A stretch of 64,000 nucleotides of DNA from Patescibacteria group bacterium. Lineage in GTDB: Bacteria > Patescibacteriota > Minisyncoccia > Phycocordibacterales > JACOZG01. Below are positions 1-64,000 of the stretch, in pieces. The position numbers were made by a program, and so were the translations under genes. Location of the stretch: assembly GCA_034658935.1 (NCBI GenBank), contig JAYEGE010000008.1, positions 68,678 through 132,677 of the forward strand. The letters are read 5' to 3'. Within the stretch, counting starts at the first letter, position 1. Every line of letters begins with the position of its first letter. Below the pieces are notes generated by a model that searched no databases, was not told the origin of the DNA, and saw only the letters and a program-made list of their open reading frames with translations.

Positions 1-149
1 GTACCGATTCGGTACGGGCGGGGTGTCTCGGTCGCAGCCCCAGCTCGCTGCCTCGCTTGCTAGCTCGGTGTCGCTCCGCTTTTCGAGTCCCTCTGAGCGA
101 AGAATCACTGGAGCACCAACGCTATCACGTTGGTGCTAAGTGTTTCTAG

Positions 150-222
150 TCCGCTCAGAGGGATTCGAACCCCCGACCGTTCGGTTAAGAGCCGACTGCT
201 CTACCAACTGAGCTATGAGCGG
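150..222 (-). tRNA. tRNA-Lys (anticodon CTT)
   Basis: The reverse complement folds as a cloverleaf: acceptor CCGCTCA/TGAGCGG, D arm GCTC..GAGC, anticodon loop CTCTTAA, T arm GGGGG-TTCGAAT-CCCTC. The G27-A43 mismatch and C1 start are slightly atypical. Confidence 0.7.
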
Positions 223-394
223 AAACTTATTATTTACTGTCATCTGTCCACGCACCTCTAGTCCGATTACTCGGACCCTGTCCGCCCTCTGGCGGGAACT
301 GAGCCCCGCTCGTACCGAACAGTGGTGCGTTCGGGCGGGTATGAGCGGATGTTATGAGTGTAAAACTAAAGACGAAAAAAGTAAAATGAAGTAG

Positions 395-476
395 TGGGCC
401 AGGTGGGAATCGAACCCACATCCCTTGCGAGACACGATTTTAAGTCGTGCGCGTATACCAATTCCGCCACTGGCCC
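395..476 (-). tRNA. tRNA-Leu (anticodon TAA), class II with long variable arm
   Basis: The reverse complement reads GGGCCAG...CACGA-CTTAAAA-TCGTG with a long variable arm, then GTGGG-TTCGATT-CCCAC and CTGGCCC. CCA is not encoded. Confidence 0.85.
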
Positions 477-546
477 GAATATATTCTGCCTGCCTTCGGC
501 AGATGCTGAATTTTCATAGTCGCTTCTGCCCCTTAAAAATTCGCAG

Positions 547-618
547 AGGCCTAGGGCGGAATCGAACCGCCGTATAAGGGTTTTGCAGACCCTTGCCTTA
601 CCACTTGGCGACTAGGCC
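547..618 (-). tRNA. tRNA-Cys (anticodon GCA)
   Basis: The reverse complement reads GGCCTAG..AGGGT-CTGCAAA-ACCCT..GGCGG-TTCGATT-CCGCC-CTAGGCC. Confidence 0.85.
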
Positions 619-624
619 GTATTT

Positions 625-945
625 TTACTTTAACAATTCTTCTACCCTTTGCCTATTCTTTTCTCCCTGGTCAATCTCGAAGCTGAAGCGAGGAACAGCT
701 CGTGAGGATAGGTTCTTTTTGACATGTTGGCGCAGCTCGCTGAGCTGACGCCGGGCAAAGTCGAGCGCCGCCTGCTCTTTCTCTACTGGGTAGACGCTGA
801 GGAGAACATCTGCTCGACGGCCGTCACTAGACAGGTTTAAGCCCGTCACTGTGATTAGAGATTGCGGCCCAGCATGTTGCTGCAAGAAGCCGGCCGTTAA
901 TTGGCTGAGGGCGGCGATTAGACGCTCGCGACGATGTTCGCTCAT
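625..945 (-). CDS. rbfA: ribosome-binding factor A
   Basis: A 106-aa protein immediately downstream of infB in the conserved infB-rbfA arrangement. It is RbfA-like by size and charge pattern. Confidence 0.75.
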   Translation of the reverse strand: MSEHRRERLIAALSQLTAGFLQQHAGPQSLITVTGLNLSSDGRRADVLLSVYPVEKEQAALDFARRQLSELRQHVKKNLSSRAVPRFSFEIDQGEKNRQRVEELLK

Positions 946-951
946 GTTTGC

Positions 952-2478
952 TTATTGGGTGACGAGATCGAAAGCAACCAATTGGTCACCGGCGGCGATT
1001 GTCGCCTTGGTTTCTACTAAGGCTCCAAATTGATTACCTTCCTGCACTTCTTTGGTTTTCAGTTTTTGCTCTTGTAGCTCAACGATCTTACCCCGGTCTA
1101 TTTCGCTGTCCCGACGGAGTATCTTTACTTGTTTGCCAACCATCAATTTCCCCTCTAAGACATTCCCCCCAATGACCTGCTTATTCTTGGTGCCGCCGAA
1201 GACTTTAAGAATCTTGGCTCGGCCGATCTCATTCTCTACCTGTTTCAGGGGGGTGCGCCGCTTGATTTCTTCAGCCAACCACTCTGATAATTTATAGATG
1301 ATGTCGAAGGTGTGAACCACAACCTTATTTGTCTCCGCCAATTCGGTGGCCGCCTTCACTGCCTCTACATTGAAACCTAGCACCAAAGCCCCTTCTGTCG
1401 CTCGGGCCAATTTAATATCGGTCTCAGTGATCGTCCCAATTGAGGCATCGAGAAGCTTCAGTCCCACTTCCGGAGTTTCTAATTTAGCGAGCTCGTGTTT
1501 AACAGCCCCTAAACTACCAGCCACATCGGCCTTAATGATTATTGGGATGTTTATTTTATCGGCCTCCTCTGTGTTGGACGTTGCGTTACCGCCTTGGACT
1601 TGGTCTTCGGCGGCCTCGGCTTCTGCTGCCTTCTCAGCTTCGCGGCGATTACCGTAGGCGGTGAAAGTGGCCCCTACTGGGGGCAGATTGGAGAGACTTA
1701 TCAGGAGGGCGGGGGAGGAGAAGCTTAATTCCTTTACTCGTTCTCTGAGAAAATTCTGGAGAGATCTGACCTTATTAGTTTTGCCGCTGGCCACTAGATA
1801 ATCGCCTACATGCAAAATTCCATCTTTGATAATCAATACGGCAGAGTTGCCGCTCTTGGGGTCTAGATTGGTCTCAAGAATTACTCCAGTGCCAGGAGCC
1901 TTCGGGTCGCCCTTCAATTCTGCCAGCTCAGCAGTGAGGAGGAGGAGATCAAGGAGCTCCTCAACCCCCGCTCCCGTCTTAGCTGAGATCGCCGCCCAGG
2001 GAATGTCTCCACCATAACCTTCCACCAAGACTTCCGCCTCAGCCAATTCCTGTTTAATGGTATCCGGATTAGTGTTGGGGCGATCTATTTTATTAATTGC
2101 TACAACGTATGGCAGGTCCTGCTTCTGGATCGCCTTCAAGGCTTCCAGTGTTTGAGGTTTGACGCCCTCCTCGGCCGAGACTATGAGGATGGCAATGTCG
2201 GCTAGGCCAGCACTCCGCTCTCTAATATCGCCAAAGGCCTCGTGGCCAGGCGTGTCAATAAAAGTAATTCGACGTTTTTGCCCCTCACTGTCGGTGCGCT
2301 CAACTTCATAAGCACTGACGGCCTGGGTAATTCCCCCGGCCTCACTCTCGACCACTTTAGTTTGGCGGATATAATCAAGGAGAGTAGATTTGCCATGGTC
2401 GATATGGCCCATTACAACAATAACCGGCGGGCGCCGTGTTGATACCTCGGTATTTTTTTTGATCGCTTTTTTTGCCAT
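952..2478 (-). CDS. infB: translation initiation factor IF-2 (short form, 508 aa)
   Basis: G-domain motifs GHIDHGKST and DTPGHEAF, plus C-terminal IF-2 beta-barrel domains. Confidence 0.95.
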   Translation of the reverse strand: MAKKAIKKNTEVSTRRPPVIVVMGHIDHGKSTLLDYIRQTKVVESEAGGITQAVSAYEVERTDSEGQKRRITFIDTPGHEAFGDIRERSAGLADIAILIVSAEEGVKPQTLEALKAIQKQDLPYVVAINKIDRPNTNPDTIKQELAEAEVLVEGYGGDIPWAAISAKTGAGVEELLDLLLLTAELAELKGDPKAPGTGVILETNLDPKSGNSAVLIIKDGILHVGDYLVASGKTNKVRSLQNFLRERVKELSFSSPALLISLSNLPPVGATFTAYGNRREAEKAAEAEAAEDQVQGGNATSNTEEADKINIPIIIKADVAGSLGAVKHELAKLETPEVGLKLLDASIGTITETDIKLARATEGALVLGFNVEAVKAATELAETNKVVVHTFDIIYKLSEWLAEEIKRRTPLKQVENEIGRAKILKVFGGTKNKQVIGGNVLEGKLMVGKQVKILRRDSEIDRGKIVELQEQKLKTKEVQEGNQFGALVETKATIAAGDQLVAFDLVTQ

Positions 2479-2527
2479 GAGTAAAGTAATATGGAGCCGA
2501 TTCTAGGGCCTATTGGATGCGTGCTTG

Positions 2528-2974
2528 CTACTGCAATGCAGCCTGCTCTTCGTCGGTTAACTCGTATTCACTCCGCCGGCCAATAATGGGCTTAGCGTAA
2601 ACATTGACCTTGTCGCGAGAGTATAGACTAGAAACTACCGCTCCATTACCCCTTTCGTCAAGGAAGGCGGTGACAAAGCTCTGATTGCCACCTTGATCTT
2701 GGAAGGGGTTAAAGCGGACAGTTTTAACGTGCTGGATGCTACGCCGCAGGCGCTCCTCGACTTTTATGAGATGTTGAGTAATCTCTTCATTGATCTTATC
2801 TGTCTGCTGGACAGCTTCGTTTAGGTTATTGATAACCCCCTCAAGGCTCTTGGCGTTTTGGCCTCGGAGGAAGCGACTCAGCTTGATTTCCAGGCGGATA
2901 ATCCATACGAGTAAGACGACAATCGCCAATAGGGCTAGAAGAAAGGGGAGATCGTCTGTCAAATTAAAGGCCAT
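2528..2974 (-). CDS. DUF4446-family protein (N-terminal TM helix, coiled coil)
   Basis: Resembles DUF4446 proteins: N-terminal hydrophobic helix, coiled-coil region, conserved C-terminal VRFNPFQD..G..SFVTAFLDERGNGAVVSSLYSRD block. Confidence 0.6.
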   Translation of the reverse strand: MAFNLTDDLPFLLALLAIVVLLVWIIRLEIKLSRFLRGQNAKSLEGVINNLNEAVQQTDKINEEITQHLIKVEERLRRSIQHVKTVRFNPFQDQGGNQSFVTAFLDERGNGAVVSSLYSRDKVNVYAKPIIGRRSEYELTDEEQAALQ

Positions 2975-3012
2975 AGTTTCCCAATTATAAACGATTAGCT
3001 AGAATACGTCTA

Positions 3013-4251
3013 ATGCCTAAAACACGTCGAATTAATTTTGATACCGCCGCCGCTACACCACTGGACCCGGCAATCAAGCGAGAGATGAATGCTTATCTAC
3101 GCAGCAATTTCGCTAACCCGTCTGGCTTGCACCAAGAGGGGGTGGCGGCGGCGCGTGAGCTTGCCAATGCCCGTGCGCGAGTGGCTGCCATCCTTGGTGC
3201 TCACTCTGACGAGATTGTTTTCACTAGTGGCGGGACTGAGGCGAATAACTTGGCGGTTTTTGGCGTAGTTGAGGCTCTTGAATCATTTGGACACGCCGTG
3301 TCCAAATCAAGGAAGCCCATTTGGACATGGCGTGTCCAAATGCAGGTGGTTACTTCGGCCATTGAGCACGCCTCGGTATTGGGGGCGGTGCGGGTGCTCG
3401 AGGGGCGGGGAGTGAAGGTGAGTTATCTGTCAGTAAATCGTGAAGGCTTAGTTAATCAAAAAAAATTGAAGACCGCCTTAAATAAAAAAACCAAACTCGT
3501 TTCTATTATTTATGCCCATAATGAAATTGGGGTGGTCCAACCGATCAGGGAGATTGCTAAAATTATCCGTCACCATTGTAAGCGGCATGGGACGGTTTAT
3601 CCTTATTTACATATTGATGCCTGCCAGGCGCCGCGTTTTCTTGACATCAACGTGGCTCGCTTGGGCGTAGACTTGATGACAATCAATGCTGGTAAGATTT
3701 ATGGCCCGCGTGGTATTGGTGCGCTCTACGTTAGGCGAGGTGTCGAGCTTGGGGCGCAATCAGTCGGTGGTAGCCAGGAGGGTGGACGGCGAGCAGGGAC
3801 TGAGAACGTGGCCGGTGCCATCGGCCTAGCCGGGGCCCTAGAAATTTGTGCTAAGGAGCGCGAAAAAGAAGCCAAGAGATTAAGCAAATTGCGCGATCAA
3901 TTAATTGCTGGCTTATTAAAGATTGATGGTGTTGAGTTGAATGGGCCACTGACAGAAAGATTGCCCAATAACGTTAATATTGGTGTTGGTGTCCCTAATC
4001 TAGAAAGTGAACAGGTGGTCATCGAGCTTGATGCCCAGGGCATTGCTTGTTCTACTGGCGCGGCTTGTAGCATTCCTAAACGTGACGGTTCCTATGTTAT
4101 AATGGCTCTAGGCAGAGACGAAGTGGCGGCGCGGAATGCAATTAGATTTACCCTTGGGCGGGAGGCGACGTCGGCTGACGTTAGGCATGTATTAAAAAGT
4201 CTAATAGCAATTTTCAAAAAATATGTACCAAGTCCCATCACTAAAATTTAG
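3013..4251 (+). CDS. cysteine desulfurase (class V aminotransferase, IscS/NifS group I)
   Basis: Has the TSGGTEANNLA motif, a PLP-lysine region and the C-terminal active-site Cys loop (ACSTGAACS). It carries an unusual in-frame palindromic insert at 3285-3343. Confidence 0.9.
   Translation: MPKTRRINFDTAAATPLDPAIKREMNAYLRSNFANPSGLHQEGVAAARELANARARVAAILGAHSDEIVFTSGGTEANNLAVFGVVEALESFGHAVSKSRKPIWTWRVQMQVVTSAIEHASVLGAVRVLEGRGVKVSYLSVNREGLVNQKKLKTALNKKTKLVSIIYAHNEIGVVQPIREIAKIIRHHCKRHGTVYPYLHIDACQAPRFLDINVARLGVDLMTINAGKIYGPRGIGALYVRRGVELGAQSVGGSQEGGRRAGTENVAGAIGLAGALEICAKEREKEAKRLSKLRDQLIAGLLKIDGVELNGPLTERLPNNVNIGVGVPNLESEQVVIELDAQGIACSTGAACSIPKRDGSYVIMALGRDEVAARNAIRFTLGREATSADVRHVLKSLIAIFKKYVPSPITKI
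3285..3343. repeat. tandem pair of about 23-nt palindromes (ATTTGGACACGCCGTGTCCAAAT) embedded in-frame in the desulfurase CDS
   Basis: Copy 1 (3286-3308) is a perfect palindrome. Copy 2 (3320-3342) has one mismatch. The two are separated by 11 nt. Confidence 0.8.
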
Positions 4252-4370
4252 ATATTCTGACTTGGAACCACATATTTTCACCTCATAAATTGGCCGCGGA
4301 TTGAGAGCTTGCTTAATTCTTGAAATTATTGTATCATAGATTAATCAACATATAATCAATTTGTAAAAGA

Positions 4371-5282
4371 ATGGAGGAATTAAATAAAAACCAAATAGTT
4401 CTCTTGACTCTACTAGTTAGCTTTGTCACCTCGATTGCTACGGGCATTGTGACCGTTACTCTTATGGATCAGGCTCCGGCCCCGGTGACTCAGACCATTA
4501 ATCGGGTAGTTGAGCGAACTATTGAAAAGGCGGTCCCCGGCGAGACCAAAATAGAGACGGTCGTTAAGGAGGTCCCAGTAGTGGTAACCGAAGATAAATT
4601 GATTGTCGATGTTATTAACAATACTTCTCCGGGGGCGGTTAGGATTACCGACCTTGAGGGCGAGACTGTGGCGACTGGTTTTATCGCTGATGCAAGCGGT
4701 TTGGTGGCGACTGCCAAGTCCCTACTCATTCCTCTGGCCCCTATCGAGACTATTGATGATGATGCCGCCGGGCTCACAAATGAGGAGGAAGTAGAGATAG
4801 ATGCTGTAGAGGAAGAGACTCCAGAGTCGGAGCCTGCCCCCACTGATTACTTGGTTCACTTTAATAATGGTCAGAGTCTCTCAGCTAAATTACTAGAGAC
4901 CAATGCTGAAGTGGAGGTGGCTCTCTTGAAAGTTGATTTGGGGGAAGTGGCCGATATTGGTCAATTGGCCGGAGTTGGTGGCACCACCAGCAGGCAGCCA
5001 ATAGTTCTATCTCTCACTGACGACGAGCCTTTGCCTGGTCAGACAGTGGTCGCGCTTGGCCTACCAGATGCTGGGCCGATTAATGTCTCTGGAGGTTTGG
5101 TTTCTAGTGTTTACGCTGACGGCGCGGGCGTGACACTAATCGTTACTACTGCCGCCAATGTTAGTAACCTGGGTGGCCCACTCTTCAATACCGATGGTGA
5201 AGTGATTGGTCTCAATCGGTCGGTTGGGTCAGCGATTGGTGCGGAGGCGATTAGACAAGCTATTACTGAAATAAGCACTTAG
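4371..5282 (+). CDS. membrane-anchored trypsin-like (S1C/HtrA-fold) protein, probably catalytically inactive
   Basis: N-terminal TM helix. The C-terminal region aligns to the HtrA protease domain. The conserved GNSGGPL is replaced by SNLGGPLFNTDGEVIGLN (Ser to Leu), and the His region reads ATAKS. Confidence 0.6.
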   Translation: MEELNKNQIVLLTLLVSFVTSIATGIVTVTLMDQAPAPVTQTINRVVERTIEKAVPGETKIETVVKEVPVVVTEDKLIVDVINNTSPGAVRITDLEGETVATGFIADASGLVATAKSLLIPLAPIETIDDDAAGLTNEEEVEIDAVEEETPESEPAPTDYLVHFNNGQSLSAKLLETNAEVEVALLKVDLGEVADIGQLAGVGGTTSRQPIVLSLTDDEPLPGQTVVALGLPDAGPINVSGGLVSSVYADGAGVTLIVTTAANVSNLGGPLFNTDGEVIGLNRSVGSAIGAEAIRQAITEIST

Positions 5283-5297
5283 GCCCCACAATAACTT

Positions 5298-8003
5298 ATG
5301 CCTCCATTCCATAATTTCACTACTAAAGCCAAGGAAGTGATCCGTAAGACTCACGAGTTAGCAATTGAACGTGGTCGAAACCAAGTTGGACCTATCCAGC
5401 TTTTGGCAGCTTTATTGCTCCAGGAGGAGAGCTCTTTTATTTCCATTCTCGATAAAATTGAGATTGACACCGTCATGTTGACTGACCACGTTATCGAGCA
5501 TCTAGATGGCGCGTCAGGTGGTGGCGGAGTTTCGTCAGCTCCCTATCAGATTTACATTACCCCCGAGCTGGTTAAGGTTTTCGAGACCTCAGTTAAGATC
5601 GCCGCTAATTTACAAGACGAGTTTGTTTCCACTGAGCATTTATTACTCGCTTTGCTAGAGACTCCCAATCAAGCTCACGAAATCTTGCAACGCTTCCGAG
5701 TAAGTAAGGACCAGATTTTGAAAGTGCTCCAAGACTTGCGTGACAATAAGGTCCATGAAGTTGATCAGCCAAAAAAGCTCCGGGCAATTGAGCGCTACAC
5801 CAAGAATCTGACCGAAATGGCCAGGCAAGATAAACTCGACCCCGTTATCGGTCGAGAAGCTGAGGTCCAACGTCTGATGGAGATCTTGTCTCGTCGGACA
5901 AAAAATAATCCTATCCTAATTGGAGAGGCTGGCACTGGTAAAACCGCGATTGCTGAGGGTCTAGCTATTAAGATTGCCAAGGCCGATGTTCCTGAATCTT
6001 TGCGAGAGAAGGAAGTAGTTTCCTTAGACTTGGGCTCTTTAATCGCTGGCACGAAGTATCGTGGTGAATTCGAAGATCGGTTAAAGAATGTCCTTAAGGA
6101 AATCGAGCGCTCGGGCAATAAGCTAATTCTCTTCATCGACGAGATCCATACTATTGTTGGCGCTGGTGCTGCCGAGGGGGCGATTGATGCTTCTAATATG
6201 TTGAAGCCAGCCTTGGCGCGCGGTGAACTCCGCGCTATTGGGGCAACTACGCTTAAGGAGTACCAAAAGCATATTGAACGAGATCAGGCCCTGACACGCC
6301 GCTTCCAACCTATCCATGTTGAGGAGCCTAGCGTTGATGACGCCATTGCTATTTTGCGGGGCTTGCAGGATAAGTATGAGTTTCATCACGGCATTCATAT
6401 TACCGATAAGGCCATTGTTGCGGCAGTTAAACTCTCTAGCCGTTATATTACTGACCGCTTCTTGCCCGACAAAGCAATTGATCTTATTGATGAGGCCTCT
6501 TCAGCTTTGCGCTTACAGCTTGAGAGTAAACCTCGCGAGTTGTCCGAGTCTGATATTAAAATTATGCGCCTCGAGGTGGAGAGGGAAGCCCTAAAGAAGG
6601 AGGTGGAAGTGAATAAGGACGCCAAGGCCAAGACCCGAATTAAAAAAATTGATAAAGAAATTAGTGATTTGCGTGAGAAGGTCAGCGAACTCGAACTCAA
6701 GTGGAAGAATGAGAAGGAGACCATTGGTGAGATTAAGACAATGAAGGGTGAGCTAGAGAGCTTGCGACTAGAGGCTGAACAGGCCGAGCTGCGTTCAGAC
6801 TTAGCCAAGGCCGCCGAGATTCGTTATGGCAAGCTCCCAACTATCCAAAAGAATCTGTCTTCACGAGAGACTCGCCTGAAGAAACTCCAACGTTCGCGAC
6901 GCCTACTTAAGGAAGAGGTGAATGAGGAGGAGATCGCTCAAGTGGTTGCTCGTTGGACCCACGTGCCAGTAACTAAGATGCTCGAGGGCGAGGTTGATCG
7001 CTTGGAGAGGATTGAAGAGGAGCTACGGAAACGAGTTCGTGGTCAAGATGAAGCAATCAAGAAAATCTCAGAAGCGGTTAAGCGTTCGCGCGCCGGTGTT
7101 TCTGATCCCGATAGGCCGATTGGCTCCTTCATGTTCTTGGGGCCAACAGGCGTTGGTAAGACAGAACTTGCCAGGGCGCTCGCCGCCTTCATGTTTGATG
7201 ACGAGAAGGCACTCGTCCGGGTGGACATGAGTGAATACATGGAGAAGTACTCGGTCTCTAAGATGATCGGCTCGCCGCCTGGCTATGTTGGTCATGAAGA
7301 AGGTGGGGCGCTTACTGAGACGGTCCGTCACCGCCCTTATTCTGTTCTCCTCTTCGACGAGATTGAGAAAGCTCATCCTGAAGTCTTTAATATCTTCCTC
7401 CAAGTATTAGATAATGGCCGCTTAACTGACGCTAAAGGGCGAGTGGTCAATTTCAAAAATACGATTATTTTGCTGACTTCTAATTTGGGGAGTGAGTATA
7501 TTAATCGTTTGCAACAACGAATCGGCTTTAATCAAAAAGATGGTGCCGAGTTGCCTGATCCAGAAGAGATGAAAGCTAAGATTCATGAGAGCCTAAAGAG
7601 TCATTTCCGTCCGGAGTTTTTGAATCGGCTTGACGACATTGTGATTTTCAATTCTCTTTCGGTAGAGCAGATTAAAGAGATCGTAGATATTCAATTAGAA
7701 TTGGTGCGCGAGCGTCTATCTCATAAATTAATCAAATTAGAAATTACCCCAGAAGCGAGGGGGTATTTGGCTCGCGAAGGTTATAGCGTCGAGTATGGTG
7801 TCCGCCCACTCAAGCGCTTGATCCAGACCAAGGTGCTTAATCAAGTCGCCGAGCTTATTATTGCCCGCAAGATTGATCGCGGTGGGGAGGTTTTGGTGAG
7901 AATGAAAGACGGCAAACTTGTGGTGGAACTAAAGAAAGCCTCCCGCACCCGCCGTGTCCGTTCAACTATCGACTCTCGCCCCGTAGCCGGGGGAGTAAAA
8001 TAA
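5298..8003 (+). CDS. clpB: ATP-dependent chaperone ClpB
   Basis: Two AAA+ modules (GEAGTGKT and GPTGVGKT Walker A) and a long coiled-coil middle domain. The N-domain is ClpB-like. Confidence 0.95.
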   Translation: MPPFHNFTTKAKEVIRKTHELAIERGRNQVGPIQLLAALLLQEESSFISILDKIEIDTVMLTDHVIEHLDGASGGGGVSSAPYQIYITPELVKVFETSVKIAANLQDEFVSTEHLLLALLETPNQAHEILQRFRVSKDQILKVLQDLRDNKVHEVDQPKKLRAIERYTKNLTEMARQDKLDPVIGREAEVQRLMEILSRRTKNNPILIGEAGTGKTAIAEGLAIKIAKADVPESLREKEVVSLDLGSLIAGTKYRGEFEDRLKNVLKEIERSGNKLILFIDEIHTIVGAGAAEGAIDASNMLKPALARGELRAIGATTLKEYQKHIERDQALTRRFQPIHVEEPSVDDAIAILRGLQDKYEFHHGIHITDKAIVAAVKLSSRYITDRFLPDKAIDLIDEASSALRLQLESKPRELSESDIKIMRLEVEREALKKEVEVNKDAKAKTRIKKIDKEISDLREKVSELELKWKNEKETIGEIKTMKGELESLRLEAEQAELRSDLAKAAEIRYGKLPTIQKNLSSRETRLKKLQRSRRLLKEEVNEEEIAQVVARWTHVPVTKMLEGEVDRLERIEEELRKRVRGQDEAIKKISEAVKRSRAGVSDPDRPIGSFMFLGPTGVGKTELARALAAFMFDDEKALVRVDMSEYMEKYSVSKMIGSPPGYVGHEEGGALTETVRHRPYSVLLFDEIEKAHPEVFNIFLQVLDNGRLTDAKGRVVNFKNTIILLTSNLGSEYINRLQQRIGFNQKDGAELPDPEEMKAKIHESLKSHFRPEFLNRLDDIVIFNSLSVEQIKEIVDIQLELVRERLSHKLIKLEITPEARGYLAREGYSVEYGVRPLKRLIQTKVLNQVAELIIARKIDRGGEVLVRMKDGKLVVELKKASRTRRVRSTIDSRPVAGGVK

Positions 8004-8063
8004 GATTAATCGACCCCGAGGGTCGATTAAGGGGGACGCTCTTTCCTGGCGCTGAGGGTCCCC

Positions 8064-8092
8064 TTGAGACACCTGGTATCTTGGGTTATAAT
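8064..8092 (+). promoter_or_regulatory. sigma70-like promoter (TTGAGA-17 nt-TATAAT) upstream of tRNA-Tyr
   Basis: Near-consensus -35 and a perfect -10 with a 17-nt spacer. It lies about 140 nt upstream of the tRNA. Confidence 0.6.
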
Positions 8093-8231
8093 GCCGTTCG
8101 TTCGCATGTTTGTTCGTAAAAGCGTCGGTGGCCCTCCTTCGTTCGCTAGTAAGCGAACTACGGACGGGCGAGTGGTGAGGAGGCGCGTATGTTTTGTTTT
8201 CCGGGCTCCCATATTGTTGGAGTACCTGAGA

Positions 8232-8314
8232 GCGTCGGTGGCGGAGTGGTCAATCGCAACAGACTGTAAATCTGTCGACTTATGTCTACGCAGGTTCGAA
8301 TCCTGCCCGGCGCA
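8232..8314 (+). tRNA. tRNA-Tyr (anticodon GTA), class II
   Basis: Acceptor GCGTCGG/CCGGCGC, anticodon loop CTGTAAA, long variable arm, T arm GCAGG-TTCGAAT-CCTGC. Confidence 0.85.
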
Positions 8315-8397
8315 CAATTTGACAATTAGTTTTAAATAGTATATTGTGAAGAGGGTCGGTTAGATATTTCCAAGGTTCAAAAAGAAAGGGAAGTGCC

Positions 8398-8694
8398 ATG
8401 GAGCAGATTTTCGGTGTGGCGGCGCTGATTTGTGGGTTGCTGACATTTCTCGTGGGGTTGTCGGCGCAGGCGCTTAAGCAATACCGCGAGAAGAGATGCG
8501 GCATCAGTATCGTTTTCGCCGGGCTTGGGACTATCACCTGCATTGTCCGGATCACCTACTTTGCCTTGGCGGAAGCTTATTGGACGATTCCGCCGGACGT
8601 GGTGGGGCTAGCTGTTTCAGTTATCATACTGTACCAATATGGTGCCTATGAACGGCATTGGTGGGGCAATCTCGCTCGTCGTGGGCAGACCTAG
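8398..8694 (+). CDS. hypothetical small membrane protein (3 predicted TM helices)
   Basis: Hydrophobic 98-aa ORF with RBS-like AAAGAAAGGGAAG upstream. Confidence 0.5.
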   Translation: MEQIFGVAALICGLLTFLVGLSAQALKQYREKRCGISIVFAGLGTITCIVRITYFALAEAYWTIPPDVVGLAVSVIILYQYGAYERHWWGNLARRGQT

Positions 8695-9045
8695 TTGGCC
8701 CTAGACAGGGAATTGAGGCCATGATAAGCTACTAGACAGGTAGGACGTTGGCGATTTTTTGCGACACTGTGCCGTTGCGGCTGACCCTCGAACAAATTTC
8801 ATCCCTAATGTAATGCAAGTGGACTAGCCGCGATGGCCGTTCTCGATTAAATCGTAACGACACCACCCCCCCCCGACCTGATATATTGGGTCAACAGCCG
8901 CCACAGATGACTTCAAAGTTTGTGGCGGCACTTTTATTTTTTCCACTGGACTTTCGGGCTGCAATATGCCGTACTCCTAATGGAACAATTATTGAGCCGG
9001 GGTGGCTCGTGATGGTACATTCCAATACAAAGAAAGGGGGCTATC

Positions 9046-9477
9046 ATGCCCATTGTTGTTCAAGCAATTTTGCTCTTGGCCTACTTTATCACTGGCTGTA
9101 TTCTCTCGTGGCCTTACACTTATCTCGCTGGCGGGAGTCCCGGGCATTGGTCCTCGGCGGCCTGGCTGACGCCCGTTGCCACCCTTCTCCTATATGCCAC
9201 TTACCTGATGAAGAGAGGTCGATGTCGTAGGGAGAATCGGTGTGTTGCTCCATTTTGGGTGCTGCTGACTTACTTTTGTCTCCCCGTACTTTTGAACGGG
9301 GTTTCGTTTCTGCTAAAGTCGGTGGGGTGCGAGGTGGTGGGGAGTTACGTCTTCGAAGTTCGTTATGTCAGCCTCTTGTTTCTGCCGATGCTCCTTGTGA
9401 TCGGTCTGACGGTTGTCAGTGGGATGCACAGTATTTGTCGGTGGTTTAGCCGGGGCGGTGTAACATTGGTCATCTGA
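9046..9477 (+). CDS. hypothetical integral membrane protein
   Basis: 143-aa hydrophobic ORF. The same AAAGAAAGGGGG RBS-like motif sits 6 nt upstream of the ATG. Confidence 0.5.
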   Translation: MPIVVQAILLLAYFITGCILSWPYTYLAGGSPGHWSSAAWLTPVATLLLYATYLMKRGRCRRENRCVAPFWVLLTYFCLPVLLNGVSFLLKSVGCEVVGSYVFEVRYVSLLFLPMLLVIGLTVVSGMHSICRWFSRGGVTLVI

Positions 9478-9633
9478 CGGCAGTGGGAAGGCTAGATATC
9501 CTATGAGGCCGTGCTAGACTATCAGAAGATAAGATGTCGTCGACTTTGTGTGACCCTGCGCCCCGCCGTAGCAAAGATCCAAATAAATTCTACAAACTAT
9601 CTCACCCCGACCCAATTATGGGTCAGTCGCCGC

Positions 9634-9677
9634 TGCAGATACCTCAGAGTTCTGCAGCGGCTTTTTCATTTTCTTAG
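9634..9677 (+). terminator. rho-independent terminator
   Basis: GCCGCTGCAGA..TCTGCAGCGGC stem followed by TTTTTCATTTTCTT. Confidence 0.7.
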
Positions 9678-9702
9678 GTCTAACTGTTATAATAACTCTA
9701 CG

Positions 9703-9849
9703 ATGTCTAAATTTCTCTTAGGACTCTTTCTCTTCATTGTCGGTTTAGGACTACTCGCTGCTCTTTATCGGACTAGCTCTGGCTCAGCCACTCTAGCCTT
9801 CGCACTATTGGCTGGCGGGGCAGTCTATGTCTTTTTATTAAGGGGCTAA
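9703..9849 (+). CDS. possible small membrane protein (48 aa)
   Basis: Internal ATG of the 9511-9849 ORF, starting MSKFLLGLFLFIVGLGLLAA. It lies after the terminator, so the upstream part of the ORF is unlikely to be coding. Confidence 0.3.
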   Translation: MSKFLLGLFLFIVGLGLLAALYRTSSGSATLAFALLAGGAVYVFLLRG

Positions 9850-9891
9850 GAGCTATTGCCCTTAGGGGAGAAATGTATTAGTCTATAACCC

Positions 9892-10050
9892 ATGTCTCAG
9901 GATCACCTGATTAGATTAGCTTGCTCCAAATGTAAGCGAATAAATTATTGGAGCCGGAAAAATCGCAAACAAGTCGAGCGCAAAATTGAGCTGGCTAAGT
10001 TTTGTAAGTGGTGTAAGAAACGGACAGCTCATAAGGAATCGAAGAAGTAA
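9892..10050 (+). CDS. rpmG: 50S ribosomal protein L33
   Basis: The 52-aa translation MSQDHLIRLACSKCKRINYWSRKNRKQVERKIELAKFCKWCKKRTAHKESKK carries the L33 Cys4 zinc ribbon. The conserved rpmG-tRNA-Trp linkage follows. It is absent from the ORF track because it is under 60 aa. Confidence 0.85.
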   Translation: MSQDHLIRLACSKCKRINYWSRKNRKQVERKIELAKFCKWCKKRTAHKESKK

Positions 10051-10054
10051 GAAG

Positions 10055-10125
10055 GGGTCCATAGTTCAATGGTAGAATAACGGTCTCCAAAACCGTCGAT
10101 CGAGGTTCGAATCCTCGTGGACCCG
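10055..10125 (+). tRNA. tRNA-Trp (anticodon CCA)
   Basis: Acceptor GGGTCCA/TGGACCC, anticodon arm ACGGT-CTCCAAA-ACCGT, T arm CGAGG-TTCGAAT-CCTCG. Confidence 0.85.
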
Positions 10126-10149
10126 CCCGCAGTGCCGTAGCGCAGCGAG

Positions 10150-11031
10150 GTGGGCGGGCTTGTCCTCATTATCTGTATGCCTAATAACAACTCAAATAAC
10201 GATAGCCAACAAAACGCGGCAGTTGGTTCTGACGGTGTGCCTTTAACCAAGAAGGAGCGTCGCCGCTTGAAGCGCGAGAAGAAACGCCATGAGAAGGTGG
10301 TGGAGGTACGTCGAGTCAAGCGAGGTCGTTGGGGTTGGTGGTTGCTCATCATCATCATTATCGCCGCCGCTGTTTTTGGTATTTACAAACTCACCGCCAA
10401 CAGCGGTCCGAGTGGGAACGGCGGGGGGCTAGTGGGCCCTGTTACTGGTGCCGATTGGCGACGTGGGCCGGAAGATGCCTCGGTGGTCTTGGTTGAGTTC
10501 AGTGATTTCCAATGTCCAGCTTGTGCCTTCTATGCCCCCTGGACTAAACAATTAACCGAAGACTTTCCCGAAGATTTGGCCGTTGTTTATCGGCATTTTC
10601 CTTTAAGTAGTATCTATATAAATGCTGAGTGGGCCGCTCGTGCCACTGAGGCCGCTGGCCTCCAGGATAGTTTTTGGGAGATGCATGACCTCCTATTTGA
10701 TCGTCAGGGAGACTGGGCGGAACGCTTAGATGCTAAAAATCTCTTTATTGAATATGCCGCCAGTCTTCTTGGCTTAAATGCTACCAAGTTTAAGCAGGAT
10801 ATGAATAATAATGAGGCGAAGCGCTTAGTTCTGGCGGACCGCCAGAGTGGCGTACAGTCTGGTGTCCGGGGCACCCCCACTTTCTTCCTTAATGGGGTTC
10901 TTCTCGATACTCCTCCAAGCTATGACGACTTTGCTGACTTGATCAGAGCTGAATTCGGAGTAGTGCTCCCGACGCAAACAGAAGATTCGAGCGGCGGCGA
11001 TGAGTCTAGTGACAATGCTGGCGATCAATAA
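10150..11031 (+). CDS. membrane-anchored DsbA-family thiol:disulfide oxidoreductase
   Basis: N-terminal TM segment and a thioredoxin fold with a CPAC active site (FSDFQCPACAFYAPW). Confidence 0.8.
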   Translation: MGGLVLIICMPNNNSNNDSQQNAAVGSDGVPLTKKERRRLKREKKRHEKVVEVRRVKRGRWGWWLLIIIIIAAAVFGIYKLTANSGPSGNGGGLVGPVTGADWRRGPEDASVVLVEFSDFQCPACAFYAPWTKQLTEDFPEDLAVVYRHFPLSSIYINAEWAARATEAAGLQDSFWEMHDLLFDRQGDWAERLDAKNLFIEYAASLLGLNATKFKQDMNNNEAKRLVLADRQSGVQSGVRGTPTFFLNGVLLDTPPSYDDFADLIRAEFGVVLPTQTEDSSGGDESSDNAGDQ

Positions 11032-11482
11032 AAAATTAATCTGGTTTTTCATCATCGTTAGTTTTATTGGCTTCGCCGATGCTACTTATCTGACGATTGG
11101 CTATTACCAGGGTGTTGTCCCGCCTTGCTTGGCTGAAGGTTGCGATACCGTGACCACTAGCGAATATGCCACTCTCGGTGGTATTTCAGTGGCATTAATG
11201 GGCGCAGTCTATTACCTGCTGGTTTGCTTGGCCGCCCTTCTTTACTTGATTGAAGATTGGCAGCCGGGGCGGTCTATTTTGCGCGTTCTCCCGGTTCTCG
11301 GCTTTGTTGGCTCGCTCTATTTTCTCTATCTCCAGGGTTTTGTAATTGGCGCTTGGTGTCAGTATTGTATTGTTTCCGCCGTGATCTCCACGTTTTTATT
11401 TGTGGCATCATTTTGGCTACTTGCCCCGAGGAACTCGAGGGGTGCTCGTCTCTCATCCACTGGATCTGAGAGTCCCTCTTAA
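11000..11482 (+). CDS. vitamin K epoxide reductase (VKOR)-family / DsbB-like membrane protein
   Basis: Multi-TM protein with a loop Cys pair (PPCLAEGC) and a CQYC active-site motif. It is adjacent to DsbA. Confidence 0.7.
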   Translation: MSLVTMLAINKKLIWFFIIVSFIGFADATYLTIGYYQGVVPPCLAEGCDTVTTSEYATLGGISVALMGAVYYLLVCLAALLYLIEDWQPGRSILRVLPVLGFVGSLYFLYLQGFVIGAWCQYCIVSAVISTFLFVASFWLLAPRNSRGARLSSTGSESPS

Positions 11483-12338
11483 ACCAAGTCATTTGGCGTT
11501 TGGCATATTGCCAATTAGTGATTTCTAGCTTTCGCAACAAGCTAATTTTCTCGCGTTGGGAATTATTTTGTTGCTTCCGCAAGAAGTCTGCAACGTAACG
11601 ATATTCTAAACCGAAATCATCTAATCTCTGCCAGGAGATTTTTTGTTTAGCGTGCAAGTTTTTCACCTCAGTGGTCAGGCCCCGCCTTAGTCTCTGTTGC
11701 AGTCGTTTGTTTATTTTCTCTTGCAAAATTTGCTTGCCTGGATTGAGGCCAATCCAGAAGGTGTCAAAGATTTGCCCCCCCAAGGACTCTCCTTCTGCAG
11801 AAGGAGAGTCCTTGGGGGGATTGGACGTTCTTGTCGCACTGGCAATCTCAATAGCCCTAATAAGACGACGAGGGTTATGTTTGTCGATATTCTTCACCCG
11901 AGCAGGATCAAGGACCTGGAGTTTTTTAAACAATTTAGTCGCTCGCCATCTCTCTAGTTCTTTTCTCAGTTCCAAATTAGGTGGTATTGCCGGCAAAGAT
12001 AGCTCGTTTAGTGCTGCCTGGATATATAACCCAGTGCCGCCGCAGATAATGGGCAGGTGGCCGCGCTCGGTAATTTCTCGGATTTTTTTCTGTGCCAGCT
12101 TTTTATATTTAGCCACGGTGAATTGCCCTCGCGGACTGGCGATATCAAGTAGGTGATGGGGGACGCCTTTCATTTCCTGTTTAGTGATCTTGCCACTGCC
12201 TATATCTAGGCCACGATAAACCTGGCGAGAATCAGCTGAGATCACCTCGCCATCAAGTTCCTTTGCCAACTCTACTGCCAGACCACTCTTGCCTGAGGAA
12301 GTTGGGCCAACTATTACTAAGACTTTTTGTCTGTCCAT
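11274..12338 (-). CDS. miaA: tRNA dimethylallyltransferase (MiaA)
   Basis: P-loop GPTSSGKS and the conserved DSRQVYRGLDIGSGK motif. It contains a 44-nt perfect palindrome in-frame. Its C-terminal about 70 aa overlap the convergent VKOR gene. Confidence 0.85.
   Translation of the reverse strand: MDRQKVLVIVGPTSSGKSGLAVELAKELDGEVISADSRQVYRGLDIGSGKITKQEMKGVPHHLLDIASPRGQFTVAKYKKLAQKKIREITERGHLPIICGGTGLYIQAALNELSLPAIPPNLELRKELERWRATKLFKKLQVLDPARVKNIDKHNPRRLIRAIEIASATRTSNPPKDSPSAEGESLGGQIFDTFWIGLNPGKQILQEKINKRLQQRLRRGLTTEVKNLHAKQKISWQRLDDFGLEYRYVADFLRKQQNNSQREKISLLRKLEITNWQYAKRQMTWFKRDSQIQWMRDEHPSSSSGQVAKMMPQIKTWRSRRKQYNTDTKRQLQNPGDRENRASQQSREPGERAK
11776..11819. repeat. 44-nt perfect palindrome inside miaA coding sequence
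   Basis: CCCCCCAAGGACTCTCCTTCTG|CAGAAGGAGAGTCCTTGGGGGG, with 22-bp arms and no mismatches. It encodes the same peptide PPKDSPSAEGESLGG on both strands. Confidence 0.9.
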
Positions 12339-12341
12339 TCA

Positions 12342-12413
12342 TGCTCTCGGCAGGAATCGAACCTGCATCACGAGCTCCGGAGGCCCGCGTTCTATCCGTT
12401 GAACTACGAGAGC
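12342..12413 (-). tRNA. tRNA-Arg (anticodon CCG)
   Basis: The reverse complement reads GCTCTCG..CGGGC-CTCCGGA-GCTCG..GCAGG-TTCGATT-CCTGC-CGAGAGC. It lies 4 nt upstream of the miaA start on the same strand. Confidence 0.8.
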
Positions 12414-12579
12414 AAGTCAACCACCCACATATGGAGTCTACCATTGAATCCCGACGTTCGCTTCGCTTCAGTCGGGACCCCGACCCCCATGCAAGGGCGT
12501 CGGGGCTACGAGAGCTTTTGTTGGTTTAGCCTATCAATTTTTTGCCTTTTTGCCCATTTTGGCCTAGAATTTCTTTTGA

Positions 12580-12661
12580 GCCGGGATGGCGGAATTGGTA
12601 GACGCGCACGACTCAAAATCGTGTGGGGCAACCCATGGGAGTTCGATTCTCCCTCCCGGCA
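12580..12661 (+). tRNA. tRNA-Leu (anticodon CAA), class II
   Basis: Acceptor GCCGGGA/TCCCGGC, anticodon arm CACGA-CTCAAAA-TCGTG, long variable arm, T arm GGGAG-TTCGATT-CTCCC. A TAGAAT -10-like hexamer sits about 10 nt upstream. Confidence 0.85.
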
Positions 12662-12709
12662 CTACGAAGTACACAGCACGCCCATCTGTTTATGTGTTAA
12701 AATAGTCCT

Positions 12710-13672
12710 ATGTCAGAAAGTCGTGCTAACGCTGTTTTTTGGATCGAAGTTGATAAGATTCGACCCAACCCCTTCCAACCTCGGAAGGAATTTGACGAGG
12801 ACAAGATCCAGACGCTGGCCGATTCTATTCGCCAATATGGTATTCTCCAGCCTCTAGTTGTGACCCGCCAGGAAGTGTCTCGAGAAGATGGTGGTATTGG
12901 AGTGGAATACGAGCTAATCGCTGGCGAACGTCGTTGGCGTGCCTCTCAGGTCGCTGGGATTTCTCAGGTACCAGCGGTGATTCGTGATAGTGAAGAAAGC
13001 GACAAGCTTAAATTGGAGATGGCGATTATCGAGAATCTTCAACGTGAAGATTTAAATCCAGTAGACCGAGCTCACGCTTTTCAACAATTAACTGAGCAAT
13101 TTGGCCTGAAGCATCATGAAGTGGGTAAGCGGGTAGGTAGGAGCCGTGAATATGTTTCTAATACTATCCGCATTGCCGCCCTTCCAGAAGAAATGCTCCA
13201 GGCCCTGGTGGAGGGGAAGATTAATGAAGGGCATACCAGGCCACTCTTGATGTTAAACGATAGACCCGAGCAACAACTGACCTTCTTCCAAGAGCTCTTA
13301 GTCAAGAAGATGACTGTTCGTGAAGCTGAGTCTATTGCTCGCCGTATTGCTTACGACAAGGTCCGAAAAAAAGACCATCTCATTGACCCACAAATTGTTG
13401 AGATTGAACAGCAATTAACCGAGCAATTGGGAACTCGTGTTCGGGTAGAGCGCAAGGATGTCGGCGGTAAGGTGCTAATAGATTTTTTCTCTCCCGATGA
13501 TCTAAGTGCTATCCTGAATCTACTCTCGGCCAGACAGCAAGTTACCAATCCGGCTCTGGAGCAAGCGGGGTTGGAAGAGTCAGTCGGCGAGGGTGAGGCA
13601 GTTGCCGAGGGGGCCAGCCAACCTGAAGAGGGAGAAGAAGGTCTTTACGATCTCAAAAATTTTTCTATCTAA
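12710..13672 (+). CDS. parB: ParB/Spo0J-family partition protein
   Basis: ParB N-terminal box (GERRWRAS), an HTH region and an acidic C-terminus. Confidence 0.85.
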   Translation: MSESRANAVFWIEVDKIRPNPFQPRKEFDEDKIQTLADSIRQYGILQPLVVTRQEVSREDGGIGVEYELIAGERRWRASQVAGISQVPAVIRDSEESDKLKLEMAIIENLQREDLNPVDRAHAFQQLTEQFGLKHHEVGKRVGRSREYVSNTIRIAALPEEMLQALVEGKINEGHTRPLLMLNDRPEQQLTFFQELLVKKMTVREAESIARRIAYDKVRKKDHLIDPQIVEIEQQLTEQLGTRVRVERKDVGGKVLIDFFSPDDLSAILNLLSARQQVTNPALEQAGLEESVGEGEAVAEGASQPEEGEEGLYDLKNFSI

Positions 13673-13769
13673 TTATTTTCCCAGCTAGTATTGTGCTACC
13701 TTGCTTTAACTATTTAAGGTAACTATCCCATCTCGTTAAGTGGCTAAATGTAGTGGATGATTTTATACC

Positions 13770-13799
13770 TTGACATAAATAGCCTATTCATGATATACT
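13770..13799 (+). promoter_or_regulatory. sigma70-like promoter (TTGACA-18 nt-TATACT) in the AT-rich region upstream of the DGR target gene
   Basis: Consensus -35 and a good -10. It is about 140 nt upstream of the SD-preceded ATG at 13941. Confidence 0.5.
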
Positions 13800-13940
13800 T
13801 CACGCAGTTCTTTCAAATAGGCTTAGAATCTTGAGACTAGCTTTTTGTAGCTCATATCGGGCTCCAAAGAGCCAGTCTCAAGACGAGACAGTCGCTTACC
13901 CACAGCGTTTGTGGGTGATTTAACAAAGGGAGGTATAACG

Positions 13941-14756
13941 ATGACGATTCGATCGATCACGCCCAACCGAACCCAGAGGCAAGAGAAACAGTACAAGCGA
14001 TTCGTCGGGGATGCGGGTGACCGCGGACTCGTCGAGGTGGATCCTGACAAGGACGCTATTCAACGGCTCATTAGTCGTGGCGGCGAGTTCCAGGGCCACC
14101 TGATCGCAGGCATTCGCCGGTTCTCGGCCGAGCAGACCGACTACACGCACGCGCAGTCTATCCTCGGTACGGACTTTATCATTCCCGAGGAGGTCATGGA
14201 AGCTCGTTCCGGCATCACCTACGCCGGCAGGCATCTGGCCTTCCTGGCGGAGACGATGCCGAGCGAGGAGAATCTGCGGTGGTGCAAGGACAACGGCTAC
14301 GCCGTCATGCCGGCACCGCCTAAGCCGATTGCACTTTTGCCCGTCCGTGCCCTCAAGCCTGCCAACTTCTATCTGAAGACCGGTGGATGGTATGCGGATG
14401 AAAGTGAGAAGTTTGCCTCAAGCGACAAGACCCGTCGGGGATGGCTCGCGGTTCGCAAGACCCTGGTGCCGAACTCGACCTCAAAGACTTGGGACGAACA
14501 AAACGAGCTCCTCTCGAGTGTCGAGGAGGTACCGAATGCGGCCGAGATGGCGTGGTTTATCACCACCTACTTCGACGTCCGTGGCATTCGTCTTTTCGAG
14601 GACATCTGGGTTCGTACTTCTAGCGTCGACTCGGACGGTAACCATGTCGACGTCGGCCATTTCGGCCAGGACGGTCTCCACGTCGGCGACGATTGGGATG
14701 ACGGGCGCAGTGGCAACGTCGGTGTGTCCTCTGCTCGGAAGTTTTCTGAGCCTTGA
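13941..14756 (+). CDS. DGR target (variable) protein with C-terminal variable repeat
   Basis: Strong SD (AAGGGAGG) 7 nt before the ATG at 13941. The last about 42 codons are the VR matching the downstream TR. The gene is GC-rich relative to its surroundings. The fold was not identified; the ligand-binding region may be C-type-lectin-like (inference). Confidence 0.75.
   Translation: MTIRSITPNRTQRQEKQYKRFVGDAGDRGLVEVDPDKDAIQRLISRGGEFQGHLIAGIRRFSAEQTDYTHAQSILGTDFIIPEEVMEARSGITYAGRHLAFLAETMPSEENLRWCKDNGYAVMPAPPKPIALLPVRALKPANFYLKTGGWYADESEKFASSDKTRRGWLAVRKTLVPNSTSKTWDEQNELLSSVEEVPNAAEMAWFITTYFDVRGIRLFEDIWVRTSSVDSDGNHVDVGHFGQDGLHVGDDWDDGRSGNVGVSSARKFSEP
14620..14744 (+). repeat. DGR variable repeat (VR)
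   Basis: 125 nt matching TR at 15213-15337 with 13 mismatches, 11 of them at TR adenines. The 3' 35 nt are identical to TR and are IMH-like. Confidence 0.85.
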
Positions 14757-14757
14757 G

Positions 14758-14771
14758 CCGCCAGCTGGCGG
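14758..14771 (+). promoter_or_regulatory. GC hairpin downstream of VR (CCGCCAG|CTGGCGG)
   Basis: Perfect 14-nt palindrome 14 nt after the VR end, just past the stop codon. It is positioned like the stem-loop that promotes DGR homing in phage BPP-1. Confidence 0.55.
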
Positions 14772-15212
14772 TCTGGAGGGCTTGAGCCTCTTGGATTCTT
14801 GACCCGTCTGACGAACCTTGTCTAGCCCGTGCCGACGGCACGTCGGCCTAGGGAGCCTCCGCGCAAATTTTTCTACCAGGGATATTTGCCGGAGGCTCTT
14901 TTTATTTACCTACATATCACTTATAATACAGATATCTTGCTCATGAAGGCTAGATTACGGTTTAGTCTCGCGAGATGTCTCATCTTTGAGATCGCCAGAA
15001 TGTTTGCGTTTACGCCTGCCTGCTGGCAGGCAGGGATTCAAGCAGAGCGCGAAAAAGATAGGGATTTAACTTCTTGCTCGTTTCTAGCAGAGGTTTTTTG
15101 TCTTTAGGCAAGAGATGCTCTCGAATAAAATACAGGAAGGAGAGGACATAGGGATTGGGCTTTTGTCTACCCACAAACCTCGGCTTCTAGTGGCACAGAC
15201 GGAAACGGGCAA

Positions 15213-15337
15213 CTAGCGTCAACTCGGATGGTAACCATGTCAACGTCGGCAATTTCGACCAGGACGGTCTCAACGTCAACGACTATTGGGATGACAAGCG
15301 CAATGGCAACATCGGTGTGTCCTCTGCTCGGAAGTTT
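15213..15337 (+). repeat. DGR template repeat (TR)
   Basis: Intergenic A-rich copy of VR. In the VR frame it reads as a run of AAC/AAT codons (SVNSDGNHVNVGNFDQDGLNVNDYWDDKRNGNIG). It is not part of any ORF. Confidence 0.85.
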
Positions 15338-15369
15338 CTTCTCTACTATAAACGCCTCTTTCGGGGCGT

Positions 15370-15726
15370 TTAGTCTTTCTGTTGTTTGGAGGATTTAATC
15401 CAGCCACCAAGCATTCGTCCGATTTCATCCATAATTTCTTGGAGGGAGGTGTATTTCATGACATCGATGGATTTTGTGTCATGCGAGAGTCTGGCAAAGA
15501 TGCGAAGTAAGTTAAGCTTGATACTTACTTTATTCAAAACTGGCACCTTTTCAGTTCTAGGCATCGATGTTGCTTGTAGGATTCCCTCGATAATATCAAG
15601 CGAGGTATCTTCGCATCTCTGCCACAACGTATGTCTGTCTTGTTTAGGAACGGAAGCGCGGATATGATGTACAGTTTTATACAAATCATACACTTTTTTG
15701 AAAATCGGTATATCAAATTCATCCAT
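15370..15726 (-). CDS. avd: DGR accessory variability determinant (Avd), four-helix-bundle protein
   Basis: 118 aa. The C-terminal GRMLGGWIKSSKQQ closely resembles Bordetella phage Avd (GRILGSWIARVNRKGQ). It is adjacent to the TR and the RT. Confidence 0.75.
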   Translation of the reverse strand: MDEFDIPIFKKVYDLYKTVHHIRASVPKQDRHTLWQRCEDTSLDIIEGILQATSMPRTEKVPVLNKVSIKLNLLRIFARLSHDTKSIDVMKYTSLQEIMDEIGRMLGGWIKSSKQQKD

Positions 15727-16787
15727 GAGAACATTTGAACATATTTACAATCTGATAATTTCTCCCGAGAGCCTTTTCATTGCTTGGAAACGATTTAGCA
15801 GAGATAAACACAAAAAGAAAGATGTTCTGCAATTCGAGTGGAATTTGGAGCAAAACATTTTTGCATTGTGCCGAGAGCTGAAAAACAAAGTCTACCAGCA
15901 TGGACCATATACTGATTTTTACATTACTGACCCCAAACAACGACACATCCACAAGGCACTCGTTCGGGACAGGGTATTGCACCATTCGATTGTCCGCATA
16001 CTCACTCCGATCTTTGAACCAACATTTATCGCTAATTCTTTTTCTTGTCGAATTGGTAAAGGAACACACAAAGGAGTATTGATGGTGGAGAAAATGTTGC
16101 GCACGGTGAGTCGAAATAACACTAGAAGTTGCTACGTTCTTAAATGTGATATCAGGAGATTTTTTGACTCCATTGACCATAATATCCTGCTCAAAATGTT
16201 GGAGCAAAAAATTAAAGACCCAGCCGTGATGTGGCTCTTGGAAAGAATTGTCAGCAGTTACGAGAGAGAGGGAGAGAGAGAGGAAAAATTGCGCGGGGAA
16301 AGGGATACCCGTTGGCAATCTCACCTCCCAATTGTTTGCGAATATCTATATGAACAAGTTCGATCAGTTTGTAAAGCATGAATTGAGAACAAAATATTAC
16401 GCACGATATGCGGATGATTTCGTAATTATAGCAGATAATAGAGAAAAACTCGAGCGACTGGTGGTGCAAATCACAAACTTTCTTTCGGGCCAATTGGCGC
16501 TTTCGTTGCACCCGCATAAAGTTTCTATACAGGCATATACTTGCGGGGTAGATTTTCTGGGACAAATTATTTTTCCACATTACCGTCTACTTCGCGCCAA
16601 GACAAGAAAGAGAATCTTCAAGCAAATTAGACGTAAGGTTGAGCGATGCAACGATGGTTTAATTTCAGAGAAAACTTTGCACCATTCACTACAATCGTAT
16701 TTGGGCGTTCTCTCACATACCAATACATATGGGGATCTCAAGGAATTAAAAAATCAGGTTTGGTTTTGGTCCATAAAGGATAATTAG
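15725..16787 (+). CDS. DGR reverse transcriptase, reading frame interrupted in a (GA)n tract near 16262-16283
   Basis: The N-terminal part (15725-16381) has GPYTDFYITDPKQRHIHKAL and CRIGKGTHKGV. The second frame (16248-16787) has GKGIPVGNLTSQLFANIYMN and YADDFVII. The IGxxxSQ motif is diagnostic of DGR RTs versus group II intron RTs. Confidence 0.85.
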
Positions 16788-16876
16788 GGGGCCCTTGTTG
16801 TCTTAAATGAGCAAGTGGTGAGGGGTTTTGGTGCCTTCCCCTCCTTCGCTAAAGCTACGGTAGGACTGCGGCACTA

Positions 16877-19105
16877 CTACTTTGTTAATTTATGCGGATT
16901 ATGGTTTGGACAAGATTTGCTGCTACATCTCTCGGGGATCGTTTTTGTGCCTTGCATCATTAGGGAGCCGCACATGGTGCAGAGGGCGCCGGTTGGCTTG
17001 GCCTTGATGGCGTTCTTACAGGTGGGGTAATTGGAACAAGAATAGAAGATACCGAAACGTCCACGTTTCTCGGTCATCTCGCCCGTCTGACTTATCCCCG
17101 ACAAGCCTTTTTTGCAGACTGGACATTTGACACCAGTCCTTTTGGCCTCTTCAGCAGCTTCATCTTTCTTTATGTATTTACATTTTGGATAATTCGCACA
17201 AGAGACAAAGGTGCCGAAACGTCCTTCGCGCTCAACGAGTTTTCCATTTTTGCACTCAGGGCAAGCCTCACCAGTTTCTTTGGGGGCCATTTCCTTACCT
17301 TCAAGTGTCTTGGCACCAGTACACTCTGGGAATTTAGCGCAGGAATAGAATTTGCCTGAGCGGCTCAATTTGATAATCATCGGGCCATCGCAGGTTGGAC
17401 ATTTCATATCATCAGGCGCTTCACCAAGATTGGTGATCTTTGGCATCTTCTTCTTGGAGGCGATCTCGAGAGTGAAGGGGCCGTAGAAATCTTTCAGAGT
17501 TTTTACATAGTCGCGTTTGCCGTCGGCGATCTCGTCGAGCTCGTTTTCCATCTCGCTAGTGAAGGAGTCGCTGATATAAGAGGCGAAATTATTTTCCAAG
17601 AACTCGCTTACAACATCACCGGTCTCAGTCGGCTTCAGGCTCCGGCTCTCTTTATCAACATAGCCACGGTCGATGATGGTCTTAATAGTTGGTGCGTAGG
17701 TAGAAGGTCGGCCAATGCCGCGCTTCTCCAGCTCTTTTACCAATCCCGCTTCAGTGTAGCGATTGGGCGGCAGGGTTTCCTTGCCCTCGCTATTTATTTC
17801 CTTTAGATCGAGTGTCTCACCTTCTTCAACCACAGGTAATTCTGTTTCTTCGCCTTTGGCCGCCGGATCAGCTTTGAGCCAACCATCGAAGGTGGTTATG
17901 GAGCCGTTGGTTTCGAAGTTCGGCAGGGCCGCGGTTTTAACATCTGATGTTTTGACCGCGGCAGCAATTATCAATTTTGTTCGCTTAATTTTGGCGTCAC
18001 TCATCTGGCTAGCCACGACACGCGACCAGATCAATTTATAGAGTTTTTGTTCCTGCGGTGTTTTGCCGGCGCTACTTACGTTGGCATGAGATGGTCGTAC
18101 TGCCTCATGGGCTTCTTGGGCACTCTTAGATTTTGCGGCGTAACGACGTGTTTGTAGGTGGTCGGTACCAAATTTGTCTTTGACTACTCTAGCAATTTCA
18201 CCCAAGGCCTGTTGGCTTAGGTTAGTGCTGTCGGTACGCATATAGGTGATATGCCCGGCCTCGTAGAGTTTTTGAGCTAAGCGCATAGTAATAGAGGGGG
18301 AGTAACCTAAGCGTGACGAGGCCGCTTGTTGGAGGGTGGAGGTAGTGAAAGGTGGGCGCGGTGAGCGTTTGGCCTCGGTTTGCTTCACTTCCTTAATTTG
18401 CCATTTAGCTTTTTTGGCTTCAGTAACGATTTGCTCAGCTTCTTCACCCGCTTTCGGTTCTTCTGTGCAATGGGCCGGAAGCTCCTCCTTCTTGCTTGTC
18501 GCAAATAGTCCGTCGATTACCCAGAACTTCTCTGGGATGAAGGCGCGGATTTCTCGCTCGCGCTCAACCAAGATGCGGAGGGCGGGGGACTGAACGCGGC
18601 CGGCCGAGAGGCCATAGCGGAGCTTCTGCCATATTAGCCCAGACAGGTCGTAGCCGAAGAGTCGGTCAAGGACTCTCCTTGCTTCTTGGGCCTTCAATAG
18701 ATCCTCATCGATATCGCGTGGGTGCTTCATTGCTTCTTGCACTGCCCCCTCGGTGATTTCGTTGAAGGTGATCCGCTTGGTCTTAGATTTAGGTAATTTT
18801 AAGACTTCAGCGACGTGCCAGGCGATGGCTTCTCCTTCGCGGTCAGGGTCTGTGGCCAGGACTATTTCCTCCGCCTTTTTTGCCTTTTCTTTAAGTTCAG
18901 AAACGATCTTCTCTTTACCTTTGCTGATTTCGTAATGAGGAATAAAGCCGCCCTCGATATCGATGGCGTTCTTGTTTGATTTTGGTAAGTCGCGGACGTG
19001 CCCAACTGAGGCACGGACTGTGTATTCGTTATTTAAATATTTCTCAATTGTCTTCGCTTTGGCGGGCGACTCAACAATTAATAATTTGTTTGTTTTGTTT
19101 GGCAT
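16877..19105 (-). CDS. topA: DNA topoisomerase I
   Basis: TOPRIM start MPNKTNKLLIVESPAKAKTI, the catalytic core and multiple C-terminal Cys4 zinc ribbons. The start is taken at the internal ATG (19105) of the longer ORF. Confidence 0.9.
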   Translation of the reverse strand: MPNKTNKLLIVESPAKAKTIEKYLNNEYTVRASVGHVRDLPKSNKNAIDIEGGFIPHYEISKGKEKIVSELKEKAKKAEEIVLATDPDREGEAIAWHVAEVLKLPKSKTKRITFNEITEGAVQEAMKHPRDIDEDLLKAQEARRVLDRLFGYDLSGLIWQKLRYGLSAGRVQSPALRILVEREREIRAFIPEKFWVIDGLFATSKKEELPAHCTEEPKAGEEAEQIVTEAKKAKWQIKEVKQTEAKRSPRPPFTTSTLQQAASSRLGYSPSITMRLAQKLYEAGHITYMRTDSTNLSQQALGEIARVVKDKFGTDHLQTRRYAAKSKSAQEAHEAVRPSHANVSSAGKTPQEQKLYKLIWSRVVASQMSDAKIKRTKLIIAAAVKTSDVKTAALPNFETNGSITTFDGWLKADPAAKGEETELPVVEEGETLDLKEINSEGKETLPPNRYTEAGLVKELEKRGIGRPSTYAPTIKTIIDRGYVDKESRSLKPTETGDVVSEFLENNFASYISDSFTSEMENELDEIADGKRDYVKTLKDFYGPFTLEIASKKKMPKITNLGEAPDDMKCPTCDGPMIIKLSRSGKFYSCAKFPECTGAKTLEGKEMAPKETGEACPECKNGKLVEREGRFGTFVSCANYPKCKYIKKDEAAEEAKRTGVKCPVCKKGLSGISQTGEMTEKRGRFGIFYSCSNYPTCKNAIKAKPTGALCTMCGSLMMQGTKTIPERCSSKSCPNHNPHKLTK

Positions 19106-19200
19106 GTACTTGTTAGAGCACATTAGTACTATGTATCCACATTTTTTGCAAATAGAAGATAGAAAAGGCCGCCCCGAAGTGGGGCGGCTGACGTTTCCGT

Positions 19201-20064
19201 TCATCCAAAGTATTCTTGTCGCGGTGGGCCGAGGCGAACAAGTTCGCAGAGCTTGGCTAAACCGGCAAGGAGGGTTAATTGATCGGTTCCCGCATCAATA
19301 TTGTGTGAGGATAGTGTGTAGCCTCTGTCCGGCCTCTCCGCCCCCATTGCTCGGCGATCTTCTCCCGGCCCAAGGGTGCAGGCGCTACCCGGTATTCGTA
19401 ACATAAGCCATTTTCCTCGCTGACACGATGCCTCGAAATCCCAATGACGGCCTGTATGCGGGGTGCCTGTAGAACACATCTTGGCATCAGCCTGGATCAT
19501 GGCAAGCTTGATGGGGATCAGGCGTGCTTCGTCGGGGCAATGAGCTAACCACCGAATTATAGCAGGCGATAGATCGACATCGAAGCCGGCAGCTTCCCTG
19601 CCGATTCCTGCACCTAAGCCGTTAATGAGCAGGAGTTGGTTGCCGGTGGCGCCGGTGTTACCTTCCCAATACAATAGGTTCCCGAGAAGGAGTTCCAGGG
19701 TGGAGCGAATGCATCGCATTATCGTCAAGCCTTTGACTCTGGCTTTGTCTGGAGAATGGATAGTCAATAGGGTGGGCAATTCAAAATTCCAACCTTGCCA
19801 GTTTTCGGGATCATCCTCTTCCATTGGTGAAAGCACCTCGCTGAAACCCCATGCCCGGCTTTTTTCAGGTGGTACGAAGTCGGGCAAATCGAATCGTTCT
19901 TGCCGATGTCTGATTCCGGCTGCACCAGAGCGTAAGTAGCTAATCAATGCAGGCCAGACTGCCCAATGAATTCTAATCCCGATTGTTTGCCCCTTGGACC
20001 CAAGAGTTAACTCATACCAAGCCGGACGGTCCTGGCGAACCAAGGCCGTAGAGTTTATGGTCAT
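19201..20064 (-). CDS. hypothetical protein, GC-rich relative to neighbours
   Basis: 287-aa ORF with no recognisable family. Possible Rossmann-like GLGAGIG. It is followed by its own hairpin plus T-run terminator at 19140-19187. Confidence 0.5.
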   Translation of the reverse strand: MTINSTALVRQDRPAWYELTLGSKGQTIGIRIHWAVWPALISYLRSGAAGIRHRQERFDLPDFVPPEKSRAWGFSEVLSPMEEDDPENWQGWNFELPTLLTIHSPDKARVKGLTIMRCIRSTLELLLGNLLYWEGNTGATGNQLLLINGLGAGIGREAAGFDVDLSPAIIRWLAHCPDEARLIPIKLAMIQADAKMCSTGTPHTGRHWDFEASCQRGKWLMLRIPGSACTLGPGEDRRAMGAERPDRGYTLSSHNIDAGTDQLTLLAGLAKLCELVRLGPPRQEYFG

Positions 20065-20144
20065 AATTATCCCTCCGCATATATTTTGAATTAACTGTAA
20101 TGAACAACGCTGTGCTGAGTTTAACTATCTGGATGTTTTTTGCA

Positions 20145-20172
20145 AATGTTAAACACCGGGTGTTTAACATTT
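20145..20172. repeat. REP-like 28-nt perfect palindrome (AAATGTTAAACACC|GGTGTTTAACATTT)
   Basis: It overlaps the dprA stop codon. The arms closely resemble the palindromes flanking the RAYT gene at 63272-63965 (AATGTTAGACATT..AATGTCTAACATT). Confidence 0.7.
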
Positions 20173-21038
20173 CAATTTAGCCGAATTTCCCCGCCTGTTT
20201 CCTTGACGATGCCTTTGATTTCAAGAATACCGAGGAGAGAATTGGCGGTGCTGGTTTCAAGTCCGAGGGCGCGGATGAGGTTGTCGCGTGGGAGAGTCTC
20301 GATTTGGAGAATGTCTACTATCTTTTTTTCGTCCGGCGATAAATCTTGGAGCGGTAATTTAGCTGGCCCGCTTTCTTCGGTATTGAAACTCAAGGCTTCT
20401 AATAATTCCTGAGAGGAAGTAATGGGAGTGGCGCCTTGGCGAATTAACCAATTGGTCCCGGCAGAGCCGGGCGAGAAGATGGAGCCAGGCACGGTCAATA
20501 CGTCGCGGTTATAATCGAGTGCTAAGCGGGCGGTGATAAGGGTCCCCGACTTGAGTCCGGCCTCTATCACTAAGGTGGCCTGAGACAGGCCGGCCATGAT
20601 GCGATTGCGGCGGGGGAAGGTATGGATTCCGGCTGGCTTGGTGGGCGAGTATTCTGAGAGGAGGGCTCCGCCGTGCTCGACGATCTCGTCGGCCAAGTGT
20701 TTGTTTGAGTGGGGATGAAGAACGGACCTATCTAATCCAGAACCAGGCACGGCAATGGTGGTGAGTCCGGCGCTTAGCGCCGCCTGGTGGGCGATAGTGT
20801 CTATACCCAAGGCTAAACCAGAAACTATAACAATTGGATAAGCCGCTAGTCCGGCGATTAATACCTCGCAAACCTCGCGGCCGTAATGGGAGTATTTGCG
20901 TGAGCCGACTACAGTCAAAAACACAGCGTTGTCTTGCGGCCAGGCGCTCTCTAAATAGAGTTTTTCTGGCGGATCGGCCATTTCAGCCAATGCCTTCGGA
21001 AACTCTTCTGGGCCCAGCTCTCTAATGGGAGATGGCAT
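20172..21038 (-). CDS. dprA: DNA processing protein DprA (Smf)
   Basis: Rossmann-like DprA core: VVGSRKYSHYGREV..VSGLALGIDTIAHQAAL. A C-terminal winged-helix-like tail follows. Confidence 0.85.
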   Translation of the reverse strand: MPSPIRELGPEEFPKALAEMADPPEKLYLESAWPQDNAVFLTVVGSRKYSHYGREVCEVLIAGLAAYPIVIVSGLALGIDTIAHQAALSAGLTTIAVPGSGLDRSVLHPHSNKHLADEIVEHGGALLSEYSPTKPAGIHTFPRRNRIMAGLSQATLVIEAGLKSGTLITARLALDYNRDVLTVPGSIFSPGSAGTNWLIRQGATPITSSQELLEALSFNTEESGPAKLPLQDLSPDEKKIVDILQIETLPRDNLIRALGLETSTANSLLGILEIKGIVKETGGEIRLN

Positions 21039-21265
21039 GATGAAGTAATTGTATCAGGATTTGGCCAATTGCTATGAACGAGTATAATTGAGTGATGGAA
21101 AATTTCCCAAGTCAGGAGCATTTTAGAGAGAATGTGGGGCGTGCGGACAAGGAGCGTGTAGCAGCTGAATTAGTGGCGAATCGATTTGAGGCGGTCCTTG
21201 CTAGAGTGCCGAAACAGCTCAGGGAGGACCCCACCTTTGAGTCTAGCGCTGAGCGATTTTAAAAT

Positions 21266-21556
21266 ATGAGACATAAAATAGAAGACGAGTGTGATTATCT
21301 AGTGGCTGAGGCTCAAAAGGTCACCGATCAGGCTCGTAAGATTTTGGACGAAGCCAAGGAGGCCAATGATTATTACCGAGAAAAACTAGCTGCCAAGCTG
21401 GTAGCCTTTTGTGAAGCTGAGGAAAAATATTTTTCTCATTATATTGAGCTCAAACTTTATTATCCAGATCTAGCTAAGACGATTGAGAGCCATCGGTCAC
21501 ATTTGCGAGAGATTATGAACCAAGCCACCACCGATCATGAACAACTCAAGTCCTGA
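21266..21556 (+). CDS. hypothetical coiled-coil protein
   Basis: 96-aa helical ORF with no recognisable family. Confidence 0.4.
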   Translation: MRHKIEDECDYLVAEAQKVTDQARKILDEAKEANDYYREKLAAKLVAFCEAEEKYFSHYIELKLYYPDLAKTIESHRSHLREIMNQATTDHEQLKS

Positions 21557-22583
21557 TACTGAACAACACCTGGCATATATTAGGGGACTCCAGGCATCTT
21601 CCGGTCTTTTCATGGCCTCGGCGGCAGAGGTGGCTACTGGTTACAATAAAGCTTGGCTACGTGATAATTTTTACACCGCCATGGCTTTTGAGGCGGTAGA
21701 GGATTGGGAGACGGTGCGTCGTGTCTGGCGGACTCTGCTTGCCGTCTTGGCTAAACATGAGGATAAGATCACCTGGGCTGCGGCCAATAAGCCGCATGCC
21801 TCTTGGCAATACATTCATGCTCGTTATCACCCCGAGACCTTCGAAGAGTTTTGGGAAGAGTGGGGAAATAAGCAGAATGATGCGGTGGGCGCTATTTTGT
21901 TTAAGCTAGGCGAACTGGAGATGGGTGGGCATGGAGTGATCGAGAGCGAGGCCGATAAACGACTGATACAGAAATTAATTGATTATGTTCAAAACATTGA
22001 ATATTGGCATGACCCAGATGCCGGAATGTGGGAGGAGAACGAGGAGGTGCATGCTTCTTCAATTGGCGCCGTGGTAGCCGGGTTAAAGCAGATTGCCCAA
22101 CTTGATTATATCCAGGTGCCCAACGATTTAATTGCCAAAGGTGAAAATGCCCTACAAAGTCTCTTGCCGCGAGAGTCGCATGGCAAATTTTCTGACTTGG
22201 CGCAATTAAGTTTGATTTGGCCCTACCAAGTAGCTAATGAAGAGCAAATAATCGAAATTTTAAAAAATCTTGAATACCATTTGGAAAAAGAGCGTGGAAT
22301 TGTCCGTTACAAAACCGACAAATATTACAACTATAATAAAGATGGTTGGAGCGAGGAAGCCGAGTGGACCTTCGGTTTCCCCTGGCTGGCCATTATCTGT
22401 GCCGAGCGTGGCGACTTAGATAAGGCGCGTGAGTATCTCGCTAAGGCTGAAGCAGTCTTGACTCCAGAGCGAAAGATGCCCGAACTATATTATTCTAATA
22501 CGGATAAAACAAACGAGAATGTGCCCCTTGCTTGGTCGCAAAGTCTCTTGGTGGTGGCCAAGATCAAGTTGTCACAGGGTTAG
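21537..22583 (+). CDS. glycoside hydrolase family 15-like (glucoamylase-type alpha/alpha barrel) protein
   Basis: W- and E-rich motifs (AWLRDNFY, GMWEE) typical of GH15 catalytic domains. The family assignment is tentative. Confidence 0.55.
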   Translation: MNNSSPDTEQHLAYIRGLQASSGLFMASAAEVATGYNKAWLRDNFYTAMAFEAVEDWETVRRVWRTLLAVLAKHEDKITWAAANKPHASWQYIHARYHPETFEEFWEEWGNKQNDAVGAILFKLGELEMGGHGVIESEADKRLIQKLIDYVQNIEYWHDPDAGMWEENEEVHASSIGAVVAGLKQIAQLDYIQVPNDLIAKGENALQSLLPRESHGKFSDLAQLSLIWPYQVANEEQIIEILKNLEYHLEKERGIVRYKTDKYYNYNKDGWSEEAEWTFGFPWLAIICAERGDLDKAREYLAKAEAVLTPERKMPELYYSNTDKTNENVPLAWSQSLLVVAKIKLSQG

Positions 22584-22584
22584 T

Positions 22585-22818
22585 ATGTATATTCGGCTTA
22601 ATGTTATTGCCGGTGCCAAGAAAGAAAAACTCAAATGTCGCGGCAGTGGTAAATATGATATTAGCGTAAAGGAACCAGCTGAACTCAATCGGGCCAATAA
22701 ACGAGCTCTAAGTGTGCTGTCCAAAGAACTCGGAGTGCCAATAAAAAATCTACGTATTCTCATTGGACATCATTTATCTCGTAAATTAGTTTCTGTTCGT
22801 AAGGTTGACACTTCTTAA
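22585..22818 (+). CDS. DUF167 (YggU-like) family protein
   Basis: 77 aa: MYIRLNVIAGAKKEKLK...LSKELGVPIKNLRILIGHHLSRKLV matches the DUF167 pattern. Confidence 0.6.
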   Translation: MYIRLNVIAGAKKEKLKCRGSGKYDISVKEPAELNRANKRALSVLSKELGVPIKNLRILIGHHLSRKLVSVRKVDTS

Positions 22819-22892
22819 AATAATGCTAGTTTGGGAGCAGTAATGAGGAACGGTTCCTGGTCTTTGTCTAAGGCCTAAGAAAGGAGGGTGAG

Positions 22893-22982
22893 ATGAATGC
22901 CTCTCCCCAAAGCGGTCCTCTGGTCATTACCGACGTCTTTTCCAGTCTGGTCGAGGAGCTTATAGCCCAGAGTTCGTTGTAG
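22893..22982 (+). CDS. possible 29-aa small protein
   Basis: Strong SD AAAGGAGGGTG 5 nt upstream of the ATG. It is followed by a hairpin plus T-run terminator at 23010-23043. Confidence 0.3.
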   Translation: MNASPQSGPLVITDVFSSLVEELIAQSSL

Positions 22983-23009
22983 TCAACCTGAAGAGTTAGG
23001 CGCTCTAAA

Positions 23010-23043
23010 GCCCCCTGAACCACTACAGTGGTCGGGGGCCTTT
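23010..23043 (+). terminator. rho-independent terminator
   Basis: GCCCCCTGAACCACT..AGTGGTCGGGGGC stem followed by CTTTTTAT. Confidence 0.6.
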
Positions 23044-25014
23044 TTATACAAACTCGAAATCGATTACCTTATCTTTGAGGTCGGCCTTAACTACTTTTAT
23101 TTTAACTTGGTCGCCGAGGCGGTAGCGTCGGCCGCTATCTTTACCAACCATGGCGTAATTTTTTTCATCGAAGATATAGAAGTCGTCACTTAAGTCAGCT
23201 AGTCGTACCATTCCTTCAGATAAAGTTTCTTGCTCTTGAACATAGATACCCCACTTACTTAATCCGGAGATTATGCCATCGTAAGATTGGCCAATGCGCT
23301 CACTCATGTATTCGATCTGCTTATAGCGAATAGATTCTCGTTCGGCCTCTTGGGCGGCGACTTCTCGTTCAGTAGCATGTTCGGCCAGTCGATGATATTC
23401 CTCTAGGAGTTTGCTGGACGGCGCTTTGCCGCGGATATAATGATCAAGGAGGCGATGAACCATAATGTCTGGGTAGCGACGGATGGGGGAAGTAAAGTGG
23501 GCGTAATGTTTGAAGGCCAGCCCGTAATGCCCAATATTCTTCATCGAGTAGGTGGCCTTAGACATTGTCCGTAGGGCAGCGGTGTGGATCATCGCTTCTT
23601 CTGGGGTGCCCTCCACCGCCCTCAATAATTTATTCATGTTCTCTTGAGTGACGCCGTCCTCGTCGATCTTTAAGCGGTAACCTAGGGGCTCAATAAAATC
23701 GGCCAATTGTTTGAGTCTGTCGGTATCGGGGATGTCGTGGACGCGATAGACGAAGTGCTTGTCTTTATTCTCCACGATCTTAGAGACGAACTCAGCCACC
23801 TTACGATTAGCCAGGAGCATTAGGTCTTCTATTAAGAGATGCGTATCGGTGCGCTCCTTACGGATAACCTTAAGTGGCTTGCCGTTTTTGTCGAGAACGA
23901 ATTTAACCTCGTCAGATTCAAAGGCGATGGAGCCAGCATCCTCGCGTCCACGGCGCAGGTGCTTGGCTAGTTTGTTGAGGGCGGTAATTTCCCCGTGGTG
24001 CTTGCTCTGCTTGTCGTCTAGGGTCTCCTGGGCATCTTCGTAAGAGTAACGTTGGTCAGAATGGATTATGGTTCGGCCATACCACTCGTCGATTAGTTCG
24101 AACTTTGTTGCCTGTGCCGAGCCTGTCGAGGTAAAGGTGAAGACAGCCGAGAAGGTGAGCTTGTCTTCATTGGGGTTAAGGCTACATAAATCGTTTGAGA
24201 GCACCTCCGGCAACATAGGGATGGTGCGGTCAACTAGGTAGATAGAGGTAGCCCGTTTGATGGCCTCCCTGTCTAATTTGGTGCCTGGGCGGACATAATG
24301 GGCTGGGTCGGCAATATGGACTCCGACTTCTATTTGCCCGCTTTCCAATTCTTGGTAGGAGATGGCGTCATCAAAATCCTTAGCGTCAGCCGGGTCGATA
24401 GTGAAGGTGAGGACGGGGCGGAAATCGCGGCGCCCTTCTTTGTCCTCTGACTCGATCAGTTTAATTTCCTCGGCGAAGTCTGCCGCCGCGCCGGCCTTAA
24501 TTTCTTTAGCTTCTTTCTCAACCTCTGCTGGGAAACCAGAATCAAAGCCGCGCTCATAAACAATGGCTTGCATCTCAGTTTCGTGGCGACCAGCTACGCC
24601 GATATCCTTCATAACTTCGCCAACAGGATCTTTTTTGGAGTCTTTCCAATCAGTGATTTTAGCTAATACCTTGTCGCCGGGTTTAACCCCCTTTGTTTTT
24701 TTGTCAGCAACTAAGATGTCCTTATAGACCCGCTTATCGTCGGGAACCACAAAGAAAGAGTTGCCGTCTTTCTCAAGTAGCCCCACAAACTCTAGTCGTT
24801 TGCGCTCAACGATTTTAATAACTTGGCCGGAGCGTCTGTCGCTCCTGGAACTAGGGTCTATTTCTATTTCTACCAGGTCGCCCGGTAGGGCAGTGTTTAG
24901 TGAATTAGGCTCTATCTCTACTGCCTCGCTATCGCGCCCAAGTTCAGGGTCTAGCCTAACGTAGCCAAAACCCTTGGTTGAGATTCGGATTTCTCCGGTA
25001 AGTGTTTTTTTCAT
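23044..25014 (-). CDS. rnr: ribonuclease R (RNase II family, RNB domain + C-terminal S1)
   Basis: N-terminal cold-shock/OB region, RNB catalytic domain and C-terminal S1 domain. Confidence 0.9.
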   Translation of the reverse strand: MKKTLTGEIRISTKGFGYVRLDPELGRDSEAVEIEPNSLNTALPGDLVEIEIDPSSRSDRRSGQVIKIVERKRLEFVGLLEKDGNSFFVVPDDKRVYKDILVADKKTKGVKPGDKVLAKITDWKDSKKDPVGEVMKDIGVAGRHETEMQAIVYERGFDSGFPAEVEKEAKEIKAGAAADFAEEIKLIESEDKEGRRDFRPVLTFTIDPADAKDFDDAISYQELESGQIEVGVHIADPAHYVRPGTKLDREAIKRATSIYLVDRTIPMLPEVLSNDLCSLNPNEDKLTFSAVFTFTSTGSAQATKFELIDEWYGRTIIHSDQRYSYEDAQETLDDKQSKHHGEITALNKLAKHLRRGREDAGSIAFESDEVKFVLDKNGKPLKVIRKERTDTHLLIEDLMLLANRKVAEFVSKIVENKDKHFVYRVHDIPDTDRLKQLADFIEPLGYRLKIDEDGVTQENMNKLLRAVEGTPEEAMIHTAALRTMSKATYSMKNIGHYGLAFKHYAHFTSPIRRYPDIMVHRLLDHYIRGKAPSSKLLEEYHRLAEHATEREVAAQEAERESIRYKQIEYMSERIGQSYDGIISGLSKWGIYVQEQETLSEGMVRLADLSDDFYIFDEKNYAMVGKDSGRRYRLGDQVKIKVVKADLKDKVIDFEFV

Positions 25015-25058
25015 TATTTACGTATATTAGCTGATTTAGACGAAAAACAAAATGGCCT

Positions 25059-25080
25059 CGTGATTCACCGGTGAATCACG
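25059..25080. terminator. 22-nt perfect palindrome CGTGATTCACC|GGTGAATCACG with T-run on minus strand
   Basis: It overlaps the stop of the small acidic ORF. On the minus strand ATTTTGTTTTT follows. It lies 45 nt upstream of the rnr start, so it could act as terminator, attenuator or operator. Confidence 0.5.
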
Positions 25081-25306
25081 AGACCTCCTGGCTGGGAGAA
25101 TCCTCATCGCTGCTCTCTGACTCGGAGCCGCTTTGGGGACGAAGGAGCTTGGGGTCTACCGGAGGCAGGCTATCGAAATGTCGGTCGCAATCTGACAAGG
25201 CCGCCGCCGCCGCTTCTTCCTCCGTAGTCTCAGCTAGGCTGTGGGGTACTGCTATCCTTTTGACGCGTGCCCGCAGGCTCTCTGCCCATAGTCGTAACCA
25301 GTGCAT
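25076..25306 (-). CDS. possible small acidic Ser/Glu-rich protein (76 aa)
   Basis: Strong SD GAAGGAGGTG 6 nt upstream of the ATG on the minus strand. Low-complexity C-terminus, GC-rich. Confidence 0.35.
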   Translation of the reverse strand: MHWLRLWAESLRARVKRIAVPHSLAETTEEEAAAAALSDCDRHFDSLPPVDPKLLRPQSGSESESSDEDSPSQEVS

Positions 25307-25364
25307 TCTACACCTCCTTCTGCGCTCACTGTGTCATATTTTCTCATAAAGATCAAGCCGAGCA

Positions 25365-25393
25365 TTGACTCTTCTGGGAAGGATTGCTACACT
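25365..25393 (+). promoter_or_regulatory. sigma70-like promoter (TTGACT-17 nt-TACACT) for rpsP
   Basis: About 10 nt upstream of the rpsP ATG at 25404. Confidence 0.5.
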
Positions 25394-25403
25394 GGTCCCC
25401 ACA

Positions 25404-25835
25404 ATGTTGAAGATCAGATTACAGCGCGTCGGCCGCAGAAATGACCCCTCCTTTAGGGTGGTTGTTATGGATTCTCATAAAGAGTCTCAGAGTGGTAAGT
25501 TTGTGGAGATCCTCGGCTCCTATAACGCTCGCCATGGCAAGCCACAATTTAAGGCCGAGCGGGTTAAGCATTGGATCAGTGTTGGCGCCCAAGTGTCTGG
25601 CACTGTCCACAATCTATTAATTAATCAGAAGATCATCGAGGGCAAAAAGATCAACGTCTTGCCTAAGAGGAAGCCCAAAGCTGAAGAACCAGCTGAAGAG
25701 TTGAAGGATGAGACTAAAGCCGAGCCCAAAGTCGAGGAGGGCGAAGTAAAAGAAGAAAAAACTGAAGAGCCGGAAGCAAAAGAAGAGAAAGTGGAAGAGA
25801 AAAAAGACGAAAAACTTGACGCTCCGGCAACCTAG
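25404..25835 (+). CDS. rpsP: 30S ribosomal protein S16 with Lys/Glu-rich C-terminal extension
   Basis: Starts MLKIRLQRVGRRNDPSFRVVV, the S16 signature. The first ATG of the track ORF (which begins at TTG) is used. Confidence 0.9.
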   Translation: MLKIRLQRVGRRNDPSFRVVVMDSHKESQSGKFVEILGSYNARHGKPQFKAERVKHWISVGAQVSGTVHNLLINQKIIEGKKINVLPKRKPKAEEPAEELKDETKAEPKVEEGEVKEEKTEEPEAKEEKVEEKKDEKLDAPAT

Positions 25836-25895
25836 CCCCATAATGGAGTCAGCGCAACGCCACCAGGTGTTGCTTTAACAGCTAACCTAGAATTT

Positions 25896-26237
25896 ATGGC
25901 AGAAAATTTCCAAGATCAGGAGTTTCTTGAGTCTCTTGTCAAGTCCTTAGTTGATAATCCCGTAGACGTTAAGATAGATCGTCGGGTTGATGAGATGGGG
26001 GTCCTGATGACTCTCGACGTTAATCCAGCCGATATGGGTAAGGTTATCGGTCGCCAAGGCAATACTGCCAAGGCAATCCGGACTCTGCTCCGAGTTGTTG
26101 GGATGAAGAACAACGCCCGAGTTAATTTAAAGATTAATGAACCAGCTGGTTCAACTCGTGAAGCTCCGGAGGCACCAGCTGAGGTCCCCAGTGCTTCGGC
26201 CGCGGTTGAAGATGCGATGCGCGATATAAAAGCTTAA
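25896..26237 (+). CDS. KH-domain RNA-binding protein (KhpA/YlqC-like)
   Basis: GxxG KH motif (VIGRQGNTAKAIRTL) in the conserved position after rpsP. Confidence 0.8.
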   Translation: MAENFQDQEFLESLVKSLVDNPVDVKIDRRVDEMGVLMTLDVNPADMGKVIGRQGNTAKAIRTLLRVVGMKNNARVNLKINEPAGSTREAPEAPAEVPSASAAVEDAMRDIKA

Positions 26238-26427
26238 TTAACCCTTTTTGTGTTTAAAACACTCTCGCTTAGCGCGGGTGTTTTTTCGTTGAAATATTAT
26301 CCCACATTTTTTTCAGAGATATCCACATATTTTTCTAATACCGTTTTTGCTCTAGACCCCGGACGTTTACAATTAGGACGATCTCTTAAGAACTAAGAAC
26401 TTAAGGAGCTATTTTTTTCTCTCTAAT

Positions 26428-28764
26428 ATGCCACCAACTAATAAAAAATTCATAGGCGGTCCAGCCATAACTAAGATTGTTAAGCGAGACGGGAGCATCG
26501 TGAAGTTCGACAGGGCTCATATCGTGGCGGCGGTTAGTAAGGCCATGATCGCTGGCGGCGCTTCCAAGCCGGAATGGCCTAAATTGATTGCCGACGCGGT
26601 TATCGATGATCTGAAGAAAAGCCATAAAGACGAACGGCATTATATTCCTAATGTTGAAGAAGTTCAGGACACCGTTGAGAAGCAATTGATCCTCAAAAAA
26701 TTTACGGCAACCGCCAAGGCCTATATTATCTATCGCCAAAAGCATGCTGAATTGCGCAAACAGGGGAGACATGTGCCCGACAAGGTCAAAGAATTAGTTC
26801 ACGAGAGTAAGAACTATTTCTCTAATCACCTGTCTGAGTTCATGTTCTATAGTACCTACTCTAAATGGATTCCGGAGGAGGGGCGCCGAGAATCGTGGAT
26901 TGATACGGTCGGCCGCTATATTAATTTTATGAAGGAGAACTTGGGCAAGAGACTCAAGTCGGAGGAGTATGAAGAGATTCGGGGCTATATGCTGGCGATG
27001 AAGGCTCTGGGCTCTATGCGGCTCCTATGGAGTTCTGGCCCAGCTGCTCGTAAGAGTAATGTTTGTGCCTATAATTGTTCCTTCATTGCCCCTAGCAAGT
27101 GGCAGGACTTTGGAGAGATTATGTATATCTCGATGTGTGGCACGGGGCTAGGCTTTAGTGTCGAGGAGCAGAGTACTGGACTCCTGCCCATTGTTAAGCG
27201 TCAGTCCGGTGAGACTCTGCCAACCCATGTGGTGGATGATTCTCGAGAGGGCTGGGCCGACTCTCTGGTCTTGGGTCTTAAGACCTGGTCGGGGGGCAAG
27301 GATATCGATTTTGATTATTCTCAGGTGAGGCCAGCGGGAGCTAGGCTTCAAACCATGGGCGGGCGGGCTTCGGGCCCAGACCCCTTGCGAGCTCTCCATG
27401 AGTTTGCCCGAGAACGGATCTTGTCTAAGCAGGGGAGGCGATTATCGCCCATTAATGTCCACGATATCATTTGTAAGATCGGTGAGATTGTTGTTTCTGG
27501 GGGTGTTCGTCGCAGTGCCCTGATCTCAATTTCTGATCTGGACGATCCGGCAATGCGAGAAGCCAAGACGGGTCAGTTCTACCTTACTTATCCAGAGCGG
27601 TCTATGGCCAATAACTCCGCCGCCTATAATGGGAAGCCTTCAGTAGCCGAATTTCTAGATGAGTGGAATAGCTTGATCAAGAGTGGTAGTGGGGAGCGGG
27701 GGATATGGAATAGAGGTAGTCTCGAGAAACAATTACCGAAGCGGCGTTGGCCGATCTTTGCTCCCGATGCTCAAACTAGCGGTGTTAATCCTTGCGGAGA
27801 GATAGTACTAAAATCAAAACAATTTTGTAACTTGAGTGAGGTGGTGGCTCGTAAGGAGGATACTGAAGAAAGTCTGATGAACAAGGTACGGATTGCTACT
27901 ATCCTCGGCACTTATCAGTCTAGACTGACTAAGTTTGAGTATCTTTCTAAGGAGTGGAAGGAGAATTGTGAAGCCGAAGCTCTACTCGGAGTGTCTATTA
28001 CTGGCCAATGGGATTGTCCGACCGTGCGCAACCCCGAGACTCTCCGTAAGCTTAGAGAATTAGCAATTAAGGTTAATAAAGAGTATGCTCGCAGATTTGG
28101 CGTCCGGCCCTCTACTTGTATCACTTGCGTTAAGCCTTCTGGTAATGGTTCGCAGCTCTTCAACTCCAGCTCTGGCATGCATCCACGCCACGCCCCTTAT
28201 TATATTAGGCGCGTCAGGATTGAGTCTCACAATCCCATTTTCAAGATGCTTAGAGATATTGGGGTGCCCCATCACCCGGAGGTGGGTCAAGATCCAGAGA
28301 ACGTGACCACCTATGTTCTCGAGTTCCCAGTGAAAGCGCCGGATAAGTCTATTTTCAAGAATGATATTACTGCTTTGGAGCAACTTGAGTATTGGAAGAT
28401 GGTCAAGGTTAATTACACTGAACATAATCCTTCCTCAACTATCTCGATTGGGGAAGAGGAGTGGTTGGATGTGGCTGAGTGGGTTTATAAAAATTGGGAT
28501 ATTGTTGGTGGACTATCTTTCTTGCCACGCTCTAATCATGTCTATCGTCTAGCCCCATACGAGGAAATAAGTTACGACCATTATAGGGAGTTGATGGCCA
28601 AATTCCCTAAGATAGATTTTGCTAAATTAGTTTTGTACGAAGAAACGGATAACACAGTAGGGGCCAAGGAGTTAGCCTGTGTCTCTGGCACCTGTGAAAT
28701 CGACGCTGTCCCTTCTGCCCCTGCCCTTAACACCGACGACCCCCAAACCTCAAGCGCCCAGTAA
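26428..28764 (+). CDS. nrdJ: ribonucleotide reductase class II, adenosylcobalamin-dependent, with N-terminal ATP cone
   Basis: ATP-cone (VKRDGSIVKFDRAHIVAAV), active-site NPCGEI and CNLSEV motifs, monomeric NrdJ length. Confidence 0.85.
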   Translation: MPPTNKKFIGGPAITKIVKRDGSIVKFDRAHIVAAVSKAMIAGGASKPEWPKLIADAVIDDLKKSHKDERHYIPNVEEVQDTVEKQLILKKFTATAKAYIIYRQKHAELRKQGRHVPDKVKELVHESKNYFSNHLSEFMFYSTYSKWIPEEGRRESWIDTVGRYINFMKENLGKRLKSEEYEEIRGYMLAMKALGSMRLLWSSGPAARKSNVCAYNCSFIAPSKWQDFGEIMYISMCGTGLGFSVEEQSTGLLPIVKRQSGETLPTHVVDDSREGWADSLVLGLKTWSGGKDIDFDYSQVRPAGARLQTMGGRASGPDPLRALHEFARERILSKQGRRLSPINVHDIICKIGEIVVSGGVRRSALISISDLDDPAMREAKTGQFYLTYPERSMANNSAAYNGKPSVAEFLDEWNSLIKSGSGERGIWNRGSLEKQLPKRRWPIFAPDAQTSGVNPCGEIVLKSKQFCNLSEVVARKEDTEESLMNKVRIATILGTYQSRLTKFEYLSKEWKENCEAEALLGVSITGQWDCPTVRNPETLRKLRELAIKVNKEYARRFGVRPSTCITCVKPSGNGSQLFNSSSGMHPRHAPYYIRRVRIESHNPIFKMLRDIGVPHHPEVGQDPENVTTYVLEFPVKAPDKSIFKNDITALEQLEYWKMVKVNYTEHNPSSTISIGEEEWLDVAEWVYKNWDIVGGLSFLPRSNHVYRLAPYEEISYDHYRELMAKFPKIDFAKLVLYEETDNTVGAKELACVSGTCEIDAVPSAPALNTDDPQTSSAQ

Positions 28765-28808
28765 GAGGTGTTTGCTACTCTAGGTAAAACATGGTTTAAT
28801 TTAGGGGC

Positions 28809-29495
28809 ATGACTTTTCATATTATTAGTTTATTTCCTGAAGCCTTTGACTCCTATCTAGAGGAGTCTATTATTGGTCGCGCTATAGGGAAGAAGAAAAT
28901 CAAGGTCAAATTCTATAATCCGCGAGATTCCCTCAAGGCCAGCGCCTCTGGTTATAAGGCCACTGATGACAAGCCCTATGGCGGTGGTCCTGGCATGGTG
29001 ATGCTGGCTGAACCAATTCTCAGAGCTGCTTTGCGGGCTAAGTCCAATATTAAGAAATCAAGGTCTAAAGAGGTGAAGGTAGAAACAATAATCTTCTCGC
29101 CTGGTGGTAAGCAATTTACCAACACCTTAGGGCGGCAATGGGCCAAGAAATATGACCACTTAATCCTGATTTGCGGTCGTTATGAGGGCATAGATGATAG
29201 AGTGCGCAAGATCCTCGAGGCCCAAGAGATTTCTATTGGCGATTATGTATTGACTGGGGGTGAATTGCCGGCAATGGTAGTACTCGATGCGATGAGCCGT
29301 CAGATCCCGGGGGTATTGGGTAAACTCGAGTCTGTGGAAGAGGGTCGGGTGTCTAGCCACGAAGTTTATACACGTCCTGAGGTTCTGGAGTGGCCGCCCA
29401 AGATGGCTCAAGGTAAGCAGAAGAAGTACCAGGTCCCCAAAGTGCTCCTGTCTGGCCACCATGCCAAGATCAATAAGTGGCGAGGCGGGAAATAA
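28809..29495 (+). CDS. trmD: tRNA (guanine37-N1)-methyltransferase
   Basis: SPOUT-knot motifs (GGGPGMVM, GRYEGIDDR). Confidence 0.9.
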   Translation: MTFHIISLFPEAFDSYLEESIIGRAIGKKKIKVKFYNPRDSLKASASGYKATDDKPYGGGPGMVMLAEPILRAALRAKSNIKKSRSKEVKVETIIFSPGGKQFTNTLGRQWAKKYDHLILICGRYEGIDDRVRKILEAQEISIGDYVLTGGELPAMVVLDAMSRQIPGVLGKLESVEEGRVSSHEVYTRPEVLEWPPKMAQGKQKKYQVPKVLLSGHHAKINKWRGGK

Positions 29496-29538
29496 TCATA
29501 TATAATAGCCTTGTTTATTAACTTTAATTAATTATTTT

Positions 29539-30057
29539 ATGTCAGAGATACCAGAGGCAGAGAAGAAATCTCGGGGATTCAATGCCAGCCACGTTGCTAT
29601 TATAATCTTGATCGTGGCCCTGAGTTGGGTTAGTTGGAGTTATTACCAGGGTGATCCGCAGGCTGCCGATGATCAATTGGCTACGACTGGTGTGATTGCA
29701 GGTGCGGCTGATGAAGAGGAGGCCGCCAGATTGGCTACCGAAGAGGCTGCTGAAATTGCCGCTTTGATTAAAGAGTTTGAGGGGTTAGTTCTTCTGCCTT
29801 CTGGTGAGCAGCCTCAATTGGCGACTATCACTGACGCAGAAGCTCTTGCCGCCGAGGATCCTTTCTTTGATGGGTCTCAGGATGGCGACAAGGTTTTGCT
29901 CTATCTGAGTGTGGGTAAGGCTTATATACTCAGCCCCGATCGTGACCTAGTGGTTAATGTTGGCCCCATCATTCAGGAACCCACTCCTACTCTTGAAGCC
30001 CAACCAGTAGAAGATGCTGAGGAAGGCCCAGAAACGATAGAAGCTGAAGGGGAGTAA
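29539..30057 (+). CDS. hypothetical membrane-anchored acidic protein
   Basis: A single N-terminal TM helix, then an Ala/Glu-rich region. Confidence 0.4.
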   Translation: MSEIPEAEKKSRGFNASHVAIIILIVALSWVSWSYYQGDPQAADDQLATTGVIAGAADEEEAARLATEEAAEIAALIKEFEGLVLLPSGEQPQLATITDAEALAAEDPFFDGSQDGDKVLLYLSVGKAYILSPDRDLVVNVGPIIQEPTPTLEAQPVEDAEEGPETIEAEGE

Positions 30058-30221
30058 CTTATCCACAGATTCTGAGAGAGGGTTGACATCTCCAAATAGC
30101 CTTGCTAGCCTTAGCTCAACAAGCAAGATTGTGTTGTTGTTGTTTGCTTGTCTTGATATCTTGCTCTCTCAAGGCTCTAGTTAATTTTTATTAAAAGCTT
30201 CAATATAGCGGCTAATTTTTT

Positions 30222-33200
30222 ATGCAGAAAAAATACTTTTCTAAGTATCGGGAACCTCTGTCCGAGCTTCCTAACTTGGTTACTACTCAACGTTGGTCCT
30301 ATCAATGGTTGGTTAAGGAGGGGTTGAAAGAGTTATTTAAAGAGTTTTCACCGATCAAGGATCACTCTGAGAAAAAGTTCGAATTGGAGTTTTTGGGTTT
30401 TCAAATTGAGCAACCTAAGAATGATGAAAATTATGCCAAGGTCAATCAGCTAACCTATGACGCCCCTTTGCGTGTTCGGGTTAAGTTGAACAACAAAATT
30501 ATTGGTAGCGAGAAAGAACAAGAGATTTTCTTGGCCGATTTCCCTTTGATGACCGACCACGGCACCTTTGTTATCAATGGCAATGAGCGGGTGGTGGTTA
30601 CCCAGCTAGCACGTAGTTTCGGTATCTTCTTTACCGAGAATGAGTTGCGCGGACGCAAGCGCTTCGGCGCTAAAATCATCCCTGCTTCTGGTGTCTGGAT
30701 AGAGTTTGAAACTGAATTCGACAACGTTATCTATGTCCGGATCGACCGCAAGCGCAAGTTCCCCGTAACATCTTTGTTGCGGGTTTTTGCTGATCGTGAG
30801 GGCCGAGAGGTGAGCGACAAAGAGTTGGCTGGCTTGGCCGCTGGCATTGAAAGCGACGTTGATTATCTTGGTATGGCTCTGGCTAAGGATCATGCCAAGA
30901 CGGCAGACGAGTCTTATTTGGAGATCTATAAGCGTCTTCGTGATAGCGACCTGGCGACGGTCGCTAGCGCTCGTGAGTTCTTAGATACGATTTTTAGTCG
31001 TGAACGTTACGACCTTTCAAGTGTCGGCCGCTTGCGTTTCAATAGGCGTTTTGAAAAGTCTATCGACGAAGATGAGTTGGCCAGACGGACTCTCGGTTTT
31101 GATGATTTGGCCACTATTGTTAAGTATATTATTACTCTCAATAATGATAAGACGGCGGTGGCCGACGATATCGACCACCTCGGTCTACGTCGAGTCCGTT
31201 CGGTGGGCGAGATGCTCCAACAGAAATTGAAGATAGGGTTAATGCAGATGAAGCGCAATATCCAGGATCGGATGTCCACTATCGATTCCAGCACCTCCCT
31301 TCCCATTCAATTGATCAGCCCTCGTCCACTCCAGGCTCGCTTGAAGGAGTTTTTCACTACCAGCCAGTTGTCGCAATTTATGCACCAAAAGAACGCTCTC
31401 TCGGAGATTGAGCATTTGCGAACCCTCAGTGCTTTAGGGCCGGGTGGTCTGACTCGTAAACGTTCTGGCCTTGAGGTTAGAGACGTTCACACTTCTCATT
31501 ATGGCCGGATTTGCCCTATCCATACTCCCGAGGGTCCGAATATTGGTTTGATCCTCCATTTAACTAATTACGCTAGGATCAATGAGTTTGGAGTAATCGA
31601 GACACCTTATCGAGTAGTTAAGGGTGGCCGAGTTACTGAGGAGCTAGTCTACCTCAACGCTTTGGAGGAAGAAAAACATATTATTGCCCACGGAGCGACG
31701 GTTTATGACGAAGGCGGACAATTGGCAGAGAATTTTGTCCAAGCTCGATGTAACGGTCAGCCAGGCGTTGTTGCTCGTGACGAGATCGACCTGATCGATG
31801 TTTCGCCGCACCAAGCCTATTCCTCGGCCACCACATTAATTCCTTTCTTGGAGCATGATGACGCCAATAGAGCCTTGATGGGTTCCAACATGCAAAAGCA
31901 GGCAGTCCCTTGTGTGGTCCCAGAACTGCCTCTCGTTGCTACTGGCTTGGAAACACGGATTGCCCAAGATTCGGGGCGTTTGGTAATTGCTAAACGGGCG
32001 GGAACGGTTAATGCGGTTGATGGTCGCCACATTGTTGTTAAGAACGACCATGCGTCTGGTAAGGGTGATGGAGACGAGTATGCGCTGGTCAATTTCATGC
32101 GGACCAACGACAACTCAGCTCTCCATCAAAGACCCTTAGTAAAGGTGGGACAGAAGGTCAAGGCCGGTCAAGTTCTAGCCGATACTTCATGTACAGTCGA
32201 TGGCCAATTGGCTTTGGGTCAGAACGCCTTGGTTGCTTTCATGTCACTTGATGGCGCTAATTACGAGGACGCGATTATTATCTCAGAGCGACTTGTGCAT
32301 GGTTACAAATTTAGTAGTGTCCATATTGAAGAATTTACAGTCAGTGTCCGTGACACTAAACTTGGTTCGGAAGTAACTACTCATGATATCCCTAATGTTG
32401 GAGAGACCAAGCTCCGCAATCTCGATGAAGAGGGGGTGATCCGGGCTGGGGCAGAAGTCGGTCCTGGCGATATTCTCGTTGGTAAAATTACTCCCAAGGG
32501 TGAAACAGAGCTAACTCCTGAAGAGCGTCTACTCCGCTCAATTTTCGGTGAGAAGTCGCGCGATGTTAAGGATTCCTCTTTGCGGATGCCAAACGGTAAG
32601 AAGGGGAAGGTAATCGGGATTCGCATCTTCAGTCGTGAGCGTGGTGATAAACTAGATTCGGGAATCATTAAACAGATTCGTGTGGAAGTCGCTGAGCTAC
32701 GTAATATCCAAGTCGGCGATAAGCTGGCCGGGCGGCATGGCAATAAGGGGGTGATCTCCCGAGTATTGCCGGTTGAGGACATGCCTTACCAGGCTGATGG
32801 AACCCCTGTTGATATTGTTTTAACGCCGCTCGGTGTGCCTTCTCGAATGAACTTGGGGCAGATTTTTGAAATGCATTTAGGCTTAGCGGCGGGGGCCTTA
32901 GGTTACCAAGCTATTACCCCACCTTTCATGGGGGTGACTGAACCAGAGATTAGAGGGGAGTTGGAGGAGGCCAGCTTTCCAGCTAATGGAAAGGTTAAAC
33001 TTTACGACGGTCATACTGGCCTAGCTTTCGATCAAGATATCGCTATTGGTGGCATGTATATGCTCAAGTTGGACCACATGGTTGAAGATAAAATCCACAT
33101 GCGCTCCATCGGCCCCTACTCGCTCATTACCCAACAGCCTCTCGGCGGTAAGGCTCAACGTGGAGGTCAGCGTTTTGGAGAGATGGAGGTTTGGGCCCTA

Positions 33201-33395
33201 GAGGGATACGGTGCGGCCTACACCTTGCGCGAAATGTTGACGATTAAGTCTGACGACATCGTCGGCCGTTCTCAGGCCTTCGACTCCATTGTTAAGGATG
33301 AAGAGATCCCGCCACCTAACCTGCCGGCTTCCTTTAATGTCATGTTGAACGAGCTACGTGGTTTGGCACTCGACGTAGAGCTTAAAAATATTTAA
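30222..33395 (+). CDS. rpoB: DNA-directed RNA polymerase subunit beta (compact, 1057 aa)
   Basis: Conserved beta-subunit blocks throughout, ending ...NELRGLALDVEL. Confidence 0.97.
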   Translation: MQKKYFSKYREPLSELPNLVTTQRWSYQWLVKEGLKELFKEFSPIKDHSEKKFELEFLGFQIEQPKNDENYAKVNQLTYDAPLRVRVKLNNKIIGSEKEQEIFLADFPLMTDHGTFVINGNERVVVTQLARSFGIFFTENELRGRKRFGAKIIPASGVWIEFETEFDNVIYVRIDRKRKFPVTSLLRVFADREGREVSDKELAGLAAGIESDVDYLGMALAKDHAKTADESYLEIYKRLRDSDLATVASAREFLDTIFSRERYDLSSVGRLRFNRRFEKSIDEDELARRTLGFDDLATIVKYIITLNNDKTAVADDIDHLGLRRVRSVGEMLQQKLKIGLMQMKRNIQDRMSTIDSSTSLPIQLISPRPLQARLKEFFTTSQLSQFMHQKNALSEIEHLRTLSALGPGGLTRKRSGLEVRDVHTSHYGRICPIHTPEGPNIGLILHLTNYARINEFGVIETPYRVVKGGRVTEELVYLNALEEEKHIIAHGATVYDEGGQLAENFVQARCNGQPGVVARDEIDLIDVSPHQAYSSATTLIPFLEHDDANRALMGSNMQKQAVPCVVPELPLVATGLETRIAQDSGRLVIAKRAGTVNAVDGRHIVVKNDHASGKGDGDEYALVNFMRTNDNSALHQRPLVKVGQKVKAGQVLADTSCTVDGQLALGQNALVAFMSLDGANYEDAIIISERLVHGYKFSSVHIEEFTVSVRDTKLGSEVTTHDIPNVGETKLRNLDEEGVIRAGAEVGPGDILVGKITPKGETELTPEERLLRSIFGEKSRDVKDSSLRMPNGKKGKVIGIRIFSRERGDKLDSGIIKQIRVEVAELRNIQVGDKLAGRHGNKGVISRVLPVEDMPYQADGTPVDIVLTPLGVPSRMNLGQIFEMHLGLAAGALGYQAITPPFMGVTEPEIRGELEEASFPANGKVKLYDGHTGLAFDQDIAIGGMYMLKLDHMVEDKIHMRSIGPYSLITQQPLGGKAQRGGQRFGEMEVWALEGYGAAYTLREMLTIKSDDIVGRSQAFDSIVKDEEIPPPNLPASFNVMLNELRGLALDVELKNI

Positions 33396-33406
33396 TCAAT
33401 TTCACC

Positions 33407-36400
33407 ATGATTACCCAAAATAAAAGACGAGTTGCCACTCCCGACTTCAATGCCATCAGTTTGAAGTTGGCTTCGCCAGACAGAATCAAAGAGTGGTCCT
33501 ATGGTGAGGTAACCAAGCCGGAAACGATCAATTATCGTACCGGCCGAAGTGAGCGAGGGGGCTTATTTGATGAGCGGATTTTTGGCCCCGAAAGAGATTA
33601 CGAATGTTATTGTGGAAAATATAGACGGATTCGTTACAAAGATATTGTTTGTGAGCGTTGTGGCGTGGAGGTAACCCATTCTATTGTTCGCCGTGAGCGA
33701 ATGGGACATATTGAGTTGGCCTGCCCGGTAGCCCATATCTGGTTCTTGCGGACCATGCCTTCGCGGATTAGCCTTTTCCTCAATCTGTCGGCTGCCGATC
33801 TGGAGAAGGTGGTTTATTTTGCCGGCTACATTTTGACCAAGGTTAACGAAGAAGAGAAGGCCAAAATGCTTAAAGAAATTGATGGTGAGTACAAACAGCG
33901 CTTAAGGAATCTCCAAGACGATAGGAGCAAGGAAGCTCTCAAGGAAACGATGCTCGCGGCAAAGAAAAGTCTAGAGGCCTTATCCCCCGGCAAAGTCCTT
34001 GACGAGGTTTCTTATCACCGTCTATCGCTTAAGTATGGCTCGGTCTTTGAGGCGGCTATTGGCGCTGAAGCAATCTACGATATTTTCCGTCGAGCAGACC
34101 TCAATAAATTGCTCGACGAAGTGGCTACCGACTTAGAGAAGGCTAGTAGCCTAGAGAGGCCGCGGATTCAGAAGCGCTATAATCTTATCCGTGCTATGCG
34201 ACGCTCTGGAGTCCGGCCAGAATGGATGTTCTTGACCGTTCTGCCGATTATTCCACCAGATCTTAGGCCAATGGTTGCTCTCGACGGTGGCCGCCATGCC
34301 ACCTCTGACATCAACGATCTTTATCGCCGAGTGATCAATCGCAATAATCGCTTAAAGAAATTACAGGAGCTCAAGGCGCCCGAAGTGATCTTGCGTAACG
34401 AGAAGCGTATTCTCCAAGAAGCAGTCGATGCCTTAATTGATAATTCCATTCGCCGTTCTGGTAGCGGGGCGATGAGTCAGACTCAACGTCGACCCCTTAA
34501 GTCACTCTCGGATGGCTTGAAGGGCAAGCAGGGGCGTTTCCGACAGCATCTCTTGGGTAAGCGGGTAGATTATTCTGGCCGTTCGGTGATCGTGGTTGGT
34601 CCCAATCTTAAATTGTCCGAATGTGGTTTACCTAAGGATATCGCCCTAGAACTTTTCCGCCCCTTTGTTATCTCCAGGATTTTGTTAAATGAATTGGCCT
34701 ATAATATTCGCGGTGCTAGCCGCCTGATTAATGATCGGGAGCCAGAGGTCTGGGCGATCTTAGAGGAGGTGATTAAAGATAAGTATGTTCTCTTGAATCG
34801 GGCGCCAACTCTCCATCGGCTCGGCATTCAGGCTTTTAGGCCAATTTTGATTGAGGGTAACGCTATTCGAGTTCACCCCTTAGTTTGTGCCGCCTTCAAC
34901 GCAGACTTTGATGGTGACCAGATGGCGGTCCATGTCCCGCTCTCGACTGCCGCCCAGAAGGAGGCTCATGAGTTGTTGGCCGCTAACCACAATATTCTCA
35001 AGCCAGGTAATGGTCAACCGATTGTTAATCCCAAGCTGGACATTATTCTGGGTTGTTTTTGGATGACGAAATTCCGCCCTGGCGCCCTGGGTGAAAACAA
35101 TGTTTTTACTAGTGCCGAAGAGGCGATCATAGCTTTCCATTTTGATCAGGTTGATATGCGAGCAAAGATTAAGGTTGGTATTGATGATTCGCCCAAATTT
35201 GCTGGCATCGAAGGTGACGCGATAGAAACTTCTATTGGTCGAGTGCTCTTTAATCGAGCTCTCCCGGTCGATTTTCCCTTCGTTAATCAAGAATTAACTG
35301 GCAAGGAAATTAGCGCTTTGGCTGAAGAATTAATTGTAAGATATGGGGCCGAGAATATCGCTGACATCTTAGATCAAATCAAGAATTTCGGTTTTAAATA
35401 TGCTACTCGCTCGGGTACCACCTGGGGAATGGATGAAGTGGTCGTGCCGGAGGAGAAGAAGGTTATCGTCGCTGAAGCGTTGAAAGAAGCTGAATCGTTG
35501 GAGGATAAATACAATGCGGGCCTTCTCTCTAAAGATGAAAAATACCGACTAACAATTAAAGTCTGGAATACGGTGAAGAGTAAGATTGAGAAAATACTCT
35601 TAGACACTTTAGAGCCTGAAAGTTCGATTGGCTTTATGCTTACATCTGGTGCTCGGGGCTCAGTTAGTCAGGTCAGTCAGATGTCGGGCATGAAGGGGCT
35701 GATTATAAACCCGGCTGGTCGCTTGATCGAATTCCCGATTATTCCATCTTATAAGGAAGGATTGTCTCCTCTCGAATACTTTATTACTACCCACGGTTCT
35801 CGCAAGACCCTAACCGACACTGCTCTCAATACCGCCAAGGCCGGTTATCTAACTCGTCGTCTGGTTTATGTGGCGGAGGAGATCATTATTACCGAAAAAG
35901 ATTGTGGTGACACCGAAGGCAAATTGGTTTCTACTGCCCAAGTCTCTAGCTTTGATCGTGGGCTCGGCAAATTGATTCAGGGGCGTTTCTTGGCTCGTGA
36001 TTTGAAAGACGCTGACGGTAAGATTGTGCTGAAAAAGGGCAAATTGATTTCTCCTACTGATGTGGCGGCGGCCGAGAAACAAGGGGCGACTGAAGCTCAG
36101 ATCCGCTCTCTCTTGTCTTGTAAGACTGGACATGGAGTCTGCCAGACCTGTTATGGGTTGGACCTTGGTCGTGGTCGATTAGTTAAGATCGGTGAGTCAG
36201 TGGGTATCGTGGCGGCACAGGCGATCGGCGAACCCGGTACTCAATTGACCATGAGAACTAAGCATACTGGTGGTGTCGACGTTGGTGGCGACATCGTTGG
36301 TGGCTTACCTCGAGTGGAAGAAATCTTTGAACGTCGCTTGCCTAAGAACGCAGCAATAGTTTGCTCTGTTAACGGAGTGGTGTCGGAGGTCCAAGCTACG

Positions 36401-37105
36401 TCTACTGAAAAGACTATCGTGGTACTCGGTGATTCCGATACTAAACTAACTAAGACCAAGACTAAGACTAAGACCACCGATGGTCAGAGTGTTGAGTACA
36501 AAGTCCCTTCAGGCCGCGACATTTTAGTTAAAGAGGGCGAAGCTGTAATTGCCGGCCAACTATTAACTAGTGGTTCGGCTGACCTGCAGGAATTATTCAA
36601 ATATGCGGGCAAGGATGTGACTGAGGCGTATATCATTAGTGAAATCACTAAGATCTATGAGCTCCAAGGAGCCTTCATCTCCCGCAAGCATTTGGAGGTT
36701 ATTATCCGTCAAATGTTTTCCCGCCGACGAATTAAGCAGCCCGGTGATACTGCCTTTGAACCCGGTGAGATGGTTGGCGCAGCTCCGTTTGCTGAGGCGA
36801 ATGAACAGGTGCGAACTGCCAAGACCGGCCAAGAGGCAATTGCCGATACCGTTCTCTTGGGAATTTCGGAAGTCTCCCTAACTAATCCTAGCTTTATCTC
36901 CGCTGTATCCTTTGGCCAGTCAACCAGAGTCTTAATCAAGACTGCTGTGCGCGGTGGCCTAGATGATCTGCGGGGCCTTAAAGAAAATGTTATTGTGGGC
37001 CGTTTGATCCCAGCTGGGACCGGCCTGGTACCTGATTATGAACCCAAGCAGGAAGTGCCAACCGAGCCTTCGCCGATGGTCAAAGAAGTAGAATTGGCGG
37101 AATAA
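33407..37105 (+). CDS. rpoC: DNA-directed RNA polymerase subunit beta'
   Basis: Zn-finger CYCGKYRR...CERCG, NADFDGD catalytic motif, trigger loop. It contains a [12 protein letters not shown] simple repeat. Confidence 0.97.
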
Positions 37106-37120
37106 ACAATCAAAGGGGGG

Positions 37121-38818
37121 TTGATGTCCTCACCAGCAGAACAAATCAAAGAACGTCTCGATATTGTCGAGGTAATTAGCGCCTATCTTCGCCTAGAGCA
37201 GGCGGGGGCTAATTGGCGTGCGCGTTGCCCTTTCCACCAAGAAAGGACACCCTCTTTCTTTGTTTCGCCGGCGCGCCAGAGTTACCATTGCTTTGGTTGC
37301 CAGCGAGGTGGAGACATCTTTAGTTTTGTTGAAGAGGTTGAAGGACTCGATTTTGTTGGTGCCTTGCGGGTGTTGGCCGATAAGGCCGGTGTCGAATTGG
37401 GGCCGACCCGCGGTCGTCGAGCCGACGAGGGACAGGAGCGCCTCTACCGTCTCTTAGAGAAAGCAACTCTTTTCTATCAGGAGCGACTAACCAATTACCC
37501 CCCAGCGTTCGCCTATCTTAAAGAGCGGGGCTTGAATGCAGAGACTATTGAAGAATGGCGTCTAGGCTGGGCCCCAGACGATTGGCGGGTTATAACCGAC
37601 TACTTAATCGCCCAAGGGTTCAACGAGATAGAGCTAGAGCAGTCTGGTATGGTTGGCCGCTCGCCCAAGGATCAGAGCCGTGTCTATGATCGTTTCCGTG
37701 GACGTTTAATGTTTCCTCTCTTTGATAATGCTGGGCGAGTAGTGGCCTTCTCTGGTCGTTTGTTCAAGCAGGGAGAAATTGAGGCGGCGAAATATTTGAA
37801 TTCGCCAGCCACCCAACTTTACGACAAGTCAAAGTTGCTTTATGGCTTCCATCGAGCTAAGGCCGCTATTCGTCGGGCCGATACCTGTGTATTGGTAGAG
37901 GGTCAATTTGACCTCCTTCTATCCCACCAGGCTGGCGTTGGTTATACTGTGGCCACATCTGGCACTGCTTTGACCGAGAAACATTTCAGTGAGCCAATCA
38001 AGCGTCTAACCAAAACTCTAGTGATGGCTTTCGATGCTGACCAAGCGGGCGTGGCCGCCTCTCGTCGGGCGGTGGGAGTGGCTTTGGGGCAAGGCTTCGA
38101 GTTGAAATTGGCAGCCTTGCCCTCTGATAAAGATCCAGCTGACCTAATCAGTCATGACCCGGCTGATTGGCTAAAACTTATTAATGAATCCCAACACGTG
38201 ATTGATTTCTTCTTGAGAAATATTGAAAGTCAAAACTTGTCCGCACGTCGTCGTGCTCAGGTAATTGTCACTGAAATTTTACCTCTTATCTCTCAATTAG
38301 TCAGCCAAGTTGATCAAGCCTTCTTTATTTCTCGGGCCAGCAGTTTGGCTGGGGTCAGCGAAGAGGTATTATGGCAAGAATTAAAGCGATTAAAGCCGGA
38401 TGATTCACTGGCCTCTAGAAGCGTTAGTTCGGCCGCTTCGCCAGTGGTTCCGCCAGACAAAAATCGGCGGCAGAGAATAGAAGAGCAAATTCTGGGGTTG
38501 CGGTGGTGGCGGTTAGAAGAATTAGACCCGGTGGTCAAGAGTGTTTGGTCTCAAGACTTGCTCGATCGTTTGACCGCAGAGGCGGCTCCAAGAAAGGACG
38601 ATTTGATTTTGGCAGCGGAATTGCGTTGCACTAGCCTAAGCGCTGAAGAAGTAACCACTGAGCTGGAGGTCCTATTGGCCGCTTGGCAGCAGGAGACTGA
38701 TAGGGAGGCGCTGGTAGCTGTTCGGCAACGGTTGACTGAGGCTGAGCGTCGGGGTGATGAGGAGGCCTTACGGCAATATTTGCAGGAGTTTCAAGATTTA
38801 TCCAAACGTTTGCAATAA
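37121..38818 (+). CDS. dnaG: DNA primase
   Basis: CHC2 zinc finger (CPFHQERTPSF..CFGC) and TOPRIM domain. Confidence 0.9.
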   Translation: MMSSPAEQIKERLDIVEVISAYLRLEQAGANWRARCPFHQERTPSFFVSPARQSYHCFGCQRGGDIFSFVEEVEGLDFVGALRVLADKAGVELGPTRGRRADEGQERLYRLLEKATLFYQERLTNYPPAFAYLKERGLNAETIEEWRLGWAPDDWRVITDYLIAQGFNEIELEQSGMVGRSPKDQSRVYDRFRGRLMFPLFDNAGRVVAFSGRLFKQGEIEAAKYLNSPATQLYDKSKLLYGFHRAKAAIRRADTCVLVEGQFDLLLSHQAGVGYTVATSGTALTEKHFSEPIKRLTKTLVMAFDADQAGVAASRRAVGVALGQGFELKLAALPSDKDPADLISHDPADWLKLINESQHVIDFFLRNIESQNLSARRRAQVIVTEILPLISQLVSQVDQAFFISRASSLAGVSEEVLWQELKRLKPDDSLASRSVSSAASPVVPPDKNRRQRIEEQILGLRWWRLEELDPVVKSVWSQDLLDRLTAEAAPRKDDLILAAELRCTSLSAEEVTTELEVLLAAWQQETDREALVAVRQRLTEAERRGDEEALRQYLQEFQDLSKRLQ

Positions 38819-38845
38819 TTTATTAACCTAAAGCAATCTTTTAAC

Positions 38846-40177
38846 ATGGTTAAGCAGAAGAAAAAGAAGAGTGTCGCCAAGAAAGCTCCACGGAAAGTGA
38901 AGGCCAAGAAAGTGGTAAGAAAGAAGGCCCGAGTCGGTGGGGCAACGAAGAAGACCGAGACTAAAACTAGGGTCAAAGCCAAAACTAAGGCGACTAAGGT
39001 TAAGAAACCTGCTCGTAAACAGACCAAAAAAACCACTTCAGTAAAATCGGCGAAGTCGACGAAGAAGATTGTGTCCAAGGTTAAGAAAAAGAAAAAAAGT
39101 CCCAAGACTAAGGAGCAGAAAGAGCAAAAAATAGAACGCCTATTAGAGAAGGGGCGCGGGCGGGGGTTTGTCACCTACGCTGAGCTTCTCAAAGAATTGC
39201 CCAATGTCGAAAAAGACCTGGTTTTTTTGGAAGAGATATATGACCGCTTCGAGGCGGCAGGAGTTGATGTTTTAGAGGAGGGGGGTCTCCTAGACGAGGT
39301 TAGCGATGAAAAGCTTCAGAAAAGTGGCCTGTTGAGTAGTGAAAGTACGTCATTAGATTCAATCCAGCTCTATCTTAAGGAGATTGGTAAACATAAACTG
39401 ATTAGTGCGGCCGATGAACGAGAATTAGCGCGACGTATTCTCAAGGGTGATGACGAGGCTAGACAGGCTTTGGCTCATGCCAACTTGCGTTTGGTGGTCT
39501 CCATCGCCAAACGTTATATCGGCCGGAGCCAGGACTTAACCTTGCTCGACTTGATCCAAGAGGGGAATCTGGGCTTGTTCAAAGCAGTGGAGAAGTTTGA
39601 CTGGACTCGCGGTTATAAATTTTCCACTTATGCTACTTGGTGGATTCGCCAGGCGGTAACTCGGGCTCTAGCTGACCAATCACGGACTATCCGGATTCCT
39701 GTTCACATGGTAGAGACGATTGCTAAATACAAGCAAGTAGTCCGGCGGTTGACCCAAGAGCTTGGCCGTGAACCTCTGGCCTCGGAAGTCTCGACTGAGA
39801 TGGGGATAGATATTGAAAAAGTTTATACTATCGAAAAGATTGACCAGAGTACAGCCTCACTTGATAAGCCGACTGATAACGATGAAGAGAAGTCTACTCT
39901 AGGTGAATTTATTGCCGATAATAAGATTGCGGCGCCAGATAAAGATTCTTCTCAACGTATTCTGCGGGATCAGATCCAAGAAATCTTGGGCGATCTTACT
40001 CCCAAGGAAAGGCGTATTTTAGAAATGCGTCATGGTCTGGATGATGGTATTATGCGGACTCTTGAGGAGGTGGGGAGGGAGTTTGGTGTGACCCGTGAAC
40101 GTATCCGTCAAATTGAAGCTAAGGCCCACGAAAAAATCCGCCAACACGGCAAGGTAAAAAGATTGCTCGGATACTAG
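38846..40177 (+). CDS. rpoD: RNA polymerase sigma-70 factor with Lys-rich N-terminal extension
   Basis: Regions 2-4 conserved ([31 protein letters not shown]). Confidence 0.9.
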
Positions 40178-40184
40178 CCACTTG

Positions 40185-40258
40185 CTCCACTTGGAGGAAG
40201 AACCTCCAAGTGGGGGTGTTTAAATAAAAACAACAGTGCCACGGCGCTGTTGTTTGAA
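40185..40258. terminator. two back-to-back hairpins forming a bidirectional terminator between rpoD and the convergent DsbA-like gene
   Basis: CCACTTGGAGG..CCTCCAAGTGG and AAACAACAGTGCC..GGCGCTGTTGTTT. Confidence 0.55.
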
Positions 40259-40278
40259 GTCTTTCGGTCAGACGGGTC

Positions 40279-41103
40279 TTAATTATTACCACCAGTTAGG
40301 CGGAGGTAGCTCTCTTGCTGTGCGGCGTCGAGGAATTCAATAACTTCCTTAGTTAGGTCATCTGCCTCGGCTGGTGCTGGGCCACGGAGGGCAACAGTTA
40401 AGATGTCGTTAGGGGCAGAAAGGATTACGAAGGGAGTTCCGTCCAGGCCAATGGCGGTACCGTTGGTGGTGTTGTCAATGACCTTTTGGGCGTGTCGCCT
40501 ATCAGTTAGACATTGGTTGAAGTCGGCCTCCTCAATACCTAGCTCGCCTGCATAGACGGGCAATTGCTCAAGGTCTAGGCCGTCGTTAGATGGAGTTGCA
40601 TCAAAGATCTTATCAATATAGGTCCAGAACGTCGACTCGCCGCCAAGCTCGGCTACACATTCAGACGCCTCGGCTTCTTGGCGGGCCTTGGTGTGGAGGA
40701 CGCGGCAACCAGGTGTCTCGCCGCCGTTACAATCTAGGGGGTAATGTCTATAAACCCAAGCTACTCGGTCGCCATATTCTTCCATCAAGGCCTCCATAGA
40801 CCAATGAAACATTTTACAGAAAGGGCATTCTAGGTCGGAATAATCGAAGAAGACGATGCTGGCATTTGGGTTGCCGCGGACATTATCACTTGCCGTTATT
40901 GGTGCGATTTCGTCAAGTTGGTAGGCCTTATCAGAGGAGCCTACTGGCGGTGTCTGGTCGCCTGGCGCCGGTGTACTGCCTCGATAGAAGACGGCCCCAG
41001 CAATTAATAAACCTGCAATAATAATGGCAATCGGTACCCCCAAACTGCTTTTTTTGTTGTTTTCCATGAATGTCACCTTAACATGGCCGCTCTCGGCAGA
41101 CAA
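40279..41103 (-). CDS. membrane-anchored DsbA-like thioredoxin-fold protein
   Basis: CPFC active site (DYSDLECPFCKMFHWS) and an N-terminal TM helix. Confidence 0.75.
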   Translation of the reverse strand: MSAESGHVKVTFMENNKKSSLGVPIAIIIAGLLIAGAVFYRGSTPAPGDQTPPVGSSDKAYQLDEIAPITASDNVRGNPNASIVFFDYSDLECPFCKMFHWSMEALMEEYGDRVAWVYRHYPLDCNGGETPGCRVLHTKARQEAEASECVAELGGESTFWTYIDKIFDATPSNDGLDLEQLPVYAGELGIEEADFNQCLTDRRHAQKVIDNTTNGTAIGLDGTPFVILSAPNDILTVALRGPAPAEADDLTKEVIEFLDAAQQESYLRLTGGNN

Positions 41104-41205
41104 ATGTGGATAGCCTCTTGAATTACTGGATTCTCCTCATGCTATAATATTTGTGGGTGTAGAGATAAAGGTCGAACTTTATCCGTATCGTAGGTTATAA
41201 AGCAC

Positions 41206-41424
41206 ATGCTTAAAAAAATCGCTTGGGTCCTTTTGGTCATCGGTGGCTTAAATTTAGGCCTAGTTGGCCTTGGCCAGTTGTTTGGCAGTTCCAGTTGGGA
41301 CGTAATACATTGGATCCTCGGCTCAGTCTCAGTTATTGAGGCATTGGTTTACCTGCTAATTGGTATTTCCACCGTGATTCTACTTTTCGGTGGTCGTGGC
41401 AATGGGCAGAGCCAGATGAGCTAG
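41206..41424 (+). CDS. DUF378-family small membrane protein
   Basis: Two TM helices with a GGLNLGLVGL motif. Confidence 0.6.
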   Translation: MLKKIAWVLLVIGGLNLGLVGLGQLFGSSSWDVIHWILGSVSVIEALVYLLIGISTVILLFGGRGNGQSQMS

Positions 41425-41502
41425 GTAGCACTCTACGGAATTCGTTCTCGCTACGCGGGGACGGATTTTGTTATCTGGCGATAATCACGTTAAAATAAGT
41501 CC

Positions 41503-42570
41503 ATGAAATTAGCCAATTCGACCATTGCAATTTTGCTTTTAGCCTTAACCATAGAGGTGGGTTTGATTGCTGATGATTTCAGTCAGCAACATAGGCAAGT
41601 TGATTTGGCATCAGTATCATCTCTGGCTTTAACTCCTGCTCAGCCCCCAGTTAAAGAAGTCGAAGAGGTAGAGGTTTTACCCCCACCTCCGCCGACTCCA
41701 ATTATCCCAATAGCCGATACCGAGATTGCTGAGGTTGTAGAGATTGAAGAGGCCAAGCCGTCGTCGCCTAAACCGCGTGGTAGTGGGCCCCTGGCCCTCT
41801 CGGCTCAGGCTTGGCTAGCAGTTTTTATCCCCCCCGCTGGTGACCCTCAAGTTTTGGCTAGCCACAATGCGTCTCAGTCCTTGGCTATTGCTAGTTTAAC
41901 TAAACTCATTACAGCCATTGTCTCCAATAAGGAGATTGATTCTGGTGTTGCCCTATCTCTTGATGGTGATTTGAAAACCCTTGGCGGCGATCAGGGCTCA
42001 GCTCCAACAAATATTCCAGGCGCTCAGATGGTGCGGGCTGGTGACCTTGTTTACCCCCTATTAGTAGAATCAAATAATAATGCCGCGAGCGCTTTGGCTT
42101 CAGTTATGCCGGAGGGGGAATTTGTCGTCCAGATGAACCTAATGGCTCAAGATCTGGGGTTACTCAATACTGGTTTTTATAATCCACATGGCCTAGATTC
42201 GGAGGGGGCAGTTCCGCCTAATTATTCTACTGCCGAGAATCTGGTCCGCTTAGCTGAGATTATCGTTAGCGATTATCCAGAACTTCTGGCGGTGACGAAA
42301 AATAAGGCCTACTCGATTCAGGCTATTGATGGTACAACTGTCAGGCAATTTAAAAATACGAACAAATTAATTGATGCTACTGATTGGCCGGCCACTGTGT
42401 TGGGTGGTAAGACTGGTCATACTGATCTCGCTAAACGTAATCTCCTATTGATTCTCCGTGATCAAGGTAGTGGGGGGCTGTTGATTACCGTTGTGCTGGG
42501 GGCCGATGATCATTTTGCTACTACTACTGATTTCCTCGATTGGATTTATTACCACCACGATTTTTCTTAA
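41503..42570 (+). CDS. D-alanyl-D-alanine carboxypeptidase (peptidase S11, PBP5-like) with Pro-rich linker
   Basis: SLTK (SxxK), SNN and KTG motifs. Confidence 0.8.
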   Translation: MKLANSTIAILLLALTIEVGLIADDFSQQHRQVDLASVSSLALTPAQPPVKEVEEVEVLPPPPPTPIIPIADTEIAEVVEIEEAKPSSPKPRGSGPLALSAQAWLAVFIPPAGDPQVLASHNASQSLAIASLTKLITAIVSNKEIDSGVALSLDGDLKTLGGDQGSAPTNIPGAQMVRAGDLVYPLLVESNNNAASALASVMPEGEFVVQMNLMAQDLGLLNTGFYNPHGLDSEGAVPPNYSTAENLVRLAEIIVSDYPELLAVTKNKAYSIQAIDGTTVRQFKNTNKLIDATDWPATVLGGKTGHTDLAKRNLLLILRDQGSGGLLITVVLGADDHFATTTDFLDWIYYHHDFS

Positions 42571-42668
42571 TAAAAAAGCCCCGACCTATGGTGTCGGGGC
42601 TGCCTCTTGTCTTACGGCTCATTATTGTTTCCGATCTTGAGTCATCAGGGAGATGATGCTGGACTGAG

Positions 42669-42947
42669 TTAAGCCGGGCTTCCTTTCTCTGCTTCCTCCT
42701 CCGTCAGGGCTCCGCAGATATAGTCGATGGCGCCGCCCACGGTCTGGAGTTCCTCAGCTTCCTCGTCTGGAATCTTGATCTCAAACTCTTCCTCGAATTT
42801 CATCACCAATTCGACCTGGTCGAGTGAGTCGGTGTTCATGTCGCCTACGAAGCTGGCTATTTCGTCGATATCTTCCCCCGGCTCCCTGCCCATCTGCTCT
42901 CGGATTACTCTCAGCGCCCTTTCTTTGACTTCGTTACGTGTTACCAT
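42669..42947 (-). CDS. acpP: acyl carrier protein
   Basis: A DSLD phosphopantetheine-attachment motif and an acidic helical bundle. The internal ATG is used. Confidence 0.8.
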   Translation of the reverse strand: MVTRNEVKERALRVIREQMGREPGEDIDEIASFVGDMNTDSLDQVELVMKFEEEFEIKIPDEEAEELQTVGGAIDYICGALTEEEAEKGSPA

Positions 42948-43067
42948 TAGTCCGTCCTTTTCTCTGAAAATGTTCCAGTTTAGCCACATAGCCAAACTTA
43001 TCTACTCACCAAACTAGCATTTTTAATAAAAGTTGTAAAGGTCGCCCTATGAAATGTTGAGAGAGAT

Positions 43068-43649
43068 TTATTCAGCTATTTCACGAATAGCCGAGAGGGC
43101 TGAGGGTAATTCTTTGACCTCGTTGTCATCACTGAAATGGCCCTTCCCGTGCTCGGTTATGATTTCTGCCCCCAATTTGTCGGCAAAGATTGTCGAGTCA
43201 CTGAAGGGGACAAAGGGGTCATCGTCTGAAAATATCGCCGTGAATTTATCAGTATGTGATCTGACTTTACCCCAATCAATTGGGGTTTCTAGCCAGGGTT
43301 TGGCTATTTCTTTGTCCTCCTCGTCTTCGAATGTCTCGTCTGTTAAATGGAGCCAGCCGGCCAGGAGGACGGCTCCGCCAATTTTCTCGTCTTCCTTTAG
43401 TTGTTCTAAATATCTCAATACCGTTTGCGCGCCGATCGAGTGTCCGAGTAAGAAAGTGTTTTCGTTTGGTGTGCCGATCTTGTCGGCCAGAAAAGGGACC
43501 CAGGTATCAATTTTGGGTTCTAGCGGGGTGGGCATAGAGAGGGCCTCAACCCGGTAGCCCTGCCCCTCCAACTCCTTTTTCAGCCACGGGAAACACTTCG
43601 CATCTTTGTGGCTATCCCATCCGTGAATCAAAAATACTCGTTTTTGCAT
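43068..43649 (-). CDS. alpha/beta hydrolase, YdeN/RBBP9-like serine hydrolase
   Basis: GHSIG nucleophile elbow. It has the family size and layout. Confidence 0.65.
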   Translation of the reverse strand: MQKRVFLIHGWDSHKDAKCFPWLKKELEGQGYRVEALSMPTPLEPKIDTWVPFLADKIGTPNENTFLLGHSIGAQTVLRYLEQLKEDEKIGGAVLLAGWLHLTDETFEDEEDKEIAKPWLETPIDWGKVRSHTDKFTAIFSDDDPFVPFSDSTIFADKLGAEIITEHGKGHFSDDNEVKELPSALSAIREIAE

Positions 43650-43698
43650 AATTGTTTGTGTCTTGCACCGCGTAGCTCCGATGGCCATCGGAGCGAAG

Positions 43699-43772
43699 TG
43701 GTGGACCTACGGGGAGTCGAACCCCGGCTTCATCCATGCCATGGACGTGTGATACCGTTTCACCATAGGCCC
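43699..43772 (-). tRNA. tRNA-Ala (anticodon GGC), CCA encoded
   Basis: The reverse complement reads GGGCCTA.. with a G3:U70 pair, anticodon loop ATGGCAT and T arm CCGGGGTTCGACTCCCCG. A hairpin terminator follows at 43660-43698. Confidence 0.8.
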
Positions 43773-43857
43773 AAATTTATTGAGAAAAAAAGCTTCTCCG
43801 CTACCACACCGCTCGGTGCATAATAGCAAAGAAGCTCGTCGCCTGTCACGACCCTCG

Positions 43858-44304
43858 TTATTTCTTAACGAGGCTCTTGACACGCACTTGGTCCGCCGCG
43901 CCATCTGGCAACGCTCCATCGTCATTTTCGAGTACTCCTACGAAAATCCCCGTCGCTCCACTTGCCTTTAGCTCGTCTACTACTAGCCCTAGAGCCAGTC
44001 GATCGCCAGAGCCCAAGCGATCAGTAACTACCAGAATCTTCTTTCCTTGGACCAGGGCGCGAACAGTGTCGGTAATATATCCTTGACCATCGGCTCCTGA
44101 CTCGAGGCAGGCAAAACCGACATCTGTTCGTTGCATAGCGCAAGCAATATGCTTGGCCACCGTAAGCGCCATTGCTACCCCCGCAGTCCTCCAGCCTGCG
44201 ACGATCTGAATTCCGTCCTGGAAGAAAAGGGCTGCCAATTCACCCAACCGAAACTCTGCCTTCCGTGGGTCCAACCAATCCAAATTATTATTGGTGGTGA
44301 CCAT
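43858..44304 (-). CDS. phosphoribosyltransferase-domain protein (type I PRT fold)
   Basis: PRPP-binding-like motif KKILVVTDRLGSGDRL. The assignment is tentative. Confidence 0.5.
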   Translation of the reverse strand: MVTTNNNLDWLDPRKAEFRLGELAALFFQDGIQIVAGWRTAGVAMALTVAKHIACAMQRTDVGFACLESGADGQGYITDTVRALVQGKKILVVTDRLGSGDRLALGLVVDELKASGATGIFVGVLENDDGALPDGAADQVRVKSLVKK

Positions 44305-44501
44305 CTTCTCCTTTCGTTGTTAAGGGCCTAAGACTTGACTCACTAACGTTTTTATTTTCTCCTTTCTATTATTCATCCTAACTTAGTCAAGCTTGAAAGG
44401 CAAGTTCTCGGGTGCTAAACTTGGGCGGGAATGGTCTCTGGTTTTTTATAGTAACAATTATTAGTTTGTCGAGTTTAATTATAAAGACTGAAAAATAAAA
44501 T

Positions 44502-45731
44502 ATGAGCACAACAGGTAAAACTATCGTCTGGCTAATCGTTATTATCTTGATCGTCTGGCTGGGCTATTTCTTAGTTACTAAGCCCGACATCAGTGGTCCA
44601 GCCACTGGCGAGCCGATTACTATCGGCTTCATCGGGCCTCTGACAGGGGACGGAGCCAGTATTGGCCAGAACGCTATGGCCGCCACTCAGCTGGCGGTTG
44701 AAGAGGTGAATGAGGTTGGCGGCATCGACGGCCGGCTCTTAGAAGTCATTTACGAAGATGGTAAATGTAATGGTCGCGATGCTTCTAATGCCGCTAATAA
44801 GTTAATAAATGTTGACGAGGTGCCGGTGATCTTGGGTGGGGGTTGCTCAAGCGAGACTTCCGCTTTTGCTGGCTTAGCCGAGCAAACTGAGACAGTTGTC
44901 CTTTCTTATTGTTCTACAGCCCCGCCACTAACAGAGGCTGGTGATTATATCTTCCGTAATATGCCCTCTGATATCTATCAGGGTGAATTTGCCGCTGATT
45001 ACGTCTACAACACTCTCGGAGTAAGTAAGGTCGCGATACTTTTCGTAAAGGCCGATTGGGGAGTGGGGATTAGCAGTCAATTCGTCGAGAATTTTGAGGA
45101 ATTGGGCGGGACAATCACTGCTAATGAGGGCTATGAACAGACGGCCCGTGACCTACGATCATCACTGACTAAAATTAAAGCTTCAGAACCAGAGCTACTC
45201 TATTTCGTTGGTTATTCCGAGGCCTCGATCCCTGGCTTAAAACAGGCTCGGGAATTAGGTCTCGACATGCCTATCCTCGGTGCTGACGCTTGGGACGATC
45301 CTAAGATTTGGGCAGACGCTGGTGAGGCGGCTGAGGGAATCAGCTTTGTGAAGCCGGAGGCTCAAAATGTTGAGAAGTATCGAGTCAAGATGCAAGAGAA
45401 GACCGGCAGTGACGAGATTGGTCTATGTAGCCCAACGGCCTACGATGGCGTCTATATTCTGTCGCAGGTTATGAATGATGTCGGTACTGACTCGACAGCG
45501 ATTAAGGATGCTCTTTACCAAGTAGAATACACTGGTGGAGTCTTTTCTTCAGAAGTTCGCTTCGATGAGAATGGTGATGTCTTGGGGGCCAATTATATTG
45601 TAAAAAAAGTCAGCAATGGCGTAGCCACTAAGATTGGCGAGGAGCCGGTGGCGGAGGGTGATGAAGAAGCCGACAACAATGAAGAGAACGAGGAAGCCGA
45701 CGGTGGTGACTCTGACGACACAGAAGAATAA
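44502..45731 (+). CDS. ABC transporter substrate-binding protein, LivK/LivJ (type I PBP) family, TM-anchored, acidic C-terminal tail
   Basis: IGFIGPLTGDGASIGQ Leu/Ile/Val-binding family signature and an N-terminal TM anchor. Confidence 0.8.
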   Translation: MSTTGKTIVWLIVIILIVWLGYFLVTKPDISGPATGEPITIGFIGPLTGDGASIGQNAMAATQLAVEEVNEVGGIDGRLLEVIYEDGKCNGRDASNAANKLINVDEVPVILGGGCSSETSAFAGLAEQTETVVLSYCSTAPPLTEAGDYIFRNMPSDIYQGEFAADYVYNTLGVSKVAILFVKADWGVGISSQFVENFEELGGTITANEGYEQTARDLRSSLTKIKASEPELLYFVGYSEASIPGLKQARELGLDMPILGADAWDDPKIWADAGEAAEGISFVKPEAQNVEKYRVKMQEKTGSDEIGLCSPTAYDGVYILSQVMNDVGTDSTAIKDALYQVEYTGGVFSSEVRFDENGDVLGANYIVKKVSNGVATKIGEEPVAEGDEEADNNEENEEADGGDSDDTEE

Positions 45732-45756
45732 TTATTAACACTGAGTACAAATAATC

Positions 45757-46938
45757 ATGAACAATACTTGGAAGATAATCATTGGGATAATCGTTATTAT
45801 CCTAGTGATTTGGCTGATTGCCTCGACGGGCGACAAGCCAAATCAACCAGCCACCGGTGAGCCGATTAAGATTGGGTTTGTCGGTCCTTTGACGGGAGAT
45901 GGGGCTAGTTATGGTGAGACAGAAAAGAATGCCACTGAATTAGCTTTGGCTGACTTGGCTGAAGATGATTCTGCGCCGAGGTTCGAAATCGTCTATGAAG
46001 ATGGTAAATGCAACGGCAAGGATGCGGCTACTGCTATACAGAAGTTAATTAATGTTGACCAAGTCAAGATTATCCTCGGTGGTACTTGTAGTGCAGAAAC
46101 TTTAGCAATGGCTCCGATTGCTGAACAAAATGAGGTGCTTCTCTTGTCAGCATTCTCAAGTAATCCTGCCATTACAGAGGCCGGCGACTATATCTTCCGT
46201 AATTCTCCCAAGGACGATGACGTCGCCAGTTTAGATGCTGGTACTATTGCGGACATTTACGATAAAGTCGGTGTAATTTCTGAGAACACCGACTACTCTT
46301 TGGGTGTCAGGAATACAATGAAGGAAATATTCGCCAGCCGAGGTGTGGAGGTTGTTGCTGACGAGCTCTATACCAATACCGATGGTCAGTCGACTGATTT
46401 CCGAAGTATTTTGGCCAAGGTCAAAACCGCACACCCAGAAGTTCTCTATATTAATCCCGGAACTTCGACCAATGCTGGTGGTGTAATTGTCAAACAGGCC
46501 AGAGAGCTCGGGATCCAGGTTCCGATTCATGGCAATTTCTCTCTTGGAACTTCTGACGCTCTCACAACTGGGGGAGATGCTATGGACGGGGTAGTGATCA
46601 GTGATTCTTCAGGGTTGGCGGATGCTGGTAGGGTAGTAGCCGAGAGATACAAAAATCAATTTGGGATCGATCCGGCCAATGAATTCGAAATGGGCGCTGC
46701 TTATGATCGTGTCATAATTATTGCTGATGCCATTAGAGATGTCGGTTATGACGTAGAGGAGATAAAACGGTATCTGTACGATCTACCTAATTTTTCTGGA
46801 GTGGTAGGTGATTACCGCTTTGACGAGAACGGAGATGTGGTTGGAGTCGGTTTCACTAATTTTGTTCTCAGAGATGGAGAGAAAGTGCCTTATGTTAGTG
46901 GCGTTGACGACAATGTAGACGAGAACCCAGAAGAGTAA
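45757..46938 (+). CDS. LivK-family substrate-binding protein (paralogue 2)
   Basis: IGFVGPLTGDGASYGE. It has the same architecture. Confidence 0.8.
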   Translation: MNNTWKIIIGIIVIILVIWLIASTGDKPNQPATGEPIKIGFVGPLTGDGASYGETEKNATELALADLAEDDSAPRFEIVYEDGKCNGKDAATAIQKLINVDQVKIILGGTCSAETLAMAPIAEQNEVLLLSAFSSNPAITEAGDYIFRNSPKDDDVASLDAGTIADIYDKVGVISENTDYSLGVRNTMKEIFASRGVEVVADELYTNTDGQSTDFRSILAKVKTAHPEVLYINPGTSTNAGGVIVKQARELGIQVPIHGNFSLGTSDALTTGGDAMDGVVISDSSGLADAGRVVAERYKNQFGIDPANEFEMGAAYDRVIIIADAIRDVGYDVEEIKRYLYDLPNFSGVVGDYRFDENGDVVGVGFTNFVLRDGEKVPYVSGVDDNVDENPEE

Positions 46939-46997
46939 TCTTTAAGTTGTTCACAAACAAAATCCCTCTGATCTAAGGTCGGGGGTGTTTTGTTTTG

Positions 46998-48101
46998 CTA
47001 CTTAATTTCCACGAATTCGCCTCCCTTGAACTCGTAGGAGTGGAGGGGCACATGGACGGTGCGATTAGGCTTGAAGCGGAAGCCGTCTACGGCGGCGTCA
47101 GGAGAGCTAGCGCCAATGATATCTTCGATCAGATCGGACATATTAAACCGGTTTTCTTTAAGGGTATCGAGGAGAAGGGTGGTGGCTGAGTGGCCGAGAG
47201 CGGCAAAATAATCAGGGTCGGCATCATAAGATTCACGGAAAGTTCTCACGAAGTCGGGATTATAATCCTCGGATAAACGGGCGGCGAAATAAATCTCTTC
47301 CGCTTCCTCGCCAAACAAGTCCTTGAGCTGGTCCTTATTCACGTCGCTACTGATATAGAGTGGGGTACCCTTGGACAGTATTGGATATTGTCGCAGGGTG
47401 ATAAAGCCTTCTGTTGGAGAGAGCATGGTGTAGACGACGTCAGGCTTGGCGGCGATCATTTTGGCAACCAAAGTTCGGATGTCCTTGGTCTGATTCGGCA
47501 CGATCTTTTCTACACCCAAGAGAGTAATCTCGTCGGAGTGCTCTTCAAGGATGTCCTCAACCAGCAAACCAAACTCGCTGTTCTCAGTGAAGAAGTAAAT
47601 CTTTTTCCAGCCCTGAGATTTCATGAAGTCAATGGCATGTTCGACTTGATCGGTAAGCCCAGGGTAGATGCAGAAAACAGTTGGGTAATCTTGGAATCTA
47701 TCGTCACAATTAGAGGCACTGATAACTGTTGGCCCACTATCGGGATCTAAGGTAGGGGCGATGGTCAGAGTCTGGGCGGGGCCGAAAGGGCCGATAACTA
47801 CGTCTACTTGGTCTTGCTCAACCACTTTTCTAAAAGCCGATAGGGCGCCGCTAGTGGTGAAGCCGGCAGTATCTTCGGGGACTAATTCAACGGTCGAAGA
47901 GTCTAAACCGCTTTGGGCTAGGGCAATTTCTACGCCGTGCAAAACATTATCTCCAAAGGCGGCTAATTCACCAGAGAGGGGCATCACCAGGCCTATTTTA
48001 GTAAGCTCGGGGTCGCTTGGGCGACTGGCTTGGGTGACAATAACAATAATAATTACTACCAAGGCCAGGCCTATTAACCAGGCTATTTTTCTATTTTTCA
48101 T
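46998..48101 (-). CDS. LivK-family substrate-binding protein (paralogue 3, opposite strand)
   Basis: IGLVMPLSGELAAFGD and an N-terminal TM anchor. Confidence 0.75.
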   Translation of the reverse strand: MKNRKIAWLIGLALVVIIIVIVTQASRPSDPELTKIGLVMPLSGELAAFGDNVLHGVEIALAQSGLDSSTVELVPEDTAGFTTSGALSAFRKVVEQDQVDVVIGPFGPAQTLTIAPTLDPDSGPTVISASNCDDRFQDYPTVFCIYPGLTDQVEHAIDFMKSQGWKKIYFFTENSEFGLLVEDILEEHSDEITLLGVEKIVPNQTKDIRTLVAKMIAAKPDVVYTMLSPTEGFITLRQYPILSKGTPLYISSDVNKDQLKDLFGEEAEEIYFAARLSEDYNPDFVRTFRESYDADPDYFAALGHSATTLLLDTLKENRFNMSDLIEDIIGASSPDAAVDGFRFKPNRTVHVPLHSYEFKGGEFVEIK

Positions 48102-48232
48102 CGTCCTAGTATGGCAAGATTCTTGTTAGATGAGAAATGGGGGGAGTAAGCGAGACTTGACTTTTACGAGGATTAGGGCTATTTTGGGTGGGTAAAGTGA
48201 CAATCTTGTCGTCGCTTTTAAACACATACTTT

Positions 48233-48991
48233 ATGAAAGCATATAAGACTCTTTCTCAGTTTTTTAATCTTGGTGAGGCAGAGGCCAAGATCTATATTGC
48301 GGCCACTAAGGCCAAAGATGCCCTAATTAGTGATTTAGCCAAAGCAGCAGGCCTAAGGCGTACTTCTGTCTATCTACCCTTGGAGAAATTAATCGAGAAG
48401 GGCCTGATTACTAAAACTAAAGTTGGTAAGCGGATTAAATACAACGCGGTTGATCCTCAAACTCTATCCTCCATCTTCGATCAGCATAAGGGTGACATTG
48501 ATCAATTGGTCCAGAACTTAAGTCAATCATATCTTAGCTCTCAGGCCGTCGCTTCAGTGGAATACTTTAGTGGCACCACTGGGGTTAATTCGGCACTAGA
48601 GATATTCTTAGATCAAACCAAGGATGGGCTTTGGAAAACTTTCGAATCTAATCTTAATTCACCCATTCCCACTCTTCATCGTTTCGAGGATTATATCTGT
48701 CGCCGGGTTAAGCGTAAAATTGCCAGCCGCTGCATCATCTCTATGGGCCACATGACTCCTTGGTTGAAAGAGCGTTTGGCTCGGGGTAAGGAAGAATTGC
48801 ACGAGGACTTACTAATATCTGAGAAGATTTTCCCTATGCCTGCCTTAGCTGGTATTACTAGCGGGGTGGTTATCTTTATTGCTGTAGCCGAGGTGCCTTA
48901 CGCGGTGCTACTTAAGAGCGACGAGATATCGGCCACCTTGTCTACGATTCACGATTTAGTTTGGAGTCGCTATAGTCTTGCGAACTCTTAG
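48233..48991 (+). CDS. TrmB-like transcriptional regulator
   Basis: N-terminal winged HTH (TLSQFFNLGEAEAKIYIAATKAKDALISDLAKAAGLRRTSVYLPLEKLIEKGL). Confidence 0.55.
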   Translation: MKAYKTLSQFFNLGEAEAKIYIAATKAKDALISDLAKAAGLRRTSVYLPLEKLIEKGLITKTKVGKRIKYNAVDPQTLSSIFDQHKGDIDQLVQNLSQSYLSSQAVASVEYFSGTTGVNSALEIFLDQTKDGLWKTFESNLNSPIPTLHRFEDYICRRVKRKIASRCIISMGHMTPWLKERLARGKEELHEDLLISEKIFPMPALAGITSGVVIFIAVAEVPYAVLLKSDEISATLSTIHDLVWSRYSLANS

Positions 48992-49024
48992 CCGAAGCCC
49001 TATAATTCGATTAAATAAACGGCC

Positions 49025-49885
49025 ATGGAGATTATTCCGCAATTGGTGCTCAACAGCATTATCGCCGGGTCCATCTACGCAATGGTGGCGCTCGGCTTTA
49101 ATCTTATCTATGGTACGGCCCGCTTCTTTGATCTCGGCTATGGTGCTCTGGCGGTGGTTGGCGGCTATACCGTCTTCTATCTAAGCAAGATGCTCGGCTG
49201 GCCTCTACCCTTGGGCATAATTTCAGGGGTAGTGGTAGCTGGGTTAGTCGGCGCTCTAATCTATTATTTCGTCTATCAACCTCTCCGGGCGCGTCAGGCC
49301 TCGCCCATGGTCCTCCTGGTAGCCTCTCTGGGAGTCTTCACTGTTATCCAGGCCCTTATTGCCATTCTTTTCTCTAGTCAATTCCAGACTCTTAGTGCTG
49401 GTAGCTCCAAGGTTTATGAAATCTTTGGTGGGGTGATTACTCAAGTGCAATTGGTAATTTTCCTTTCCGGTTTAGCCATCATGGTGCTCTTGGGGCTGGC
49501 CCTCCGCTACACCATGTTTGGCAAGGCGGTTAAGGCGGTGAGCGACGACGAAGAAGTGGCCAAGATGGTTGGCATCAACACCACTAAGATTATTGGTTGG
49601 GTCTTCTTTATCGGTTCGGCCATTGCTGGGTTGGCTGGAGTGCTGGTCGGTTTTGATACTGGCCTCGAACCAACCATGGGCATGAACCTGCTTCTTAAGG
49701 GGGTGATCGCTTCTATCGTCGGCGGCATTGGTAATGTGTATGGCGGCGTTATCGGCGCCTTTCTCCTCGGCTTTGTTGAGAATTTTGGTATTTGGCAGAT
49801 CTCTGGGGAATGGAAGGACGCAATAGCTTTCGGCCTGCTGATCGTTTTCTTATTATTCAGACCACAAGGAATCTTCAAAAAATAA
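49025..49885 (+). CDS. livH: branched-chain amino acid ABC transporter permease (LivH type)
   Basis: LivH-like multi-TM topology and conserved loop. Confidence 0.85.
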   Translation: MEIIPQLVLNSIIAGSIYAMVALGFNLIYGTARFFDLGYGALAVVGGYTVFYLSKMLGWPLPLGIISGVVVAGLVGALIYYFVYQPLRARQASPMVLLVASLGVFTVIQALIAILFSSQFQTLSAGSSKVYEIFGGVITQVQLVIFLSGLAIMVLLGLALRYTMFGKAVKAVSDDEEVAKMVGINTTKIIGWVFFIGSAIAGLAGVLVGFDTGLEPTMGMNLLLKGVIASIVGGIGNVYGGVIGAFLLGFVENFGIWQISGEWKDAIAFGLLIVFLLFRPQGIFKK

Positions 49886-49928
49886 CAAGGGAGATATAAG
49901 ATTTAAGATTTATGATTCAAGAATAAGG

Positions 49929-50312
49929 ATGCAAGACACAAGTGATAAGAAAATTAAAGAATTTACTGATCTGAAGGCTTGGCAAGAAGCGCATAGTTTA
50001 GTGTTGGCCGTTTATCATCTGACGAGACGTTTCCCTAAAGGGGAGCTGTTTGGATTAACGAGCCAAATGCGTCGAGCTGCTGTGTCTATTACTTCTAATA
50101 TCGCTGAGGGATTTGGCCGGCGGAGCTACAAAGAAAAAATCCAATTTTATTATCTGACCCAAGGATCTCTAACAGAATTGAAGAACCAAATATTGATAGC
50201 CAGAGATGTAGAGTATATGATGATGCCGGAGTACGAGTCTCTTGCTGCCAAGGCTGACTCCGCCCACCGTTTACTGCAAGGTTTGATTACGAAGTCGAAA
50301 TTTTTTCTTTAA
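49929..50312 (+). CDS. four-helix-bundle protein (23S rRNA intervening-sequence protein family, Avd-related)
   Basis: DLKAWQEAHSLVLAVY..FGLTSQMRRAAVSITSNIAEG is the hallmark of this family. Confidence 0.8.
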   Translation: MQDTSDKKIKEFTDLKAWQEAHSLVLAVYHLTRRFPKGELFGLTSQMRRAAVSITSNIAEGFGRRSYKEKIQFYYLTQGSLTELKNQILIARDVEYMMMPEYESLAAKADSAHRLLQGLITKSKFFL

Positions 50313-50352
50313 CTTTCTTGAATCTTAAATCTAGATTCTTAAATCTATTCCT

Positions 50353-51219
50353 ATGGCTTACGTTGTTCACTTATTAATACTTATCGGTATCTACGCTATC
50401 CTTGGCGTCTCTTTGAACTTAGTGGTTGGCTATACTGGCTTGCTTAGTGTCACGCACGCCGCCTTTTATGGAGTGGGTGGGTATGCGGTGGCCATTATGC
50501 TTACTAGCCTAGGGCTTAATTTTTTCTTGGCCCTATTGCTGGCGGTGATAATTACTGGTTTGGCCAGCTTATTGATTGGTTTGGTTTTGAGTAAGTTCAG
50601 TGATGATTATTATGCTTTGGGGTCCTTTGGCTTTAATATAATTATCTATAGCATTTTTCTTAATTGGCAGGGCCTAACTCGTGGCCCCTTGGGGATCCCA
50701 GGTATTCCTCGACCCAGCGCCTTCGGCTTTGAGTTTGGTAGCAATATAAGTTTTTTGATTTTGACTGTCGCCGCTGCGCTTTTAATCTATTGGTTGGCTC
50801 AATGGTTGGCCAGGTCTTCCTTCGGTCGAGCCCTGAAGGCTATCCGGGAGGACGAGGAAGCTCTCCGCGTCTTTGGTTACCGGACGACTTATTATAAGCT
50901 GGCCATCTTTGTTATTGGCGCCATGATGGCGGCGGTGGCTGGCGGACTCTTTGCCGCTTACATTACCTTCATTGATCCCTCCACCTTTACCCTCAACGAA
51001 TCGATTTTCTTATTGGCTATCGTCATCTTGGGCGGCCTGTCTAATAATAGGGGGGCGGTGATTGGTGCGGTGGCTCTAGTTCTCTTGCCAGAGGCTCTTC
51101 GCTTCGTTGGGTTTCCTACCGACATCGCCGCTCAAATGCGCCAAGTAGTTTACGGCCTCGTTCTTATCCTCCTAATGCTCTATCGCCCACAAGGCCTGAT
51201 CGGAGAGTATAAATTATAA
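50353..51219 (+). CDS. livM: branched-chain amino acid ABC transporter permease (LivM type)
   Basis: LivM-like TM protein. Confidence 0.85.
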   Translation: MAYVVHLLILIGIYAILGVSLNLVVGYTGLLSVTHAAFYGVGGYAVAIMLTSLGLNFFLALLLAVIITGLASLLIGLVLSKFSDDYYALGSFGFNIIIYSIFLNWQGLTRGPLGIPGIPRPSAFGFEFGSNISFLILTVAAALLIYWLAQWLARSSFGRALKAIREDEEALRVFGYRTTYYKLAIFVIGAMMAAVAGGLFAAYITFIDPSTFTLNESIFLLAIVILGGLSNNRGAVIGAVALVLLPEALRFVGFPTDIAAQMRQVVYGLVLILLMLYRPQGLIGEYKL

Positions 51220-51221
51220 TT

Positions 51222-51968
51222 ATGCCTACCCTAGAAACAAAAAATATAAAGAAGCATTTTGAGGGCGTTAAGGCGGTGGATGGTCTGTCGCTTAAGTTTG
51301 AGGCCGGGCAAATCACTGGCGTGGTCGGCCCTAATGGTTCGGGTAAATCAACCTTAGTTAACCTATTGACCGGTATGGCCCCCTACCAAGACGGTGAGGT
51401 GATATTCTCGGGCGCCGAGGGCTTGCGGAAATTACTGCCCCACGAGGTGGCTAATTATGGCGTTGCTCGAACTTTTCAAGATGTCCGCCTTTTCGAGCAA
51501 ATGCCAGTGCTCGACAATATTTTGGTGGTGCTTACTGAGCGCGGCGTTTTCAGCTCTATCTTTGAGCGCCACGGCGATTTTCACTTAGCTCAAGCGGAAG
51601 AAGTACTCCGCAAGGTTGGCCTCTGGAGTAAGCGCAACGAATTGGCAGTTAATCTTTCTTACGGTCAACGCAAACTCTTAGAGATTGCTCGAGTGCTGGC
51701 AATGATCTTTGGTCGTGGTGCCAGCATCGTCTTCTTGGACGAGCCCTTTGCTGGCCTCTTTCCTGAAATGATCAAAGTGGTGGTTAGTGTCCTTGAGGAA
51801 CTCAAACAGCAAAATAGAACCATTATTCTGATTGAACATAATATGGAGCTTATCCGCCAGCTGAGCGATCACGTCTATGTATTAGATGCTGGCCAAGAAC
51901 TGGCGGCTGGCAAACCCGAAAAAGCCCTCGGCCGACCAGAGGTTATCGAGGCTTATCTGGGGGAGTGA
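51222..51968 (+). CDS. livG: ABC transporter ATP-binding protein (LivG type)
   Basis: Walker A GPNGSGKST, ABC signature, LivG-specific insertion. Confidence 0.85.
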   Translation: MPTLETKNIKKHFEGVKAVDGLSLKFEAGQITGVVGPNGSGKSTLVNLLTGMAPYQDGEVIFSGAEGLRKLLPHEVANYGVARTFQDVRLFEQMPVLDNILVVLTERGVFSSIFERHGDFHLAQAEEVLRKVGLWSKRNELAVNLSYGQRKLLEIARVLAMIFGRGASIVFLDEPFAGLFPEMIKVVVSVLEELKQQNRTIILIEHNMELIRQLSDHVYVLDAGQELAAGKPEKALGRPEVIEAYLGE

Positions 51969-52049
51969 TTTGCACATTCTCGTTACCCTCTCAGACATTA
52001 GGTGTCGCACTCCCAGAGACACCCAGTGTCGTTGGTGGTTGGAGGAGTT

Positions 52050-52520
52050 CTAGCGAGTAACAGAAATGGTTTCTCCGCCTTCGGCGTAGGGGGCGATTAG
52101 AGTGATGCGGCCGGCGGTGTTTTTACTAATGCGGTAGCAAGTGTCGTAACTGCTCGCGCTAGTCCAGGCCGAGGTGCAGGTGCTACCGCCGGTGTCGCCG
52201 GTAGGGTCGGTAGGTAAGGTGCCGAGGAAGCCTGGGACTAGGCAGGCGGCTAGGTCATAATTGCCGGCCCCAGAAGCGACGTCAGTTTCAGTGGCTGGGA
52301 TATCGTCGCAGGTGGTGTCGGTGTAGGTACCTCTATTGTCGACGATTCGCAAGCCAATCGCATCTAAGACAGAGGCCAAGTGGGCTCGGCGGGTGGTGTT
52401 ATTGGCTTCTTGGAAGCGCTTGCTGGGGTTAATAGCGACGAAGACGATTGTTGCTAAGATGGCAATGAGGGCGATGACGATCAAAATTTCAATGAGCGTG
52501 AATCCTTTTTGTTTCTTCAT
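52050..52520 (-). CDS. type IV pilin (prepilin N-terminal methylation motif)
   Basis: KGFTLIEILIVIALIAILA class III signal and Cys-containing C-terminal domain. Confidence 0.85.
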   Translation of the reverse strand: MKKQKGFTLIEILIVIALIAILATIVFVAINPSKRFQEANNTTRRAHLASVLDAIGLRIVDNRGTYTDTTCDDIPATETDVASGAGNYDLAACLVPGFLGTLPTDPTGDTGGSTCTSAWTSASSYDTCYRISKNTAGRITLIAPYAEGGETISVTR

Positions 52521-52526
52521 GTTGTT

Positions 52527-52922
52527 TTAATTCGTTAATTCTTGTTGAGTAATAATGTTGAATCCTCGGTCGATCTTTGCTGATAACTTGGTGTAGATAT
52601 TTTGTACCTCTGCTCGGGCGACGATGATCTTGGGCCAAGTGCCGCCCGAGGGGCCCACGGTAAGTACCTCACATTCGCTGTCACCAAGAACCACTCTGCT
52701 TCCGCCGCCATAGTCTAGATCACGGGCGAGTTCCAACCTGGCGGTTTCTATGCAAGCTTGAGCCAGCCCGCCGCTCATTTCTTTCAGCTCGCTATTGAGA
52801 ATATTGAATCTTGTTAGAAAGCTGCTGTCACTGCGGCGGACGAGGATGACCATTAATAAAGCGGAGATCATAATCACTGAGGTCAGGGCGATGAAGCCTT
52901 TGTTTTTGTTTCTATTGTTCAT
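52527..52922 (-). CDS. minor pilin / pseudopilin-like protein
   Basis: KGFIALTSVIMISALLM is a degenerate prepilin leader. It sits in the pilus operon. Confidence 0.55.
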   Translation of the reverse strand: MNNRNKNKGFIALTSVIMISALLMVILVRRSDSSFLTRFNILNSELKEMSGGLAQACIETARLELARDLDYGGGSRVVLGDSECEVLTVGPSGGTWPKIIVARAEVQNIYTKLSAKIDRGFNIITQQELTN

Positions 52923-52923
52923 A

Positions 52924-53343
52924 TTATGGTGGGACTAATTGCTCTAAATAAAATTCCCGTTCATTTACTTTGAAGCCTATTCCTACTCGATTAGAACCAG
53001 GGGCCGTGAATTCTAGATCCTCGATTTGAATCCGTTGGGTGTTTAGTGATTGATTATCTAGAGTCAATGCTTGACCATTATTACTCGGGCTTAAGGTGTA
53101 GACGTCGCCAAGCCTGTTTATTTCTAAAATGTCCGGGCCGAGAATATTAGCGCTGGTGGCCCCCATGAAAAGCCAAGAGATTTTCCGAAAGATGAAGTCA
53201 ATCTCTCCACTCACTACGTTATCGGCGCCTAATTGTTCGCCGCTTCTCGCTAATTGGTAAGTGCTCGCTACGGCGCCGCTCATCATGATAGAAAAAATAG
53301 CTAGGTATATTATCGTTTCAATTAAAGTCATACCTCTTTGCAT
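52924..53343 (-). CDS. pseudopilin (prepilin-type N-terminal domain)
   Basis: GMTLIETIIYLAIFSIMM. Confidence 0.65.
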   Translation of the reverse strand: MQRGMTLIETIIYLAIFSIMMSGAVASTYQLARSGEQLGADNVVSGEIDFIFRKISWLFMGATSANILGPDILEINRLGDVYTLSPSNNGQALTLDNQSLNTQRIQIEDLEFTAPGSNRVGIGFKVNEREFYLEQLVPP

Positions 53344-53344
53344 A

Positions 53345-54769
53345 TTAATCGCTTCTGATGAGATGTAATTGCGGCCGTAGACTGCCCACGGCATAGATAT
53401 AGTCCTCGTCTATATCCAGGCCGACAATGCCGGGTATGGGGAAGATGCTCCCCGGGGTAGCCGCCTCTGCGCCGCCCAAGTTCCAGATCTCTACCTGGCT
53501 GCCGCGTCCGACCCTAGATAAGAAGGCGTAATTGGCAGACGCTTTGGTATCCAAAATGGTGCCGCCAATCTCCCGGCTACTGACGATTGGTAATCCGGTA
53601 CTTACTGCGAATGGGTCAAGATTATCGAGAACAAAGAGATCGTCTCCGGCGCCGGACTCTAGGCCAATCACAATCTTGGTCCCAAGTAAGAAGAGTGACC
53701 GGCCATCTTTGTTCCCCGGCAGATTAGTTCGGCCCCCTGTTAATTCGCTTATTGCTCCTGGGTTAGTGACGTCTAAGACGATGAGTTCTTTGTTATTGTG
53801 CGAAGTTGCCAAATAAGCAAATAGTTTTGGCGCATTGGCGACGAAGTGTTTCTGCGCGGCCAGGCCATATATCGAAGTATTGGGATTGAAATTGCCGAGC
53901 TCTATCGGGTTGCTCTGGTTACTAACGTCGAAGACATATAGCTCCGGCCTGCCGGCGTTGTAGCGAGTACTTACGTAGACCTTTTGATCGTAATAGAGGA
54001 CACGCCAGCCTTCCATCCCCGTACCAGCTGGATCATTTAAGCGCCGGCTTGATTCTAATCTGGGGTCCGGGCCGGTGACATCAGCAATCACTAATTGCTC
54101 AGCGGTGGTGGTGGCTCTAGCCAGGTAAGCATAAGTTTTATTGCTTGAATCGTCTCGAGCTACGTCTAAGGAATTAAAACCATCCCCGTCGGCCAAGAAA
54201 CCCTGGGTCAATGGTGTCGCGGGGTCGACGACATGTAGCCCCCTATTGGAGGTGATATAGGCGATACCAGCAAGTACGTCGATGTCTGTTGGAATGCCGA
54301 GGTCGACCAGTTCGATTGTTAAATGTGATTCAGGGGCGACCCAGTTACCTGCGGGGGCACTCGATAAGCAATCATTGCCCAGAGACTCCATCTCGCTTGG
54401 CCAACTGATCCCGGTGCTGAGGCTGACTTCCTTTTCTTTGTCGGCTATCGGGTAGCCGACCGAGCTAGTTATTAATTTAAGGCAGGGAGAGATGTCCAAG
54501 ATCCCCAAGGACGCAGTGAAGATGTTTTGTTGGGTTGAGGAGGCGTTGATAATGGAATTGAAATCACTAGCTTCAGCGCGCGTTAAGGTTAATTGATTCT
54601 TGGCAAAATGAATTGCTTGCCCCGATAACTCCGCATCTAAGGCGACCATTCGTTGGCCGAAGGAGACTAGCACTAAGGCGCTGAATGATATGGCCAACAC
54701 GGCTAGAGCGACCACCAACTCCAAGGTGCTGGATCCCCGCTGGGGCGAATTACCAATTGATACCACCAT
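53345..54769 (-). CDS. large pilus-associated protein with prepilin-like N-terminus and beta-propeller-type (LVIVD-like) repeats
   Basis: GSSTLELVVALAVLAI leader, then repeated ..YV.D..N.. blocks (ELYVFDVSNQSNP, LIVLDVTNPGA). Confidence 0.55.
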   Translation of the reverse strand: MVVSIGNSPQRGSSTLELVVALAVLAISFSALVLVSFGQRMVALDAELSGQAIHFAKNQLTLTRAEASDFNSIINASSTQQNIFTASLGILDISPCLKLITSSVGYPIADKEKEVSLSTGISWPSEMESLGNDCLSSAPAGNWVAPESHLTIELVDLGIPTDIDVLAGIAYITSNRGLHVVDPATPLTQGFLADGDGFNSLDVARDDSSNKTYAYLARATTTAEQLVIADVTGPDPRLESSRRLNDPAGTGMEGWRVLYYDQKVYVSTRYNAGRPELYVFDVSNQSNPIELGNFNPNTSIYGLAAQKHFVANAPKLFAYLATSHNNKELIVLDVTNPGAISELTGGRTNLPGNKDGRSLFLLGTKIVIGLESGAGDDLFVLDNLDPFAVSTGLPIVSSREIGGTILDTKASANYAFLSRVGRGSQVEIWNLGGAEAATPGSIFPIPGIVGLDIDEDYIYAVGSLRPQLHLIRSD

Positions 54770-55226
54770 ACTCGTTTATTATTACTGTTTCGCTATGTTC
54801 GCCGTCGCTCACTTCAATCGTCGCGCCCGCCGTGTTGCCAGATAATTGTTCAAACTGGATTCCATTGCTTGGCCAGTCGGCGAGACCTACTCGCTGGGGT
54901 AATCCCAAGTCTTCTCTATCGATTGGTGCTTGGCAGGTGCCGGCGGCGATTTGTAATTGGTGCGCGCCGGCGTCGTAGCAAACACTATGTCCTGTTCGAC
55001 TTAGATTATTCATCGCCCGATTGCGAGCAATAGATAGGGCGCCAATTACACGCTCGTATTCACTTTGGAAGGAATAGGTCTCATAACTGCGGAGGCTAAT
55101 GGGCAAGCCTAGGCCGACTAATAAGGCAAAGATTCCCAAGACGACTAAAATTTCTATAAGAGTCAGCCCTGCCCGGACTCGCCTTGGGCGAGACGGGCCG
55201 CTTTTATATATTCTGAGTGATCTCAT
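54750..55226 (-). CDS. pseudopilin (prepilin-type N-terminal domain)
   Basis: AGLTLIEILVVLGIFALLV. Confidence 0.65.
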   Translation of the reverse strand: MRSLRIYKSGPSRPRRVRAGLTLIEILVVLGIFALLVGLGLPISLRSYETYSFQSEYERVIGALSIARNRAMNNLSRTGHSVCYDAGAHQLQIAAGTCQAPIDREDLGLPQRVGLADWPSNGIQFEQLSGNTAGATIEVSDGEHSETVIINEYGGINW

Positions 55227-56247
55227 AGATAGGAGTAATAATTGAGATAGCCACCAAGCCAACCAAGAAGCCCATAATTATCATCAGGGTCGGTTCAATG
55301 GTGCTCGATAGGTTCTTGGTCAGATTGTCGATCTCTTGTTCATAAAACTCATTAAGATGCAGCAGGGTGTCGGCCAGGGCGCCGGTCTTTTCTCCGATGG
55401 CCGTTAGGTTTGTCATTAGGGGAGGGAAATAGGTGGGCTGAGTCGTGAGGTAATTAGAAACTCTTTCGCCTCGAAGTATGTCTTTGTCAATGCATTGGAT
55501 ATGTCTCCGATAGAGTGGGTGTCTTACTGTGTCGGCCGTTATCTTCAGAGCCTCGCTCAAGGGCGTTCCACTCTTCAATAATAATCCGAGGGTTCGGCAA
55601 AAACCGGCCAATTGGTAATTAAGGGTGAGGCGGCCGAGGACGGGGGCGCGTAAGTTTAACCAGGCTAACCCATTCCGGAAATGTCTGGAATAATGTCGGG
55701 CGATGTAGATGGTAATGACGCCGCCTACTAAGGTGCCCAATAACCAAAGGCCATCCTGGCGCAAGAAATTGCTCACCCCCATCATTATTTGAGTAATGAG
55801 AGGTAATTCTAATTGCATCCCTCGGAAGACCGGTGTGATTTTGGGTAGGATAAAAACCATCAGACCGCCGACTAGAACTAAGGTGGCGATGGAAATGAAG
55901 ACGGGATAGATTAGGGCGCTAATGATCTTGCGCTTCAGGAGTCGCTCCTTCTTTAATTCCGCCGCCAAGTACTCAAGATTACGGCTGAGCGTCCCACTCC
56001 GCTCGCCGATTTTGATTAAGTTAATAGTCATTTGTCCCAGTCTCCGGCCGGAGTGAGCGAGGCTGGCATGGAGGGATCGCCCGCCGGCCACCTTACCCAT
56101 CACTTGTTCTAGCCAGGCCTGTTCTCTGGGTGAGCGAGCCTGCTCCTGCAAGACTCGCAGGCTAGCGAGGATAGGAATACCGGCGCGCACCAAGAAGCTC
56201 AGGTCGCGAGCGAAACTTATTTGATCTTTGGCAGATAGTCTAATCAT
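55204..56247 (-). CDS. pilC: type IV pilus / T2SS platform protein (GspF/PilC family)
   Basis: Two GspF repeats with three TM segments. Confidence 0.85.
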   Translation of the reverse strand: MIRLSAKDQISFARDLSFLVRAGIPILASLRVLQEQARSPREQAWLEQVMGKVAGGRSLHASLAHSGRRLGQMTINLIKIGERSGTLSRNLEYLAAELKKERLLKRKIISALIYPVFISIATLVLVGGLMVFILPKITPVFRGMQLELPLITQIMMGVSNFLRQDGLWLLGTLVGGVITIYIARHYSRHFRNGLAWLNLRAPVLGRLTLNYQLAGFCRTLGLLLKSGTPLSEALKITADTVRHPLYRRHIQCIDKDILRGERVSNYLTTQPTYFPPLMTNLTAIGEKTGALADTLLHLNEFYEQEIDNLTKNLSSTIEPTLMIIMGFLVGLVAISIITPIYEITQNI

Positions 56248-57361
56248 GAGCCACGCGAAGTACTTCTTCTGGTGTAGTTAGGCCTTCAATAATCTTGCGC
56301 CGCCCGTCTTCGGTAATGGTTGCCATTCCCTGGCTGGCGGCCAATTTCTTTAATTCACTTGCTGGCACCTTGGCCAAGATGGCTTCTCGGATCTCGTCAT
56401 TGACCACCAACACTTCATTAATACTGATCCTCCCGCGGTAGCCACTTTGCTTACATTCCTCACAGCCCCGCCCTTTGGAAATAGTCGATGCCCACTCGCC
56501 GGACCCCAATTGTGTTTGCTCTCGGCAGTTTTGGCAGACTCGTCGCACCAGACGTTGGCTGAGTACTAGGCTGACGGTGGAGGCGACGAGGAAGGGCTCG
56601 ATCTTCATATCAAGTAGGCGGGGTAGGGTAGTGGCAGCGTCAGAGGTGTGCAGAGTGGAGAGGAGGAGGTGGCCGGTTAGGGCGGTGTTGATGGCGATGC
56701 CGGCTGTTTCTAGGTCTCGAATCTCGCCGACCATGATAATGTCTGGGTCCTGGCGTAGGATAGAGCGCAAACCGCTTGAGAAATTCAAACTAGTTCGCTC
56801 GTTAACCTGGATTTGCTCAATGCCGGGGATGGCGTACTCAATGGGGTCCTCGATAGTGACGATGCTTACCTCTGGGGTGTTCAATATTTTAAGTAAGGTA
56901 TAGAGAGTAGTGGTCTTGCCAGAGCCGGTAGGGCCAGTGGCCAAGATCATTCCTCCTCGAGCTGTGGATTGGATGATCTTATCGCGATTCTCAGCATTGA
57001 AGCCAAGGGCCTCCAGGGTGAAGTTCTCGGCCTGGTCGGCGAGGAGGCGGAGGACGGCGTTCTCACCATAATAAGTGGGGACAATGGAGACTCGGATATC
57101 TATTGTTTTTGTTCGGCTCAAAGATAGGCGGAAGCGACCGTCTTGAGCCGCTTGGTGTTCGTCGGTCCGCAGGGAGGCGAGGATCTTAATGCGACTGATT
57201 ATTTCGTCCCCAATATTTGGAGGCAGGTCTTGGGTGTCGCGGAGTGCGCCATCGATGCGGAGACGCACTCTCAGACCCTGCTCGGTTGGGTCGATGTGGA
57301 TGTCTGAAGCCTTGAGGTCGCAGGCCTCAGCAATTAAGGCGTTAAGTAGCTTGACCACCAT
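56240..57361 (-). CDS. type IV pilus assembly ATPase, GspE/PilB family (short, lacks N1 domain)
   Basis: Walker A GPTGSGKTT, Asp/His boxes and a tetracysteine motif (CQNC...CEEC) typical of GspE/PilB rather than PilT. Confidence 0.8.
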   Translation of the reverse strand: MVVKLLNALIAEACDLKASDIHIDPTEQGLRVRLRIDGALRDTQDLPPNIGDEIISRIKILASLRTDEHQAAQDGRFRLSLSRTKTIDIRVSIVPTYYGENAVLRLLADQAENFTLEALGFNAENRDKIIQSTARGGMILATGPTGSGKTTTLYTLLKILNTPEVSIVTIEDPIEYAIPGIEQIQVNERTSLNFSSGLRSILRQDPDIIMVGEIRDLETAGIAINTALTGHLLLSTLHTSDAATTLPRLLDMKIEPFLVASTVSLVLSQRLVRRVCQNCREQTQLGSGEWASTISKGRGCEECKQSGYRGRISINEVLVVNDEIREAILAKVPASELKKLAASQGMATITEDGRRKIIEGLTTPEEVLRVAHD

Positions 57362-57637
57362 AGGGAAATTCTAAGTTCCCCTCAATTGTTTTCAATAGTT
57401 AACAATGCTCATTACGTTTAGTTTCTTAGATGTCAAAATGTGTTACCGAAATGCAACAGGGGATACTGTCTTAATCCAATGGCTCTCGATTATCTGATGG
57501 CCACTAAGAACTTGAAAATCGGGCCGAGATAAGAACGAAAACTCTCTTGTCGGCCCTATTTGACAGGTCTTGGTGGGGGAGCTGGGAGATGCTAAAATGA
57601 GTTTGCAAGCTTAAACTAATAATAATCAATCGCCATT

Positions 57638-58741
57638 ATGTCAACTTCAAGAAAATTGATCTGGATTGTTGTTCTTGTCGCCATCTTGCTCATCCTCTGG
57701 TGGCTCGGCGGTGGCAACACTCAAACACCACCCGCCGCCGACATCCAAGAGCCGATAAAGGTAGGAGTTCTCGTGCCGCTCAGTGGGCCAGCTGCGTATT
57801 ATGGTGATCAAGCAAGAATAGGTGTCGAGTTGGCTGTTGGTCGTCTGGATTCGCTATACCCCGACCTTGATTTTTCCATTGTCTATGAAGATAGTCTTTA
57901 CAATCCTAAAACAGCTGTTGAAGTCTACGCTAAATTAAGGGAGATCGACGGGGTTGATGCTGTTGTCACTATGGCCAGTCATGTGTCGTTAGCTGTCCAA
58001 CCTCTGGCCGAGGGAGACGGGATTTTACAGATGGCCATTGCCTCAACTGCCGGGGCGTATAGTACACCCGGCGACTTATCTTTCAGGACTATCCCCGTGA
58101 TCAAGAGGCAAACGGATCTCCTTGTTGATTACGTGTTGAGCCAAGAATATTCAGAGATCGGGATACTAAATGTTAATAACGATTTTGGTATCGGGGGCAG
58201 GGATGCTTTCAGAAGTTCTCTGCAAGATCGGGGATTGATCGAGCAAGTCGTGATTGAGGAGAATTTCCTCACTAATGCCACAGATTTCAGAACACAATTG
58301 ACTAAGATCAAAGCCGCTGACCCCGATACTTTATTTGTTATCGGGACTGCTACTGATTATTCTAGTCTATTGCGGCAGGCATCAGAGCTCGGTCTTGAGA
58401 CTCAGTTTGTCTCTGTTAGTTCTACTGAGGACCCGGGTTTGATTGCTAATGCTGGGGAGTACGCTGAGGGGGTAATTTATACCTACTATCCAATTGATCA
58501 AGGCGTTAAAAATCAATTACCAGATGGTTATGCGGCGGAGGGATACGAGGCGGTTAACCTGGTCGCCTCGTCTTTTCAGAAATGTGGTAAGGATTACCAA
58601 TGCATACAGAACTACCTGACGAATCTGGATGGTTACGATTCGATCTTTGGCGATTTAAGTTTCGATAATAGCGGGGATGTTGATTATCCCTTTATCATGA
58701 AAACTGTTCGCGATGGTCAGTTTGTCAGACTAGAAGAATAA
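57638..58741 (+). CDS. LivK-family substrate-binding protein (paralogue 4)
   Basis: VGVLVPLSGPAAYYGD and an N-terminal TM anchor. Confidence 0.75.
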   Translation: MSTSRKLIWIVVLVAILLILWWLGGGNTQTPPAADIQEPIKVGVLVPLSGPAAYYGDQARIGVELAVGRLDSLYPDLDFSIVYEDSLYNPKTAVEVYAKLREIDGVDAVVTMASHVSLAVQPLAEGDGILQMAIASTAGAYSTPGDLSFRTIPVIKRQTDLLVDYVLSQEYSEIGILNVNNDFGIGGRDAFRSSLQDRGLIEQVVIEENFLTNATDFRTQLTKIKAADPDTLFVIGTATDYSSLLRQASELGLETQFVSVSSTEDPGLIANAGEYAEGVIYTYYPIDQGVKNQLPDGYAAEGYEAVNLVASSFQKCGKDYQCIQNYLTNLDGYDSIFGDLSFDNSGDVDYPFIMKTVRDGQFVRLEE

Positions 58742-58750
58742 ATAACAAAT

Positions 58751-59857
58751 ATGAGAAAAATCATCTGGATCATCATAATAATCATCGCCGCGCTTTTCCT
58801 CGGATGGGCGTGGGGCGGTGACGACCAAGCGCCGGCTAGTGGTGAACCGATTAGGATTGGAGTATTAGTTCCGCTTTCGGGAGATGCGGCAGCTTGGGGC
58901 GAGAATGCTAAACAAGGTATCGACTTGGCCCTTTTGGCGCTACGGGAAAAATGTTTGGCCGAGAAATGTGAGTCGACTCCGGTCGAACTAATTTATGAAG
59001 ACACTCGCGGCGAAGCCAGGCAGACAGTTTCTGCCTACCAGAAATTAACCAATATCGATAAGGTTAATGGAATTATTGGGCCGATATCACAAACGGCAAT
59101 GGCTTCCCTCATTCCTCTTATTGAGCAAAATCCGATTCCTGTTATTGCCCCTAGTTATGTTTCGCCAGAGGCTCGGCGCAATCCTCGTAATCCTCTTTTG
59201 ATCTGGACTGACGTGCAAGTTGAGGCGGAACGAATGGCCGAATACGTCTTCGGTCAGGGTGCTCGTAGTGTTGCTATTCTCGGTAGCCTAGATGCTTGGG
59301 AAAGTGAGGTTTCTCAAGCTTTTGAACAGAAATTTAAAGACCTGGGTGGTGAGACGAGTATCGAGCTAGTTCAACCCAATACTTTGGAGGTCAAGACAAC
59401 AGTCACTAAATTACTTGCCAACAAACCAGATGCGGTATTCCTTGGCACTTATTATCAATTTATCAATGCTACCAAAACTTTAGCCGAGTTTAATTTCGAG
59501 GGCAGTGTCTACGGTATTGAGGTGGATCAATACCTGGCCACAGAGACAAGGCCACGCAGCAACGGCCTCCAATTCATAGCTCCTGATTTCTACAATCCTA
59601 ATTTTGTCGACCAATTTGAAGAAATGTATGGACGTAAGCCAGGCATCCCGTCTGGCCAAGCTTACGATGCCGCCTCTATCTTTTTTGGTTTGTGGCGGTC
59701 TGCCGGCAACAAGGACGATGTTGTAAGGGCGATGGAGGACTTCGAAACTCATAATGGAGTTTCTGGGGAGATCACAATAACACCAGAACACATAACTTTA
59801 ATGCCGACTGCTATCTTTGAAGTTGAAGATGGCGAGATTATTAGACTGGAAGAATAA
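58751..59857 (+). CDS. LivK-family substrate-binding protein (paralogue 5)
   Basis: IGVLVPLSGDAAAWGE. Confidence 0.75.
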   Translation: MRKIIWIIIIIIAALFLGWAWGGDDQAPASGEPIRIGVLVPLSGDAAAWGENAKQGIDLALLALREKCLAEKCESTPVELIYEDTRGEARQTVSAYQKLTNIDKVNGIIGPISQTAMASLIPLIEQNPIPVIAPSYVSPEARRNPRNPLLIWTDVQVEAERMAEYVFGQGARSVAILGSLDAWESEVSQAFEQKFKDLGGETSIELVQPNTLEVKTTVTKLLANKPDAVFLGTYYQFINATKTLAEFNFEGSVYGIEVDQYLATETRPRSNGLQFIAPDFYNPNFVDQFEEMYGRKPGIPSGQAYDAASIFFGLWRSAGNKDDVVRAMEDFETHNGVSGEITITPEHITLMPTAIFEVEDGEIIRLEE

Positions 59858-59866
59858 ACAATAAAT

Positions 59867-60871
59867 ATGAAAAAATTAATCTGGATTATTGTCATAATCG
59901 TAGTTGTCGGTCTGATCTGGTGGGCGGGGAGTGGTAATGAGCGGGAGTCGGCCATTGGCGAGCCGATTAGGATTGGTGTTATTGCTCCGTTGACCGGCAT
60001 TATCGCTGATTATGGAGAAGAAATGCAGCGGGGAGTGGAGGCGGCCCAGGTTGAAGGCGTTGAGTTTGTCTACGAAGATAGTCAATGTGATGCCAAGACG
60101 ACTGTCTCGGCTTATCGCAAATTGACTGAAATAGACGAGATCAAATTTATTATCGGTCCCGGCTGTGGTGCGCCGCAGGAAGTCATCACCCCTCTTCTGG
60201 AAGAGGATCAAACCATTGTGGTAGTACCTTCGGCGGCCACTCAAGAACTCTACGCGCGGAGCGGTGGTAATTTCTATAATCTCCAGTATGCCCTTGAGGA
60301 TGAGTCTAAGTTCATTGCCGACGAGATGTACGATGCGGGTTACGAGAAGGTAGTCCTCATTGGTTACCAGAATAATTTTTCTAAAATCCATGAAGATACC
60401 TTCATTGCTAATTATCAGGGGGAGATTGTCGAGCATGTCTCCTTCCCCTTTGATGCCTCTGATACCTTGGGCGAATTAACTAAAATCAAACATAAGGAGT
60501 TCGACGCGATTTTTTCTACTGACATTACCTTTCTCTTCGGCAATGGCATGAAGCGCTTGGGCCAATTGGGTATCGAGGTGCCTGTTTTCTCACAATACGC
60601 CACCGAGTTGCCGGCAGTACGTGGATTGGCTGAAGGCATCATTTACTCCTTCCCCGATGATGTTATTGAGGGCGAGGGGGCTGTTTACGGGCTCTCTAAG
60701 CAGGCCACTGAGTTATTGTCGTCTATCGTACTTGGGTGTACCGGGGATTATGCCTGCGTTAAGGAGGGCTTAGATCAGTCGGGGCATTTTGATGAGAACG
60801 GCGTCAGTGTGCGCCCCTTGCTTCTGAAAACTATTAAAGATGGCCAAGCTGTTCCTTACGTCGTAGAATAG
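59867..60871 (+). CDS. LivK-family substrate-binding protein (paralogue 6)
   Basis: IGVIAPLTGIIADYGE. Confidence 0.75.
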   Translation: MKKLIWIIVIIVVVGLIWWAGSGNERESAIGEPIRIGVIAPLTGIIADYGEEMQRGVEAAQVEGVEFVYEDSQCDAKTTVSAYRKLTEIDEIKFIIGPGCGAPQEVITPLLEEDQTIVVVPSAATQELYARSGGNFYNLQYALEDESKFIADEMYDAGYEKVVLIGYQNNFSKIHEDTFIANYQGEIVEHVSFPFDASDTLGELTKIKHKEFDAIFSTDITFLFGNGMKRLGQLGIEVPVFSQYATELPAVRGLAEGIIYSFPDDVIEGEGAVYGLSKQATELLSSIVLGCTGDYACVKEGLDQSGHFDENGVSVRPLLLKTIKDGQAVPYVVE

Positions 60872-60880
60872 ATAGTAATT

Positions 60881-61612
60881 ATGACCGACACCCTGCTCCA
60901 ACTTAAAGATGTCCACGTTCAATACGGCGGCGTTAAGGCCCTCGATGATGTGTCAGTGGAGATTGATGAGGGAGAGGTGGTGGCCTTGATGGGGCCCAAT
61001 GGGGCAGGGAAGTCGACGGTGCTTAAGGCGATCTTTGGCCTGGCGCCAATTGCCAAGGGTAAAGTGCTCTGGCATGAGCATCCGGTGGCTCCGCGACCAG
61101 ACGAGATGGTGGCTCGAGGACTCTCCTTCGTTCCTCAAGGTCGGCGGGTGTTCCGCCGCCTAACGGTGCAGGAGAACTTGGAGATTGGTGGTTATGTTAT
61201 TAAAGATAAGAAATTGGTCCAGGAGAGGATAAAGGAAGTCTCAGAAATCTTCCCTGACCTCAAAACTAAACTTAAGGCCAAATCGGGGACCCTCTCTGGC
61301 GGCCAACAACAAATGCTCGCCATCGCCCGCGGCCTCATTACTGAGCCTAAGGTACTCTTACTCGACGAACCTTCGCTCGGCCTCTCGCCTAAATTAGTTA
61401 AGGAAGTCTTTGCTAAAATTAAAGAAATAAACGAGCGCCATAAGACGGCGATTATGGTAGTAGAACATAATTTGAAGTCCCTTCTCCAAATTGTCCACCG
61501 AGCCTATGTTCTCGACAAGGGGCGCCTGGTCGGCGATGGTCCCGCCGCCCAATTTGCTGAAAAAGATTTCCTCAAGAAAGTCTTTCTCGGCCAAGTTGAA
61601 GCAGCAGCCTAG
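60881..61612 (+). CDS. livF: ABC transporter ATP-binding protein (LivF type)
   Basis: Walker A GPNGAGKST, signature LSGGQQQ, Walker B LLLDEP. Confidence 0.85.
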   Translation: MTDTLLQLKDVHVQYGGVKALDDVSVEIDEGEVVALMGPNGAGKSTVLKAIFGLAPIAKGKVLWHEHPVAPRPDEMVARGLSFVPQGRRVFRRLTVQENLEIGGYVIKDKKLVQERIKEVSEIFPDLKTKLKAKSGTLSGGQQQMLAIARGLITEPKVLLLDEPSLGLSPKLVKEVFAKIKEINERHKTAIMVVEHNLKSLLQIVHRAYVLDKGRLVGDGPAAQFAEKDFLKKVFLGQVEAAA

Positions 61613-61617
61613 CTGTG

Positions 61618-61650
61618 CAACACTAAGTGTTGCACAGCTAGTGTCTTGAA
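61618..61650 (+). terminator. hairpin terminator after livF
   Basis: AGCTGTGCAACACTAAGTGTTGCACAGCT is a perfect palindrome. Confidence 0.5.
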
Positions 61651-61685
61651 GGGGGGGGTGCTCTTATTTTGTTAATCTAGAACTC

Positions 61686-61925
61686 ATGTTTAAAAATATG
61701 ATAATGAAAAGGATGCTCAAGTCCCAAGGGGCGACGGATGAGCAGGCGGGAGTGATTTTGGAATTGGTGGAGAAGAACCCTGAACTCTTCCAAAAGATTG
61801 CTTCTGAGGTAGAGGCGCGAGTTAAGAATGGGGAAGACAAGCAACAAGCCTCCATGGCGGTAATGGCCGCTCACCAAGAAGAACTCAAGCAAGTAATAGG
61901 GGACCCAAGTAAGTTGCAGCTCTAA
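61686..61925 (+). CDS. hypothetical small helical protein
   Basis: 79 aa with no recognised family. Confidence 0.35.
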   Translation: MFKNMIMKRMLKSQGATDEQAGVILELVEKNPELFQKIASEVEARVKNGEDKQQASMAVMAAHQEELKQVIGDPSKLQL

Positions 61926-62263
61926 CGAGAAGTCTTAAAGAATCTACAGTCGTAGGTTCTTTAAGACTCGAAGATAGAAAGAGACCCCAGTGTCAGTTGA
62001 CACCGGGGTCGTGGTTTAGCGCGGGTGGGGTTTTTATCCCCCCAACGCCACCCTGATCTTCTCGCTCAGGGTTGCCGTCTCGAAGGGGATTGTACTGTTC
62101 TTTTAAATCAAGGTCCACCTTGATCCCACCACATCTTAACTGCGCCAATTATAGCATGGCCAACTCCCTTGTCAAGTTCTCACTATCCTCACGGTCGTAG
62201 AGATAGTGAGAATTTATCCCGGGCTTGAATTTTGGCGGCGGAAAGGGGATAGTTAGCAGAATG

Positions 62264-63262
62264 AGTTTAAGTATTGGAATTGTGGGGTTGCCAAACGTCG
62301 GGAAGTCGACGCTTTTTAATGCGCTCACCAAGAAGGAGGTGCCGGCAGAGAATTATCCTTTCTGCACTATTGATCCATCGGTGGGCATTGTCACTGTGCC
62401 TGACAAACGGCTGGACATATTAACCAAGCTTTCTAAGTCGGCCAAGACTATCCCCGCCGTGGTTGAGTTTGTCGACATTGCTGGGCTGGTTAGGGGTGCG
62501 GCTGATGGAGAAGGGTTGGGCAATAAATTTCTTTCCCATATTCGCGAGGTAGACGCCATTGCCCAAGTGGTCCGCGCCTTTTCTGATAGCAAGGTCACTC
62601 ACGTGGCTGACAAAATTGACCCGCTTAGTGACGCTGAGGTCATTAATCTCGAGCTGGTTATGGCTGATGCTCAGACAATAGCGAAGCGCCAAGGGAGCAT
62701 CGCTCGAGAGGTGAAGCGAGGCGATAAGGAGGAAGTAGCGGAGAATAAACTTCTGATCAAGCTGGGAGAAGCGCTCGAGGCGGGCCAATTAGTTTCTGGT
62801 TTGGAGTTGGATGAGGTCGAACAAGTCCAACTTAAGTCCCTTCACCTACTCACCGCCAAGCCAATCTTATATGTCGTCAACACTTCTGAGGCGACAGAGA
62901 ATTTACTTGAGGGTCTCAAAGAACAATTGCCTGGTCCCTCGCTCGAGATTGACCCGATCTTTGGAGAGGGGCTTGATAAGCTAACTCAGGCTAGTTATGA
63001 GCTGCTCGACCTGATCACTTTTTTTACCACTGGAGAAGATGAGACCCGGGCCTGGACCATTAAGCGGGGGAGCACAGCACCAATTGCTGGCACTGCCATT
63101 CATACCGATTTTAAAGATAAATTTATTAAGGCCGAAGTGATTACTTATGAAAAATTAGTTGATGCCGAAGGCTACGCAATGGCCCGTGAAAAAGGATGGG
63201 TCCGAACCGAGGGCAAAGAATACATTGTTCAAGACGGCGATGTCATTGAGTTCAAAATCTAG
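62264..63262 (+). CDS. ychF: redox-regulated ribosome-binding ATPase YchF (Obg-family GTPase)
   Basis: G1 motif GIVGLPNVGKSTLFNAL and a C-terminal TGS domain. The start is taken at the internal ATG. Confidence 0.9.
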   Translation, partial: SLSIGIVGLPNVGKSTLFNALTKKEVPAENYPFCTIDPSVGIVTVPDKRLDILTKLSKSAKTIPAVVEFVDIAGLVRGAADGEGLGNKFLSHIREVDAIAQVVRAFSDSKVTHVADKIDPLSDAEVINLELVMADAQTIAKRQGSIAREVKRGDKEEVAENKLLIKLGEALEAGQLVSGLELDEVEQVQLKSLHLLTAKPILYVVNTSEATENLLEGLKEQLPGPSLEIDPIFGEGLDKLTQASYELLDLITFFTTGEDETRAWTIKRGSTAPIAGTAIHTDFKDKFIKAEVITYEKLVDAEGYAMAREKGWVRTEGKEYIVQDGDVIEFKI

Positions 63263-63271
63263 AGGACATCT

Positions 63272-63300
63272 AGATGTTAGACATTCAATGTCTAACATCT
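63272..63300. repeat. 29-nt perfect palindrome (AGATGTTAGACATT-C-AATGTCTAACATCT), REP-like element flanking RAYT
   Basis: It overlaps the RAYT stop codon. It is the exact reverse complement of the core of the palindrome at 63937-63965. Confidence 0.85.
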
Positions 63301-63924
63301 GTTGATATCTAACTCCTCTTCTATTTCCTCAGCCTTTTTCTTGGCTACAGAGCTGGCGAGAAAGCTTTTGTATTCGTCTTTATCATTAAATTGATCAGTG
63401 ACGATACTCGGAGTCAATAAACAGGGCCAGCGATTAGATTTTAAGTAATCGTTACGGCTATTCCATCCGCCGGTATGTTTATGAATATAGGCAGAGAGAT
63501 GAAGAAGTTGGTCATTATCTTCAATATGAACCGATTTGTATCGTCCTTGAAATAAATGGCCAGATTGCTGGTATTTATTATTGAAGTATTTGGTATGGGA
63601 ATTGAGCAATCTTTGCATGTAGCGAAATATCCCCTCATCGACATGGTTTTTTAGTAAGAGGTGGAAGTGGTTGGGCATAAGGGAGAAAGCCACCAAGGAG
63701 ACCTTCCTTTGCTGGACAATTTCTTTAATCGTTTCTTGGGAAGTGTTAAACATTGAATGTCTAACAAAATAGGAGACAGGGCGGGTTAGATTGGTGAGGG
63801 TTAGGTCTGATTGAAAGTGTAAGATCGAGAACAAAAATCTCACCCAATCTTGTTGATCCCGAAAAATCTGGTTTTTCAAAACCCCGCGGTTATATACATG
63901 GTAGTATTCGTCAGGAATTTTCAT
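63292..63924 (-). mobile_element. REP-associated tyrosine transposase (RAYT), IS200/IS605 Y1 HUH family
   Basis: N-terminal YHVYNRG, HUH motif MPNHFHLLL and catalytic Tyr in GRYKS. Inverted palindromic repeats flank it. Confidence 0.8.
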
Positions 63925-63936
63925 CTGTCTATTATC

Positions 63937-63965
63937 TAATGTTAGACATTGAATGTCTAACATTA
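63937..63965. repeat. 29-nt perfect palindrome (TAATGTTAGACATT-G-AATGTCTAACATTA), REP-like element
   Basis: It sits 12 nt upstream of the RAYT ATG. It is inverted relative to the downstream copy. Confidence 0.85.
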
Positions 63966-64000
63966 ATGAACAAGTATTGAGTGTTGGATACAAAAACACC

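Follow-up and report, generated by a model that had tools for sequence, protein, structure and literature searches.

A probable REPtron-like unit of a CPR-specific clade of RAYT-type HUH/Y1 proteins, with a copy of its palindrome inside the gene

The E. coli REPtron (Quentin subclass 2.2; PDB 4ER8) pairs the gene for RayT, or TnpA_REP, with its own flanking hairpin repeats, and the protein combines an HUH motif with a single catalytic Tyr on a Y1 fold. E. coli TnpA_REP needs a GT[AG]G foot for binding and cleavage (PMC3479197). In Cyanobacteria and Bacteroidetes, tnpAREP genes of subclass 2.4 carry in-frame REP insertions (Quentin et al. 2018, PMC6006769). Similarly, the RAYTs of the REPIN-RAYT systems of Pseudomonas and Enterobacteria are flanked by their own repeats, with which the protein co-diverges; these RAYTs are single-copy and vertically inherited (Bertels and Rainey; PMC5581495). 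In the literature that we searched, we found no description of RAYT/REP in CPR/Patescibacteria; one preprint gives only a KEGG K07491 match in an archaeon.

Here, we analyze the gene for a RAYT-like protein (MEA1929761.1) and its palindromes in a 64-kb stretch of DNA (hereafter, the window; GC content 48.5%, ∼89% coding) from a 132,795-bp contig of a Patescibacteria (CPR) MAG. We conclude that this locus is probably a REPtron-like unit of a large CPR-specific clade of RAYT-type (TnpA_REP-like) HUH/Y1 single-strand DNA endonucleases. Like other REPtrons, the gene is bracketed by its own hairpin-forming repeat; moreover, a further copy of this repeat lies in frame within the gene. The features of the locus are listed in Table 1.

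Table 1. Coordinates in the window of the RAYT-like gene, the palindromes, and associated sites
Feature	Position	Strand	Description
RAYT-like HUH/Y1 gene	63292..63924	minus	210 aa plus TAG stop (63292-63294); ATG at 63922-63924; from ORF and translation
HUH motif	63661..63669		H86-F87-H88
Codon of candidate nucleophile	63487..63489		Y146; followed by a C-terminal extension of ∼60 aa
Promoter-like site	63931..63959	minus	-35 TAGACA (in palindrome arm), 17-nt spacer, -10 GATAAT; 10/12 in consensus scan
Upstream palindrome	63937..63965	none	TAATGTTAGACATT-G-AATGTCTAACATTA; perfect, 14+1+14; 12 nt before ATG; hairpin fold; matched by upstream palindromes at homologue loci
Downstream palindrome	63272..63300	none	AGATGTTAGACATT-C-AATGTCTAACATCT; perfect, 14+1+14; includes the TAG stop
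Extra half-site	63305..63313	minus	GTTAGATAT; 1 mismatch to arm; 8 nt upstream of the downstream core (gene sense)
Internal palindrome copy	63743..63767	none	3 mismatches in 25; 21-nt core at 63745-63765 with 1 mismatch (sense-strand G.T pair)

An earlier note on this DNA, made from the sequence alone, had described the gene and its flanking palindromes, and this observation is confirmed, with corrections. The protein, which starts with MKIPDEYYHVYNRG, is one residue shorter than the 211 aa given there, and its HUH motif (HFHLLL) is present as described. Both of the 29-nt perfect palindromes were found where the note had placed them, i.e., one over the stop codon and the other 12 nt upstream of the ATG; however, the core common to both, ATGTTAGACATT-N-AATGTCTAACAT, measures 25 nt and not 27 nt. 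The note had also taken the two flanks for inverted copies. This holds at this locus, where the plus-strand centre base is C in the palindrome at 63272-63300 and G in that at 63937-63965. As a rule for the family, we reject it, because among homologue loci the asymmetric centres of the two flanks have the same orientation at 18 loci and the inverted orientation at 22.

The shared core has three matches in the window compared to 0.00 expected from 100 dinucleotide-preserving shuffles, and a chance origin of the copies is therefore rejected. Across 74 kb, comprising the 64-kb window and the 10 kb that follow it, no further palindrome copy with up to three mismatches was found. Similarly, tblastn and profile searches found no further RAYT in the window, which thus holds one copy, and no tnpB was seen near the gene. 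As single-stranded DNA, the upstream and downstream palindromes fold with −10.5 kcal/mol (z = −6.5) and −11.4 kcal/mol (z = −5.2), respectively. The downstream palindrome lies 10 nt after the stop codon of the convergent ychF gene and has an extra half-site next to it. Such half-sites lie beside 13 of 96 flank palindromes, compared to 1.0 expected from shuffled arms, and they may be scars of cleavage/strand-transfer events.

A reading of the palindromes as intrinsic terminators was rejected. They are AT-rich and without a T-run, and a consensus scan finds no terminator there; canonical GC-rich terminators with a T-run directly adjoin them. An Rfam gathering scan of the whole window returned only tRNAs and no known RNA family at the palindromes. 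A role at the RNA level is also unsupported, as the ratio of sense-strand G.T to A.C mismatches is 8:6 in internal, 8:3 in downstream, and 5:5 in upstream copies, without significant bias.

The protein itself appears to be RAYT-like rather than IS200-like, in agreement with the earlier note. It matches Pfam Y1_Tnp (PF01797; E 6.7e-13) with 49 bits, compared to a cut-off of 23. NCBIfam REP_Tyr_transpos is its best model with 37.3 bits, a score under the curated equivalog cut-off of 80, while the IS200 model NF033573 gives 17.1 bits against a cut-off of 55. Consistently, REP_Tyr_transpos is the best match for 30 of 30 aligned relatives, and the IS200 model was matched by two of them. For an AlphaFold2 model of the protein (pLDDT 86.9), the top Foldseek match in the PDB is 4er8_A, i.e., E. 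coli TnpA_REP with a REP hairpin (E 4e-5), followed by ISDra2 and IS608 TnpA. The fold search was needed to find 4ER8, since a PDB sequence profile search matched only IS200-type chains, and these weakly.

Using hhalign, we aligned the protein with E. coli RayT (from MG1655; ∼15% identity over 101 aligned columns). In this alignment, LMPNHFHLL falls on VLPEHMHCI, SAYIHKH falls on VDYIYINP, and Y146 falls on Y115, the catalytic Tyr of RayT (PMC3479197). H86, H88, and Y146 are invariant among 30 aligned relatives. The earlier note had assigned catalysis to the Tyr in GRYKS (Y129); because Y146 aligns with RayT Y115 and is invariant, the catalytic residue is instead likely Y146 in SAYIHKH. Altogether, the Pfam match, the invariance, Foldseek, and hhalign all point to an HUH motif with a single catalytic Tyr on a Y1_Tnp fold.

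The upstream palindrome overlaps a promoter-like site, of which the −10 hexamer ends 6 nt before the ATG. This arrangement recurs: a TATAAT-like hexamer (at least 5/6 matches) that ends 4-9 nt upstream of the start codon (mode 6) was found at 42 of 53 loci, compared to 7.6% at random positions. Relative to this hexamer, the end of the upstream palindrome core ranges from 1 nt inside to 27 nt upstream, with most distances no greater than 20 nt. Based on standard promoter geometry, we infer that the mRNA would be leaderless and that the palindrome would be placed like an operator; this overlap suggests auto-repression.

Among 1.84 billion cluster representatives searched with a profile, 1,038 clusters matched at E ≤ 1e-30, a number that rises to 13,890 at E ≤ 1e-10. 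All named members of the clade belong to CPR lineages. CPR bacteria are known for very small genomes. Because tnpA_Y1 genes are enriched in large genomes in a survey of complete genomes (PMC6006769), a large clade in CPR runs against this trend.

A metagenome scan yielded 80 homologue loci with proteins of 35-53% identity. With strict criteria for the flanks (arms of at least 9 nt with at most one mismatch, no farther than 70 nt from the start and 60 nt from the stop), palindromes were present on both sides at 48 of 73 metagenomic loci that were evaluable because sufficient sequence was available at either side, and in 43 of these 48 the two flanks match each other (up to three mismatches of 21). 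About a third of the evaluable loci failed this two-flank test, and most of the remaining loci have a palindrome on one side. The palindromes differ in type among loci, e.g., GTTAAACAC.cga.GTGTTTAAC, GTCCAAAGC.cga.GCTTTGGAC, GTGCAAAGCC.a.GGCTTTGCAC, TGTGGCCACT.a.AGTGGCCACA, and CTTGGGGGTG.a.AACCCCCAAG, while the flanks of each gene agree. Protein distance and palindrome-arm distance are correlated (Spearman 0.59; none of 2000 Mantel permutations as high). Shared descent of the locus as a whole, instead of co-adaptation, could account for this co-divergence, as the correlation alone cannot separate the two.

Thus, where the earlier note had read the locus as a RAYT with its cognate REPs, the word cognate stands, as the flanks stay matched and co-diverge with the protein. 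However, a reading of them as classical REPs is not supported: we found no 5' GT[AG]G foot and no conserved sequence beyond the arms, the stems are perfect and unbulged, and the 74 kb hold no extra copy.

The internal copy, which was absent from the earlier note, was found by a mismatch-tolerant search. It is in frame and encodes V54-R-H-S-M-F-N60. We analyzed such copies at 53 loci, i.e., 50 metagenomic loci together with L001 (the window's own locus), L018, and L026. At 41 of the 53, the internal copy differs by 0-2 mismatches from its own flanks, and in 26 of these it is identical to them; for non-cognate flanks, the same agreement was seen in 4 of 370 pairings. The other 12 loci have a diverged internal site without a cognate copy. 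The internal copies are always in frame and lie at nt 159-183 (mode 171; site 1) or, in the CTTGG clade, at nt 441-456 (site 2); four genes have both. At site 1, at least seven of nine arm pairs are kept in 46 of 80 loci, compared to 20 of 733 control windows.

The peptides encoded by the internal copies vary with the palindrome (VKHSVFNI, VQSRALDN, VQSQALHI, CGHLVATS, and LGGETPKS). Because the peptide follows the palindrome, the constraint acts on DNA rather than on protein, and it extends to all third-codon positions. In the structural model, a single stretch has low confidence (pLDDT <50 for residues 47-55; averages of 50-62 for residues 41-60), and it contains site 1 (residues 54-60); site 2 (about residues 148-155) directly follows the Tyr helix. 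The length of the internal loop is constant across the alignment, which fits an old internal site that has stayed matched through substitution or conversion better than it fits recurrent insertion.

Outside the genes, cognate palindromes also occur alone. Ten solo copies lie in 451 kb of homologue-locus flanks (∼1 per 45 kb), where chance predicts far below one. When one genome per species was scanned with GTTARACATTNAATGTYTAAC, 42 loci were returned, most of them in CPR MAGs, with eight exact copies of the window's palindrome in JACOYH01, seven in JBBTTI01, and five in JACPGX01, as well as copies in several Saccharibacteria MAGs. Among the GTTARACATTNAATGTYTAAC loci, only L026 has the three-copy RAYT layout. 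In CPR, ∼30 of 34 copies are intergenic, lying outside ORFs of at least 90 aa, and many are within 30 nt of a stop codon. The 8-kb loci examined in JACOYH01 and JBBTTI01 contain no RAYT, so that solo copies can also occur where no RAYT is adjacent.

The window also contains solo palindromes that are similar in style but of other sequence classes (20144-20172, 61609-61641, 40187-40213, and 8006-8030), each of which is close to a palindrome cognate to RAYTs of another subclade. The palindrome at 20144-20172 overlaps the stop codon of dprA and is one mismatch from the L051/L052/L055 type. In addition, a palindrome doublet at 3283-3342 lies in frame in a cysteine desulfurase gene. Compared with PDB 4r5f, it accounts for 16 extra residues; the doublet is also present in the closest homologues and missing from more distant ones.

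For many pairs of RAYT genes that are at least ∼75% identical, the flanking genes are homologous as well, and their divergence is comparable to that of the RAYT gene. At greater distances, the 3' site of ychF varies. At L029 (YchF 74% identical), a solo palindrome lies 9 nt past the ychF stop without a RAYT, and its sequence, GTTAAACATTGAATGTTTAAC, has a compensatory change in both arms relative to the window palindrome. At L125, L126, and L128 (YchF 79% and 70-71% identical), the ychF 3' site has neither palindrome nor RAYT. Because flanking genes are syntenic and the ychF 3' site is variable, the RAYT gene appears to be stable over short evolutionary distances, and palindrome and gene appear to come and go over longer ones. 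Carriage on phages or plasmids was rejected: viral contigs of IMG/VR gave neither relatives nor palindrome matches, and 72,556 plasmids gave only six distant partial matches.

From the biochemistry of E. coli TnpA_REP and IS200/IS605 (PMC3479197), together with the layout, covariation, and fold observed here, we infer the following mechanism. The palindromes would extrude as hairpins on single-stranded DNA and be bound by the encoded protein, as is the case for E. coli TnpA_REP on REP hairpins. Cleavage and strand transfer by Y146 would occasionally seed solo copies at the 3' ends of genes and in permissive protein loops, and the same activity would homogenize the copies in and around the gene in a concerted evolution. 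Binding of the protein to the copy that overlaps the promoter would probably auto-repress the gene.

In a rival reading, the palindromes would be purely regulatory double-stranded sites, i.e., a promoter operator, a roadblock within the gene, and a terminator or stabilizer at the 3' end, bound by the protein as a repressor or by another factor without any cleavage or mobility. Their perfect dyad symmetry would be consistent with this idea, as would the position of the upstream copy, which abuts or overlaps the −35/spacer of a leaderless-type −10 (42/53 loci), and that of the downstream copy at the stop codons where two convergent genes meet. However, a pure repressor would not need the HUH motif and Tyr that are invariant across the alignment, and solo copies lie at the 3' ends of unrelated genes and in frame within other genes. 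The palindromes are also not terminator-like, with true terminators alongside, and no G.U strand bias points to an RNA role. We therefore regard a purely regulatory role as unlikely. We consider it quite improbable that the unit is an autonomous IS200-like insertion sequence that has the palindromes as its left and right ends and moves as a single-stranded circle, even though the Y1_Tnp fold, the hairpins at both ends, the presence/absence polymorphism that relatives show at the ychF 3' site, and the many homologues on short contigs would all fit. IS200/IS605 elements have distinct, imperfect, subterminal palindromes as left and right ends and occur in multiple copies, whereas the ends here are identical and perfect, the window holds a single copy, and close relatives are syntenic, with flanks diverged like the gene. 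Moreover, solved IS200/IS605 TnpA chains have ∼130-150 aa, while the proteins of this clade have 210-230 aa with a conserved C-terminal extension; at 210 aa and 17 bits, the window's protein is not a short TnpA that fits the IS200 model, and the RAYT model scores above it. The lack of a nearby tnpB, the absence from viral contigs, and the few plasmid matches, all distant and partial, also argue against an IS200-like element.

Within the preferred reading of a REPtron-like unit, it is possible, although less likely than not, that the in-frame copy is a working part and not a tolerated passenger. The enzyme's own gene would then carry a substrate hairpin both within its reading frame and over its own promoter, for auto-repression and/or for a RAYT-catalyzed conversion that preserves a protected "master copy." Alternatively, the internal copy would be a functionless, passive relic of one old REP insertion in a tolerant loop, similar to the flanks by shared ancestry. 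There is precedent for REPs inserted in frame into tnpAREP and other genes, where loops presumably tolerate them (PMC6006769; PMC3733652), and the internal site has diverged in 12 of the 53 loci. In contrast to what is expected of a relic, the internal copy tracks flanks that differ between clades at over half of the positions, including all seven third-codon positions, in proteins at 35-50% identity. Because three copies are kept identical, drift from one old insertion is excluded, and ongoing conversion or selection is needed, making a passive relic highly improbable.

If the in-frame copy indeed works in this way, the locus would be a self-referential enzyme-substrate module conserved over ∼1,000 CPR clusters at 50% identity. 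The module described here is stripped down to one gene and one footless perfect palindrome in three to four copies at fixed positions, and the natural covariation of flanks, internal copy, and protein could help to decode hairpin reading by Y1 enzymes. Given the overlap with the promoter and the copy in the gene, autoregulation or self-conversion is a hypothesis open to direct test. For annotation, proteins such as the window's cysteine desulfurase bear loop inserts that are encoded by palindromes.

Compared to the E. coli RayT/TnpA_REP REPtron, the CPR unit shares the HUH motif and single Tyr on a Y1 fold, the gene's own flanking hairpin repeats, and a W..(P)xS(S/T)(Y/F) motif in a C-terminal extension that follows the Tyr helix. 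Like E. coli RayT, which is single-copy, the CPR gene is present in one copy within the window. Unlike E. coli REPs, the CPR palindromes have no 5' GTAG foot and have perfect arms of 12-14 bp instead of bulged, imperfect stems; they are also single palindromes and not BIME/REPIN doublets, apparently have a very low copy number, and include one copy inside the ORF. The genome of the CPR host is also expected to be small. Thus, the unit is REPtron-like, but it lacks the GT[AG]G foot of the classical systems, a foot that is also missing in Quentin subclasses 2.6 and 3 (PMC6006769).

With the IS200/IS605 TnpA proteins (IS608, ISDra2), the CPR protein shares the Y1 HUH fold, and recognition of single-strand hairpins would be the expected chemistry. 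Features of IS200/IS605 that we did not see here are the shorter protein, distinct ends with guide and cleavage tetranucleotides, multiple copies, horizontal mobility, and a frequent tnpB. The REPIN-RAYT systems are similar in that the RAYT is flanked by its own repeats and protein and repeat co-diverge (PMC5581495); to their single-copy, vertically inherited RAYTs corresponds a CPR unit that has one copy in the window and is syntenic in close relatives. However, a REPIN is an inverted pair of REPs and occurs in tens to hundreds of copies, whereas the CPR units are single palindromes at ∼1 per 45 kb.

In-frame REPs in tnpAREP have a precedent in subclass 2.4, in which REP copies also lie within the gene, with the frame kept, in peripheral variable regions (PMC6006769). 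By description, the CPR sites differ from these, as they are fixed before the HUH motif (54-60) or just after the Tyr helix (∼148-155), have a constant loop length, are footless, and co-vary with the flanks; based on these positions and the missing foot, the CPR genes would not fit subclass 2.4. Finally, intragenic REPs and Rickettsia palindromic elements (PMC3733652) are likewise in-frame palindromes in protein loops, comparable to the doublet in the window's cysteine desulfurase. They represent other repeat families in other hosts; in the CPR unit, the gene that hosts the repeat encodes the repeat's own putative enzyme.

Four solo palindromes of other classes than the cognate repeat of the RAYT-like gene are present in the window (see table). 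All four are perfect or near-perfect, have centers of 1 or 3 nt and lie in intergenic DNA, and they resemble the cognate palindromes of RAYT subclades seen in metagenomes, a different subclade for each. No cognate RAYT for any of them is found within the 64-kb window. In addition, the cysteine desulfurase gene contains an in-frame doublet in the style of the RAYT palindromes and of the TTTGGACAC type, with 8 nt between the two copies. The doublet encodes the peptides GHAVSK and WTWRVQM and corresponds to 16 extra residues compared with IscS (PDB 4r5f). Related peptides are present in the closest cysteine desulfurase homologues (62-69% identity) and absent from the more distant homologues compared.

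Features in and near the window and at one orthologous site
Feature	Position	Context	Remark
Solo palindrome	8006-8030	Intergenic	
Solo palindrome	20144-20172	Overlaps dprA stop codon	One mismatch from the type of L051, L052 and L055 (metagenomic RAYT loci)
Solo palindrome	40187-40213	Intergenic	CCACTTGG type
Solo palindrome	61609-61641	Overlaps stop codon of ABC ATPase gene	Resembles that of L091 (metagenomic RAYT locus)
Palindrome doublet	3283-3309 and 3318-3342	Cysteine desulfurase gene, 3013-4251 (+)	In frame
Extra palindrome arm	63305-63313		One of 13; the other 12 at flank palindromes in L044-L123
TATAAT-like box	63931-63936	Upstream of RAYT-like gene	
GC-rich palindrome	11776-11819		Perfect, 44 nt, CCCCCCAAGGACTCTCCTTCTGCAGAAGGAGAGTCCTTGGGGGG
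Solo palindrome	L029 148-168	Orthologous ychF 3' site in a Saccharibacteria MAG	GTTAAACATTGAATGTTTAAC
Leucyl-tRNA-synthetase-like gene	L001 3426-6407	About 3.6-6.6 kb past window position 64000	

An extra single arm is located 9-32 nt from the full palindrome at 13 of 96 flank palindromes, compared with 1.0 expected from shuffled arms. In the RAYT genes of the window and of the metagenomic loci L044-L123, a TATAAT-like box ends ∼6 nt ahead of the start codon, and Shine-Dalgarno-like spacing was not seen upstream of these genes; because of these two features, the upstream sequences suggest that the mRNAs of this clade's RAYT genes are leaderless.

In the Saccharibacteria MAG contig CAYIMH010000076.1 (L029), whose YchF is 74% identical to that of the window, the site orthologous to the 3' end of the window's ychF carries a solo palindrome, both arms of which show a compensatory A/T change; RAYT is absent there. 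The orthologous site is empty in three other relatives (L125, L126, and L128). A gene for a leucyl-tRNA-synthetase-like protein, which also matches the NUDIX Pfam family between its synthetase segments, lies in the window's own locus (L001) and is conserved near ychF in several relatives (L126, L127, and L128).

Among the loci matching the window's palindrome pattern, the MAGs JACOYH01, JBBTTI01, and JACPGX01 (within L003-L042) each have 5-8 exact copies, and no RAYT homologue is present in the fetched 8-kb loci around these copies; their cognate RAYT may have escaped assembly, may have been lost, or may have a slightly different palindrome variant at its flanks. Outside the CPR, the A/T variant of this pattern is present in Bacteroidota MAGs (L007, L012, L022, L033, and L034) and Gammaproteobacteria (L002 and L005); in several of these genomes it is embedded in a longer palindrome, lengthened by complementary flanks. 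The 44-nt palindrome of the window is GC-rich, whereas the RAYT-associated palindrome family is AT-rich.
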